Source: Frankiaceae bacterium | Lineage (GTDB): Bacteria > Actinomycetota > Actinomycetes > Mycobacteriales > SCTD01 | Direction of reading: 5' to 3' | Assembly: GCA_031424715.1 (NCBI GenBank) | Contig: JANPHZ010000005.1 | Location: forward strand, 1 to 42,047 | Length of the DNA stretch: 42,047 nt | Part shown: one piece after another, positions 1 through 42,047 of the stretch | Layout: each line of letters opens with the position of its first letter | Position numbering within the stretch: position 1 is the first letter of the stretch | Position numbers and translations under genes: made by a program | The notes under the pieces: model-generated | The model's database searches: none | Told to the model about the DNA's origin: nothing | What the model saw: only the letters and a program-made list of their open reading frames with translations

Positions 1-157
1 AGCGGACCAGGGCTCCGGGTAGGCGTCGTGCTTCGGCGAGCGCGCCGGCGGCGGGGCCGTCGGGTGCTCGACCTTGCTGGAGCTGGGCTGCGGCCGGCAC
101 CGCGGTGAGGCCGGTCAGCAGCGCGGTCACGGCGACCGCAGCTCTTCCTCTGGTCAT
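1..157 (-). CDS. Partial CDS: N-terminus of a putative secreted protein
   Basis: Hand translation from the ATG at 157 (minus strand) gives MTRGRAAVAVTALLTGLTAVPAAAQLQQGRAPD..., a signal-peptide-like start. A GGGGGA run precedes the ATG. The ORF runs off the window edge and is not in the ORF track. Confidence 0.35.
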   Translation of the reverse strand, partial: MTRGRAAVAVTALLTGLTAVPAAAQLQQGRAPDGPAAGALAEARRLPGALVR

Positions 158-297
158 GTGTTCCCCCGTGCAACAGGCGGTGGGTGGGGGTCCCCGGGCA
201 AGCAGGCCCGGCCCGCACTGCGGCGGCGAGGGTAAGGCGGGTCACCGCCTCGAACTGTCGGCCTGCAGACACTTCTGCCGGGTGTGTCACCGTCTGG

Positions 298-645
298 TCA
301 GGCGCCCTGGCGCTCCTCGCCGGTGTCGAAGAACGCGTCGAGGTAGTCCTCGGTGTCGAGGTCGCTGTCGCGCATGAGAGAGAAGACCTCGCTGCCGTGG
401 CCGGGGGCCTCGGCCAGTCGGTAGGCCTGGGCCAGGCCAAGGTAGAGGGCCTCGACGTCGTCGGCGTAGTCGCGCGCCTCCTGCTCGGCCAGCGCGATTG
501 CGGTGTCGAAACCCGAGGCCCGCCACAGCGTGACCCGCTCCTCGTACGTCATCGCCTCGGCGTCCTCGCCTTCCCCGGAGGTCGGCGCCGCGGACGGCAC
601 CGCGAAGACGCAGCGGACGGAGAACCAGTCGAGGGCGAGCTCCAT
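298..645 (-). CDS. Small acidic hypothetical protein (possibly DUF4288-like)
   Basis: 115-aa ORF directly downstream of fprA on the same strand. Its composition is balanced (not Arg/Pro-rich). The N-terminal WFSVRCVFAV pattern resembles DUF4288 from memory only. Confidence 0.5.
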   Translation of the reverse strand: MELALDWFSVRCVFAVPSAAPTSGEGEDAEAMTYEERVTLWRASGFDTAIALAEQEARDYADDVEALYLGLAQAYRLAEAPGHGSEVFSLMRDSDLDTEDYLDAFFDTGEERQGA

Positions 646-677
646 CCGCGCACCCTAGGGGCGCGTGGCCGGTGCGA

Positions 678-2060
678 CTAGGCCGTCCCCCGCGAGACGT
701 CGATCATCGTCTGCCGGTCGACGACCTTGACCCGCTCGCGGACGGTGCCGTCGGGCAGCTCGCCGTACGCCGCTCCGAGCTCCTTCTCGTGGGCGTCGAG
801 GCGGTCCCAGCCCTCCCACGTCGTGTAGACGACGCCGCGGCTCTCGAGGAACTCCGTGACCGCCTCGAGCTGCGGCTCGGGGGCAGTCGGCAGGGAGGCG
901 AGATCCTCGAGCAGGCTGCCGACGGTCTCGATCGCGTCGCCCTTGGTGTGGCCGATCAGGCCGACCGGACCGCGCTTGACCCAGCCGTTGACGTAGAGGC
1001 CCGGCAGGTGCGCGCCGCTGATGTCGAGGACGCGGCCCTTGGCGTGCGGGACCACGTGGTTGCTGGAGTCCCACGGCAGGTCGACCAGCTCGCTGGAGCG
1101 GTAGCCCACGCAGCGGTAGACGGCCTGGACCGGCCAGTCGCGGACGACCCCGGTGCCGCGGACGTTGCCATCGCCGGTGAGCTCGGTGCGCTCGGTGCGG
1201 AAACCCTCGACCTTGCCGTCGCCGGTGACCTCGACGGGGCTCTCGAAGAAGTGCAGCCACAGTTTGCGCGGTCGCTCGCCGAGGCCGTGCTCGGCGGTGC
1301 GCATGGCGTAGCGCTCCAGCTCGCGTACGACGAGCTTGGTCTGGTTGTCGGAGTTGATCGCGGCGACGGAGCCGTCGTCGTACTCGATGTCCTCGGGGTT
1401 GACCAGGACCTCGACGTGGGGGGAGTGGTCGAGCTCGCGCAGCTCGAGTGGGGTGAACTTCGCCTGCGCCGGGCCGCGGCGCGCGAAGACGTGGACCTCC
1501 TCGACGGGCGAGGCCTTGAGGCCGTCGTAGATGTGAGCCGGGATCTCGGTCTTGAGCAGCTCGTCGGCGGTCTTCGACAACATGCGCGCGACGTCGAGGC
1601 CGACGTTGCCGGCGCCGATGACGGCGATGCTGCGGGCCTCGAGCGGCCACTCGCGCGACACGTCGGGGTGGCCGTCGAACCAGCTGACGAAGTCCGCGCC
1701 GCCGAAGCTGCCGGGCAGGTCGATGCCGGGGATGTCGAGGTCGCGGTCCTTCTCGGCGCCGGTGGTGAAGACGACGGCGTCGTAGTGGCGCTGGAGGTCC
1801 TCGAGCGTGATGTCCACGCCGTACTCCACGTTGCCGAACAGCCGGACCGTCTCGCGGCTCATGACCTGGCGCAACGCGGTGATGATGCCCTTGATCCGCG
1901 GGTGGTCGGGCGCGACGCCGTAGCGGATCAGGCCGTAGGGGGCGGGCAGCTTCTCGAACAGGTCGACGGTCGCGTCGGTCCCCGACTTGTGCAGGACGTC
2001 GGCGACGTAGACGCCGGCCGGACCAGCGCCGACGACGGCAACCCGAAGGGGCCGGTCCAC
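678..2060 (-). CDS. fprA: Ferredoxin-NADP+ reductase, adrenodoxin-reductase type (FprA-like)
   Basis: 460-aa ORF with an N-terminal dinucleotide fold VAVVGAGPAGVY and a second IAVIGAGNVGLDVARML motif. The GWVKRGPVGLIGHTKGDA region is typical of mycobacterial FprA / AdR-type reductases. Confidence 0.85.
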   Translation of the reverse strand: MDRPLRVAVVGAGPAGVYVADVLHKSGTDATVDLFEKLPAPYGLIRYGVAPDHPRIKGIITALRQVMSRETVRLFGNVEYGVDITLEDLQRHYDAVVFTTGAEKDRDLDIPGIDLPGSFGGADFVSWFDGHPDVSREWPLEARSIAVIGAGNVGLDVARMLSKTADELLKTEIPAHIYDGLKASPVEEVHVFARRGPAQAKFTPLELRELDHSPHVEVLVNPEDIEYDDGSVAAINSDNQTKLVVRELERYAMRTAEHGLGERPRKLWLHFFESPVEVTGDGKVEGFRTERTELTGDGNVRGTGVVRDWPVQAVYRCVGYRSSELVDLPWDSSNHVVPHAKGRVLDISGAHLPGLYVNGWVKRGPVGLIGHTKGDAIETVGSLLEDLASLPTAPEPQLEAVTEFLESRGVVYTTWEGWDRLDAHEKELGAAYGELPDGTVRERVKVVDRQTMIDVSRGTA

Positions 2061-2186
2061 TGTTGTCCTCCCGGGCAGACGTGGCAGAGCAAGGGCTCCA
2101 GTATCGCCGAGTAATCCGCCGCCCGCCTGTGGGCTGGCTCACGCCCGCCGCCCGTCGCTCGGCCCGGGGGTGGCACGCTGACCGGC

Positions 2187-2738
2187 ATGAGCATCGACCA
2201 GCCGGCCGCCGCCGAGGCCGTGCGCGCCCTGCTGGTCGCGCTCGGCCAGGACCTGACGAACGAGTCTCTCGCGCAGACACCCCAGCGGGTGGCGGCGGCC
2301 TACGCCGAGCTGTTGGCGCCGCACTCGTTCGACCTGACGACCTTCCCCAACGACGAGGGCTATGACGAGCTGGTCGTTGCCCGCGACATCCCCTTCTCGT
2401 CGCTGTGTGAGCACCACCTGTTGCCGTTCGTCGGTGTCGCGCACGTCGCCTACATGCCCGGTGACCGGATCCTCGGGCTCTCCAAGCTGGCCCGCGTCGT
2501 CGAGCTGTTCGCCCGCCGCCTGCAGGTCCAGGAGCGGCTGACCAAGCAGGTGGCCACGTGGTTGCAGGACCACGTGCAGCCGCGCGGTGTCGGCGTCGTC
2601 CTCGAGGCCGAGCACATGTGCATGAGCATCCGGGGAGTGCGGGCGACCGGCGCGAAGACGGTCACCTCCGCGCTCTACGGCTCGTTGCGCAACGACCCCC
2701 GGACCCGCCAGGAGTTCCTGTCGCTGACCGCTCGGTAG
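2187..2738 (+). CDS. folE: GTP cyclohydrolase I
   Basis: 183-aa ORF with the FolE signature SLCEHHLLPF and HMCMSIRGV. Size and overall pattern are typical. Confidence 0.9.
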   Translation: MSIDQPAAAEAVRALLVALGQDLTNESLAQTPQRVAAAYAELLAPHSFDLTTFPNDEGYDELVVARDIPFSSLCEHHLLPFVGVAHVAYMPGDRILGLSKLARVVELFARRLQVQERLTKQVATWLQDHVQPRGVGVVLEAEHMCMSIRGVRATGAKTVTSALYGSLRNDPRTRQEFLSLTAR

Positions 2739-2748
2739 GGCGGCCGGC

Positions 2749-3015
2749 TCAGTAGCCGTGCAGATGCAGCAGGTCGGCGTCGTGGTCAAGGTCGCTGACG
2801 ATGCGCTGCGGCGGCGTCCAGCCCAGGTCCATCAGCGCCCGGTAGAGCGCCGAGCGGGCCGCGATGACCTGTTCGTCGGCGGCCAGGCTGCGGGTCAGCA
2901 GGTCGCGGTCGCCGACCTCGTGCCGGAGCCTGGCCTGCAGCCCGCTGCTGCGGACCACCGCGGCGTGGTAGGCCGCCATCAGCGGGAGCAGCGGGTCGTC
3001 CCAATCCGGATACAT
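2749..3015 (-). CDS. Hypothetical protein (88 aa)
   Basis: Internal ATG at 3015 is preceded by GAAAGGAG with 4-nt spacing. The longer 3087 start has no RBS. I recognised no family. Confidence 0.45.
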   Translation of the reverse strand: MYPDWDDPLLPLMAAYHAAVVRSSGLQARLRHEVGDRDLLTRSLAADEQVIAARSALYRALMDLGWTPPQRIVSDLDHDADLLHLHGY

Positions 3016-3119
3016 CGGACTCCTTTCGCCCCCTGTTGTGCTCATCGGTCGCGCGATCTGCCCGCTGAATGGCCGAAGGGGTGACACCGACCTGTCCCGA
3101 AAGATGACTCTTTAGGACC

Positions 3120-5450
3120 ATGCCGCTGAGCGACTTCATGATCGACAGTGAGGGGGTGATCGATGCTGACCAGACGGGTAGGTCCACCTGCCGCGAGCAA
3201 CCCCGTGGTGCCGGAGCGGGCATCGTTCTCTCGCAGGACGCCGCCGAGGCGACCCGGCGGGTGTTGCAGCTGCTCGTGCACCGGCTGGACATGGACCTGT
3301 GCTTGCTGAGCCTGCGGGTCGGCGACGACTACGTCGTGCTCGACGCCTTCGATCCGCTGTTCGGGCTGCAGCCCGGCGTGCTGGGCGCGTGGTCGGACGC
3401 GCTCTGCTCGGCGATGGCGGACGGCACCGGACCCCGGGTCGCCCCTGACCTGCGCGACGTACCGGTCTACAGGCGGCTGGCCGAGCGCTCGGGCCTGCCG
3501 GTCAGGGCCTACGCCGGCACACCGCTGTTCGACGCCGACGGCGAGCTGCTCGGCTCCCTGTGCGCCTTTGGCGTCAAGCCGCGTGGACCCGTGCTGCACG
3601 ACCAGTACGCCCTGCTCAGCACCTTCGGGCTGGTCCTGGCCCACATGCTCGACCGCGAGCTCACGGCCCAGCAGGCGCGTACGGCGGAGACGGCCGCCAT
3701 CACGCAGGCCCAGACGGACACCCTGACCGGCGCCCTCAACCGGCGCGGCTGGCAGGGCGTGCTGCAGGAGACCGACCGGTGGTGCCGGGTCGAGGGCCAG
3801 CAGGCAACCGTCTTCGTCATCGACGTCGACGAGCTCAAGGCGACCAACGACCGTGAGGGTCACGACGCCGGAGACGCGCTCCTGCAGCGCGCTGCCTCGG
3901 CCCTCACCGACACGGCCATCCTGTGCTCGCTCCGGCGCGACGAGCTGGGCCTTCCCCCCTCACCGACGTCGTACGCCGTCGCCCGCACGGGGGGTGACGA
4001 GTTCGCCGTGCTGCTCACCCGGTTCGGGCCGCTGGAGGCCCCGCACATCGCGCAGGAGCTGCGTCGCGCGCTGACCGACGCCGGGGTCAGCGCCAGCCTG
4101 GGTTACGCGATGCGCCACCCGGTCCGTGGGCTGGCGCTCGCCTGCCGCGACGCCGACCAGCTGATGCTGGCCGAGAAGCGCCACCGGCAGAGCCTGCGCA
4201 GCATCCCGGCTCCGCGCAACGGGCGTGCCCGCGCGCACCGAGCCGGCTCGATGCTGACGGCGGCCGCGCTGCAGGCCGAACGCGACGAGGCGCCGGCCCA
4301 GGCGGTGGGACGGCTGCTCAGCCGCGTGCGCGAGCTCTTCGGCCTCGAGACGGCCTTTGTCAGCCGGTTTGACGACGACCAGCAGACCTTCACCCACATC
4401 AACACCTCGGTGCCGTTGCCCATCGCCGTCGGCGACCAGCGCCCGCTGACGATCTCGCTGTGCCAGCACGTGCTGGCCGGTCGCCTGCCAACGGTGATCA
4501 CCGACGCGACCACGCACCCGGTGAGCGCCGACATCGACGTGGTGCGGGCCGGGCTCGTCCGGGCCTACCTCAGCGTCCCGGTGAACCTGCCGGACGGTTC
4601 GCTGTACGGCACCCTGTGCTGCCTGTCCGCCTCCCGGCGCCCGGACATCACCGAGCAGGCCGCGGCGGCGCTCGCCTTCGCCGCCGAGCAGGTCGGCGAG
4701 CTGCTCGGCCGGCAGCAGAAAGAGAGCGCGGGTCGGGTGACCGCGACTGCCCGCCTGGATGACCTGCTGGCCACGGACGGGCTACGCGTCGCCCTGCAGC
4801 CGGTGGTGGACCTGCGTACCGGCCAGCCGGTCGGTGCTGAGGCGCTGGCCCGCTTCGCCGACGGCCGTACGCCGGACGTGTGGTTCGACGAAGCGGCCAT
4901 GGCCGATCAGTCGGAACGGCTGGAGGTAGCAGCTTTCGACGCCGCCCTCGCGCACGTCACGGCTCGGGACACCTTCTTGGCCGTCAACCTCTCGCCGGCC
5001 GTGCTGATGTCGAAAGCGCTGCGAGCCCGGCTGGACCGGGTCGTCGCCGAGGATCCCCAGCGGTTGCACGGGCTGGTCATCGAGCTGACCGAGCACGAGC
5101 AGGTCAGCGACTACGGCGCGCTCGCTGCCGTGATGGCGCCGTACCGCGCGCATGGTCTGCGGCTGTCTGTCGATGACACCGGAGCCGGTCACAGCAGCCT
5201 GAGTCACGTGCTGCAGCTGCGTCCGGACATGATGAAGCTCGACCGGCAGCTCATCACGGCGCTGGACCGCGACCCGATCCGGCGCGCTCTCGTCAAGAGC
5301 TTGGGACTGTTCTGCGCCGACACGCAGGTCGACCTCATCGCCGAGGGGGTCGAGACCGCGCAAGAGGCCGAGGCGCTCCGCCGCATCGGCGTGCACCTGG
5401 GTCAGGGCTTCCACCTCGGACGCCCCGCCATACCGGTTCGGCCCGCCTGA
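3120..5450 (+). CDS. Multidomain c-di-GMP turnover protein: GAF - GGDEF - GAF-like - EAL
   Basis: 776 aa. The GGDEF active-site motif is intact (ARTGGDEFAV) and the EAL motif is present (GAEALARF). Downstream EAL-domain blocks are present (ELTEHE, SVDDTGAGHSSL, IAEGVET). The N-terminal and central sensor regions are GAF-like. Confidence 0.85.
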   Translation: MPLSDFMIDSEGVIDADQTGRSTCREQPRGAGAGIVLSQDAAEATRRVLQLLVHRLDMDLCLLSLRVGDDYVVLDAFDPLFGLQPGVLGAWSDALCSAMADGTGPRVAPDLRDVPVYRRLAERSGLPVRAYAGTPLFDADGELLGSLCAFGVKPRGPVLHDQYALLSTFGLVLAHMLDRELTAQQARTAETAAITQAQTDTLTGALNRRGWQGVLQETDRWCRVEGQQATVFVIDVDELKATNDREGHDAGDALLQRAASALTDTAILCSLRRDELGLPPSPTSYAVARTGGDEFAVLLTRFGPLEAPHIAQELRRALTDAGVSASLGYAMRHPVRGLALACRDADQLMLAEKRHRQSLRSIPAPRNGRARAHRAGSMLTAAALQAERDEAPAQAVGRLLSRVRELFGLETAFVSRFDDDQQTFTHINTSVPLPIAVGDQRPLTISLCQHVLAGRLPTVITDATTHPVSADIDVVRAGLVRAYLSVPVNLPDGSLYGTLCCLSASRRPDITEQAAAALAFAAEQVGELLGRQQKESAGRVTATARLDDLLATDGLRVALQPVVDLRTGQPVGAEALARFADGRTPDVWFDEAAMADQSERLEVAAFDAALAHVTARDTFLAVNLSPAVLMSKALRARLDRVVAEDPQRLHGLVIELTEHEQVSDYGALAAVMAPYRAHGLRLSVDDTGAGHSSLSHVLQLRPDMMKLDRQLITALDRDPIRRALVKSLGLFCADTQVDLIAEGVETAQEAEALRRIGVHLGQGFHLGRPAIPVRPA

Positions 5451-5470
5451 GCACTGCTCGGCGGGCCGAA
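5435..5470. terminator. Hairpin between convergent genes (bidirectional terminator candidate)
   Basis: Perfect 12-bp inverted repeat: GTTCGGCCCGCC (5435-5446) and GGCGGGCCGAAC (5459-5470). The 12-nt loop contains the GGDEF-EAL stop codon. Confidence 0.55.
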
Positions 5471-5478
5471 CCTGCAGG

Positions 5479-6264
5479 TCAAGCGATGCGACCGACCGCG
5501 TAGGTGGACGAGTAGATCCGGCGCAGCTGGACGTTCTTGCCGGCGCGCGGCGCGTCCCACATGTAGCCGTTACCGGCGTAGATGCCGACGTGGCCGTTGG
5601 AGTCCATGAAGACCAGGTCTCCGACGCGCACGTCGGCGCGGGCGATCGGGCGGGCCATGTCGCGCTGGGCGGCCGCGTTGTGCGGGAGGTTGCGCCCGAA
5701 CTGCGCGAACACGTAGCGGGTGAAGCCGCTGCAGTCGAAGGAGTTCGGGCCGACGGCGCCGTAGACGTAGGGCTTGCCGTTGTGCCGGGCCGCCTCGTCG
5801 ACGATGCGCCGACCGAACTCCTCGACGTCGATGATGTCGGTCTGGCTGGTGGCCGTACTGCGGTAGGCGGATCCGCGGTAGTAGGCCCGGATGCGCTGGT
5901 CGCGCTTGACCGTGAGCGAGCTGCGGCCCAGGCCCTCGGAGTCGGTGCCGGCCTTGGCGATCGTGCGCCAGCCGCGACCCTCGGGGATCTGGATCTCGAC
6001 GATGCCGTTGCGGACGTACTCACCGTCGCTGGTCAGGCGCACCGTGACCGGCGCCTGGCCCGGCGGAATGGGCCGGGCGGGAGCGGCGACCCGCACCGCA
6101 GCGGTGGTGGGTTCGGCAGCGTGGGCGGGGGTGGTGGCGGCCAGCGGGATCAGGAAACCGCCGACGGCCGAGGCGGCGGCCACCCGGCCGGGCACCTGGG
6201 ACGGACGGGCGTGCTTGGGCTGGTGGGCGGGCAGGGCATGGCGAGCCCGCTTGGGGTTGCGCAT
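5479..6264 (-). CDS. NlpC/P60 (C40) peptidoglycan endopeptidase, secreted
   Basis: The C-terminal domain has the catalytic Cys context DCSGFTRYVF and HVGIY. The N-terminus is signal-like (VGGFLIPLAATTPAHA). I chose the start at ATG 6264 (MRNPKRA...); the longer track start at 6417 would run through the riboswitch-like leader. Confidence 0.85.
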   Translation of the reverse strand: MRNPKRARHALPAHQPKHARPSQVPGRVAAASAVGGFLIPLAATTPAHAAEPTTAAVRVAAPARPIPPGQAPVTVRLTSDGEYVRNGIVEIQIPEGRGWRTIAKAGTDSEGLGRSSLTVKRDQRIRAYYRGSAYRSTATSQTDIIDVEEFGRRIVDEAARHNGKPYVYGAVGPNSFDCSGFTRYVFAQFGRNLPHNAAAQRDMARPIARADVRVGDLVFMDSNGHVGIYAGNGYMWDAPRAGKNVQLRRIYSSTYAVGRIA

Positions 6265-6271
6265 GACGGTC

Positions 6272-6492
6272 GAGACCTCTCGTGCGCCTGCGGGGTGAGC
6301 TGTCGGGCTCGGGCGGAGAGTGCCCGGCAGCCGGTGGTCCGGCTGCTTAGCCCCGAGGCCGTCCTGGTTGCGGACCGGCCGTGGAGAGGTGGTTCCCCCG
6401 TTCCCGCCCAGGGACATGGGAGCGCCTGTCAGGGACCAGGGGCGGGACTCGGCGTCTGGTCGGCGCGGTTCGGCTTCCAGTCTGCGCGATGA
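6272..6492 (-). promoter_or_regulatory. ydaO/yuaA-type cyclic-di-AMP riboswitch candidate in the NlpC/P60 leader
   Basis: The minus-strand leader contains ACGGGGGAACCAC (plus 6389-6401) and CGGGGCUAAGC. Its 3' block is CCCGAGCCCGACAGCUCACCCCGCAGGCG (plus 6285-6313). This matches my recollection of the conserved ydaO 3' block (CCGAAUCCGACAGCUAACCUCGUAAGCG). It ends about 15 nt before the RBS/ATG. Boundaries are approximate. Confidence 0.65.
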
Positions 6493-6643
6493 ACGACGGA
6501 CAAGCAGGGCGTGTCGCGGTGGGAAACGTCACACAATCGTGACAACGACCGGCGAGGACGTGACCGGCACCGGGCGCGCGGTGCTCCGGGACGACCTGAC
6601 AGGCTTGGCCCCAGGACCGCACCACTGAGCAAGGGGCTGCCGG

Positions 6644-8614
6644 ATGGGTGACGACGTGGACACGCTGGCGCAGGCCCTCGAGGGCCCGCACGCGCAGGTC
6701 TGGCGCCAGGTGCGGGAGCGATTGTCCGAGCCGGCTTTCGCGCTGGCGCTGGGTCTGTCGGCGTACGAGCAGCGCGACCGAGTGAGTGCCCAGATGGCGG
6801 CCCTGGTCGGGGACCCGCTGGTCATCGCCGGCTTCCCGAAGCGCTTCGGCGGCTCGGACGACGTCGCCTCCTTCGTGACCGGCTTCCAGGGTCTGGCGAT
6901 GGGTGACCTGTCGCTGCTGGTCAAGGTCGGCGTGCAGTACGGCCTGTTCGCCGGCGCCCTCCTGCAGCTCGGTACCGAGCGACAGCACGAGGAGTTCCTG
7001 CGGCCGGCGCTGGACTTCAGCCTGCCCGGCTGCTTCGCGATGAGCGAGGTCACCCATGGCAGCGACGTGGCCGGCGTGCGGACGACGGCGGTGCACGACG
7101 CGGAAACCGACGAGATCGTCGTGCACACCCCCGACCCGGCGGCCGCGAAGAACTGGATCGGCAACGCGGCACGGGACGGCCGCGCCGCCGTCGTGTTCTG
7201 CCAGCTCACGACGCAGGGCGAGGAGCGCGGCGTGCACGCGGTCGTCGTGCCACTGCGCGCTGCGGACGGCGCACTGCTGCCGGGGGTGACGGCAGTCGGA
7301 GACGGCCTGAAGATGGGGCTGAACGGGGTCGACAACGGGCTGCTGATGTTCGACCAGGTGCGGGTCCCGCGGCGCAACCTGCTCGACCGCTTCGCCCAGG
7401 TCGCCTCGGACGGCACCTACGCCAGCACCATCGAGTCACCCGCGCGCCGCTTCTTCACCATGCTCGGCACGCTCGTCCAGGGACGGGTCAGCATCGCCGG
7501 GGCCGGCGTCGCGGTCAGCAAGGTGGCGCTCACCATCGCGGTGCAGCACGGGCTGACCCGCCGGCAGTTCTCCGCTCCGGGTCGCGAGGAGGAGGTGCTG
7601 CTGCTCGACTACACGGCGCACCAGCGCCGGCTACTGCCCCTGGTCGCGACGACCTACGTGCTGCACGCGGCGCAGTCGCGACTCGTCGCCGATCTCGCCC
7701 GGGTCCTGGCCAGCCCGGCCGACGAGGACGAGCGGCGCGAGCTCGAGACGCGCGCGGCGGGGCTCAAGGCGGTCTCGACCTGGCACGCCACCGAGTCGGT
7801 GCAGCAGGCTCGTGAGGCCTGCGGCGGTGCCGGCTACCTCGCGGCCTACCGACTGCCCTCGCTCAAGGCCGACAGCGACATCTTCGCGACCTTCGAGGGC
7901 GACAACACCGTGCTGCTGCAGCTCGTCGCCAAGAACCTGCTCGTCGGCTTCCGCGGTGAGCTCGAGTCGATGGACCTGCTCGACACGGTGCGGATGATCG
8001 CCGAGCAGGCGGGCGAGCAGGTGCTCGAGCGCACCGGTGTGCGGCAGGTGCTGCAGCGCCTCGCCGGGGTGCTCCCGGGCCAGGATGCCGCCGAGGACCT
8101 GCGCGACCACGACGTGCAGCTCGGGCTGCTCGCCTGGCGCGAGGAGCACCTGCTGACCTCCGTGCTGGCCCGACTGCGCAAGCGCGCCAACGAGGGCCTG
8201 GACGCCTTCTCGGTGTTCGACGCGGTGCAGGACCACGCGCTTCTCGCCGGACGCGCGTTCGTCGACCGGGTCGCCCACGAGTGCGCCACCGACCTGCTCG
8301 ACAGCACGGACGGCGAGACCCACGAGCTGCTGCAGACGGTCGTGGCGCTGCACGGCCTGCGACTGCTCGAACGCGACCGGGGTTGGTACGTCGAACACGG
8401 CCGTCTCTCGGCCACGCGCACGAAGGTCCTGCCCGCGCTGGTCACCGAGCTCTCCGGCGAGCTACGCCCGCACGCGGCGCGGCTCATCGACGCGTGGGGC
8501 GTCCCCGCCGCAATGCTCGTCGACCCGGCCGTCGTCGCGCGTCACGTGACGGGGACCGGACCCCTGACGCGCGACTCGGTCCCCGACATCTCCGTGGAAC
8601 CGTCCGACTCCTGA
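6644..8614 (+). CDS. Acyl-CoA oxidase / long acyl-CoA dehydrogenase family protein
   Basis: 656 aa with an ACAD-like core (FAMSEVTHGSDV, TFEGDNTVLL). The long helical C-terminal extension is typical of ACOX-type enzymes. Confidence 0.75.
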   Translation: MGDDVDTLAQALEGPHAQVWRQVRERLSEPAFALALGLSAYEQRDRVSAQMAALVGDPLVIAGFPKRFGGSDDVASFVTGFQGLAMGDLSLLVKVGVQYGLFAGALLQLGTERQHEEFLRPALDFSLPGCFAMSEVTHGSDVAGVRTTAVHDAETDEIVVHTPDPAAAKNWIGNAARDGRAAVVFCQLTTQGEERGVHAVVVPLRAADGALLPGVTAVGDGLKMGLNGVDNGLLMFDQVRVPRRNLLDRFAQVASDGTYASTIESPARRFFTMLGTLVQGRVSIAGAGVAVSKVALTIAVQHGLTRRQFSAPGREEEVLLLDYTAHQRRLLPLVATTYVLHAAQSRLVADLARVLASPADEDERRELETRAAGLKAVSTWHATESVQQAREACGGAGYLAAYRLPSLKADSDIFATFEGDNTVLLQLVAKNLLVGFRGELESMDLLDTVRMIAEQAGEQVLERTGVRQVLQRLAGVLPGQDAAEDLRDHDVQLGLLAWREEHLLTSVLARLRKRANEGLDAFSVFDAVQDHALLAGRAFVDRVAHECATDLLDSTDGETHELLQTVVALHGLRLLERDRGWYVEHGRLSATRTKVLPALVTELSGELRPHAARLIDAWGVPAAMLVDPAVVARHVTGTGPLTRDSVPDISVEPSDS

Positions 8615-10416
8615 GCGGGCTCGGACAGGAAGCCGCCGGACTGCCGGCTCCACAGCTCGGCGTACAGCCCACCCGCGGTAAGCAGCTCGTCGTGTGATCC
8701 GGTCTCGGCGACCCGGCCGCGGTCGAGCACGATGAGCCGGTCCATCCGGGCGACCGTGCTCAGGCGGTGGGCGACGACGAGCGCCGTACGGTCGGCCATC
8801 AGCCGCCACAGCGCTTCCTGGATGAGCGCCTCGCTCTCGGAGTCGAGTGCGCTGGTCGCCTCGTCGAGCACCAGGATCGGCGCGTTGCGCAGCACGGCAC
8901 GGGCGATCGCCACCCGCTGGCGCTGGCCACCGGAGAGCTTCACGCCGCGTTCGCCGACGAGGGTGTCGAAGCCGTCGGGCAAGTCGTCGACGAAGTCGAG
9001 CACGTGCGCCGCTTGCGCCGCCGCACGGACCTCGTCGTCGGTCGCGCCGGGTCGACCGAAGGCGATGTTGTCGCGCAGGGAGCGGTGGAACATCGCCGGG
9101 TCCTGCGGCACGTAGGCGATGAGGCTGCGCAGGTCGGCCTGGCGCAGCCGCGTGACGTCCTGGCCGCCGATGAGCACCCGACCGCCTTGGACGTCGGTGA
9201 TCCGCAGGATCAGCTTGGTCAAGGTGGTCTTGCCGCCGCCGGAGCGGCCGACCAGACCGACCCGCTCGCCGCTGGCGACGTCGATGTCGAGCCCGGCGAA
9301 GAGCTGGGCTCCGCCCGTGTGGGCGAACGTGATCCGCTCGAACCGCACGCTGCTGTCCACCGGCGCCAGGGGGTCGGGGTCACTCGGGTCGACGATGACC
9401 GGCTCGTCGAGCAGCAGCTCGGCAAACTGCGCCGCGTCGGTGAGGCAGCTCTCGAAGCGGCGGTAGGTCTGGTTGAACTCGAAGAGGATCCGGGTCGCCT
9501 GTGCGTAGAAGGTGAAGGTCACGATGACCGTCTCGACGTCGCCGGCGGCGCCGATGCCGATGGCGATGAGCAGGCCGAGGCTCATGGTGAGGATGCTCAG
9601 CGGCGCCGTGATCATGTCGATGCGCAGGTTGGCGTAGTCCCACGAGCGGATCGCGAGCCGTCGCTGCTCGGCCACCCGCTCGCGGTGCCCGTCGGCCTCG
9701 AGGTTTTCGGCGCCGAACGCGCGGACGGCGTCCATGTTGCCGATGGTGTCAGCGACGCTGCCCGACACCTTGGCCCAGACGGCCTCGCGCGCGTCGACCA
9801 GAGCCTGACGGCGGTTGACCAGCGGCGCGATGACCAGTGCCGTCACGACGATCATCCCCAGCAGCACGGCCACCAGCAGGGGGCTGTAGGTCCACAGCAC
9901 CACCGACGCAAAGGCCAACGGGATGACGTTGGCGATGACGGAGAAGGACAGCGTGTCGACGAACTCCTCGAACCGGGCGGCGTAGCTGACGAGCCGCTTG
10001 GTCAGCGAGCCCGCGAAGTTGTCGTGGAAGAAGGCCGCGTCCTTGGCGAGCAGCGCGTCCATGCCGTCGACGTAGAGGTCCTCGATGCCCCTGCCATCCG
10101 TGCGGTTGAGGCAGTGGATCCCGATTCGCCAGCAGCCCTCGCCGACGATGAGCGCACCGACGAAGACGAGCAGGTACGTGGACAGGTTGCTGATCGAGGG
10201 GTCGGCCCCGTCAGCCAGCTGCCCGGCAACGCGGGCCACCACCAGAGGGGGCACGTAGAAAAGCGCCGTGTTGCCGAAGGCCGGCAGCAGCAACGCTGGG
10301 ATCGCCACTCCCCGGTGCCGCTTCAGCACGCGCAGGTAGTTGCGCAGCGCGAGCCGCAGGGCAGCGCGCCGGCGCTGCGTGCCGCGAGCAGCGGCATCGG
10401 TCGCGGGCGCGGTCAT
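8542..10416 (-). CDS. ABC transporter, fused permease/ATP-binding exporter (MsbA/ABCB-like half transporter)
   Basis: 624 aa with an N-terminal six-TM-type domain. Walker A is GRSGGGKTT, the ABC signature is LSGGQRQR and Walker B is ILVLDEATSALD. Confidence 0.9.
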   Translation of the reverse strand: MTAPATDAAARGTQRRRAALRLALRNYLRVLKRHRGVAIPALLLPAFGNTALFYVPPLVVARVAGQLADGADPSISNLSTYLLVFVGALIVGEGCWRIGIHCLNRTDGRGIEDLYVDGMDALLAKDAAFFHDNFAGSLTKRLVSYAARFEEFVDTLSFSVIANVIPLAFASVVLWTYSPLLVAVLLGMIVVTALVIAPLVNRRQALVDAREAVWAKVSGSVADTIGNMDAVRAFGAENLEADGHRERVAEQRRLAIRSWDYANLRIDMITAPLSILTMSLGLLIAIGIGAAGDVETVIVTFTFYAQATRILFEFNQTYRRFESCLTDAAQFAELLLDEPVIVDPSDPDPLAPVDSSVRFERITFAHTGGAQLFAGLDIDVASGERVGLVGRSGGGKTTLTKLILRITDVQGGRVLIGGQDVTRLRQADLRSLIAYVPQDPAMFHRSLRDNIAFGRPGATDDEVRAAAQAAHVLDFVDDLPDGFDTLVGERGVKLSGGQRQRVAIARAVLRNAPILVLDEATSALDSESEALIQEALWRLMADRTALVVAHRLSTVARMDRLIVLDRGRVAETGSHDELLTAGGLYAELWSRQSGGFLSEPAQESDGSTEMSGTESRVRGPVPVT

Positions 10417-10565
10417 GGCGGAACTCCTGCAGGTCGGGGGCGGACCAGCAGTCTGGCTGCTGGTCGAGGACCGGTCGACCGGGTTTCTCCTCCGCCGAGC
10501 AGGAGAGCATGATCGTGTCGTCGTCTCCGCTCGGCCCGCGGGCCGCTCATCAAAGGATCAGTCAG

Positions 10566-10817
10566 ATGATCGGTTTCATCCTCGCCGGCCTCATCATCGG
10601 AGCCCTCGCGCGGCTCGTGACCCCGGGCAAGCAGTACCTGAGTCTGCTGGCCACGCTCGCACTCGGCCTGGTCGGCTCGGTGATCGGCGGCCTCATCGCG
10701 CAGCTGTTCGGCACGGGCGGCATCTTCGAGCTCAACGTCTTGGGCTTCGTCCTGGCTGTGGTCGCCGCCATCTTGCTGATCGGGACGGCGGAAAGCATCT
10801 CCGCCAAGAAGGGCTGA
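10566..10817 (+). CDS. GlsB/YeaQ/YmgE family (transglycosylase-associated) small membrane protein
   Basis: 83 aa from ATG 10566, with AAGGA 9-14 nt upstream. The sequence MIGFILAGLIIGALARLVTPGK...GSVIGG is typical of this family. The longer track start lacks an RBS. Confidence 0.75.
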   Translation: MIGFILAGLIIGALARLVTPGKQYLSLLATLALGLVGSVIGGLIAQLFGTGGIFELNVLGFVLAVVAAILLIGTAESISAKKG

Positions 10818-10825
10818 CACCGCAA

Positions 10826-10853
10826 CCGGCCGGCGCGAGAACGCGCCGGCCGG
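10826..10853. terminator. Bidirectional terminator hairpin
   Basis: Perfect 12-bp stem CCGGCCGGCGCG / CGCGCCGGCCGG with loop AGAA, between convergent genes ending at 10817 and 10872. Confidence 0.65.
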
Positions 10854-10871
10854 AAGTGTGTGGATGTCAGG

Positions 10872-11507
10872 TCAGACGGTGCTGGCCTCCGGGTGCCAGC
10901 CGGGCACGTGCAGCGGAGTTCGCGGAGCAGTACGACGCAGGTGCCAGATCCCCAGGATGCTGAGGAAGAACATCAGGCCGGCGGCAGCGAAGGCGCCGAT
11001 GGCGGCGATCCCGGCGACCTTGCCCATCGTGGCGAAGGCGTAGGCGTTGAGCAGCATGCCGCGCAGCGTCTCGCCCTTGAACACCGTCTCGCGGGTCTGG
11101 TTGAGGGTCGTCAACTGCGCGTCAAGAGCGGTGGTGGATGCCCCGGCTGCCTTGGCGTCAGCGATCTGCGCCTTCACGGCGTTCTGGGCCCCGCCGAGCT
11201 CGGCGTAGGTGCGGTTGTCGCTCAGCGTGGCGACGTGCACCTTGATGAAGTGGTCGGCGTAGGCCTTGGCCTGGTCGCCGTTGACGATCTGCTGGCCGGC
11301 GTACTTGGTCAGATAGGGCTTGATGGCCGGGTCGGCGAGGGCCGGGCCGACCGGCGGGATGAAGATCTTCTGCTGGCTGAGCTGCGTGCGGACCTCGTTG
11401 CCGACGAAGTTGGACCCCCAGGTGAGGAGTCCACCCGCGACGAGCAGGACGACCGCGAGGACGAGACCGCCTGCGGTGAGGAGGGCGTCGAAGGTCTTTC
11501 GGTTCAT
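10872..11507 (-). CDS. Hypothetical membrane protein (N- and C-terminal TM helices)
   Basis: 211 aa from ATG 11507, with AGGGAG upstream. It starts MNRKTFDALLTAGGLVLAVVLLVAGGLL and has a C-terminal hydrophobic helix VAGIAAIGAFAAAGLMFFLSILGIW. Confidence 0.65.
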   Translation of the reverse strand: MNRKTFDALLTAGGLVLAVVLLVAGGLLTWGSNFVGNEVRTQLSQQKIFIPPVGPALADPAIKPYLTKYAGQQIVNGDQAKAYADHFIKVHVATLSDNRTYAELGGAQNAVKAQIADAKAAGASTTALDAQLTTLNQTRETVFKGETLRGMLLNAYAFATMGKVAGIAAIGAFAAAGLMFFLSILGIWHLRRTAPRTPLHVPGWHPEASTV

Positions 11508-11743
11508 GGTGTGCTCCCTGATCGAAGCACCCGACCTGGTGTCCGGTGCTGTCCTGTCAGGGTCTGCTCGTCGGGGTCGCGACGGCAGGGGACAAGGTCC
11601 CGTGCCGCGCACTCCTAAGACCTCAGTCCTGCGTCGTACAGAGCAAAAGGGATCGGATTCCGATGGGGACTCTCCCTTGCTTCTGGCAGGTATCAGGTGG
11701 AGGTTACGGGTGGGCAGCCGCACCGGCGGCCCCTGGGAGGGGG

Positions 11744-12574
11744 ATGGTCATGACGATCGACGTAGCGGACGGGGAGCTGAAGGCCAAGCACCGGGTGATG
11801 TGGGGGAACGGCGACTACCCGTTGATGGTGGACACCTTCTTGCTGCCGATCGGGCAGCGTCTGGTCGAGGGAGCGGGGATTGTCGCGGGGGCGCGCGTGC
11901 TCGACGTGGCCGCGGGCACGGGGAACGCTTCGGTGCCGGCCGCGCAGCGCGGCGCACGGGTGACCGCGAGCGACCTGACCCCCGACCTGCTCGCGGCGGG
12001 CTCACGCCGCGCGGACGCGCAGGGTCTCGACCTCGAGTGGGTCGAGGCCGATGCGGAGCACCTGCCGTTCGAGGACGGCTCGTACGACGTGGTCATGTCG
12101 GCCATCGGGGTGATGTTCGCGCCCCACCACCAGGCGGCAGCAGACGAGCTGGTCCGGGTCTGTCGGCCCGGTGGCACGGTGGCACTGCTGAGCTGGACCC
12201 CGGAGGGGATGCTGGGTGACCTGTTCCGGACGATGAAGCCGTTCGCCGCGGCGCCGCCGCCGGGTGCGCAACCGCCACCGCTGTGGGGGAGCGAGGAGCA
12301 CCTGACGGGGTTGTTCGGAGACCGGGTGGAGTTTCACACGCTGAAGCGGGACCTCCTGGAGATCACCGCCTTTCCGCGGGCCCGTGACTACGGCGAGCAC
12401 TTCAAGGCCTACTACGGCCCGACGATCGCCGTACGCGCCAACGCGGCGAAGGAGGGGCGGGCGGAGGAGTTCGACGCGGCCCTGGACGCGTTCTGCGACA
12501 CGTGGAACCTGGGGACCGCTGACCAGTGTCGCTTCGAGAAGGAGTACCTGCTCGCGGTCGGCACGAGGCGGTAG
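11744..12574 (+). CDS. Class I SAM-dependent methyltransferase
   Basis: SAM-binding motif VLDVAAGTGNAS, followed by an acidic-loop motif and FEDGSYDVVMS. The start is ATG 11744 or 11750, just after GGGAGGGGG. Confidence 0.8.
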   Translation: MVMTIDVADGELKAKHRVMWGNGDYPLMVDTFLLPIGQRLVEGAGIVAGARVLDVAAGTGNASVPAAQRGARVTASDLTPDLLAAGSRRADAQGLDLEWVEADAEHLPFEDGSYDVVMSAIGVMFAPHHQAAADELVRVCRPGGTVALLSWTPEGMLGDLFRTMKPFAAAPPPGAQPPPLWGSEEHLTGLFGDRVEFHTLKRDLLEITAFPRARDYGEHFKAYYGPTIAVRANAAKEGRAEEFDAALDAFCDTWNLGTADQCRFEKEYLLAVGTRR

Positions 12575-12587
12575 GCAGCTGGGGGCG

Positions 12588-12737
12588 TTGACGACGTACT
12601 CCGCCTTTGCCTGGGAAGCATTCACCCTGGGCCGGACTGACCGGCTCGCCCTCGCTGCGCTGCACATCGGGCTGAGCGTGACGCTAGGACTGCTGGCCGC
12701 AGCCGGCGGCTACCACCTGGGCAAGGTCCTCAGCTGA
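12588..12737 (+). CDS. Candidate 49-aa membrane peptide
   Basis: TTG start after CTGGGGGCG, high GC3, and a single hydrophobic helix (LAALHIGLSVTLGLLAAAGGY). It is the tail of track ORF 12384..12737. Weak evidence. Confidence 0.3.
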   Translation: MTTYSAFAWEAFTLGRTDRLALAALHIGLSVTLGLLAAAGGYHLGKVLS

Positions 12738-12853
12738 CCGAGACCCTGGACCTTTTCCGTGAGCGCCCGGTAACAGCGCGTAACCCTTCTGGGCCCGAGA
12801 GCGATGACCTCGCTGTAGGCGACGTCCCGATCCCCTCACGTGATGGAGTACCC

Positions 12854-13525
12854 ATGAGCCCCAAGCGCACTGTCCGCCCCGCTTTGACCGTGAGCGTCGC
12901 CTTCCTGCTGGCGATGGGTGCCAGTGGGGTCGCGGCTTCTGCCGTGTACGCCGACTCCAGCCCGAGCCCTGCAGCGAGCAGTCCCGCCGGGACCGAGCCG
13001 ACCTTCACGCTGGTGAGTGACAGTCCCGGGAGCTTCCAGCTGACCCTGACCGTGCCGGGGACGTCGATCGCGGTGACCTACGCGGTCGACGCGCTCGGTG
13101 CGGTGACGTCGGCGAGCACCAGCACTGTCGGCGCGTCGGTGAGCTCTGAGGGTGACGAGCTCACCCTCAGCTTGGCGGACGGGCGGATCGTCGAGGTGGA
13201 GCTGGGCACGAGCGGCACCACCGTCGATGAGGTCGAGGTCGAGGAGCCGGACGAGGACAGCGACAGCGAGGGTGACGACACCGATACCGACAGCGACGAC
13301 AGCGACAGCGACGACAGCGACAGCGACAACAGCGACAGCGACGACACCGACAGCGACGACAGCGACGCTGATGAGGACGCTGCGGACAGCGACGAGAGCG
13401 ACGACGCCGGGACCCCCGACGCAGACGAGGACGACGAGTCCGGCACCGACTCCACCAGCTCCGACAGCGACACCGAGACCGACACCGGGGCTGACTCGGA
13501 CAGCGGCTCCGCCAGCGACGACTAG
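12854..13525 (+). CDS. Secreted protein with an extreme Asp/Ser/Thr-rich acidic repeat tail
   Basis: Signal peptide MSPKRTVRPALTVSVAFLLAMGASGVAASAVYA. A ~110-aa Ser/Thr/Val-rich domain follows. The last ~95 aa are almost only D/S/T/E/G/A (DSDSEGDDTDTDSDDSDSDDSDSDNSDSDDTDSDDSDADED...). Confidence 0.75.
   Translation: MSPKRTVRPALTVSVAFLLAMGASGVAASAVYADSSPSPAASSPAGTEPTFTLVSDSPGSFQLTLTVPGTSIAVTYAVDALGAVTSASTSTVGASVSSEGDELTLSLADGRIVEVELGTSGTTVDEVEVEEPDEDSDSEGDDTDTDSDDSDSDDSDSDNSDSDDTDSDDSDADEDAADSDESDDAGTPDADEDDESGTDSTSSDSDTETDTGADSDSGSASDD
13256..13367 (+). repeat. Coding microsatellite-like tract, (GAC/AGC)n with GACAGCGAC units
   Basis: Uninterrupted run of GACAGC / GACGAC / GACACC triplets encoding the D-S repeat. 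It produces spurious ORFs in the other frames and strand. Confidence 0.85.
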
Positions 13526-13542
13526 AAGAGCGGGCTCTCTCG

Positions 13543-14268
13543 ATGGCTTTGCTGATGACGATCCGGTGGCGGCGCTTCGGTGCCGCCACCGCGGTCTGCG
13601 CCGTCCTCGTCGGCGCTGCGGGGTGTGCCGGTAGCAGCAACGACCGTGGCGTTCCGAGGAGCTCTGCCGCTGCCTCGGCGAGTCCGGTGCTCGACGATCC
13701 GGCGGCGGTCGCGGCCATCAGCAGGGCTGTTGCGGCGTCCAAGGCGCTTCGTTCGTACGCGTTCCGGTCCGAGCAGATTCTGCGCGGTGGCCCGCGTGAG
13801 CAGCGCACGGTGCTGGTCGGCCGCGCTGTCCGGCCCAGCTCGGTGGTTTACACGCTGACCGGTGGCGCGACGTCGCAGCAGGTGGTGCGGGTCGGTGGAC
13901 GGACCTACCTACGGGTCCCACCAGCGGGGTGGAAGGCCCTGAAGAAAGCGCTTCCCACGGTCGACCCCATCGCGACGCTGCTCCCTCTGCTGTCCGATCT
14001 CCAGGCACCGAGGCTGACCGGTTCGGTGCTCACCGGGAAGGTGTCCGCAGCGGCGCTGAGCAAGGCAAGGCTCGCCCCCGGTGGCGCAGCACCGACCGGG
14101 CTGACACCGGTCACCCTCGGGCTGGACAGCGCGGGCCGGGTCGTGTCAGTCGCGTTGACCCTGACCGTCCAGGCGGGGGCGACGCGGCTTCAACTGGACG
14201 GGACCACCCGCTTCAGCGGCTTCAACGCCGCACCCCCCATCCGGCCCCCCGGTGTCATCGCCGGCTGA
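13543..14268 (+). CDS. Putative lipoprotein
   Basis: N-terminus MALLMTIRWRRFGAATAVCAVLVGAAGCAGSS has a lipobox-like LVGAAG|C. The gene lies 17 nt downstream of the acidic-repeat gene. Confidence 0.65.
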   Translation: MALLMTIRWRRFGAATAVCAVLVGAAGCAGSSNDRGVPRSSAAASASPVLDDPAAVAAISRAVAASKALRSYAFRSEQILRGGPREQRTVLVGRAVRPSSVVYTLTGGATSQQVVRVGGRTYLRVPPAGWKALKKALPTVDPIATLLPLLSDLQAPRLTGSVLTGKVSAAALSKARLAPGGAAPTGLTPVTLGLDSAGRVVSVALTLTVQAGATRLQLDGTTRFSGFNAAPPIRPPGVIAG

Positions 14269-14271
14269 CAG

Positions 14272-14679
14272 TCATGGTCAGCACACAGCTCCGCCAGATA
14301 CGTCCTGACCCGCTCGTGCAGCTGAGTCAAGCTCTCCCCGCCGTCCGCAGCCCAGTCCTGGTCCCACCACTGAACGACCCGCACCGCGTCACGGGAGGCC
14401 CAGCCCTCCAGGACTCCATAGCCGTGCTCGCGCAGGGGTGGTCACGTAGTCCAGACCGAGGTGCTGCGCGCAGTGGTCGGCGGTCTGCGTGGCCCGCAGG
14501 AGATCGCTGGAGATGAGTGCTCCCGGCTTGAGCGGGGCAAGCGCTCGTGTGGCCGCGATGGCCTGGCCATGGCCGAGGTCGCTCAGTGGTACATGCGGCG
14601 TCTGGCCCTGCAGCAGCCCGTGAACGTTCCACTCGCTCTGCCCGTGTCGTACGAGCAGGAGGGTCAGCGTCCGCCTCAT
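14272..14679 (-). pseudogene. Histidine phosphatase (phosphoglycerate-mutase family) pseudogene: frameshifted and 3'-truncated
   Basis: Frame A gives MRRTLTLLLVRHGQSEWN... (RHG catalytic motif) up to LGLDYVTT. The family-like sequence LREHGYGVLEGWASRDAVRVVQWWDQDWAADGGESLTQLHERVRTYLAEL continues in another frame after the GGGG/CCCC run at 14435-14438. The expected C-terminal HG block is absent because the reading abuts the lipoprotein gene end. Confidence 0.6.
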
Positions 14680-14723
14680 GCTCGGCTCCCCCTGCCACTG
14701 AGCGGGCGACCGCCGTGCGCAAC

Positions 14724-15113
14724 GTGCTGATGCGCGGGGCGCTGGCCGGTGCTGCCGCCGGCCTGCTGACCTCGCTGTTCCACCTGCTGCTGACCGAACC
14801 GGTTCTGGACCGGGCCATCGCCCTGGAGGGCGGCGGCGACGGACCGGTCTCCCGCGAGACCCCCGGGCGTCCGCTCGCCGAGCTCGACCTGACGCACTGG
14901 TGGAGCGACCCCGCCTACGCGGCCCACGGCGGCGAGTCCCTTCTCGCGCTGCTGGACCGCGTCCGGGACATGCTCGAGCAGTGGCACGACCGGCCGGGCC
15001 GGCTGGTCCCCGTCACCCACGCCGCGGTCATCAGGGCCGCCGTCGCTAGGCCCGGCGGCTGGCGGGCTGTCCGCGTCAACGCCCCGGTGGCCCCCGTGAA
15101 GGGCTCGGCGTAG
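14724..15113 (+). pseudogene. Chimeric remnant: CbtA-like N-terminus joined to a histidine-phosphatase C-terminal fragment
   Basis: VLMRGALAGAAAGLLTSLFHLLLTEPVLDRAIALE resembles the conserved CbtA (cobalt transporter subunit) N-terminus. From about 14870 the same frame reads LDLTHWWSDPAYAAHGGESLLALLDRVRDMLEQW...VPVTHAAVIRAAV, which is a phosphatase C-terminal pattern. No RHG N-terminal part is present on this strand. Confidence 0.4.
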
Positions 15114-15141
15114 ATCACCAGGGCCAGAGGCGGGCGGAAAC

Positions 15142-15180
15142 GACGCTGGCCTCTCTCCGGTCGGGAGAGAGGCCAGCGTC
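15142..15180. terminator. Perfect 17-bp hairpin immediately 3' of tRNA-Lys
   Basis: GACGCTGGCCTCTCTCC (15142-15158) pairs with GGAGAGAGGCCAGCGTC (15164-15180), with a 5-nt loop. It lies 6 nt beyond the tRNA 3' end on the minus strand. Confidence 0.6.
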
Positions 15181-15186
15181 AGGAGG

Positions 15187-15260
15187 TGCGCCGCCAGGGA
15201 CTCGAACCCCGGACCCGCTGATTAAGAGTCAGCTGCTCTAACCAACTGAGCTAGCGGCGC
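15187..15260 (-). tRNA. tRNA-Lys (anticodon CUU)
   Basis: The minus strand reads GCGCCGCTAGCTCAGTTGGTTAGAGCAGCTGACTCTTAATCAGCGGGTCCGGGGTTCGAGTCCCTGGCGGCGCA. It folds by hand into a full cloverleaf: 7-bp acceptor stem, D stem GCTC/GAGC, anticodon stem GCTGA/TCAGC with loop CTCTTAA, and T loop TTCGAGT. CCA is not encoded. Confidence 0.95.
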
Positions 15261-15484
15261 TGGTCGTGCAGCGCAGACGATAGCAGCGGCCTCTCTGTTA
15301 CTTCGCGCGCAACATCGGTCAGCACCGGACATGTCGGGCGTCCGTGACGCACGTCGCCAGCGTGTCGCGTGAGGACAGTCCATCTGAGGGGCAGAGACTG
15401 CTCAAACGGCGCTCCTGTCCGGCAGTCCGCTGCCGATACACAAGCACCGGAACACCGGCGCACGACGAGCAGGAGGACGGGACC

Positions 15485-15703
15485 ATGACCACGACCACTC
15501 TCGCCCCGCACACCTTCACGGCCGCAGACCGTTGCGACCGCTGTGGCGCGCAGGCCTTCGTCCGCGCGGTCCTCACGGCGGGTGAGCTGCTCTTCTGCGC
15601 ACACCACGGCCGTGAGTACGGCGACCTGCTCGCCTCGCGTGCCCTCGTCATCGAGGACGCCAGCGAGACCATCAACACCAAGCCGAGCCCCGCCGCCTAC
15701 TAG
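15485..15703 (+). CDS. Small conserved-looking CxxC...CxHH protein (72 aa; possibly DUF7455-like)
   Basis: ATG 15485 is preceded by AGGAGGA. The sequence is MTTTTLAPHTFTAADRCDRCGAQAFVRAVLTAGELLFCAHHGREYG..., with a putative metal-binding Cys/His set. Confidence 0.65.
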   Translation: MTTTTLAPHTFTAADRCDRCGAQAFVRAVLTAGELLFCAHHGREYGDLLASRALVIEDASETINTKPSPAAY

Positions 15704-15707
15704 CCGG

Positions 15708-16043
15708 TCAGGTCCGCAGGCCCTCGGCCCGTCGGGCGACCTGCAGCAGCGCGTCGTACTCCTGCGCGTGCACCTCGGCGAGCTGCTCCCACGCCGTCCG
15801 CTTGGCCCGCCGCTCGCGCGCCTCCAGATCACCGCTGCCGACCGTCCCGGTCACCGGGCCTCGGCGCACCGGCGGGTCGGTCGGCGTCATGGACACCGTC
15901 TTGACCGGGGCGACCCGCTTGCGGACCGGCTTCTCCGGCGCCGTCAGACAGGCCCGGCACGTCGTGGCTTCTCCGTCGTACTCCTCGACCGACTTCACCT
16001 TGCGGCAGGACTCGCAACGACGCCAGGAGCTCACCCCCCCCAC
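15708..16043 (-). CDS. Hypothetical zinc-ribbon-like protein (~108-111 aa)
   Basis: Contains WRRCESCRKVKSVEEYDGEATTCRACL (CxxC...CxxC) and then a basic/helical tail. Start is GTG 16043 or 16034. The track start at 16304 would overlap the sigma-factor gene and reads Arg/Pro-rich. Confidence 0.5.
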   Translation of the reverse strand: MGGVSSWRRCESCRKVKSVEEYDGEATTCRACLTAPEKPVRKRVAPVKTVSMTPTDPPVRRGPVTGTVGSGDLEARERRAKRTAWEQLAEVHAQEYDALLQVARRAEGLRT

Positions 16044-16066
16044 GGTACGGGGCGGCCAGCGTCGGC

Positions 16067-16240
16067 TCAGAAGGGGAGGGGCGCCCAGACGCACACGCCG
16101 TCGAAGGGGCCGTCCGGATCGGCGCTGCCCCCGACGCACACGACGTGCGTGGTCGGCTCCGAGCCAGCGGACGCAGGTCCGGCACTCGCCACCCCGAGCG
16201 CGAGGACGGCGAGCAGCAGGGCAGCGAGGCGGCGGGTCAT
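16067..16240 (-). CDS. Unlisted 57-aa secreted peptide, translationally coupled to the ECF sigma gene
   Basis: Hand translation gives MTRRLAALLLAVLALGVASAGPASAGSEPTTHVVCVGGSADPDGPFDGVCVWAPLPF. Its ATG overlaps the sigma stop codon (ATGA at 16237-16240). It has a Sec-type signal peptide, two Cys in the mature part and very high GC3. It falls below the ORF-track size cutoff. Confidence 0.55.
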   Translation of the reverse strand: MTRRLAALLLAVLALGVASAGPASAGSEPTTHVVCVGGSADPDGPFDGVCVWAPLPF

Positions 16241-17310
16241 CGGGTCTCTCCGGTGCGGCAGGCCAGCAGGGGGTTGGTGGGGAACCGAGCGCAGTCGTAG
16301 TCATTGGTGCGTACGCCGACCTCGCGTACGCCGACCGGGCCGGCGTTGACCGGCGTGCGGACGTAGAGGTAGGTCCGGGCCTTCGGCGAGCAGTCGCTCC
16401 CGCCAGCGCCGGCGCCCGCCGCGGTCACCCCGCAGGTGCGCGCGAGCGGCGCCAACGCGCTGCGGGCTGGTGATGCGGGAGGCGCCGCGGTGCGATCTAC
16501 GGCCTGAGCCAGCGCTGTCCCGGCCGGCCGCAGCGCACGGGGCTGGGTCACCTGGGTGACCTCCGCGGCGGTGGTCTGCGTGGGGCGAGACAGTGCGGGA
16601 TCGGACGTCGGCGGCTGGCCTGGCAGGAGCATCAGCCCGCCCAGAGCGGCGACCCCGATCGCGGCGACGCTCAGCGCCGACCCCTTTGTCGCCGCCCGGT
16701 GCAGCGAGGCGAGCGCCGAGAGCCCGTGCAGCCCGGCCCAGGGCGCGAGCAGGGCCAGCCCGGCGTGCGGCAGGGTGCCGCCGCGCGCGGCGTACTCCTG
16801 GCGCAGGGCCTTGCGGGCCCGCATCAACACCGAGCGCACGGCCGGCTCGGTCATCCCGAAGCGCAGGCCGATCTCGTCGTACGACGCGCCCTCGACCTCG
16901 CGGGCCCACAGCACGGCGGCCTGCCGGGGGATGAGGGCGTCGAGGGCGTCCAAGGCGGTGCGGGCCTCGTCGCGGGCAACCACGACATCGGCGGTGTCGC
17001 GCTGGCGACGGTCGCCCTCGGGGACCTCGGAGACGGTGACCGTGCGGCCACGGACCCGCAACCGGTCGAGCACGAGGCGGCTGGTCACCACGTGGCACCA
17101 GGCGGCCAGCTCGTCCTCCGTCGCCAGTCGCTGGCTGCAGGCACGGAGCAGCGCCTCCTGCACCAGCTCCTCGGCCTCGTGCAGGTCACCGAGCCGGCGC
17201 GCGGCGAAGCGCTGCAACCGGGGGCGCAGGCGTAGGACGGCAGCCTCGAAGTCGAGCGGTTCGTCCTGGATGAGATGCAGGGCCGTCACGTTGCTCCTCC
17301 GATGGGGCAT
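16237..17310 (-). CDS. ECF (group 4) sigma-70 factor with a fused C-terminal TM helix and Cys-rich extracytoplasmic tail
   Basis: Region 2 (LHEAEELVQEALLRA) and region 4 (ASYDEIGLRFGMTEPAVRSVLMRARKALRQEY) occupy the first ~175 aa. A hydrophobic helix ALSVAAIGVAALGGLMLL follows. The ~120-aa Ala/Pro/Thr-rich tail ends in a 4-Cys segment (CGVTAAG...SDCSP...YDCARFPTNPLLAC). An alternative start is GTG 17289, which has GGAGGA 5 nt upstream. Confidence 0.8.
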   Translation of the reverse strand: MPHRRSNVTALHLIQDEPLDFEAAVLRLRPRLQRFAARRLGDLHEAEELVQEALLRACSQRLATEDELAAWCHVVTSRLVLDRLRVRGRTVTVSEVPEGDRRQRDTADVVVARDEARTALDALDALIPRQAAVLWAREVEGASYDEIGLRFGMTEPAVRSVLMRARKALRQEYAARGGTLPHAGLALLAPWAGLHGLSALASLHRAATKGSALSVAAIGVAALGGLMLLPGQPPTSDPALSRPTQTTAAEVTQVTQPRALRPAGTALAQAVDRTAAPPASPARSALAPLARTCGVTAAGAGAGGSDCSPKARTYLYVRTPVNAGPVGVREVGVRTNDYDCARFPTNPLLACRTGETR

Positions 17311-17318
17311 GCGTACCA

Positions 17319-17354
17319 GAAGGCCCGACCTCCGGACAGGGAGGTCGGGCCTTC
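17319..17354 (-). terminator. 15-bp hairpin between the small peptide gene and the sigma gene (terminator/attenuator candidate)
   Basis: GAAGGCCCGACCTCC (17319-17333) pairs with GGAGGTCGGGCCTTC (17340-17354), with a 6-nt loop. It lies 14 nt after the peptide stop codon on the minus strand. Confidence 0.55.
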
Positions 17355-17368
17355 GGCGCTGTCGGCGA

Positions 17369-17530
17369 CTAGGCCGGCGGGGCCACGCAGTTGGTGCCGT
17401 TGGTCGGGGCGGCGGTGCCGTTGACCGTGACGTTGGTCGTCAGGCAGGCCGAGGCGGCCATCGCGGGCGCTGCAGTGAGCCCGGTCAGGGCAACAGCGAG
17501 GGCAGAAACGGCGAGCAGCTTGCGAACCAC
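17369..17530 (-). CDS. 53-aa secreted two-cysteine peptide
   Basis: GTG 17530 lies 5 nt after GGAGG. The sequence is VVRKLLAVSALAVALTGLTAAPAMA|ASACLTTNVTVNGTAAPTNGTNCVAPPA. It has a Sec signal with an AxA site and a mature peptide of ~28 aa with 2 Cys. The track lists a longer 110-aa version whose N-terminal extension is Arg/Pro-rich and overlaps the upstream gene. Confidence 0.6.
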   Translation of the reverse strand: MVRKLLAVSALAVALTGLTAAPAMAASACLTTNVTVNGTAAPTNGTNCVAPPA

Positions 17531-17612
17531 GAGGGCCTCCGAGGGTGCGTGGGCGGCCGGTGTGCCGCCCTCACCCCCTTCAACGGGGGAAGGCTGGAAA
17601 CCTCGCGCGGAG

Positions 17613-19550
17613 TCAGGCAACAACCACCAGGACGGCGCCGGCCTCGACCTGACTGCCCGACTCGATGCGCACCTCGGTGACGGTCCCGTCGACCGCCGCA
17701 CGCACCGGGTGCTCCATCTTCATGGCCTCGAGGACGACCAGGACGTCACCGGCTTGCACGGCCGCTCCGACCTCGGCCGTGACCCTGACCACCGTGCCGG
17801 GCATCGGAGCGGCCAGCGAGCCGGCGGCCGCGCCCGTGCCCGGCTCCGGGAAGCGCGGGGTCTCGACCAGGACGCTGGACCCGAGGGGGCTGTCGACGTA
17901 GGCCGTATCGCCGACCTGGTGGACGTCCACCTGTCGTCGTACGCCGTCGACCTCCAGGTCGACCCTGTCGGCGGTGACCGACCACAGCCGCACGTCGACC
18001 GGTTCGCCACCGACCTGGACGACCAAACCGGTGCGGCGGAACGCATAGCCCACCTCGAGCTCGCCGTACGACGTGCGCTGCAGGGCGCTCGGGACGCTGC
18101 GCCAACCGCTCGGCAGTCCCGGCTGCGTGGACGCCGCTGCGCGCCGGGCTGCTGCCCCGGCCAGGGCTGCCGCGATCGCGTGCATGCGCTGGTCGGCCAG
18201 GAGCGGAGCGCCGATCTCGGCCGGGTCAACGCGGTCGAGGTAGCCGGTGTCGACCTCGCCCGCGAGCCACTCCGGCGAGCGCAGCACCCGCACGAGCAGA
18301 TCGCGGTTGGTCGTGACGCCGTGGATCCTGCTGCGCTGCAGGACCTCCGCGAGCCGGGCGCTCGCCGCCGCACGGGTGTCGGCGTGCACGATCACCTTGG
18401 CCAGCATGGCGTCGTAGTGCGTGCCGATGACCGAGCCGGTCTCCACCGCGCTGTCGACTCGCACGCCGTCGGGGACGTCGAAGCGCGCCAGGGTGCCGGT
18501 CGCCGGGAGGTAGCCGGCGGGGACGTCCTCGGCGTAGAGCCGGGCCTCGATGGCGTGTCCGGTCATGCTCGGCTCGAGGGCGGCAGCGGGCAGCGGATCC
18601 CCCTGCGCCACAGCGATCTGCAGCGCCACCAGGTCCAGCCCGGTGATGAACTCGGTGACGGGGTGCTCGACTTGCAGCCGAGTGTTCATCTCGAGGAAGG
18701 CGGGCTCGCCGTCGGCGCTGACGACGAACTCGACGGTGCCTGCTCCGCGGTAACTGACCGCTCGAGCGGCCGCGACCGAGGCCTCGCAAAGCCGCTGGCG
18801 CAGGGCGGCGTCGACGACCGGTGAGGGCGCCTCCTCGATGACCTTCTGGTGCCGGCGCTGCAGCGAGCAGTCGCGCTCGAACAGCGCGACCACGTTGTCG
18901 TGGTCGTCGGCGAACACCTGCACCTCGATGTGCTTGGGCTGGTCGAGGTAGCGCTCGAGGAAGACGGTGCCGTTGCCGAAGGCCGCTTCGGCCTCCCGGC
19001 GGGCCCCGTGCACGGCTTCGACCAGCTCGGCCTCGGTGCGCACGATCCGCATGCCTCGGCCGCCACCGCCGTACGACGCCTTGACCAGCACCGGGTAGCC
19101 GATCCGCTCGGCGACCGACAGCGCCGTCATCGGGTCGACCTCGCCACCGGCGAGCACGGGCACGCCGGCGGCTGCCATCAGCTCCTTCGCCGCGAGCTTG
19201 GAGCCCATCGCCTCGACCGCCTCGGGTGGCGGGCCGATCCAGGTCAGCCCGGCCGCGATCACGGCCCGAGCGAAGGACGCGTCCTCGGACAGGAACCCGT
19301 AGCCGGGGTGGATCGCGTCGGCACCGGTGCGAGCTGCGGCCGCGAGGATCAGGTCGCCGCGCAGGTAGGTGTCCGCTGGGGCAGACCCCGGCAGGCGTAC
19401 GGCGCCGTCGGCCTCGTGGGCGAACGGCGCATCGGCGTCTGCGTCGGAGAAGACGGCGACGGTGGCGATCCCGAGGTCGCGGCAGGTACGGAAGACCCGA
19501 CGGGCGATCTCGCCGCGGTTGGCCACCAGAATGCTTCCGATACGGCTCAC
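17613..19550 (-). CDS. Acyl-CoA carboxylase alpha subunit (biotin carboxylase + BCCP), methylcrotonyl-CoA carboxylase-like
   Basis: The biotin carboxylase N-terminus is ILVANRGEIARRV and an ATP-grasp core follows. The C-terminal biotinyl motif is VLEAMKMEH. The start is ambiguous (GTG 19550, 19559 or 19577). It is adjacent to the carboxyltransferase and acyl-CoA dehydrogenase genes. Confidence 0.9.
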   Translation of the reverse strand: MSRIGSILVANRGEIARRVFRTCRDLGIATVAVFSDADADAPFAHEADGAVRLPGSAPADTYLRGDLILAAAARTGADAIHPGYGFLSEDASFARAVIAAGLTWIGPPPEAVEAMGSKLAAKELMAAAGVPVLAGGEVDPMTALSVAERIGYPVLVKASYGGGGRGMRIVRTEAELVEAVHGARREAEAAFGNGTVFLERYLDQPKHIEVQVFADDHDNVVALFERDCSLQRRHQKVIEEAPSPVVDAALRQRLCEASVAAARAVSYRGAGTVEFVVSADGEPAFLEMNTRLQVEHPVTEFITGLDLVALQIAVAQGDPLPAAALEPSMTGHAIEARLYAEDVPAGYLPATGTLARFDVPDGVRVDSAVETGSVIGTHYDAMLAKVIVHADTRAAASARLAEVLQRSRIHGVTTNRDLLVRVLRSPEWLAGEVDTGYLDRVDPAEIGAPLLADQRMHAIAAALAGAAARRAAASTQPGLPSGWRSVPSALQRTSYGELEVGYAFRRTGLVVQVGGEPVDVRLWSVTADRVDLEVDGVRRQVDVHQVGDTAYVDSPLGSSVLVETPRFPEPGTGAAAGSLAAPMPGTVVRVTAEVGAAVQAGDVLVVLEAMKMEHPVRAAVDGTVTEVRIESGSQVEAGAVLVVVA

Positions 19551-19560
19551 GGCTGCCACA

Positions 19561-21159
19561 TCACATCCGGAAGACACCGAAGCCGCGGGCGCCGCGGACC
19601 TCGGTGGTGTGGACGACGGACAGGGCCAGTCCGAGCACGGTGCGGGTGTCGCGCGGGTCGATGATGCCGTCGTCGTAGACCCGGCCCGAGTTGGCGAGCG
19701 CCAACGACTCCGACTCGATCTGCGCCTCGACCAGTTCGCGCATCTGCGCGTCCTTCTCCTCGTCGTAGGGCAGGCCGCGGGCCTCGGCCGACTGGCGGCT
19801 CACGATCGACAGCACGCCCGCGAGCTGGGCGGGTCCCATCACCGCCGACTTGGCGTTGGGCCAGGAGAACAGGAAGCGGGGCCCGTAGGCCCGTCCGCAC
19901 ATGCCGTAGTGCCCGGCGCCGTAGGACGCCCCGAGGATCAGCGTCAGGTGCGGGACGGTGCTGTTGGACACCGCGTTGATCATCTTGGCGCCGTCCTTGA
20001 TGATCCCGTTCTGCTCGTACTCCTTGCCGACCATGTAGCCGGTGGTGTTCTGCAGGAACACCAAGGGCGTGTCGGCGCTGTTGGCCAGCTGGATGAACTG
20101 CGCGGCCTTCTCCGACTCCTCGCTGAAGAGCACCCCGCGGGCGTTGGCCAGGATGCCGACGGGGTAGCCGTGGATCGAGGCCCAGCCGGTGACGAGCGAC
20201 GTGCCGTAGAGCGGCTTGAACTCGTCGAAGCGCGACCCGTCCACCACGCGGGCGAGGACGTCGCGCGGGTCGAAGGGCACCCGCAGGTCAGCGCTGGCGA
20301 TGGCGAGCAGCTCGTCCTCATCGTGCAGTGGCGGGTCGTCCGGCTGGCTCGGCCCGGGACCGGCCTTGCGCCAGTTGAGGCGCGCGACGATGGAGCGACC
20401 GATGCGGATCGCGTCGAGCTCGTCCTCGGCGAGGTGGTCGGCCAGACCGCTGGTCCGGGCGTGCATCTCTGCGCCACCGAGTGACTCGTCGTCGCTGTCC
20501 TCACCCGTCGCCATCTTCACCAGGGGCGGTCCACCCAGGAACACCTTGGCGCGCTCCTTGACCATCACCACGTGGTCGCACATGCCGGGCACGTAGGCGC
20601 CCCCGGCGGTGCTGTTGCCGAACACCAGCGCGATGGTGGGGATGCGCGCCGCACTGAACTGCGTGAGGTTGCGGAACATCCCGCCGCCGGGGATGAAGAT
20701 CTCAGCCTGCGTCGGGAGGTCCGCGCCGCCGGACTCGACGAGCGTGACGAGCGGCAGCCGGTTCTCGCGGGCGATCTCCATGGCCCGACCGGTCTTCTTA
20801 GCCGTCATGGGGTTGGTCGCCCCGCCGCGCACGGTGGGGTCGTTGGCGATGAGCATGCACTCGACGCCCTCGATCACGCCGATGCCGGTGACCGTGCTGG
20901 CGCCCACCGGAAAGCTGCTGCCGTACGCCGCCAACGGCGACAGCTCGAGAAACGCGCTGTCCCGGTCGATGAGGAGCTCGATGCGCTCGCGGGGCAGGAG
21001 CTTGCCTCGGCCCCGGTGCCGTTCGACGTACTTCGGACCCCCGCCGCCGCGGGCCGCGTCGAGATGCGTCTCGAGGTCGGCGAGCAGCGACAGCATCGCC
21101 TCGCGGTTGGCGTCGTACGCCGGGTCCCTGCGGTCGAGCCGGTCGGCCAGCACGGGCAC
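19561..21159 (-). CDS. Acyl-CoA carboxylase carboxyltransferase (beta) subunit, methylcrotonyl-CoA carboxylase-like
   Basis: The carboxyltransferase domain pattern runs throughout (GGGARMQEG-type region, FAWPNA-like SWPNAKSAVMG). I chose the start at GTG 21159, after GGGAGGTGG. The track start at 21369 would overlap the divergent gene and reads as non-coding-like sequence. Confidence 0.88.
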   Translation of the reverse strand: MPVLADRLDRRDPAYDANREAMLSLLADLETHLDAARGGGGPKYVERHRGRGKLLPRERIELLIDRDSAFLELSPLAAYGSSFPVGASTVTGIGVIEGVECMLIANDPTVRGGATNPMTAKKTGRAMEIARENRLPLVTLVESGGADLPTQAEIFIPGGGMFRNLTQFSAARIPTIALVFGNSTAGGAYVPGMCDHVVMVKERAKVFLGGPPLVKMATGEDSDDESLGGAEMHARTSGLADHLAEDELDAIRIGRSIVARLNWRKAGPGPSQPDDPPLHDEDELLAIASADLRVPFDPRDVLARVVDGSRFDEFKPLYGTSLVTGWASIHGYPVGILANARGVLFSEESEKAAQFIQLANSADTPLVFLQNTTGYMVGKEYEQNGIIKDGAKMINAVSNSTVPHLTLILGASYGAGHYGMCGRAYGPRFLFSWPNAKSAVMGPAQLAGVLSIVSRQSAEARGLPYDEEKDAQMRELVEAQIESESLALANSGRVYDDGIIDPRDTRTVLGLALSVVHTTEVRGARGFGVFRM

Positions 21160-21183
21160 GGACCCACCTCCCTCGCTCCGGTT

Positions 21184-21204
21184 GTGAACGGCGGCTAACG
21201 TAGC
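21184..21204. promoter_or_regulatory. Putative TetR operator copy 1 (GTGAACGGCGGCTAACGTAGC)
   Basis: Located in the 49-nt divergent promoter region between the carboxyltransferase gene and the acyl-CoA dehydrogenase gene. It is 17/21 identical to the reverse complement of 23426-23446 and contains the palindromic core GCTA-N3-TAGC. Confidence 0.5.
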
Positions 21205-21208
21205 GCGC

Positions 21209-22351
21209 ATGAAGTCAACGCTGTACGAAGCAGAGCACGAGGCCTTTCGCGACGCGGTGCGGGGCTTCTTCGACAAGCATGTGAAGCCGTTCCACGCCGA
21301 GTGGGAGAAGGCCGGGATCGTCGACCGCGAGGTGTGGGTCGAGGCCGGCAAGCAGGGTCTGCTCGGCATGGATGTCCCAGAGCAGTACGGCGGCGGTGGT
21401 GTGAAGGACTTCCGCTACAACTGCGTCGTCGGCGAGGAGACGACCCGGGCCGGGGCGAGCGGCATCGGCTTCACGTTGCACAACGACGTGGTCGCGCCCT
21501 ACCTGCTCAACCTCACGACGGACGAGCAGAAGCAGCGCTGGCTGCCGCGCTTCACCAGCGGCAAGATGATCACGGCCATCGCCATGAGCGAGCCGGGAGC
21601 GGGCTCGGACCTGCAGGGCGTGAAGACCTCCGCGCGCCGGGATGGCTCCGACTTCGTCATCAACGGCTCGAAGACGTTCATCACCAACGGGATCAACAGC
21701 GACCTGGTGATCGTCGTGTGCCAGACCGACCCGGAGGCGGGGGCGCGCGGCTACAGCCTCATTGCCGTCGAGCGTGGGATGCCCGGCTTCGAGCGCGGCA
21801 AGAACCTCGACAAGATGGGCATGCACGCGCAGGACACCGCCGAGCTGTTCTTCCAGGACGTGCGGGTGCCCGCCGACAACCTCATCGGTGAGCTCAACGG
21901 TGGCTTCATCCACCTCATGAACGCGCTGCCCCAGGAGCGACTGTCCATCGCCGTCGTCGCCGTGGCCGCGGCCCGCAAGGTCTTCGACCTGACCCTGGAC
22001 TACTGCAAGGAGCGCAAGGCGTTCGGCCGGGCCATCGGCTCGTTCCAGTACAACCGCTTCATGCTGGCCGAGATGGCGACCGAGATCGAGTTGGCTGAGG
22101 TCTACATCGAAAAGGCAGTCACCGAGCACAACGCCGGACGCTTCACCGTGCAGGACGCGGCGATGGCCAAGTGGTGGACGACCGAGATGCAGAAGCGGGT
22201 CGTCGACCGCTGCGTGCAGCTGCACGGCGGCTACGGCTACATGTCGGAGTTCTCCGTCGCGAGGGCTTTCACCGACTCGCGCGTGCAGACCATCTACGGC
22301 GGGACGACCGAGATCATGAAGGAGATCATCGGCCGGTCGCTCGGTGTCTGA
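21209..22351 (+). CDS. Acyl-CoA dehydrogenase
   Basis: 380 aa with typical ACAD blocks (AMSEPGAGSDL, FITNG, the catalytic-base region YGGTTEIMKEIIGR). It is divergent from the carboxylase operon, so a branched-chain (isovaleryl-type) substrate is plausible but not shown. Confidence 0.9.
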   Translation: MKSTLYEAEHEAFRDAVRGFFDKHVKPFHAEWEKAGIVDREVWVEAGKQGLLGMDVPEQYGGGGVKDFRYNCVVGEETTRAGASGIGFTLHNDVVAPYLLNLTTDEQKQRWLPRFTSGKMITAIAMSEPGAGSDLQGVKTSARRDGSDFVINGSKTFITNGINSDLVIVVCQTDPEAGARGYSLIAVERGMPGFERGKNLDKMGMHAQDTAELFFQDVRVPADNLIGELNGGFIHLMNALPQERLSIAVVAVAAARKVFDLTLDYCKERKAFGRAIGSFQYNRFMLAEMATEIELAEVYIEKAVTEHNAGRFTVQDAAMAKWWTTEMQKRVVDRCVQLHGGYGYMSEFSVARAFTDSRVQTIYGGTTEIMKEIIGRSLGV

Positions 22352-22856
22352 CCCGGCGAACGTCCGGGCCTACGTCGCCTCGGTCGCGCGCGACGAGTTC
22401 ACCGGCGACCTGCCACCGCACTGGCCCACCTGCCTCGGCTGCGGCCCCGACAACCCCCACGGCTTCCACCTGCAGGTGCGGCGTGAGGGCAATGAGGTCG
22501 TCGCCGAGCACATCTTCGCCGAGCACCACAGCGGTGCACCGGGCATCGCGCACGGCGGGGCGGTAGCGACCGTCGTCGACGACGTGCTGGGGTTCATGCT
22601 CTTCGTCGTACGGATCGCGGGGGTCACCCGGCACCTGGAGGTCGACTACCTCAAGCCGGTGCTCACGGGCGTGCCGTATGTCATCCGGGCCAGGATGGAC
22701 TCGCAGGACGGGCGCAAGCTCTGGCTGTCCTGCGCGTGCACGGCTCCGGACGGCACCGTCACCTTCACCGCCAAGGCGCTCTTCCTCGAGGTCAAGCTCG
22801 AGCACTTCGCCGCGGCGCTCGGCGCCGGTGGCGGAGCCGAGCCGGTCGCTCCCTAG
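22344..22856 (+). CDS. PaaI/hotdog-fold thioesterase family protein
   Basis: 170 aa with HGGAVATVVDDVLG, characteristic of the PaaI/4HBT hotdog family. Its start overlaps the stop of the upstream ACAD by 8 nt. Confidence 0.75.
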   Translation: MSDPANVRAYVASVARDEFTGDLPPHWPTCLGCGPDNPHGFHLQVRREGNEVVAEHIFAEHHSGAPGIAHGGAVATVVDDVLGFMLFVVRIAGVTRHLEVDYLKPVLTGVPYVIRARMDSQDGRKLWLSCACTAPDGTVTFTAKALFLEVKLEHFAAALGAGGGAEPVAP

Positions 22857-23422
22857 CGGACGACGAGCGCGGCCCAGGCCATCCGGCGCAGCAGGGTGCG
22901 CAGGCGCTCGGCCGGAACCGTCGGGTCGACCACCGCGGTGGCGTTAAGCATCGTCAGCGTGGCAGTGACCGCGACCGCGACCTCGCCCTCGTCGAGGTCG
23001 TCGCGCAGTCGGGCCAGCACCTGTCGCCACGGCTGCTCATAGGCCCGCTGCCGACGACGAAGGGACCGGCGGACCTCGGGCGAGAGCGCACGCTGCTCGC
23101 GGACCCACACCCCGATGAGTACCCGCCGGGCGACCGCGAAGTCGACGTGCAGCTCGACCATCGCGCGCAGGGCCTCGGCGGGGTCGTCGTGCTGCGCCGA
23201 GATGCCCTGCACGCCCGCGAGCATGATGTCGACACCCCGCTCGCACAGCGCTTCAAGGATCGCCTGCTTGCTGGCGAAGTGCCGATAGACCCCGGGGCCG
23301 CTGATCCCGGCGGCGTTGCCGATGTCGTCGATCCCGACGTCGTGGAAGCCGTGCGCAGCGAACAGCTCGGCGGCGGCGGCGAGCAGCAGCTCGCGCCGGG
23401 CAGGAGCTGCGGTCACGGGCAC
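22853..23422 (-). CDS. TetR/AcrR family transcriptional regulator
   Basis: 189 aa with an N-terminal HTH (LLAAAAELFAAHGFHDVGIDDIGNAAGISGPGVYRHFASKQAIL). Confidence 0.9.
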   Translation of the reverse strand: MPVTAAPARRELLLAAAAELFAAHGFHDVGIDDIGNAAGISGPGVYRHFASKQAILEALCERGVDIMLAGVQGISAQHDDPAEALRAMVELHVDFAVARRVLIGVWVREQRALSPEVRRSLRRRQRAYEQPWRQVLARLRDDLDEGEVAVAVTATLTMLNATAVVDPTVPAERLRTLLRRMAWAALVVR

Positions 23423-23425
23423 GGG

Positions 23426-23446
23426 GCTAGGTTAGCGTCGGTTCAC
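23426..23446. promoter_or_regulatory. Putative TetR operator copy 2 (GCTAGGTTAGCGTCGGTTCAC)
   Basis: It begins 4 nt upstream of the TetR start codon, in the divergent region toward the DinB-like/ACAD genes. It is the reverse-complement match of copy 1 (17/21) and has a GCTA-N3-TAGC core. Confidence 0.5.
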
Positions 23447-23461
23447 CCGCCACCGAGCCCG

Positions 23462-24250
23462 CTGGAGCCGGCCATCGCCACCGACCACGCGCCGCTGTTC
23501 GACGACCTGCGTGCCGAGCAAGCCGATCTGGCTGCCCTGCTCGCCGACGCCGACCTGGACTGCCCGACCCCTGCGGAGGGCTGGAACGTCCGCGACGCGG
23601 TGAGCCACCTGGCCGGGTCGGACGAAGAGGCGCTGCTGTCCGCCACCGACCCCGAGGCTTTCGTCGCCAAGCTGCCGACGATCGCCGCGGACATCGCGGG
23701 CTTCTTGACGGGGCAGCGCACGGTGCGCGCAGGGTTGAGCAAGGCCGACCTGCTGGCCCAGTGGCAGGAGGGCTTCGACCGGATGGTCGCGGCGTTCGCG
23801 GAGGTGGCGCCCGGGACCAAGCTGCCGTGGTACGGCCCGCCGATGAGCCCGGCGTCCTTCGCCACGGCCCGGTTGATGGAGTACTGGGCGCACGGGCAGG
23901 ACGTCGTCGACGGGCTGGGACGACAGCGGCCGGGGACGGACCGGCTGCGCCACATCTGCCACTTGGGCTACCGCACGCGAGGCTTCGCCTACGTCAACCG
24001 TGGTCTCGCGCCGCCGCAGGAAGACGTGCTCGTGCGCCTCACCGCACCGTCCGGGCAGACCTGGGAGTACGGCGACGCCGCTGCCGCCAACACCGTCACC
24101 GGGTCGGCGCTGGACTTCTGCCTGCTCGTCACCCAGCGCAGGCACCGCGACGACACCGACCTGATCGCCAGCGGCGACGCGGCACACGAGTGGCTCACTC
24201 TCGCGCAGGCCTTCGCCGGCCCGCCCGGATCCGGCAGGAGTGTGGCATGA
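23462..24250 (+). CDS. DinB_2 / mycothiol-dependent maleylpyruvate-isomerase-like metal-binding protein (TIGR03084-like)
   Basis: PLFDDLRAEQADLAALLA...GWNVRDAVSHLAGSD...ARLMEYWAHGQDV matches my recollection of the TIGR03084/MDMPI_N pattern. The 5' end is uncertain because there is no in-frame ATG/GTG/TTG between the TetR start and the conserved N-terminus. 23462 is a CTG. Confidence 0.7.
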   Translation: MEPAIATDHAPLFDDLRAEQADLAALLADADLDCPTPAEGWNVRDAVSHLAGSDEEALLSATDPEAFVAKLPTIAADIAGFLTGQRTVRAGLSKADLLAQWQEGFDRMVAAFAEVAPGTKLPWYGPPMSPASFATARLMEYWAHGQDVVDGLGRQRPGTDRLRHICHLGYRTRGFAYVNRGLAPPQEDVLVRLTAPSGQTWEYGDAAAANTVTGSALDFCLLVTQRRHRDDTDLIASGDAAHEWLTLAQAFAGPPGSGRSVA

Positions 24251-25398
24251 CCGATCGCTGGACCACCGACGAGCGGCTGGCGCTGCGGGCGCTGTGCCGA
24301 CAGGTGGTGGCGAAGGAGATCACGCCCCACGTGCAGGAGTGGGAGCGGGAAGGCATGCTGCCGCGCTCGCTGCACAAGACCTTCGCCGAGGCCGGCCTGC
24401 TGGGCGTCTCGTTCCCGACCGAGGTAGGCGGCGGGGGCGGCGACGCGATCGACGCGGCCATTCTCGCCGAGGAGGTGATGTACGGCGGCGGGTCCGGGGG
24501 CATCATCGCCTCGCTCTTCACCCACGGCATCGCCATCCCGCACATCACCAAGCACGGCTCGCCGGAGCTCGTCGACCGCTACGTCCGGACGACCCTGGCC
24601 GGTGACCTCATCGGCGCCCTGGGAGTCACGGAGCCAGGAGGTGGCAGCGACGTCGCGCACCTGCGCACGACGGCCGTCCGCGACGGTGACCACTACGTCG
24701 TCAACGGTGCCAAGACCTACATCACCAGCGGGGTGCGCGCCGACTTCGTCACGACCGCAGTGCGCACGGGCGGGGAGGGCTACGGCGGGATCTCCCTGCT
24801 GGTGATCGACAAGGGCCTGCCGGGGTTCGAGGTGTCCGCGCCGCTGGACAAGATGGGCTGGCGCGCCTCGGACACCGCCGAGCTGTCCTTCACCGACGTG
24901 CGCGTGCCGGTCGGCAACCTTGTCGGGGCCGAGGGCACCGGCTTCGTGCAGATCATGGAGAACTTCCAGTCCGAGCGGCTGGGTCTCGCGGTCCACGCCT
25001 ACGCCACCGCGCAGCGCTGCCTGGACCTGACGATCCAGTGGGTCCGCGACCGCGAGACGTTCGGTCGGCCACTGGTGAGCCGGCAGGTGGTTCGCCACAA
25101 GATCGCCGAGATGGCCCGGCAGACCGACGTCGCCCGCACCTACACCCGGGCCGCCTACGAGGCCTGGCTGACGGGGGCGGCGATCGACGCAGCCGTGCTG
25201 GAGGTGTCGATGGCCAAGAACACCGCGTGCGCTGCGTGCGACGTCGTGGTGGACGAGGCCGTGCAGCTCTTCGGTGGCCTTGGCTACATGCGCGAGAGCG
25301 AGGTCGAGATGCACTACCGCGACAGCAGGATCCTGCGCATCGGTGGCGGCACCGACGAGATCATGCTCGAGGTGATCGCCAAACGGCTCGGCCTCTAG
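24247..25398 (+). CDS. Acyl-CoA dehydrogenase
   Basis: 383 aa from ATG 24247, with an ATGA overlap onto the upstream stop. ACAD blocks are present (GVTEPGGGSDVA, YITSG, RILRIGGGTDEIMLEVIAK). Confidence 0.9.
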   Translation: MTDRWTTDERLALRALCRQVVAKEITPHVQEWEREGMLPRSLHKTFAEAGLLGVSFPTEVGGGGGDAIDAAILAEEVMYGGGSGGIIASLFTHGIAIPHITKHGSPELVDRYVRTTLAGDLIGALGVTEPGGGSDVAHLRTTAVRDGDHYVVNGAKTYITSGVRADFVTTAVRTGGEGYGGISLLVIDKGLPGFEVSAPLDKMGWRASDTAELSFTDVRVPVGNLVGAEGTGFVQIMENFQSERLGLAVHAYATAQRCLDLTIQWVRDRETFGRPLVSRQVVRHKIAEMARQTDVARTYTRAAYEAWLTGAAIDAAVLEVSMAKNTACAACDVVVDEAVQLFGGLGYMRESEVEMHYRDSRILRIGGGTDEIMLEVIAKRLGL

Positions 25399-25589
25399 GC
25401 CAGGTCGTCAGCCTCTGCCTTGGCCACCTCTGTGTCGGTGGCAGCGCCGCCGCTCTCGCGCTCGAAGACGTCTTCGGCCTTGAGGTCGCTCGAGGTCTGC
25501 TCGCCGACCTGCTCGGCCAGCTCGGCGTCGCTGACACCCTCGCCCGCGGGCTTGGTGGTGCCGGCGTCGGTGGCGGGCTGCTCGCTCAT
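25395..25589 (-). CDS. Small acidic hypothetical protein (64 aa)
   Basis: ATG 25589 is preceded by GAGGAG with 5-nt spacing. The composition is Glu/Asp/Ala/Thr-rich and looks disordered. It has a 4-nt convergent overlap with the ACAD stop. Confidence 0.5.
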   Translation of the reverse strand: MSEQPATDAGTTKPAGEGVSDAELAEQVGEQTSSDLKAEDVFERESGGAATDTEVAKAEADDLA

Positions 25590-25623
25590 GACTGCTCCTC
25601 AGGTCGATGCGGTTGACCGCCCA

Positions 25624-26952
25624 CTACCCACCTGAGGCCACTCCGCACGCCTGTGCGACGAGCATCACCAGCGTGCGAGTGACGGTCACCAGTTCCGCGA
25701 CCGGGACGCTCTCGTCCGCAGCGTGCGCCAGCCGCACGTCGCCTGGGCCGTAGTGCACCGCGGGGATGCCTCCCACGTCGTGCAGCAGGCGGATGTCCGA
25801 ACCCCAGGGGGCGCCCAGCACGGAGGGACGCGCGCCGGTGATCTTGTGGTGCGCCGCGGCGACGAGCTCGGCCACCCCAGCTCCCGACGGCAGCCGGCTG
25901 CTCGCGAACTGCCCGCCGAACCACTCCACCTGCACCGGGTGAGCGCTCAGCCAGGGGTCGCCCGCGCAGACCGCGGCCACCGCGGCCTCCAGCGCTGCGC
26001 GGGCAGCCTCGACCGGCTCGTCGAGTGCGACGCCGAGCCTGCCCTCAGCGACCAGCAGGTCTGGAACGCTGCTAGCCCACTCGCCGGCGCGCAGCCTGCC
26101 GACCGACAGCGGGTAAGGCAGGAGCAGGTGCGCCATGAGCGGGTCGGGACCCCGGTTGCGGCGGGCTTCGAGCTCGCGCAGGGCCTCGTGCAGGAGCAGG
26201 TACTTCTCGATGGCGTCGACCCCTTCGGTGCGGACGCTGGCGTGCACCGACCGTCCCGGCACCGTGAGCCGGAAGGACAAGGCCCCTGCGTTCGCCGTCA
26301 CGAGCCGGGTCGCCGTCGGCTCGCACACGACCGCGAGGTCACCGCGGTGGCCACGGCGCAACGTAGCGAGGGTGCCGAGCCCACCGTCCTCCTCTCCGCC
26401 CACGCTGTGCACGGCGACCGTGCCGCGCAGCCGAGCGCCCGCCTCGCGCAGGACCTGGACCGCCATGAGCTGGCAGGCCAGGCCGCCCTTCATGTCGCAC
26501 GCACCCCGACCGAGCACCCGGTCGGCGCGGACCGTGCCGCGCCACGGATCGGTCGTCCAGGCCGACAGGTCACCAGGAGGTACGACGTCGATGTGTCCGT
26601 TGAGCACGACCGTGGGGCCGTCCGGGTCGCTGCCTGGCCACGTTCCGACCAGGCCGTGGGACTGCGTGCGCGGGACCTCGATCCCGGGGAAGTGCGGATC
26701 GGCAGTCAGTGCCGCCAGGTCGAGTGACCACAGGTCGGTGTCCAGACCGAGGGCATCGAGTCGGCCTGCCACGAGGTGCTGCGCCTCGCTCTCCGCCGGC
26801 GATCCGGTGGTGCTCGGGACCTGGATCAGGTCCTGCAGCAGCGAGACGAGACGCTCGGGCCGCACGGCGTCCAGCGCCGCGGTGACAGCCGGAGCGAGCG
26901 CGGTGCGCTGCGTCGGCAGGGACAGGACGCGGTCCGAGGTGGGGGACACCAC
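25624..26952 (-). CDS. M20 family metallopeptidase (ArgE/DapE/ACY1-like deacylase)
   Basis: NGHIDVVPPG, GRGACDMKGG and VGGEEDGGLG metal-ligand blocks are present. I set the start at GTG 26952/26949 so that it does not overlap hmgA. The track start at 27174 is inside hmgA. Confidence 0.8.
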   Translation of the reverse strand: MVSPTSDRVLSLPTQRTALAPAVTAALDAVRPERLVSLLQDLIQVPSTTGSPAESEAQHLVAGRLDALGLDTDLWSLDLAALTADPHFPGIEVPRTQSHGLVGTWPGSDPDGPTVVLNGHIDVVPPGDLSAWTTDPWRGTVRADRVLGRGACDMKGGLACQLMAVQVLREAGARLRGTVAVHSVGGEEDGGLGTLATLRRGHRGDLAVVCEPTATRLVTANAGALSFRLTVPGRSVHASVRTEGVDAIEKYLLLHEALRELEARRNRGPDPLMAHLLLPYPLSVGRLRAGEWASSVPDLLVAEGRLGVALDEPVEAARAALEAAVAAVCAGDPWLSAHPVQVEWFGGQFASSRLPSGAGVAELVAAAHHKITGARPSVLGAPWGSDIRLLHDVGGIPAVHYGPGDVRLAHAADESVPVAELVTVTRTLVMLVAQACGVASGG

Positions 26953-27037
26953 AGCAGTCTGGCTCGGGCGCGGCGTGCGGGTGGTGGCTTTGCCGCATCT
27001 GCCGAGGCGCACGCTGGCGCGCGCGGCCTGAAGTCGG

Positions 27038-28243
27038 CTAGCCCAACCGTCCGGGGCCGCGCCCCGACCAGGACCAGGGGTAGGCGGGGTCCTCGCTGGC
27101 CCGCGCGCCCTCACCGAGGTCGAGCGGCCGGAAGGTGTCGACCATGACGGCCAGCTCATCGAAGAACTCGACACCCAGGCTGCGCTCGACCGCCCCCGGC
27201 TGCGGACCGTGCGCGTGACCGCCCGGGTGCAGGCTCACCGACCCCTGCCCGATCCCACTGCCCTTGCGCGCCTCGTAGTTGCCGCCGACGTAGAACATGA
27301 CCTCGTCGCTGTCGACGTTGGAGTGGTAGTAGGGGACCGGCACCGAGAGCGGGTGGTAGTCGACCTTGCGCGGCACGAAGTTGCAGATGACGAAGCCGCT
27401 GCCCTCGAAGACCTGGTGCACCGGCGGCGGCTGGTGGATGCGGCCGGTGATGGGCTCGAAGTCGGCGATGTTGAAGGCGTAGGGGTAGAGACACCCGTCC
27501 CAGCCGACGACGTCGAAGGGGTGCCGCGGATAGGTGTAGACCGTGCCGGCCAGGCCGCTGCCGCCGCGGTGCTTGACCAGCACCTCGACGTCCTCGCCGT
27601 CGCCCAGGGTCAGCCCGCCCGGTGCGCGTAGGTCGCGCTCGCAGTAGGGCGCGTGCTCGAGCAGCTGGCCGTACTTCGACAGGTAGCGCTTGGGCGGGGC
27701 GATGTGGCCGCTTGCCTCGATCGCGTAGAGCCGCACCGGCTCGGCGCCGGTCGGGACCCAGCGGTGGGTGGTCGCGCGGGGCAGGATGACGTAGTCGCCC
27801 TGCGCGACCTCGAGCGCACCGAACTGTGTCTCGACCGTCGCACTCCCGGCCTCGACGTAGACGCACTCGTCACCGACGGCGTTGCGGTAGAGCGGGGAGG
27901 CAGTGTCGGCGACGGCATAGGAGATCCGGACCTCGGCGTTGCCCAGGACCAGTCGTCGACCGGTCACCGCGTCGCAGCCACGGTGAGCGTCGTCCGCGAA
28001 GAGCGCGTGCAACCGCAGGTGGCGCGGCAGCAGTGGCGCGTTGGGTGTCAGTGACTGGTCAGGGAGCTGCCACGGACGGGCGTCGACGATCGCCGACGGG
28101 ATGTCGCGGTGGTAGATCAGCGTGGAGTCGGAGGAGAAGCCCTCCTCGCCCATGAGCTCCTCGTAGTAGAGGCCGCCATCGGGTCGCCGGTGCTGGGTGT
28201 GCCGCTTGCGCGGAACGTCACCGACCGAGCGGTAGTGCGCCAC
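27038..28243 (-). CDS. hmgA: Homogentisate 1,2-dioxygenase
   Basis: 401 aa with an actinobacterial HGD pattern (YYEELMGEEGFSSDSTLIYH..., HPGGHAHGP). It lies 3 nt downstream of hppD. Confidence 0.85.
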   Translation of the reverse strand: MAHYRSVGDVPRKRHTQHRRPDGGLYYEELMGEEGFSSDSTLIYHRDIPSAIVDARPWQLPDQSLTPNAPLLPRHLRLHALFADDAHRGCDAVTGRRLVLGNAEVRISYAVADTASPLYRNAVGDECVYVEAGSATVETQFGALEVAQGDYVILPRATTHRWVPTGAEPVRLYAIEASGHIAPPKRYLSKYGQLLEHAPYCERDLRAPGGLTLGDGEDVEVLVKHRGGSGLAGTVYTYPRHPFDVVGWDGCLYPYAFNIADFEPITGRIHQPPPVHQVFEGSGFVICNFVPRKVDYHPLSVPVPYYHSNVDSDEVMFYVGGNYEARKGSGIGQGSVSLHPGGHAHGPQPGAVERSLGVEFFDELAVMVDTFRPLDLGEGARASEDPAYPWSWSGRGPGRLG

Positions 28244-28246
28244 CGG

Positions 28247-29476
<1,230 letters not shown>

Positions 29477-30658
29477 TCAGCCGAACGCAGGCTTGGTCGC
29501 CGGGGTGCAGGCGAGCGCCATCGGGTCGTCCCCGGCCAGGGCCGCGGCGCGCGCGGCGGCCTCGTTGAGCCGGGCCTCCGGCAACCGGCCACTGCCGACG
29601 GCGGCGACCAGCGCGTCGCGCATCCGGCGGGCCTGCTTGCCGTCGGTGGCGAGCGCGACGTCGGCACCGGCAGAGATCGCTCGTACGGCGGCCTCGGGGA
29701 AGTCCCAGCGCAGGTTGACCGCGCCCATGCCGAGGCTGTCGGTCATCGCCACACCCTGGAAGCCCATCGTGCGCAGCAGGGCGTAGGCCTTGGGTGAGAG
29801 CGAGGCCGGCAGCCCCGGGTCGAGCGCGGTGTAGTCGAGGTGGTTGAGCATCACGACGGGGGCGCCCGCGTCGATGAGCCGCTGGAAGGGCGCGAGGTCG
29901 GTCACCTGCAGGGCGCCGAGGTCGGCGGTGACCGTCGAAGCGATCTTGTGGGTGTCACCCGAGGACCGGCCCTGGCCGGGGAAGTGCTTGATCGTCGGCG
30001 TCACACCGGCGGCGGCCAACCCGCGCGCGAAGGCGCCGCCGAAGTCGGTGACCGTGTCGGCTTGGGCTCCGAAGGAGCGGTCGCCGACGATGCCACCGGC
30101 GGGTCCGTCGTCGAGATCGACGACCGGCGCCAAGTCGAGGTCGACCCCGAGCTCCTTGATCCGCCGGCCGAGGTCTTCAGCGAAGGTCCGCACCTGCTCG
30201 GGCGTGCGTTGGCGGGCCAGCCGGCGCGGCGAGGGCCCGCTGCCCAGGACGGGGCGGGTAGCGGCCACCCGTCCGGACTCCTCGTCGGTCGAGACGAGGA
30301 AGGGTCGGCCGGCCCTGGCCCGCAGGCCGGTCGTCAGCGCGGTGACCTGCTCCGCGGTCTGGAAGCTGCCCTGGGCGAGGAAGACCCCGCCCACGCCGAG
30401 GTCGACGACCTCGCGCGCCAGCGGGTCCTCGGCGCTGGTCACGCCGGGGAGGCCGACGAGCAGCACCCGGGCGGCCCGTGTCGACAGGGGTGCGGGGGTG
30501 CACGTCGGCGTAGGCACGACCGAGGGGGACCCAGCGGCCAGGTCGGCAGGTGTGCGGTCCGAGGTGACCCGGGCCTGGGCAAGCAGCCCCACCGGCACGG
30601 CGACCGACGTCACCAGGGCGACCGCCAGCAACTGGCGGCGCAGGCGAGGTAGGGGCAC
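29477..30658 (-). CDS. Glycoside hydrolase family 3 N-terminal domain protein (beta-N-acetylhexosaminidase/NagZ-like), membrane-anchored or secreted
   Basis: The KHFPGQGRSSGDTH motif and other GH3 N-domain blocks are present, along with an N-terminal hydrophobic anchor LLAVALVTSVAVPVGLLA. Confidence 0.8.
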   Translation of the reverse strand: MPLPRLRRQLLAVALVTSVAVPVGLLAQARVTSDRTPADLAAGSPSVVPTPTCTPAPLSTRAARVLLVGLPGVTSAEDPLAREVVDLGVGGVFLAQGSFQTAEQVTALTTGLRARAGRPFLVSTDEESGRVAATRPVLGSGPSPRRLARQRTPEQVRTFAEDLGRRIKELGVDLDLAPVVDLDDGPAGGIVGDRSFGAQADTVTDFGGAFARGLAAAGVTPTIKHFPGQGRSSGDTHKIASTVTADLGALQVTDLAPFQRLIDAGAPVVMLNHLDYTALDPGLPASLSPKAYALLRTMGFQGVAMTDSLGMGAVNLRWDFPEAAVRAISAGADVALATDGKQARRMRDALVAAVGSGRLPEARLNEAAARAAALAGDDPMALACTPATKPAFG

Positions 30659-30716
30659 CCAGGCAGCCTACGGAGAGCCCGCCACACGAGGACGATGTTG
30701 CCCTTAACGTGGCCGG

Positions 30717-31922
30717 ATGACTGCCCCTGTCGCCTCCGAGGTGCGCCCGCTCGGCCGCGACTACACCCGCGTGCTGGCGGCCTCGACCATCTCTGCCCTG
30801 GGGGACGGGATCGCCTTGGCGGCCGGTCCCCTGCTGGTCGCCTCGATCACCGAGTCGCCCCTGCTCGTGGCCGGCGCGGCCTTCGCCCAGCAACTGCCCT
30901 GGCTGCTCTTCTCCCTGGTCTTCGGCGCCTACGTCGACCGGTGGGACCGCAAGCGACTGCTGGTCGGGGTCAACCTCTTCCTGGCAGTGGCGACCGGCAG
31001 CCTCGGCGTCGCTGTCTTCACCGGCGTCGGAACCCTGCCCGTGATCTACCTGTGCCTGTTCGCCCTCGGGTCCGGAGAGATCCTGGCGCGCAGCGCCAGC
31101 GACGCCGTGCTCACGGCCGTGGTCGCGGCCCCCGACCTGCCACGGGCCAACGCCCGGCTGTACGGCGGCTACACCCTCGGCACGCACCTGGTCGGCCCGC
31201 CCCTAGGCGCCGCGCTGTTCCTGCTGACGCCGTCGGTGCCCTTCCTCGTCGACGCGCTGTCCTTCCTGCTCGCGATGCTCCTGCTGCGCCGCCTGCGCCT
31301 GCCTGCGGGGGACCGCGACGCGGGCGGCGGCCTGCGCGCCGAGATCCGCGAGGGCATTGCCTGGCTGTGGCAGCAGCGACTGCTGCGTCTGGTCGCCGTC
31401 TGCATCTGCGTCATGAACCTCACCTTCGGCGGGACCATGGCGGTGTTCGTGCTCTACGCCCGCCAGCAGCTCGGCCTGGGGGCGCAGGGCTACGGCTTCC
31501 TGCTGTCGGTGTCGGCTGTCGGAGGGCTCCTCGGCGCCACGCTCGTCCCCCGGCTGGTGAGCCGCTGGGGCACGGCCGTCCTGCTTCGCGCCGGTCTGCT
31601 CATCGAGGCGGCGACCCAGCTGGCCCTGGGCCTGACCCATCAGGCCCTCGTCGCGGCGGTGGTGATGCTGGTCTTCGGCGTCCACGCGACCGTCTGGGGC
31701 GTGATCACCATGTCGCTGCGCCAGCGGGTCGTGCCCGACGCCCTGCGCGGCCGGATCAGCGGCGTCTACATGCTCTTCAGTGCCGGGGGGATGGCGGTCG
31801 GGTCGGCCCTCGGTGGCGTGGTCGCCAGCATCGGAGGCATCTCGGCGCCGTACCTGTTGGCCGCGTTCGTGGTGGGGTCGCTGTGCCTGGTGTCCTGGCG
31901 CCGCCTCGCGGAGACCGGGTGA
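30717..31922 (+). CDS. MFS transporter (EntS/MFS_3-like)
   Basis: 401 aa with about 12 hydrophobic segments and a DRWDRKR loop motif between TM2 and TM3. Confidence 0.8.
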   Translation: MTAPVASEVRPLGRDYTRVLAASTISALGDGIALAAGPLLVASITESPLLVAGAAFAQQLPWLLFSLVFGAYVDRWDRKRLLVGVNLFLAVATGSLGVAVFTGVGTLPVIYLCLFALGSGEILARSASDAVLTAVVAAPDLPRANARLYGGYTLGTHLVGPPLGAALFLLTPSVPFLVDALSFLLAMLLLRRLRLPAGDRDAGGGLRAEIREGIAWLWQQRLLRLVAVCICVMNLTFGGTMAVFVLYARQQLGLGAQGYGFLLSVSAVGGLLGATLVPRLVSRWGTAVLLRAGLLIEAATQLALGLTHQALVAAVVMLVFGVHATVWGVITMSLRQRVVPDALRGRISGVYMLFSAGGMAVGSALGGVVASIGGISAPYLLAAFVVGSLCLVSWRRLAETG

Positions 31923-32311
31923 GGGGTCGGCCAGGCCGGAGGGCACTGGTCGGAGGCGTTGCTCTCGGTACGGTCCTGATCGCTGCGCTGCTGTCGACCC
32001 GCGCGGAGCCCCGGGCGGTCCCCACCGGGGACGAGGCGGGACAGGCGAGGGCGGCGCAGGCCTGCCGCTCGCTGCAGCAGGTCACCGACCTGATCGATCG
32101 CAACGCCGGCGTACCGGAGGTGCTGGAGGTTGTCGACCGAGCCGTCCGACAGGCGCGCGACGCCTCGGCCGCGCAGGCTCGGTGGTTCGCGCTGGCGGGT
32201 GGCGCCGACAGCCTGGCGATCGCGTTGCGCGCCGACGACCCGCAGGCCGCGTCGGTAGGGATCCGCGTCGTCACCGCGGAGTGCGCGCGCACGGCCGCGC
32301 CGCTCCGCTGA
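31919..32311 (+). CDS. Hypothetical membrane-anchored protein (130 aa)
   Basis: GTG 31919 overlaps the MFS stop (GTGA). It has an N-terminal helix ALVGGVALGTVLIAALL and then an Ala/Arg-rich helical region. It is the tail of the long artefactual track ORF 30695..32311. Confidence 0.4.
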   Translation: MRGRPGRRALVGGVALGTVLIAALLSTRAEPRAVPTGDEAGQARAAQACRSLQQVTDLIDRNAGVPEVLEVVDRAVRQARDASAAQARWFALAGGADSLAIALRADDPQAASVGIRVVTAECARTAAPLR

Positions 32312-32351
32312 CGCAGGGACACCCTCATAGGGTCAGCGCTATGGAGCGGTC

Positions 32352-33095
32352 ATGAGCGGACAGGACGACTTCGCCGGTCGTACGGCGGTCGTCACCGGCG
32401 CGGGTTCGGGCATCGGCAGGGCGATGGCCGAGCTCTTGCTCGCCCGCGGAGCGCGCGTCGTCGGCGTGGACCTGCGCGCCGACACGGTGCCGCCGGGCTG
32501 CCTGCCCGAGGCCGTGGATGTCTCTGATCCTGAGGCGGTGCAGGCCCTGGGGGAGCGGGTGACCTCGGCGGTGGGCCGCGTCGACGTACTGATGAACAAC
32601 GCCGGCATCGGCTCGACCACCGACATCCTCAGCTGCTCGCCGCAGGAGTGGGACAACGTCTTCGCCGTCAACGTGCGCAGCGTCCTGCTCATGACGCAGG
32701 CCTTCTTGCCGGGGATGCTCGAGCGCGGAGACGGGTCCATCGTCAACACCGCCTCGGTGCTGGCGCTCATCGGCGCCAAGGACCGCGCGGCCTACAGCGC
32801 GTCCAAGGGCGCCGTCGTCGCGCTCACCCGCCAGATCGCCATCCAGTACGCCGGAACAGGGGTGCGCTGCAACTGCATCTGCCCAGGGACGGTCGACTCG
32901 CCGTGGGTCGGCCGGCTGCTCGACCAAGCGGACGACCCGGTGGCCGCGCGCGCTGCCCTCGTCGCCCGTCAGCCGATCGGCCGGCTGGGGACTGCTGACG
33001 AGGTCGCGCGGGCTGCGCTCTACCTCGCCTCCGAGGAGGCCGCCTTCATCACGGGTTCCTCGCTCGTCATCGACGGCGGCTACCAGGCCGGCTGA
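32352..33095 (+). CDS. SDR family oxidoreductase
   Basis: TGAGSGIGRA cofactor motif, NNAG, and the catalytic YSASKGAV are all present. Confidence 0.9.
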   Translation: MSGQDDFAGRTAVVTGAGSGIGRAMAELLLARGARVVGVDLRADTVPPGCLPEAVDVSDPEAVQALGERVTSAVGRVDVLMNNAGIGSTTDILSCSPQEWDNVFAVNVRSVLLMTQAFLPGMLERGDGSIVNTASVLALIGAKDRAAYSASKGAVVALTRQIAIQYAGTGVRCNCICPGTVDSPWVGRLLDQADDPVAARAALVARQPIGRLGTADEVARAALYLASEEAAFITGSSLVIDGGYQAG

Positions 33096-33098
33096 TCT

Positions 33099-34466
33099 TC
33101 AGGCGCCCAGCACCGCGCCGGGGTTCATCAGGCCCCGGGGGTCTAGGGCCGCCTTGACGTCGCGGGAGACCTGCAGCGCGACGTCGTCGAGTTCTCGGGT
33201 CAGCCAGTCGACCTTCAGCCGGCCGACGCCGTGCTCGCCCGTGATGGTCCCGCCGAGCTCGAGGGCGGCTGCGACGACGCCGTCGAAGCCGACTTGGGCG
33301 GCAGCGCGCTGAGCTGGGTCGGCGCGGTCGAAGACGATGGTCGGGTGCAGGTTGCCGTCCCCGGCGTGGCCGAAGGTGCCGATGGTCAGGCCCGTCTCGT
33401 GGGCAACCCGCTCGACGGCTTCGATGAGCGCCGGCAGGGCAGACCGCGGGACAGCCACGTCGTCGAGCAGCACTGATCCCTTGCTTTGCAGGGCCGGAAG
33501 TGCCAGCCGCCGGGCCTGAAGGAGCAGTTCGGACTCCGCCGCGTCAGCCGTCGCGTGGACCTCGCCGGCGTCCTGGGACAGGCAAAGGCGCTGCACGTCT
33601 TCGCTGTCGTCGGGTCGTTCGGTCTGCACGACCAGGACGGCGGCCGCGTCGGTGTCCAGGCCCATCTGCCCAAGGTCCTCGACGGCTCGAATCGTCGTGC
33701 GGTCCATGATCTCGAGCAGGCAGATCGTCAAACCTGCACCGACCAGTGCCAGCACCGCCCCACCGGCAGCGGTCAGCGTCGGGAAGACCGCGATCACGGT
33801 GGCCGGCGCAGGGCGTCGCGGTCGGAGCCGGAGGACCGCGGAGGTGATCACCCCCAGGGTTCCCTCCGAGCCGACGACCAGCCGGGTCAGGTCGTAGCCC
33901 GCGACGCCCTTGGCCGTACGCCGACCGGTCCGCAGCACCCGACCGTCGGCGAGCACCACCTCCAGCCCGAGCACGTGGTCGGAGGTCGTCCCGTAGCGGA
34001 CGCAGCACAGTCCACCGGCGTCGGTCGCGACGTTGCCGCCGATGGTGCAGTCACGCCAGCTCGAGGGGTCGGGTGGGTACCAGAGCCCGACGGCCGCCGC
34101 CGCCGCGTCGAGGTCGGCGGTGATGACGCCCGGCTGCACGACGGCGTACTGCTCGGCGACGTTGATCTCGGTGATCTGGGCCATGCGCGTGGTGCAGACG
34201 ACGAGGCACCCGTCGACCGCTGCCGCGCCACCGGACAGTCCCGTGCCGGCCCCTCGAGGTACGACGGGAACCCCCAGCTCGTGGCTGATCCGCAGGGCCG
34301 CCACCACGTCCTCGGTGCTGCGAGGCAGAGCGACAGCAGCAGGTGTCCCGCCGGCCACCTGCTGCGCTTCGTCGTGCCGGTAGGCCTGGACGAGGTCGCG
34401 GTCGTCGAGGACTGCATCGGTGGGAAGGACCGCGCGCAGGCGCTGGGCGAGCTCGCCGGGTCGCAT
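33099..34466 (-). CDS. FAD-binding oxidase (GlcD / D-lactate dehydrogenase family)
   Basis: 455 aa with the FAD_binding_4 pattern (VVPRGAGTGLSGGA) and the C-terminal GTITGEHGVGRLK motif. Confidence 0.88.
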   Translation of the reverse strand: MRPGELAQRLRAVLPTDAVLDDRDLVQAYRHDEAQQVAGGTPAAVALPRSTEDVVAALRISHELGVPVVPRGAGTGLSGGAAAVDGCLVVCTTRMAQITEINVAEQYAVVQPGVITADLDAAAAAVGLWYPPDPSSWRDCTIGGNVATDAGGLCCVRYGTTSDHVLGLEVVLADGRVLRTGRRTAKGVAGYDLTRLVVGSEGTLGVITSAVLRLRPRRPAPATVIAVFPTLTAAGGAVLALVGAGLTICLLEIMDRTTIRAVEDLGQMGLDTDAAAVLVVQTERPDDSEDVQRLCLSQDAGEVHATADAAESELLLQARRLALPALQSKGSVLLDDVAVPRSALPALIEAVERVAHETGLTIGTFGHAGDGNLHPTIVFDRADPAQRAAAQVGFDGVVAAALELGGTITGEHGVGRLKVDWLTRELDDVALQVSRDVKAALDPRGLMNPGAVLGA

Positions 34467-34486
34467 CCGCCAACGCTAGTGGGAGG

Positions 34487-34602
34487 TCAGGCGGAGGAGA
34501 CGTGGCTCGCCGCGGTGACGGAGGCTGTGACGACGTCCTTCTGCACGTCGATGACCAGCAGCGCGGTGTTGGGGCGATCTAGCAGTCTCGTCATGCCGGT
34601 CA
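34487..34602 (-). pseudogene. 5' fragment of an isochorismatase/cysteine-hydrolase family gene
   Basis: MTGMTRLLDRPNTALLVIDVQKDVV... matches the family N-terminus (ALLVIDVQ). The reading stops after 38 aa and the rest of the ~180-aa domain is absent. Confidence 0.35.
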
Positions 34603-34832
34603 TTCTTACGCGGTCGTGCCAGGTCTGGTCGTCCGATGGCCGGAGCGGAGCTCGCGTCTTCCGGTCAGCTTCTGCAGGCTCCAAGGAGGTGGTCGTTCTG
34701 AGTTCTACAGCAGACGAGCCAACAGCTCGCGAGTGTTCCAGTTGACGCTGACAGCACCGACCGCGACCCCACCCGCAGGGTGCCTGGGGGGTACAAAGGG
34801 GACTATCTGATTCCGACGCTGGGAGTTCCCGC

Positions 34833-36362
34833 ATGCAGTCGTCACGCCGTACCGGTGCACTCCTCGGTCTGCTCTGCCTCGGTCTGATCGCCACGCCGGC
34901 GCTGGCCGGTGTGGGAGCCGAAGCCGGTCCAGAACGGCCCACCGGTAGTTACGACGAAACCCGGTTGCTGATCGCTTTCGATCCCGGCACCCCCGGCGAA
35001 GCGCGGCGGGCCGCGCACGCCGTAGAGGGCGCGCGCGTCGAGAACACGATCGCCAATCTCAACCTCGATGTCGTCAAGCTGCGCGACGGGCAGGACGCCG
35101 TTCAGGTCGCCGCTCGCTACGAGCGCAACCCCAACGTGGCCTACACCGACTTCAACCACAAAGTCGGACTGCTGAGCAATGACTCCTTGTACAAGGACCA
35201 GTGGGGTCTGCACAACATCGCCCAGCCTGTGACCGGCAGCTTCGTGCGAGGTGTTGTCGATGCCGACGTGGACGCACCGGAGGGATGGGCGGCTGCCTTC
35301 CCTGCGGGCATCGAGTCCAGCGGAGGGACCTTGACCGGCATTCTCGACACCGGTATCGACCGCAGTCACGTGGACCTGCTCAACCGTGCGGTCGTCTGCG
35401 CGACGGCGAATGCAGCAACAGGCATCGTCGTCGAGGGCACCTGCTCCGATGACAACCTGCACGGCACACACGTCGCGGGCACCGTGGCGGCCCTGACCAA
35501 CAACGGGGTCGGCGTCGCCGGCGTGGCCCCGAACGCCCCACTCGCGATCTTCAAGGGGCTGAACGGCGCCGGCACCGGCTTCTACGCCGACATCGTGGCC
35601 GGTATCGACTACCTCAGCGCCAAGAAGGGCGTGCCGATCATCAGCATGAGCATCGGTGGCCCTAAGGACGACGCTCTCGATCGCGTGCTCTCTCAGGCCT
35701 GGGCGCGCGGCACGCTCTTGATCGCTGCGGCTGGCAATGACGGTGACGCCACCGCCAACTACCCGGCTTTCCACCCCGACGTCATGTCCGTCGGCTCCAT
35801 TGATCAAGCCGGCCAGCGATCGAGCTTCAGCAACTGCAACAACGACGTCGAGATCGCGGCTCCCGGCGAAGACATCTGGTCGACCTTCCCGGGCAACTCC
35901 TATGGCGTCATCAGCGGTACGTCGATGGCGACCCCGCACGTCTCCGGCGTCGCGGCGATGCTCATGTCGGAGAAGGGGCTGACGGCTACGCAGACTCGGA
36001 GCACGTTGAAGAGCACGGCCCTTGGCTCCGGTGGATGCAACAACATCGGCGTCGTGAACCTTGCCAACGCCCTGGGCGCCAGCGGCGGCGGGACGGTCAC
36101 CCCGCCTCCCCCCACCGGCACCGGCACGATCGCTGGGACAGTGACCACCTCGGGGAAGAACCCGACAGTGATCTCCGGTGCGACGGTTGCTTGCGGTGCG
36201 GGTGGCAGCGCCACGACCGGCACTGATGGCCGTTACACGATTGCCTCGGTTGCGGCCGGCAGTTACACCTGCACGGCGTCCGCCCCGAACCGCACGTCCA
36301 AGTCCGCGTCGGTGACTGTCACTTCCGGCCAGACGACGACGCAGAACTACGCCCTGCGGTAA
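34833..36362 (+). CDS. Secreted S8 (subtilisin-family) serine peptidase with propeptide and a C-terminal CarboxypepD_reg-like domain
   Basis: It has a signal peptide and the Asp/His/Ser triad contexts ILDTGID, HGTHVAG and GTSMATPHVSG. The C-terminal block GTIAGTVTT...DGRYTIASVAAGSYTCTAS is a beta-sandwich pattern. Codon GC3 is noticeably relaxed. Confidence 0.9.
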   Translation: MQSSRRTGALLGLLCLGLIATPALAGVGAEAGPERPTGSYDETRLLIAFDPGTPGEARRAAHAVEGARVENTIANLNLDVVKLRDGQDAVQVAARYERNPNVAYTDFNHKVGLLSNDSLYKDQWGLHNIAQPVTGSFVRGVVDADVDAPEGWAAAFPAGIESSGGTLTGILDTGIDRSHVDLLNRAVVCATANAATGIVVEGTCSDDNLHGTHVAGTVAALTNNGVGVAGVAPNAPLAIFKGLNGAGTGFYADIVAGIDYLSAKKGVPIISMSIGGPKDDALDRVLSQAWARGTLLIAAAGNDGDATANYPAFHPDVMSVGSIDQAGQRSSFSNCNNDVEIAAPGEDIWSTFPGNSYGVISGTSMATPHVSGVAAMLMSEKGLTATQTRSTLKSTALGSGGCNNIGVVNLANALGASGGGTVTPPPPTGTGTIAGTVTTSGKNPTVISGATVACGAGGSATTGTDGRYTIASVAAGSYTCTASAPNRTSKSASVTVTSGQTTTQNYALR

Positions 36363-36494
36363 CCCCAACCGGTGCAACGAGCTTCGAAGATCCATGCGGT
36401 TGCCGTGCGCCGGTGGGCGCTGGAAGCGCTCGTCCAGCCACGCGCGTCCTCGTGAATCGCCGCAACGGTGAGCGCGACGACTTCAGGAGGGTGC

Positions 36495-37388
36495 ATGACA
36501 GGTCTGCGACTGAAGTTCTGCCCGGATGCAGCCAGCTTTCTCTCCAGTGCCGGCGGTTTCCTGGAAGCCGACCCGGTCGTCAGCACAGTCGTTGCCGGGA
36601 TCGCCCATCGGAGGCTGTCTCAGCAACGCGACGGGGTCAGTCCGGCCGACCGGGACTGGTGGCTCGTGGTGACGGATGCCGCTGGCAGCGTCGTGGGGGT
36701 GGGGATGAGGACAGCGACAACTGCGCCGTATCCCCTCTTTCTGCTTCCGATGCCCGACGAGGCAGCGGTTGCTCTGGCTCGTGTCCTTTACGCGCGAGGA
36801 GAGGAAGTGCTCGCGATCAATGGAGCCCTGCCCGCCGTACAGACGTGCGCGCAGGAGTTAGTCCAGCTGGTCGGGGGTCGCGTCGAGGTCAGTCATCACA
36901 CGCGGCTGCACGAGCTGGGGCATCTCGTACCGCCGGCGGCGACAGCCGGCGAGCTCCGGCTGGCCACTGAAAGCGATGTGGGGCTGGCCACCGAGTGGTT
37001 CGCGGCGTTCATGAGTGACGCTGACGAGCAGGCTGGGCGAGCTCGCGGGACGAGTCTGCATGAGGCTCCGGACCCAGCGGACATGCTGCGCAGAATCCGT
37101 GCCAGTCAGATCTGGCTCTGGGTGGGCGCTGATGGTCAGCCCGTGCATATGACGGGCACGAACCCGCCGGCCTTCGGGGTAGCCAGGATCGGCCCGGTCT
37201 ACACACCCCCGGCGCAACGGGGTCGCGGTTGGGCCAGTAGCGCGGTCGCCGAGGTCTCCCGCCGGCTCCAGGCGGGTGGAACTCGCGTCTGCCTGTTTAC
37301 CGACCAGGCGAATCCGACGTCGAACAAGATCTACGCGGCCCTCGGCTATGCGCCCGTCGTCGATATGGCGAACCTGGTCATGGGGTGA
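36495..37388 (+). CDS. GNAT family N-acetyltransferase (two-domain type)
   Basis: ATG 36495 follows AGGAGG. The acetyl-CoA motif is QRGRGWASSAVAEV, and the C-terminus NKIYAALGY is typical of GNAT. Confidence 0.75.
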   Translation: MTGLRLKFCPDAASFLSSAGGFLEADPVVSTVVAGIAHRRLSQQRDGVSPADRDWWLVVTDAAGSVVGVGMRTATTAPYPLFLLPMPDEAAVALARVLYARGEEVLAINGALPAVQTCAQELVQLVGGRVEVSHHTRLHELGHLVPPAATAGELRLATESDVGLATEWFAAFMSDADEQAGRARGTSLHEAPDPADMLRRIRASQIWLWVGADGQPVHMTGTNPPAFGVARIGPVYTPPAQRGRGWASSAVAEVSRRLQAGGTRVCLFTDQANPTSNKIYAALGYAPVVDMANLVMG

Positions 37389-37425
37389 GTGACGGGGCTC
37401 GAACCCGCGACAACCGGGATCACAA
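37381..37425 (-). other. tRNA-His (GUG) 3' half relic: anticodon loop through CCA, with no 5' half (putative att-type remnant)
   Basis: The minus strand reads TTGTGAT-CCCGG-TTGTC-GCGGG-TTCGAGC-CCCGT-CACTCAC-C-CCA. This parses as anticodon loop (GTG), stem strand, variable loop, T arm, acceptor 3' strand, discriminator C and CCA. No complementary GTGAGTG acceptor strand or D arm lies upstream. The relic overlaps the GNAT stop codon. Confidence 0.6.
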
Positions 37426-37516
37426 TCCTGCCACCAGCCCTCAACCAGTGTGATTTTCCCAGTGTACGCGGGATTTCTGTACACCGGGTAGCACCTGATC
37501 CAGCCCGTGTCAGGCC

Positions 37517-37538
37517 GTTTGCCCCACGTTTGCCCCAC
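37517..37538 (+). repeat. Tandem 11-nt direct repeat GTTTGCCCCAC x2
   Basis: Two exact adjacent copies lie in the region upstream of the DUF2268-like gene. Confidence 0.8.
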
Positions 37539-37603
37539 GCCCGTCATCCCTGCGAGACGAGTAATCGTTGTACTGAAAGCACGGCCCTCGTTAGTGTCCG
37601 CCC

Positions 37604-38254
37604 GTGCTGTACGTGCATCTTCTCGACACCGCGGAGTACGTCTTCTCCGACGACGAGCGCACGGTGATCAACGAGCTTGGTCGGGTCGCTGAGGCACACG
37701 TACGAGAACTCTTGCCAGCGTTGGCCGAGAAGGTGCACCTCGTCGTGGAGACCGGCTCGGCAGTCATCGACGTGACCGGCGAGGTCGGGTTCACCGCGTC
37801 ACCGACCCGGATCCACTGGACAGTCGATCAGTCGCGTGGCGTGCTGTCAGTTGCCCAGACCCACCTGCACCACATGTTGCTGCACGAGGCACACCACGCC
37901 GTACGCCTTCAGCGGTTCCCGTCGATTTACGCGACCGACTGGTACGAGGCCTCGATCATGGAAGGACTCGCGACCGCTTTCCAACGCGCCAACAGCGAGT
38001 TCGTCGCTCCCTGGGGCGAATACGCCGAAGACCAGATCGAAGAGTGGGCAAGGGAGCTCTTCGCCCAGCCGATGGACGACCGTTACCGAGAGTGGAAGTT
38101 CCAGCACAGTGACGGTCGACGATGGATCGCCTACCGGGTAGGGACATGGGTGGTTGACCAAGCAGTGCAGCGCTCCGGCAGATCCGCAGCCGACCTTGTC
38201 TGGGAGCCGACCATGGACATCGTGAACCTCGCCGGTGTCGCTAACAGCAACTGA
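37604..38254 (+). CDS. DUF2268-like predicted zinc metallopeptidase
   Basis: 216 aa from GTG 37604 with an HExxH motif (LLHEAHHAV). The overall pattern agrees with my recollection of DUF2268. Confidence 0.65.
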   Translation: MLYVHLLDTAEYVFSDDERTVINELGRVAEAHVRELLPALAEKVHLVVETGSAVIDVTGEVGFTASPTRIHWTVDQSRGVLSVAQTHLHHMLLHEAHHAVRLQRFPSIYATDWYEASIMEGLATAFQRANSEFVAPWGEYAEDQIEEWARELFAQPMDDRYREWKFQHSDGRRWIAYRVGTWVVDQAVQRSGRSAADLVWEPTMDIVNLAGVANSN

Positions 38255-38336
38255 AGTTGAAGGCGGAGCGCTGCGTTTACGCAAGCCTCACCGCAACCTC
38301 ACAAGATGCTCACGACAACTTCACCGGCGGTCCGAC

Positions 38337-38372
38337 GGGGTCGCCCGTGGGGTCGCCCGTGGGGTCGCCCGT
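38337..38372 (+). repeat. Tandem 12-nt repeat GGGGTCGCCCGT x3
   Basis: Three exact adjacent copies. Confidence 0.9.
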
Positions 38373-38477
38373 TGCCCCCAGACGGGTCGGGCGGGGCTAC
38401 GGGCGACCCTGGAAGATCTTGGTCGCCTCCGCTGCGCCCCCGTTGACCTGCGGTTTTGGGGTGGCTGGGTCGGTCGT

Positions 38478-38520
38478 GTGACCAGGTCGGGGGGCAAGCC
38501 CGACCCCCCGACCTGGTCAC
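38478..38520. repeat. Perfect 17-bp inverted repeat (G6/C6-containing hairpin)
   Basis: GTGACCAGGTCGGGGGG (38478-38494), loop CAAGCCCGA, then CCCCCCGACCTGGTCAC (38504-38520). An 11-nt piece of the right arm (CCCCCCGACCT) recurs at 38971-38981. Confidence 0.9.
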
Positions 38521-38580
38521 ACTCCCTCGTCATGACAAGAGGAAGAACGAGGGGGACATCGGGGGCGCAGCGGAGGCTCG

Positions 38581-38706
38581 GAAAAGCAGTCGAAAAAAAC
38601 TGGGCTGAGCAAGATCAACAATAGGAACCAAGAAGCAGGATCAAGATCAAGAACAAGAACAGAAAATCAAGAACGGGGCAAGGACAAGATCAACAACAGG
38701 GACGGA
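38581..38706 (+). repeat. Extreme A-rich, purine-skewed low-complexity tract with ATCAA(C/G)AA boxes
   Basis: My hand count for 38581-38700 is 60 A, 51 G+C and 9 T out of 120 nt. ATCAA(C/G)AA boxes start at 38614, 38646, 38666 and 38689. The longer 16-mers GATCAACAATAGGAAC (38613-38628) and GATCAACAACAGGGAC (38688-38703) match 14/16. Confidence 0.85.
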
Positions 38707-38742
38707 GGCAAGGGCAGGGCAGGGCAGGGCAGGGCAGGGCAG
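38707..38742 (+). repeat. (GGGCA)6 pentanucleotide repeat, G-quadruplex-type motif
   Basis: Six exact GGGCA units lie at 38712-38741, preceded by GGCAA. Confidence 0.9.
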
Positions 38743-38806
38743 ATCGTGGTGCAGGGTCGTCGGTGAGGGCGATGTGTGGTTGGCGGGCGTGGGTGCGGAT
38801 GAATGC

Positions 38807-38828
38807 CGAGGGCGAGGGCGAGGGCGAG
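38807..38828 (+). repeat. (CGAGGG)3+ hexanucleotide repeat
   Basis: CGAGGGCGAGGGCGAGGGCGAG gives a second run of four evenly spaced G-tracts on the same strand. Confidence 0.85.
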
Positions 38829-39235
38829 ATCGGGCGGGGTTCAAGCGTCGTCGGCGTGTAGGCAGTCGGGGTTGTCAACGTCGGGTGTGCCGGTGAGCTT
38901 TGAACTTCTGGGATCGCGATCTGGTGGGTGGTCGGCGTGGGGTCTGGGGCCACGCACCGTACGGCTGGCTCCCCCCGACCTCAAGGACGCTTCGCGCCGC
39001 TTCGCGGTCGGCCTTCGGCCGCTCCTTGACCTCGGGGCCCCTAGCCGGCCTGGCAGAGATTTGGGGCAGGACCTTCGGCCCTGCCTGGCGGCGCGCGGCC
39101 CCAGACGAACGGCCTCGTTGGGAGCATCGCCTACCCCCTCGACGCCACCAGCAGTAGCGGCCCTCCTCAGCGGTTCCGGTCGTCAATAGGCTGTGGCCGT
39201 GGCATCTGTGGCTCAGCCGGGCGGGTTACGGCGGC

Positions 39236-40084
39236 GTGCTTCCTAACAAGGCAATCCGGTGGGCGGAGCGGGTACTGGATGGACGAGTCACATCCACCAC
39301 CCAGTTGGCGGGCGGCCTGACCTCTTCCTGCCACCGGCTCCAGCTGTCGGATGGGCGCATAGCTGTGTTGCGTCGCTGGACCAGCGATAGGCAGCACGAC
39401 GTCTTGGAGTTCAGCGCCGCACGTGAGGCGACGGTGCTGGTCCTCCTTGAGGGCAAGTTGTGCCCGGTGCCGCTGGTCCTCGCGCGTGACGACCACGGGA
39501 GGGATTGCGATGTACCGGCCCTCATACTCAGCTTCATGCCGGGGGAGCAACCGACCCTGCAGGAACTGGGCTCCCTTGACCTGCTGGCTCTCGCGAAGGT
39601 CCTCGCGAGAGTTCACGACATTGCAGCGCCGGATGCGCTACCCGCTTTCGCTCCATGGTGCTGGCGTCACCCGCTCGGCGTGCCAATTGGCACACGCGCT
39701 GCTGAATCATGGCAACGGATCCTCGACGCCGGGATTGAGGCGGACGCGGCCAGGGAGCAAGCTGGCGACGCGCTCTTGCATGGCGACTTCCATCTTGGAA
39801 ACACGCTCTGGAAAGGCTCGCGCCTCAGCGCCGTCCTGGACTGGCCCGCAGCCTCGCGTGGTAACCCCCTAGCCGACGTCGCACGAATGGCGGGCTACCT
39901 GGACGTCTTAGCACCGGGTTTCGGCGGACGGTTTGGGCGGGCCTATACGGCGGTAACTGGCGGGATTCTCACGCCCTGGTGGGAAGCCAGGGAACTCCTT
40001 GACCGGCTCCCAGAGGACCCGAACGAGCCTCTCGACCTGACGATGTTCGACGCGCAAGTTGCGAGCGTCGCCGCTCGGCTCTGA
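39236..40084 (+). CDS. Aminoglycoside/choline-kinase-type phosphotransferase (APH family)
   Basis: 282 aa with the catalytic loop LLHGDFHLGNTLW (HGDxxxxN) followed by VLDWPAASRGNPLADVA (DW/D motif). Confidence 0.8.
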   Translation: MLPNKAIRWAERVLDGRVTSTTQLAGGLTSSCHRLQLSDGRIAVLRRWTSDRQHDVLEFSAAREATVLVLLEGKLCPVPLVLARDDHGRDCDVPALILSFMPGEQPTLQELGSLDLLALAKVLARVHDIAAPDALPAFAPWCWRHPLGVPIGTRAAESWQRILDAGIEADAAREQAGDALLHGDFHLGNTLWKGSRLSAVLDWPAASRGNPLADVARMAGYLDVLAPGFGGRFGRAYTAVTGGILTPWWEARELLDRLPEDPNEPLDLTMFDAQVASVAARL

Positions 40085-40175
40085 TGCGCCGTCTCACAGG
40101 CAAGGAGTCAACTAAACCCTGGGCAGTCCCGTTCGTGCTCGCCCGTGCAACCCTGCTCCCGTGAGAAGGCGTCAG

Positions 40176-40454
40176 ATGTGCAAGGCGTTGCTGTTGGTCG
40201 CCTCGCTGGTGGTGGTTGTCGCGTTCGCGGTTCCGGTGCGAACGGACGACTTCGGTGCTTGCGGCCTTGCCGGAACTTGGCTTACAGGACTGCTGGGCGA
40301 CCCGACTGGCCCTAGCGACCCCGACTTCGTCTACGCCGAGTACAACGCCTGTCGACTTGCTGCGCGACCTGCGCTCGCTGTCATGCTGTCGGCGGTACTG
40401 GTGTCGGTGGTCGCGGGCGGGCTGCTCGTCAGGAGTAGCCGCAGCCGCAGGTAG
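40176..40454 (+). CDS. Hypothetical small membrane protein (92 aa)
   Basis: It has an N-terminal helix MCKALLLVASLVVVVAFAV and a C-terminal helix ALAVMLSAVLVSVVAGGLLV. I recognised no family. Confidence 0.4.
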   Translation: MCKALLLVASLVVVVAFAVPVRTDDFGACGLAGTWLTGLLGDPTGPSDPDFVYAEYNACRLAARPALAVMLSAVLVSVVAGGLLVRSSRSRR

Positions 40455-40532
40455 GTGCCACGTCTGCAGCCCGGGCATGTAGGCGACGCGGGACAGGACG
40501 TGCAGAGCGCCTTCTGGACGGCAGCTGAGTAC

Positions 40533-41165
40533 CTACAGCACGTGCAAGCGGCCGCCGTCATCCCATCCGTCAGGTAGCGAAAGCGGACCCCACTCCGATG
40601 GCGGCCGGAAGGTTCGCCAGTCGCCGACTGTCTGCAGGAAGCTGGGCAAGTCCGCCATGATGGCGTCACCGGTGGAGCGGGCTAGGTCCAGTTCATCTGC
40701 CTGCAGGTGCCCCTGCTCCAACGCTGCCGACGCCTCTTCTTCGTCCTTCCACTTCGCAGTGCCGTCAGGCGAGATCGCCAGGTCGAGGTGCCAGTCACGG
40801 CTCTCGACCACCGCGCCGGACCATTCGCCGGGGCTCTCAAAGTTGACATACCAACCTGCAAACTCGCCAGCGATGAAGAAGTGGGCTACCTGGTACGGCT
40901 CGTCAGGCACGAAGACCCGAAGAACATCGGTGCCGCTCCAGGTCCGCGTCGACGTCGTCAAGTCGTCGGTGAAGCGCCGGTCCAGCGGAACGGTGCGCGG
41001 GTCCTTACCGTCCGGCGTTGCCCAGTACGACACCTCGCTGCCGACCGGAAGCCAACCCAATCGCCTGCCGGTGTCGTCCGCGACGGACCACATGGGCATG
41101 GCCGCCTGCAACCGCCCGTTGGGGTACCGGTATCGGAGCAGCAGGCGCTCTTCGCCTTCAGACAT
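40533..41165 (-). CDS. DUF402 domain protein (FomD-like nucleoside-diphosphatase fold)
   Basis: 210 aa. The block WYVNFESP...ESRDWHLDLAISPDG matches the DUF402 pattern as I recall it. Confidence 0.6.
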   Translation of the reverse strand: MSEGEERLLLRYRYPNGRLQAAMPMWSVADDTGRRLGWLPVGSEVSYWATPDGKDPRTVPLDRRFTDDLTTSTRTWSGTDVLRVFVPDEPYQVAHFFIAGEFAGWYVNFESPGEWSGAVVESRDWHLDLAISPDGTAKWKDEEEASAALEQGHLQADELDLARSTGDAIMADLPSFLQTVGDWRTFRPPSEWGPLSLPDGWDDGGRLHVL

Positions 41166-41280
41166 GTCCGCACCCTAGTGACGTACAGGGCAAGAGCCCA
41201 TGACCGCGCGGAGCGGGCGCTTCTGCTCGGCTTGCGACCGGCGCTCGTGTGAAGCCCTTGGCGCCGAGGCGGCCGGGAGC

Positions 41281-42015
41281 TCAGGCCTGGGTTCGCGGGG
41301 TCGCAACGAAGACGAATTCGCGACCAGGACGATCCGGAGCATCACGTACTTCCTCGACCACGAAACCCGCGGCATTCAGCGAGCGAATCACCTCGTCGCG
41401 CTCTCGGAACCGCAACGTGGAGTCCGAAGTCAGGACGGCGCCATCCGATGCGAACACACAGGTCGATCGGAACGACACGGCGCCGTTGGTGACCCGGACC
41501 AGATCCTCCCAGGATTCGACGACCCCAACGTCAGGGATGTCCGTCGTGATGTACGAGATGGCGCGGTTCCATTCCAGCCAAGCCTTACGCGCCGGGTCTC
41601 GTGTCTCGAAAACCAGGCGCCCCCCTGGGCGAAGCCGCTCACGGATCGCGCGCAGAGTGGCCGCCCAGTGGTCGTCCTCCACGAAGACCTGGGCGACATT
41701 CGCCGTCATGAACGCGACGTCGAACGGAGAGGCTGGCACGCTGGCAACTTCTCCGTGCAACCACTGCACCCGCTCCGCGCCTGGCTTGGCGCGCGCGACG
41801 TCCAGCGACGCAGCGGCCGGATCCACCGCGACAACGTCGACGCCACGCGCAGCAAGCAGACAGGCAAAGGTTCCGGTCCCGCACCCGATATCAAGAACCC
41901 GTTGCGCCCTGAACTCGTCGACCATCGCGACATACACCTCGAGATCGCTGCGGTCCGGGTCGAGCGGGTCGTAGATCTCGGCCAGCCGACGGGACTCGAA
42001 GATCGCGTCCGCCAT
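41281..42015 (-). CDS. Class I SAM-dependent methyltransferase
   Basis: VLDIGCGTGTFACLLA (motif I) and GGRLVFETR (post-II region) are present. Confidence 0.85.
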   Translation of the reverse strand: MADAIFESRRLAEIYDPLDPDRSDLEVYVAMVDEFRAQRVLDIGCGTGTFACLLAARGVDVVAVDPAAASLDVARAKPGAERVQWLHGEVASVPASPFDVAFMTANVAQVFVEDDHWAATLRAIRERLRPGGRLVFETRDPARKAWLEWNRAISYITTDIPDVGVVESWEDLVRVTNGAVSFRSTCVFASDGAVLTSDSTLRFRERDEVIRSLNAAGFVVEEVRDAPDRPGREFVFVATPRTQA

Positions 42016-42047
42016 GCGACCGAGAGTACGAGGGCCGAGCGGCGCTT

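Follow-up and report, generated by a model that had tools for sequence, protein, structure and literature searches.

ECF sigma factors that are fused to a membrane anchor are known but have barely been characterized. In the RpoE-RseA-RseB system of Escherichia coli, RseB is a secreted protein whose gene belongs to the sigma operon; it binds RseA at its outer domain and guards that domain from the first cleavage. In Streptomyces, sigma-BldN, whose anti-sigma factor RsbN is a membrane protein, drives the expression of small Sec-secreted proteins, including the chaplins, which have two conserved cysteines. Models proposed for the ECF48, ECF52, and ECF53 groups and for SCO4117 of Streptomyces coelicolor invoke release by proteolysis together with positive autoregulation (PMC8999054, PMC5826349, supplement of 10.1101/2019.12.11.873521). 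IutY of Pseudomonas putida consists of an N-terminal ECF sigma factor and a C-terminal membrane-spanning sensor, and it is cleaved by Prc and then by RseP (PMC8999054).

The window analyzed here, a stretch of 42,047 nucleotides, carries on its minus strand, in this order, a gene for a 53-aa secreted peptide, a hairpin, an ECF sigma gene, and a gene for a 57-aa secreted peptide. An initial annotation had proposed this set of features, and all of them were found in place on that strand. The best explanation of the locus, somewhat more likely than not, is that it represents a family not yet described, in which one-component ECF sigma factors are tethered to the membrane and each is paired with a cotranslated secreted mini-protein. 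The locus points to an undescribed kind of envelope signaling module. The three genes are as follows.

17369-17530, minus strand: gene for a 53-aa prepeptide (the upstream peptide), with a GTG start and a GGAGG ribosome-binding site at 17536-17540
16237-17289, minus strand: gene for an ECF sigma factor whose C-terminal part includes a membrane anchor (350 aa with the GTG at 17289 as the start)
16067-16240, minus strand: gene for a 57-aa preprotein (the downstream mini-protein), overlapping the sigma stop codon (ATGA)

Domain architecture of the sigma factor

The sigma open reading frame reaches an ATG at 17310 (16237-17310), which gives the 357 aa reported initially; the likely start, however, is the GTG at 17289, which gives 350 aa, because a GGAGG sequence lies 6 nt upstream of it and the closest homologs begin with MTALHL. 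The following regions were identified in the 350-aa protein.

17044-17238, minus strand: Sigma-70 region 2 (Sigma70_r2), approximately residues 18 to 82 (PF04542, E = 1.7e-10; AF2 pLDDT >90)
16798-16953, minus strand: Sigma-70 region 4 (Sigma70_r4_2), approximately residues 113 to 164 (PF08281, E = 3.4e-11; AF2 pLDDT >90)
16738-16785, minus strand: juxtamembrane motif RGGTLPxxGLxxLAPW, residues 169 to 184, the most conserved part of the extension
16618-16680, minus strand: single transmembrane (TM) helix, residues 204 to 224 (Kyte-Doolittle 19-residue mean of 2.1)
16438-16617, minus strand: variable Ala/Pro/Thr-rich extracytoplasmic linker, residues 225 to 284
16240-16437, minus strand: extracytoplasmic four-cysteine beta-rich domain, residues 285 to 350 (C286, C300, C333, and C344)

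The Pfam matches and a match to TIGR02937 (61.4 bits; cut-off, 42.9) bear out the earlier reading of sigma-70 regions 2 and 4. With sigma2 and sigma4 as its only sigma domains and a match to the ECF family model, the protein is an ECF (group 4) sigma-70 factor. None of the NCBIfam equivalogs reached its cut-off, the best scoring 92.7 bits against a required 130. Foldseek matched the sigma core to SigL, SigH, AlgU, and SigW and also to the RseA/sigmaE and RsbN-BldN structures.

Hydropathy, composition, and an alignment of homologs agree with the initial description of the extension as one TM helix followed by an Ala/Pro/Thr-rich tail with four cysteines. Within the juxtamembrane motif, R169, G170, G171, P174, G177, L178, A182, and P183 are invariant among 116 homologs; AF2 models helices here at low confidence (pLDDT 56 to 69). 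The segment from residue 176 to 196 has a Kyte-Doolittle value of only 1.45 and is followed by a basic loop, and a basic cytoplasmic stretch with the family consensus RLRxAATR precedes the TM helix. The linker cannot be aligned among homologs and has a pLDDT of <50. In the terminal domain, three of the cysteines are invariant and the fourth is conserved in at least 90% of the 116 homologs. The predicted topology, with the N terminus inside, one TM helix, and an outer domain, is compatible with regulated intramembrane proteolysis of the RseA/IutY type.

The four-cysteine domain is modeled with only moderate confidence, at a pLDDT of 70 to 93 in the full-length protein and of 66 alone. No Pfam domain was found in the C-terminal tail, and a fold search of the PDB with the four-cysteine domain returned no structural match (best E value, 7). 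A profile of the domain, searched against 1.84 billion proteins, retrieved only 46 representatives, and every match that was examined was a piece or variant of this membrane-anchored sigma family. A stand-alone anti-sigma factor built on the domain was considered and rejected, as that search gave only pieces of same-family sigma factors. One 210-aa match, possibly a fragment, has no detectable sigma domain; weak, partial matches came from two giant repeat proteins, one of them made of Ig-like repeats.

Homologs of the sigma factor are numerous (538 were found), and most of the 120 matches listed align over 93 to 100% of their length. The earlier concern that the C-terminal extension might be a frameshift fusing separate sigma and anti-sigma genes is not borne out, because the fused architecture recurs full-length in homologs from independent assemblies.

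Comparison with known fused and anchored sigma factors

Like the window sigma, ECF48, ECF52, and ECF53 are actinobacterial, carry on the C-terminal side of the core an extension that includes about one TM helix and a proline-rich outer part, and lack a separate anti-sigma gene. These groups are, however, defined by a zinc-finger (ZAS-type) anti-sigma domain that precedes the TM helix. No anti-sigma domain is recognizable in the cytoplasmic segment of about 35 residues between sigma4 and the TM helix of the window sigma: there is no PF13490 match, neither a cysteine (residues 165 to 203) nor a histidine lies between sigma4 and the helix, no Cys/His zinc motif occurs in the juxtamembrane segment, and the family consensus is likewise free of cysteine. 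The window sigma is therefore not a member of ECF48, ECF52, or ECF53, since it lacks the HxxxCxxC-type (zf-HC2) domain. Outside the membrane, the four-cysteine module is unique to the window family in this comparison; ECF52 has an extracytoplasmic carbohydrate-binding module, whereas the window tail has neither a Pfam domain nor a Foldseek match. A conserved mini-protein at the +1 position has not been described for ECF48, ECF52, or ECF53.

IutY resembles the window protein in that the sigma factor and a membrane-spanning sensor part form a single polypeptide. It is, however, proteobacterial and works with a TonB-dependent receptor in iron starvation cell surface signaling; the sigma core is the only domain that it shares with the window protein, and the window locus contains no receptor gene. 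ECF287 is also actinobacterial and lacks an anti-sigma gene; its C-terminal extension, the function of which is unknown, contains cysteines. Membership in ECF287 was rejected on the basis of the extension, the sigma4 cysteines, and the gene context: in ECF287, the extension measures about 80 aa, no TM helix has been reported for it, sigma4 has two cysteines, and the neighbors are MerR/TetR and alpha/beta-hydrolase genes, whereas the window sigma combines a TM-containing extension of about 180 aa with a cysteine-free sigma4, a secreted mini-protein at +1, and other neighbors. The window sigma also differs from RseA, whose cytoplasmic anti-sigma domain belongs to a protein separate from the sigma factor, and from BldN, which is not membrane fused.

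No separate anti-sigma gene was found among the genes near the window sigma, as stated in the initial annotation. The next gene (15708-16034) encodes a small CxxC...CxxC protein with only a subthreshold Pfam match. This Zn-ribbon-like protein was considered as a hidden anti-sigma factor and rejected; it lacks both an anti-sigma domain and a TM helix, and its synteny does not extend to distant loci.

A coupled secreted mini-protein

The gene directly downstream begins within the sigma stop codon, and its ribosome-binding site, GGAGAG, lies inside the 3' end of the sigma gene. Signal peptides were judged from sequence features (a basic N terminus, a hydrophobic core, and an AxA site). In the mini-protein, cleavage is predicted after ASA25, leaving a mature protein of 32 aa with two invariant cysteines in the pattern VCV..x14..CVW.PLP. 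The overlapping start, the signal peptide, and the two cysteines of the 57-aa product all agree with what had been read initially. Of 58 orthologous loci, 54 have the gene, and 50 of those 54 show a 4-nt overlap with the sigma stop codon; translational coupling to the sigma gene is predicted. ECF anti-sigma genes usually occupy this overlapping +1 position (PMC7826278). Database members of the mini-protein family are all named "hypothetical protein" and have no Pfam domain. By prediction, the mini-protein and the outer domain of the sigma factor both lie outside the cytoplasm, and in each the conserved cysteines are even in number. The combination of a sigma factor with no anti-sigma domain, an outer domain of disulfide type, and a coupled mini-protein suggests that some 30 residues may serve as a guard or cosensor.

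The sigma-mini-protein pair is kept in three unrelated gene neighborhoods: in the window, L001, and L002 it lies beside a carboxylase gene; in L003 it follows a two-component system; and in L004 to L007 it is flanked by a PDZ-Lon protease gene on one side and moaE on the other. A protease gene is not consistently linked; PDZ-Lon lies near the sigma gene in some lineages only. A conserved divergent gene of approximately 120 to 136 aa upstream of distant orthologs was excluded from the module because its product is cytoplasmic and has no Pfam domain and because the gene is absent beside the window sigma.

It is rather unlikely that the mini-protein is no regulator at all and is simply a coexpressed secreted product, such as an envelope or surface factor or an antimicrobial peptide, with the outer domain sensing alone. 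The small size of the protein and the poor conservation of its mature sequence outside the two cysteines and their hydrophobic flanks would suit such a product, and ECF regulons commonly include small secreted proteins, an example being the BldN regulon of chaplins and rodlins. However, an output gene would be free to lie at any position, as is the case for the upstream peptide gene, whereas the retention of the 4-nt overlap in 50 of 58 loci and across three neighborhoods is the pattern of stoichiometric partners. The role proposed for the mini-protein would be analogous to that of RseB, although RseB is much larger, has its own fold, and is unrelated to it in sequence. The window peptides differ from chaplins and rodlins, too, in that they are not amyloid formers of the hydrophobic kind, and none of the chaplin or rodlin models matches them.

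That the two small reading frames might lack conservation in orthologous loci had been raised at the outset; both proved to be conserved genes. GC-rich DNA does yield many spurious open reading frames, but the notion that these are chance reading frames of a GC-rich genome, and the sigma extension an artifact of assembly, has an almost negligible probability: the signal peptide and the cysteine pair of the mini-protein are conserved across 43 aligned sequences at 25 to 75% identity, the upstream peptide is conserved in 10 clusters, and the extension is full-length in independent assemblies. Genes of fewer than 60 codons that standard annotation misses or misextends can be integral to regulatory modules.

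Promoter motif and transcription unit

The family promoter motif CGCGAGGWTY-N12-CCGTTG occurs upstream of the sigma genes at a fixed distance, 67 to 80 nt ahead of the start codon in 45 of 56 loci. In the window, a scoring matrix built from 45 sigma-upstream regions of other lineages and the hairpin search located two elements.

17577-17612, minus strand: predicted sigma-dependent (autoregulatory) ECF-type promoter, matrix score of 24.2
17319-17354, minus strand: intercistronic hairpin with a perfect 15-bp GC-rich stem and no U-tract

No other match in the window is strong: the runner-up has a score of 10.0, and 20 shuffles gave at most 15.2. The matrix is specific, in that 70 of approximately 1.0 million scanned positions score 11 or more, most of them being the sigma promoters themselves. 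The -35-like element of the window promoter, CGCGAGGTT, lies at 17599-17607 and its -10-like element, CGTTGA, at 17580-17585, with the same spacing as in the orthologs, and the predicted promoter region begins directly after the stop codon of a biotin carboxylase gene (17613-17615). From the position of the motif, the window sigma would be the factor that recognizes it. The motif differs from the one reported for ECF53, and neither CGTTG nor GCGAGG is listed for any group in the ECF classification supplement. Scans of the locus for sigma-70-type promoters and canonical terminators gave no match.

The operon predicted here runs promoter-peptide-hairpin-sigma-mini-protein. These elements are assigned to a single transcription unit because the sole strong promoter match in the window precedes the upstream peptide gene and because the gap between the hairpin and the candidate sigma start codons, only 8 to 29 nt, has no room for a promoter. 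Of the self-contained signaling or peptide-sensing unit suggested in the initial annotation, this prediction supports the grouping of all four elements; peptide sensing and attenuation are hypotheses. Its picture of peptide genes bracketing the sigma gene holds in the window lineage, whereas elsewhere only the downstream mini-protein is nearly universal; the peptide-sigma-peptide order is not conserved outside that lineage, and the sigma-mini-protein pair is.

The hairpin, which had been noted initially as a 15-bp stem between the peptide and sigma genes, has a predicted free energy of -38.9 kcal/mol (z = -5.45), and none of 200 shuffled sequences was as stable. It is kept in L001 and L002 with one compensatory pair, and L003 has a hairpin of different sequence at the same place. 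It is not called in a terminator consensus scan because it has no T-run, and the absence of a U-tract leaves its terminator activity uncertain; it may act as a partial terminator or in processing or stability. Were it a full terminator, the peptide and sigma genes would be independent neighbors and the sigma gene would be served by another, unrecognized promoter. Its great stability, the strong hairpins that also follow stand-alone copies of the peptide gene, and the poor capture of actinobacterial promoters by consensus scans fit such an arrangement. It is nonetheless very unlikely, given the space of 8 to 29 nt for a sigma promoter, the lack of a second copy of the family motif in the window, and the retention in L003 of the order promoter, hairpin, sigma without a functional peptide gene.

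The upstream peptide

The upstream peptide has a Sec-type signal peptide with cleavage predicted after AMA25, leaving a mature peptide of 28 aa, ASACLTTNVTVNGTAAPTNGTNCVAPPA, with two cysteines separated by 18 residues. The 53-aa gene, its GGAGG ribosome-binding site, and its Sec signal (by sequence features) were described correctly from the start. The open reading frame list shows it overextended to 110 aa (17369-17701), in keeping with the initial remark that one of the two peptides is overextended there. The mature sequence is very highly conserved, with the motif C(L/V)TTxVxVNGTxxPTNGT(N/T)C, in a rare family of 10 clusters that has no Pfam domain and no name.

The peptide gene is linked to the sigma gene in the window clade only and is absent from most sigma loci. 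L001, L002, and L003, like the window, have a strong motif match upstream of the peptide gene or its place; in L003, decay of the peptide gene has left only 14 codons of it beside an intact sigma gene and mini-protein gene. Unlinked copies of the peptide gene also keep the sigma-type promoter motif: in the unlinked loci (one locus on two contigs, L087 and L089, and the separate loci L090, L091, and L092), the top-ranked match of the whole locus lies 41 to 47 nt upstream of the peptide start. The upstream peptide is predicted to be a target of the sigma factor because the motif precedes linked and unlinked copies alike. The motif makes the regulon computable and already ties the sigma factor to a second secreted-peptide family.

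An autocrine, quorum-type circuit in which the sigma-dependent upstream peptide is the ligand of the outer domain, with the mini-protein as coreceptor and with positive feedback, is distinctly doubtful. It would accommodate the sigma-type promoter of linked and unlinked peptide genes, the secretion and very high conservation of the peptide, and the place of its gene at the head of the operon, before the hairpin. Against it, 10 peptide clusters face more than 500 sigma homologs, and the peptide has decayed in L003 while the sigma factor and mini-protein are intact; because it is absent from most sigma loci, the peptide cannot be the general ligand of the family. If true, the loop would be a quorum sensing-like circuit built around a sigma factor that is tethered to the membrane; such a design has not been described for ECF sigma factors.

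The two peptides are not detectably homologous. Paralogy was considered and rejected because the mature parts score only 0 to 5 bits against each other; the similarity seen by tblastn or full-length HMMs stems from the signal peptides. Neither peptide has an L-x-x-C lipobox, the first cysteine lying 4 to 10 residues past the AxA site, and no modification enzyme genes that would indicate a RiPP occur in the loci. Neither has a Pfam or NCBIfam match above noise, including to MucB_RseB, and their homologs are unnamed, in keeping with the earlier statement that they fit no known family. A match of either to a rodlin (E = 0.2) was dismissed as noise.

Proposed mechanism and distribution

Proteolytic activation of fused sigma and anti-sigma parts has precedent in IutY and in the models proposed for ECF48, ECF52, ECF53, and SCO4117 (PMC8999054, PMC5826349). 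In the tethered sigma factor with a cotranslated mini-protein favored here, the membrane anchor would hold the sigma factor inactive, and the disulfide-bonded outer domain, in a 1:1 complex with the mini-protein, would be the sensor or guard, with the mini-protein acting on the outer domain as RseB acts on RseA. A signal would lead to cleavage of the outer part and then to intramembrane cleavage, releasing the sigma core. The free sigma factor would activate its own promoter, giving positive feedback, and in the window lineage activation would also lead to abundant output of the secreted 28-aa upstream peptide. The intercistronic hairpin may keep synthesis of the sigma factor and the mini-protein below that of the peptide.

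The family was seen only in uncultured Frankiales/Mycobacteriales genomes, and the habitats from which these Frankiales-like actinobacteria come are sediments and soils. Among sequencing runs, the window sequence was found in DNA metagenomes only, and freshwater-sediment samples contain its genome. Because it is confined to such genomes, the family offers a handle on signaling in organisms that have not yet been grown.

Leader structures

One further RNA element lies ahead of the ribosome-binding site of the upstream peptide.

17541-17578, minus strand: 5' leader stem-loop (-29.4 kcal/mol, with a z score of only -1.87)

An Rfam search of the locus returned no match. RNAalifold gave no structure for the leaders of the orthologs, for reasons of alignment. 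Analogous leader hairpins precede the ribosome-binding site in the unlinked peptide genes and also precede the orthologous sigma genes, and in the ortholog leaders a manually named 7-bp helix shows covariation.

Architecture and conservation of the sigma factor

The minus strand of the window between positions 16067 and 17612 holds the elements described in the initial annotation, namely a sigma factor gene, two small peptide ORFs, and a hairpin, and the comparative sequence evidence for the locus is robust. In order of transcription, the features are as follows.

17577-17612, minus strand: predicted ECF-type promoter, directly past the carboxylase stop codon and 46 nt before the upstream-peptide start
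17369-17530, minus strand: upstream peptide ORF, 53 aa, with basic N terminus, hydrophobic core, AxA site, and two mature cysteines
17319-17354, minus strand: intercistronic hairpin, 15 bp, -38.9 kcal/mol, z = -5.45
16237-17310, minus strand: sigma ORF, with Sigma70_r2 and Sigma70_r4_2 domains
16067-16240, minus strand: downstream mini-protein ORF, 57 aa, with basic N terminus, hydrophobic core, AxA site, and two mature cysteines

Both peptides are indeed misrepresented in the ORF track, the upstream one being over-extended to 110 aa and the downstream one falling under the default 60-aa cut-off. The HMM search proposed for the sigma domain placed the protein in the ECF superfamily (TIGR02937; 61.4 bits versus a cut-off of 42.9). 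Translation most likely begins at the GTG at 17289, giving 350 aa, since GGAGG lies just 5' of it and the closest homologues start with MTALHL.

A search of 5.8 billion proteins returned 538 sigma homologues; among the best 120, most cover 93 to 100% of the query at 47 to 70% identity and are 346 to 408 aa long (one of the homologues, P0004, is 67% identical). This full-length conservation of the C-terminal extension excludes the frameshift artefact that had been feared. In alignments of 20 and 116 homologues, the sigma core is strongly conserved and is followed immediately C-terminal to sigma4 by an invariant motif, RGGTLPxxGLxxLAPW, and then by a basic stretch, a transmembrane helix, and an Ala/Pro/Thr-rich linker that cannot be aligned among homologues. 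The hydropathy profile gives a single clear helix at residues 204 to 224 (mean hydropathy, 2.1). Four cysteines lie within the last 65 residues, and three of them (C300, C333, and C344) are invariant, with C286 present in at least 90% of sequences.

In the AlphaFold2 model of the full-length protein, the core has a pLDDT above 90, the linker is disordered, and the terminal domain is beta-rich (pLDDT, 70 to 93; 66 when modelled alone). Foldseek matched the core to SigL, SigH, AlgU, SigW, and SigK and found no structural match for the terminal domain. A profile of this domain retrieved only 46 of 1.84 billion representative proteins, and all of the matches inspected were fragments or variants of the same sigma family. 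Two giant repeat proteins, P0181 (2842 aa) and P0198 (2533 aa), gave 11 to 13 weak partial matches to the middle of the four-cysteine domain profile; P0198 consists of Ig-like surface-protein repeats, and P0181 has weak fibronectin-type matches only. The four-cysteine domain may be a cut-down Ig-like beta module, or these matches may be compositional noise.

Within a species-representative genome collection, the family is confined to uncultured Frankiales, Frankiaceae, and Mycobacteriales MAGs, outside of which only generic ECF sigma factors of about 30% identity were found. The window's own sequence occurs in freshwater-sediment metagenomes. In one close relative (P0007/P0138, from a 239-kb contig of a related MAG), the called sigma product is only 251 aa long and runs out of frame at the transmembrane helix, beside an intact 64-aa mini-protein gene. 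Either the assembly contains a frameshift here or the sigma factor is naturally truncated, in which case it might be constitutively active.

A secreted mini-protein coupled to the sigma gene

The small ORFs are conserved genes. In seven of seven loci fetched through homologues, a mini-protein gene of 54 to 62 aa overlaps the sigma stop codon by 4 nt. These pairs occur in three neighbourhoods: between acyl-CoA carboxylase and DUF7455 genes (window, L001, and L002), 3' of response regulator and histidine kinase genes (L003), and between PDZ-Lon protease and moaE genes (L004 to L007). A scripted check was applied to the window and to every usable orthologous locus. Of the 58 loci with a complete sigma 3' end, 54 contain the ORF, and in 50 its start codon overlaps the sigma stop (ATGA or GTGA); in the four exceptions the frame is evidently disturbed or sigma is read in an atypical frame. 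The mini-protein almost always accompanies this sigma factor and is its universal partner.

Among 43 aligned products, the signal peptide ends in (A)PALA, and two invariant cysteines, 10 to 16 residues apart, have hydrophobic flanks, often as VCV...G.CVW.PLP. None of the database members has a Pfam domain, and all are named simply "hypothetical protein", in keeping with the view that the peptides lie outside any known family. The ribosome-binding site is supplied by the sigma C-terminal codons (GGAGAG in the window), and such overlap and coupling, as read from the sequences, is a pattern typical of stoichiometric partners. The gene occupies the usual site of ECF anti-sigma genes (PMC7826278). 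A rival reading is that the mini-protein is an output only.

Several further genes adjoin these pairs. Directly 3' of the mini-protein gene in the window is a 108-aa protein without family assignment (15708-16034, minus strand) with a zinc-ribbon-like CxxC-x17-CxxC N terminus, adjoined by a convergent DUF7455 gene (15485-15703, plus strand) and, just past that, a tRNA-Lys (CTT) gene (15185-15260, minus strand). L001 and L002 have the 108-aa and DUF7455 pair near the sigma module, with an AMP-binding enzyme gene inserted between. In L004 to L007, a conserved cytoplasmic protein of 115 to 136 aa without a Pfam domain (MEHVVFFPAxDGSPAFRRV...SLGFFA) is divergent from the sigma gene, and behind it lie genes for a HAMP-PAS histidine kinase and a PDZ-Lon_C protease. 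The latter could be a site-1 protease; its gene is not linked to sigma in the window.

The upstream peptide and a predicted sigma regulon

The upstream peptide belongs to a different and rarer family of ten clusters, every one with a signal peptide and C(L/V)TTxVxVNGTxxPTNGT(N/T)C, and no homology between its mature part and that of the mini-protein was detectable. Its three N-x-T triplets (NVT, NGT, and NGT) are conserved across the family, with a structural role or modification of the threonines as possible explanations. Of all loci examined, the window, L001, and L002 are the only ones in which the peptide gene adjoins a sigma gene, so that the bracketing of sigma by two peptide genes is specific to the window lineage. 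A further peptide homologue, P0149, is encoded on a contig equal in length to that of the sigma homologue P0004. Elsewhere the peptide gene stands by itself: unlinked copies lie 3' of a DrrAB-like ABC transporter (L087 and L088), beside a GH113 gene (L090), and beside a nucleotidyl-transferase gene (L091 and L092). In L087:1222-3159, as in L088, the peptide gene follows the DrrA/DrrB-like pair by 76 nt on the same strand with its own sigma-type promoter, a placement that might point to a role in export or immunity or might be fortuitous.

Aligned regions 5' of orthologous sigma genes contain an ECF-type motif, CGCGAGG(T/A)T(T/C)-N12-(C)CGTTG(A); 45 of 56 loci have it 67 to 80 nt 5' of the sigma start codon. 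The matrix built on those 45 sites, none from the window's clade, is highly specific, scoring at least 11 at only 70 of about 1.0 million scanned positions, most being sigma promoters themselves. The window contains a single strong match (24.2; next, 10.0; best of 20 shuffles, 15.2), and placement is similar in L001 (28.3), L002 (18.8), and L003 (23.7). In each unlinked peptide locus, the top-scoring position of the whole locus lies 41 to 47 nt 5' of the peptide start (14.2 and 20.4 for a locus represented by two contigs; 11.3, 24.5, and 20.6 for the others), where about 0.001 matches per such 80-nt stretch are expected by chance. Since the sigma-type promoter precedes peptide genes even where they are unlinked, the peptide family is a predicted member of the sigma family's regulon. 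In the window lineage, its gene sits between the predicted autoregulatory promoter and the sigma gene.

In L004 to L061, a conserved 5'-UTR stem-loop, GTCGGG...CCCAGCCCCCGAC, lies about 45 nt before the sigma start (e.g., L009:2083-2125) and abuts the ribosome-binding site GGAAGAGG. Pairing in its 7-bp helix reaches 83.7%, and double-change cells number 25 versus 8.7 in shuffles (0 of 500 reach this value); conservation extends to the CCCAG sequence of the loop. It could be an mRNA stabiliser or regulatory.

The hairpin and a decayed peptide gene

The hairpin lies 8 nt (ATG) or 29 nt (GTG) from the sigma start. The operon logic of the initial annotation holds. The predicted promoter is 5' of the peptide gene, and the matrix scan found no second motif in the window before sigma; given this tight spacing and single promoter, sigma would have to be expressed in this lineage by read-through or by processing of the peptide transcript. 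The hairpin is a candidate partial terminator or 3' stabiliser of the peptide mRNA. A full terminator is the rival interpretation; the hairpin has no U-tract, and a consensus terminator scan makes no call.

In L003:3786-4000 (the same locus as L008), the peptide gene ahead of sigma has decayed; still in place between it and the sigma-type promoter, which is itself kept, are a leader hairpin and a ribosome-binding site, and of the gene a 14-codon signal-sequence remnant (LEELLAVSALTAPV*). These remnants indicate that the promoter-peptide-hairpin-sigma arrangement is ancestral to the window clade. The hairpin has the same position as in the window and a different sequence, and its retention despite peptide decay indicates that it is maintained for the sigma gene and not merely as a peptide terminator. 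In L003 the operon comes directly after paired genes for a response regulator and a histidine kinase. On a rival reading, the peptide would be the ligand in an autocrine loop; that the family is rare and that L003 has lost the peptide both weaken this view.

Proposed mode of action and relation to known groups

Domain order, topology signals, conserved cysteines, translational coupling, and the promoter motif with its distribution are all demonstrated at the sequence level. We propose that the membrane-tethered sigma factor is inactive, that a disulfide-bonded outer domain and the mini-protein would act as sensor or guard, and that regulated proteolysis would free the sigma core, which would then switch on its own promoter. 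Proteolytic release is established for IutY, and models proposed for ECF48/52/53 and SCO4117 invoke it as well (PMC8999054, PMC5826349). The RGGTLP...LAPW segment, where AlphaFold2 confidence is low, may make an autoinhibitory contact or be recognised by a protease. In the window lineage, the secreted 28-aa peptide would be the first and probably the most abundant product.

In this presumed mode of working, the locus resembles fused sigma/anti-sigma ECFs. However, the sigma factor lacks the zinc-finger anti-sigma domain that defines ECF48/52/53 and the carbohydrate module of ECF52, and it does not fit the published description of ECF287; the ECF classification supplement gives no group with this promoter motif. 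Set apart by these group descriptions, it is filed as a putative new family within the membrane-anchored ECF sigma factors. Its hallmarks are the absence of a recognisable anti-sigma domain, a unique outer domain with four cysteines, and obligate coupling to a secreted mini-protein.

Elsewhere in the window, a c-di-AMP (ydaO-type) riboswitch (6270-6431, minus strand; 41.1 bits versus an Rfam threshold of 38) falls inside the 5' end of a listed 312-aa ORF (5479-6417, minus strand), translation of which probably begins only 3' of the riboswitch.

Follow-up and report, generated by a model that had tools for sequence, protein, structure and literature searches.

A conserved non-coding cassette, probably from the recombination end of small actinobacterial integrase islands, that ends in a cross-phylum folded element

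The segment from 38283 to 39115 of the 42,047-nt stretch analysed here (the window) is very probably a complete copy of a conserved non-coding cassette from the recombination end of small tyrosine-integrase genomic islands, which in uncultured Frankiales/Mycobacteriales-like actinomycetes use the 3′ ends of stable-RNA genes as insertion sites. Its last module, referred to as M, is very probably a copy of a folded element that occurs in several phyla and is also carried by insertion sequences. The cassette comprises, in order, YTCAC repeats, GC-rich palindromes, a three-way hairpin (LH), a purine-rich, C-poor tract and M (Table 1). The initial annotation treated the motifs of this region as unrelated and suggested a decayed element. 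They are instead parts of one conserved cassette with the same order in homologous loci, and the copy is intact, its core hairpin being about 90% and its 3′ element about 93% identical across four loci.

Table 1. Coordinates of the cassette modules and of the neighbouring tRNA relic in the window.
Feature	Position	Strand	Remarks
tRNA-His gene 3′ portion, att-type relic	37381..37430	-	read from sequence; upper coordinate approximate
Four direct repeats (AAC)YTCAC, exactly 11-nt spacing, 5′ edge of cassette	38283..38330	+	sequence; array kept in relatives
GC-rich repeat/palindrome block	38337..38409	+	GGGGTCGCCCGT x3 (38337-38372) plus inverted partner at 38393-38409
LH, 153-nt three-way hairpin	38425..38577	+	outer arms 38425-38442 / 38560-38577
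LH perfect inner hairpin	38476-38494 / 38504-38522	+	19 bp
LH side hairpin	38524-38553	+	7-bp arms 38524-38530 / 38547-38553
A-rich tract	38578..38702	+	49% A; CAAGATCAA at 38610, 38642, 38685
G-rich, C-poor variable tract	38703..38930	+	window-specific microsatellites
(GGGCA)6.4	38711-38742	+	tandem-repeat scan
(CGAGGG)3.7	38807-38828	+	tandem-repeat scan
M, ~170-175-nt folded element	38942..39106	+	closing stem 38942-38951 / 39097-39106
M long stem	38963-38978 / 39032-39050	+	
M core stem	38981-38987 / 39023-39029	+	TCAAGGA / TCCTTGA; encloses three short hairpins, 38988-39021
M extra hairpin	39065-39085	+	GGCAGG/CCTGCC

The block from 38255 to 39235 was initially annotated as non-coding, and this holds. 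GC content does not vary with codon position (in the flanking genes it spreads by 0.3–0.4), a Pfam search of the ORFs at 38257–38481 and 38803–39189 gave no match, and alignment indels relative to homologues are not multiples of three; codon-position bias, a domain match and frame-preserving conservation are thus all absent. Nor was a coding gene found at the equivalent position in relatives, which would have pointed to a frameshifted pseudogene here. It is hardly credible that the block is such a pseudogene or an assembly artefact. ORFs of 74–129 aa do exist within it, and its interior (38479–39072) is missing from independent short-read contigs: the Logan assembly of SRR20217182 matches 37398–38478 at 100% and 39073–41216 at 99.9%, with contig breaks at the perfect hairpin and inside M, both of them parts of the cassette. 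However, these breaks coincide with perfect palindromes, as is expected of short-read graph assembly, and independent metagenomes and MAGs show the same module order. The flanks are reproduced at 99.9–100%, so that for them the concern of absence from independent assemblies is answered. Since the contigs break inside the cassette, support for its interior comes solely from homologous cassettes of the same order. The DUF2268 protein, used as a query against representative genomes, found no relatives, and exact-protein look-ups recovered only two short contigs from the same sample, so that the intact tRNA-His end of the island was not reached.

Tandem-repeat and folding scans covered the whole 42-kb window. 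Tandem-repeat rows are enriched ~13-fold in the cassette region, with 8 of the 42 rows falling within 0.73 kb. With GC-corrected z-scores for 150-nt segments, that at 38401 is the most stable of 838 (z −3.8), while the purine tract is the least structured part of the 42 kb (z +3.4 to +4.0). The initial impression of a density of structure far outside that of its surroundings therefore stands for the 38401 segment but not for the block as a whole, which is average in folding (mean z +0.2).

At the 5′ edge of the cassette, the (AAC)YTCAC repeats start at 38287, 38298, 38309 and 38320, and a four-site YTCAC array with 10–11-nt spacing is also found in loci L123, L125 and L126. The adjoining GC-rich block contains the 12-nt tandem repeat reported initially, with three copies of the 12-mer in the window compared with two in L132, and homologous cassettes have four to six GGGGTCSS/SSGACCCC motifs at this position. 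As a side observation, GATC is only ~3-fold enriched.

LH folds with a minimum free energy (MFE) of −111.5 kcal/mol (z −9.5). Its outer 18 bp are invariant in eight homologues, while four to six pairs of the inner stem are changed on both sides, with no one-sided or G-U changes, and the inner palindrome remains perfect at 19–20 bp. As only Watson-Crick changes occur and the arms are invariant, a DNA palindrome or protein-recognised inverted repeat fits at least as well as an RNA helix. The perfect hairpin seen by the initial annotation is real, with a stem of 19 rather than 17 bp; its 7-bp neighbour was also recovered, and the partial arm copy downstream is an 11-nt match at 38971–38981. No target-site duplications flank the eight copies of LH. 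The element is rare, with three matches in ~185,000 genomes and eight in a metagenome scan; scans of viral contigs gave two matches to M and none to LH.

The tract that follows LH is distinguished by composition. As initially described, about half of its first ~125 nt are adenine, and 38578–38702 is the most A-rich stretch of this length in the 42 kb (mean 0.147, sd 0.038). The GC skew of the entire window peaks at 38651 (0.44 vs. 0.02 ± 0.08). In all nine cassettes, the 300 nt after LH have a GC skew of +0.19 to +0.40 despite poor sequence conservation, and the tract is 57–70% purine. L125 and L126 retain the CAAGATCAA copies but at other spacings; helical phasing was considered and rejected, since spacings of 32 and 43 nt in the window compare with ~25 and 30 nt in relatives. 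Two G-quadruplex-type motifs lie within 38703–38930. The (GGGCA)6 and (CGAGGG)3 runs listed initially are located there too, as 6.4 and 3.7 copies, and both are absent from relatives. A contingency locus had been proposed; the runs do vary, but they occupy the least conserved part of the cassette and look like window-specific slippage rather than a designed switch.

M is conserved from 38928 to 39115 and occurs once in the window; its GGCAGG…CCTGCC hairpin had been noted correctly. Covariation is strong, with 90.6% of cells paired; the figure is 79.0% in shuffles, none of 500 being as high, and 32–50% after sliding. At 19 pairs, both partners have changed. A four-way-junction core is invariant across phyla (~90% identical across Alphaproteobacteria, Acidobacteriota, Myxococcota and Actinomycetota), and the outer stems covary. 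Recurrent U-G pairs appear on the plus strand in 9/24 and 6/24 sequences at two positions, and isolated G:T outnumbers A:C by 37 to 15; MFE did not differ between strands and so did not assign one. Like LH, M is closed by inverted terminal stems. Rfam 15, searched with the window and 14 homologous loci, gave no match to LH or M at gathering thresholds, and at E-value thresholds only generic hairpin (microRNA-type) and sub-threshold DUF3800-IV matches. The best sub-threshold match, to DUF3800-IV on an alphaproteobacterial M (30.6 vs. 60.7 bits), was rejected as an identity for M, as the alignment is a generic GC hairpin that scores like microRNA-precursor models. A 5′ leader or riboswitch was likewise ruled out, as no consistent ORF lies downstream of M.

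In a BLAST search of plasmid and phage records with the whole block, M alone gave matches, in six plasmids, and nothing was found in phages. Among representative genomes, closer copies of the window type occur in L099 alone. Several genomes contain multiple copies of M, frequently at contig ends; for example, several each are present in Nocardioides MAG E1, a ‘Sphingomonas’ MAG and the Acetobacteraceae chromosome OZ255625.1. Solo copies lie between housekeeping genes in Nocardioides-type MAGs, and others lie inside the non-coding ends of IS110/IS1111-, ISL3- and IS21-family elements. A 1.24-kb alphaproteobacterial element, seen in four copies, has a single long non-coding region, which lies between the transposase stop and the element end and is filled by M; a transposase-then-M layout is shared by nine loci. 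Relative to the transposase gene of such elements, M's plus strand is the antisense one, and M may therefore have a different role there than in the cassette. In L050, an IS110 transposase unit is inserted beside M, and M itself continues in solo copies.

Ten further loci carry LH. The whole ordered cassette is shared by three (L125, L126 and L132), L123 has a diverged version with M, and L124, L127, L128 and L129 have a core of LH plus the skewed tract; M is thus optional. In L099, M and then the first 40 nt of LH stand at the contig start, and this order implies that the modules are separable. Where context is visible, the cassette adjoins a tyrosine integrase or is no more than ~1.5 kb away from where a tRNA or RNase P RNA gene ends. 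The order is tRNA-Met, integrase, cassette in L126; RNase P RNA, cassette, integrase in L129; RNase P RNA, cassette in L124; tRNA-Met, cassette in L127; tRNA-Ala, integrase, cassette in L123; and tRNA-Arg, integrase, then M and LH in L099. Two islands are delimited by direct repeats, of 43 nt at a distance of 6.5 kb (L126) and of 25 nt at 5.7 kb (L129). These contexts bear out the connection to an integrative element that had been suggested from the window. A stable-RNA gene is adjacent in six loci, and the cassette is oriented like that gene in every one of them. With respect to the integrase its position is variable: it can be upstream, downstream or on the other side of the att site. In L126, the YTCAC array follows the integrase gene, ~1.4 kb from the tRNA end. 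LH cannot be the att core, because the islands target four different RNA genes. The island integrases are 28–31% identical among themselves, and one has an arm-binding domain.

To the right of a tRNA-His relic, an island of lower GC3 holds the window copy. The relic, which had been placed ~0.8 kb away, is a 3′ fragment on the minus strand, 0.85 kb from the cassette. It consists of the anticodon loop with GTG, the T-arm, the acceptor strand and CCA, with its 3′ end at 37381; the stop codon of a GNAT gene overlaps the CCA end. Neither ARAGORN nor Rfam called a complete tRNA at 37381–37430. The relic's 25-nt 3′ end occurs only once in the 42 kb, and a search there for further tRNA-His 3′ ends or cassette pieces found none. 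Unlike those in the six other loci, the window cassette is oriented opposite to its tRNA. No integrase is present in the 42 kb, and among the genes scanned in the window and in the sequenced parts of homologous islands there is no Rep, relaxase or TraB gene, with a NikA-like match in L126 only below threshold.

With respect to function, the cassette may combine a regulated promoter region with a downstream locus for a strand-specific, structured non-coding RNA, a reading preferred here only tentatively. The phased YTCAC repeats and GC palindromes would serve as putative protein-binding operator or promoter sites of a transcription unit, with a putative plus-strand RNA of ~0.7 kb. This would start near 38420, open with the very stable LH junction, continue through a linker that is purine-rich and C-poor and therefore predicted to be largely unstructured and Rho-insensitive, and end in the M domain. 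Such an RNA would serve the island, either by controlling its excision or maintenance or by working as a primer or decoy; action for the host is unlikely. The reading draws support from the same order and orientation in L123, L125, L126 and L132, from skew and purine content that are kept after LH while the sequence is not, from the U-G bias of M on the plus strand, from covariation suggesting selection on pairing in LH and M, and from phased upstream repeats conserved in four cassettes. The predicted foldability of the tract after LH, the least in the window, also supports it. A consensus scan of the block for promoters and terminators, confined to sigma-70-type sites, found none.

The main alternative, somewhat unlikely, is a DNA-level cis site: the replication origin of an excised circle, a locus for transfer (oriT, or a site of the clt type at which TraB loads), or an att/arm region extended to bind integrase, an excisionase or architectural proteins of the host. 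The initial annotation had offered an origin or recombination region and, as a separate possibility, a structured-RNA locus; both still fit, and the evidence does not separate them. An att site or the end of a stable-RNA gene is never more than ~1.5 kb from the cassette, and the islands, in which an integrase but no gene for replication or transfer is visible, would depend on a cis site to be mobilised. The four repeats at helical 10–11-nt spacing and the four to six GC-rich 8-mers in both orientations resemble protein-binding arrays; TraB loads on clustered 8-bp repeats, and clt-like sequences are able to mobilise chromosomal DNA (PMC4170104, PMC3429521). The invariant arms and perfect palindrome of LH, with its Watson-Crick double changes, and the extreme A-rich tract also suit a DNA site, and conservation of LH far beyond that of the integrases suggests a conserved trans-acting or host partner. 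This account is weakened by the lack of Rep, relaxase and TraB genes noted above, by the lack of similarity to plasmid or phage records apart from M, by the unconserved CAAGATCAA spacing and by the variable position relative to the integrase. Furthermore, double-stranded DNA binding would leave the strand composition after LH and the U-G bias of M unexplained.

It is unlikely that LH and M serve no function for the island, being miniature non-autonomous mobile elements or IS targets that accumulated, along with slippage repeats, where an intergenic region tolerates them. M is multi-copy, occurs solo between housekeeping genes and inside ISL3, IS21 and IS1111-like elements, lies beside an inserted IS110 unit, and is optional in cassettes, with a different module order in L099; LH has perfect, transposon-like terminal inverted repeats; and the microsatellites are specific to the window. 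A precedent is ssr9/MITEPpu9 of ISPpu9 (IS110 family, Pseudomonas putida), a small structured-RNA module downstream of the transposase gene that is thought to hitch-hike and, in a possible analogy to M, has both linked and solo copies (PMC12288879). In distribution, however, ssr9, which is bounded by A′/B′ boxes, occurs only in a few P. putida strains, whereas M spans phyla and is also internal to ISL3/IS21 elements and integrase islands. Against accretion, LH is rare rather than scattered, each match with visible context adjoining a stable-RNA gene or integrase; it lacks target-site duplications, its flanking YTCAC array and skewed tract are conserved along with it, and covariation indicates selection on pairing in both elements. 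Very unlikely, too, is that M is an orphan guide RNA (bridge/seek RNA) gene of an IS110/IS1111-type RNA-guided transposase. IS1111 seekRNAs are encoded between the transposase stop and the element end (PMC11187229), the same non-coding position that M occupies in the 1.24-kb element; proteins beside M exceed the cut-off for ‘IS110 family RNA-guided transposase’, and nine loci have the same layout. However, the U-G bias of M favours the strand antisense to the transposase, although MFE shows no strand difference, and M does not co-vary with transposase clades, the same core adjoining transposases of only 25% identity. Guide-target complementarity in the non-coding region is limited to two 6-nt target matches and one 7-nt donor-junction match, all within chance. 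In addition, M is the target of the inserted unit in L050 and is internal to ISL3 and IS21 elements, and the window has no IS110 transposase (tblastn with two such proteins found no match in the 42 kb).

Further comparisons can be made with known systems. REP/BIME/REPIN repeats and MITEs resemble M as imperfect long hairpins that are multi-copy, intergenic and insertion sites of the IS110 family, but REP families are lineage-specific, whereas the four-way-junction core of M is invariant from phylum to phylum; neither a target duplication nor a dedicated transposase was identified for M. LH may be likened to the hairpin-only (‘I-shaped’) terminators of mycobacteria, since it too is a U-less hairpin of very high strength that follows RNA genes with high expression. 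The TRS of pSVH1 is GACCCGGA, which GGGGTCSS only partly resembles. Like islands with only a clt or oriT, the cassette clusters short GC-rich and inverted repeats on an element without its own transfer machinery, but unlike clt it has no traB or relaxase nearby (PMC4170104, PMC3429521).

It is improbable that LH, the C-poor linker and M constitute a previously undescribed non-coding RNA of integrase islands, ~0.7 kb long, that uses a universal host machine and has in M a structured 3′ domain in common with IS families of several phyla. If they do, they might form a Rep-independent origin that is RNA-primed or uses an R-loop, in which M would be the priming or primosome-type hairpin. By analogy, ColE1-type RNA-primed origins also have stable stem-loops followed by a tract with a G-rich non-template strand, an arrangement that favours R-loops. 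Circular transposition intermediates have been reported for IS110/IS1111, ISL3 and IS21. Such an origin would explain islands without a replication gene, a linker conserved in strand composition rather than sequence, and the near-invariant M core in unrelated hosts.

If functional, the cassette marks the recombination end of small actinobacterial islands that are otherwise annotated as ‘integrase plus hypothetical genes’, and the RNase P RNA gene is shown to be an island insertion site. If it is only selfish DNA, it still explains the breaks in short-read assemblies at this locus. M is of wider interest: it shows strong covariation, belongs to no Rfam family, and occurs in at least four phyla and within three insertion-sequence families. 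Candidate roles are those of a regulatory antisense RNA, of a guide or target for RNA-guided transposases, and of a hairpin to which a host factor binds.

The initial annotation described the block at 38255-39235 as non-coding DNA composed of unrelated repeat and structure motifs. Its non-coding character is borne out, with codon-position GC flat across the block versus a spread of 0.3-0.4 in the flanking genes, and neither of its two longest ORFs has a Pfam match. The listed motifs are all present, except that the arms of the perfect hairpin are 19 bp long rather than 17, and tandem-repeat calls are ~13-fold enriched. No other 125-nt stretch in the whole 42 kb is as rich in adenine as the A-rich tract (49% A), purine fraction peaks in the 300 nt from ~38550 (0.72 versus 0.51 +/- 0.03 for the window), and GC skew peaks at 38651 (0.44 versus 0.02 +/- 0.08). 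In a GC-corrected sliding-fold scan of 838 windows, fold stability was highest for the 150 nt at 38401 (z -3.8) and lowest for the purine tract (z up to +4.0). The block thus reaches both extremes, rather than being structured throughout.

On comparative grounds, these motifs are parts of one conserved cassette. Scans for patterns taken from its conserved pieces turned up homologous non-coding arrays in eight metagenome contigs and in two MAGs, Mycobacteriales YX3bin30 and Actinomycetota BP_342. The window aligns end-to-end with three of these loci (L125, L126 and L132), and conservation stops at ~39115. The (GGGCA)6 and (CGAGGG)3.7 runs are restricted to the window and missing in relatives, and the 12-mer is present three times versus twice in L132, so the simple repeats probably represent local slippage in the least constrained part of the cassette. 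Each of the nine cassettes has, in the 300 nt following the three-way hairpin (LH), a purine content of 57-70% and a GC skew between +0.19 and +0.40; such bias is mostly missing from the preceding 300 nt (skew -0.13 to +0.17). Since the bias persists despite poor sequence conservation of the tract, the constraint appears to act on the composition of a single strand rather than on sequence.

Features of the window, parts of the cassette, and gene order at homologous loci (L-numbers) in other genomes or metagenomes
Feature	Position or size	Description
c-di-AMP (ydaO-type) riboswitch	6270-6431 (-)	41.1 bits (Rfam gathering score 38); overlapped by the mechanically called start of minus-strand ORF 5479-6417, at whose 5' end it lies
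15-nt/6-nt tandem repeat	13256-13405	Long (CGACAGCGACGACAG x5.3), within ORF 12854-13525; apparently low-complexity coding sequence
GNAT gene	36468-37388	Stop codon within CCA/acceptor end (37381-37388) of opposite-strand tRNA-His fragment
tRNA-His 3' fragment (relic)	37381 to ~37430 (-)	3' end at 37381
11-nt tandem repeat	37516-37539	Perfect, x2.2 (CGTTTGCCCCA), between tRNA-His relic and DUF2268
DUF2268 gene	37604-38254	Left neighbour of block
Cassette part 1		Four YTCAC repeats, 10-11-nt spacing; also in L123
Cassette part 2		GC-rich palindromes, GGGGTCSS type
Cassette part 3 (LH)	38425-38577; 148-155 nt	Three-way hairpin
Cassette part 4		A/purine-rich tract with CAAGATCAA motifs
Cassette part 5		G-rich tract, poorly conserved
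Cassette part 6 (M)	38942-39106; ~175 nt	Folded element
APH-family gene	39236-40084	Right neighbour of block
L126		tRNA-Met -> integrase -> cassette -> LanC-like, NUDIX, RHH genes
L129		RNase P RNA gene -> cassette without M -> YoeB, DUF1841, DUF6188, tyrosine integrase
L124		RNase P RNA -> cassette
L127		tRNA-Met -> cassette
L123		tRNA-Ala -> integrase -> cassette
L099		tRNA-Arg, integrase, DUF5677, M, LH at contig start

Variation is also seen at the 3' end. The cassettes without M (L127 and L129) carry another conserved module, GGTGCTTCCGG...CCCCGACAG...TTCGAGCC, ~400-700 nt past LH, followed in L129 by tandem hairpins (GTGCCGTGAGCNAAGAACGGCAC). In L132 (~1110-1385), M is cut exactly where its long stem meets its core stem, with unrelated sequence beyond, possibly marking a site of insertion or a recombination breakpoint inside M.

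An independent Logan assembly of the source sample (SRR20217182) matches the window at 37398-38478 and 39073-41216 with 99.9-100% identity, and breaks at the perfect hairpin of LH and within M. Its contigs (L135 and L136) stop inside the tRNA-His relic (37398), at the LH palindrome (38478) and within the M hairpin (39073), all three of which act as assembly breakpoints. A reading of the block as a pseudogene or artefact is effectively excluded.

LH has a folding energy of -111.5 kcal/mol (z -9.5). Across eight homologues its 18-bp outer arms (GCCTCCGCTGCGCCCCCG and complement) are invariant, and its 19-20-bp inner stem keeps perfect complementarity via double changes at 4-6 positions, with neither one-sided changes nor G-U states. 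LH is rare, no target duplication was found beside it, and it lies near a stable-RNA gene or integrase wherever context exists. The cassette is co-oriented with the stable-RNA gene in all six loci of the table. In L126 the tRNA 3' end is repeated perfectly over 43 nt at a distance of 6.5 kb, and in L129 25 nt of the RNase P RNA 3' end recur 5.7 kb away. Because the island integrases are only 28-31% identical while LH is 82-90% identical, the cassette would either be exchanged among islands or be constrained by a conserved partner. Islands follow the RNase P RNA gene in two unrelated assemblies (L124 39-426 and L129 4566-4975), the latter delimited by its direct repeat and carrying a tyrosine integrase at its other end, so this gene seems to be an integration site.

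In the window itself, GC3 falls from ~0.9 to 0.73-0.82 from 34.8 kb on, alongside a drop in GC from ~0.72 to ~0.66 over 34500-42047. This region, with S8 peptidase, GNAT, DUF2268, APH, DUF402 and methyltransferase genes, looks like an acquired island. Geometry places an island to the right of the tRNA-His relic, continuing past the window end; the low-GC region begins ~2.9 kb to its left, a start that points to tandem or older insertions. Unlike at the six tabulated loci, cassette and relic here face opposite ways, and integrase or transposase homologues are absent from the 42 kb. The host is an uncultured Frankiales/Mycobacteriales-like actinomycete, with an HPPD protein that shares 91% identity with its counterpart in a Mycobacteriales MAG and 88% with the one in BP_342, a MAG that holds two cassettes.

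The M core was found in >119 places by BLAST and pattern scans, in Alphaproteobacteria, Betaproteobacteria, Acidobacteriota, Myxococcota and Actinomycetota. It runs from TCAAGGA through two 3-4-bp hairpins and a variable hairpin to TCCTTGA, and is often multi-copy and often at contig ends. In a 24-sequence alignment, 90.6% of cells are paired (79.0% when shuffled, 32-50% when slid) and 19 pairs are changed on both sides, values matched by 0 of 500 shuffles; a partner-shuffle test is concordant. Invariance of the core helices is partly a product of the search pattern, which fixed them. Even close relatives of the window copy differ by compensatory changes, both in the long stem and, from GGA/TCC to GAG/CTC, in the core stem. 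The strands cannot be told apart by folding energy; recurrent U-G pairs on the plus strand and an excess of isolated G:T over A:C (37 versus 15) together weakly favour plus as the strand of M.

M is associated with several kinds of insertion sequence. At 26 ISL3 loci it is placed between left inverted repeat and transposase start codon; in an IS21 element it sits 232 nt inside the element end, downstream of istB. A 1.24-kb IS110-family (IS1111-like) element, for which a palindromic repeat served as insertion site, has M between the element boundary and the stop codon of its 334-aa RNA-guided transposase. The repeat (GGGGATCTC...) is present on both sides of the element at L028, L032 and L097, where the right target flank, CTTGAC-A-GCGAAC, looks like a shortened M piece. 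In an actinobacterial MAG, an IS110 unit is inserted into an M-bearing repeat, with M beside the unit. Solo copies occur between housekeeping genes. Those at L004, L106 and L116, from one actinobacterial MAG, have short tandem repeats of their own on either side (upstream a 17-nt CTCACCGGGT-type unit, downstream one of ~75 nt), which echo the repeat-rich flanks in the window. Wherever M accompanies an IS, its plus strand runs antisense to the transposase gene. M holds a position equivalent to that of a bridge/seek RNA (PMC11187229) in one element type, but is not assigned to that class because the two IS110 transposases next to it share only 25% identity and guide-target matches are at chance level. 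Its closest documented analogue is the ssr9/MITEPpu9 module, a hitch-hiker on ISPpu9 (PMC12288879).

The conservation, order, placement, structural covariation, strand-biased composition and phased repeats of the cassette are matters of observation, from which we infer function. Tentatively, the cassette may be a transcription unit for a plus-strand structured RNA, with the upstream repeats serving as its control sites; this reading best joins the strand-specific features, namely the base composition, M's U-G bias and the orientation shared with RNA genes upstream. A DNA-level cis site (origin, clt/oriT or att-arm region), which we regard as somewhat less likely, would best account for the invariance of the LH arms, a palindrome that is strictly Watson-Crick, the phasing of the repeats and the missing replication/transfer genes (PMC4170104, PMC3429521). 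Selfish accretion would account for the separability of LH and M and for the IS links, and is considered unlikely.

Neither LH nor M matches any curated RNA family, plasmid and phage records hold no LH match, and full-text searches on IS-associated RNAs, bridge/seek RNAs, clt and rnpB integration sites brought up no description of either. Structured repeats associated with IS elements, like cis-acting non-coding regions on integrative elements, are kinds already known, and it is the cross-phylum occurrence of M that is the part of the finding most worth follow-up.
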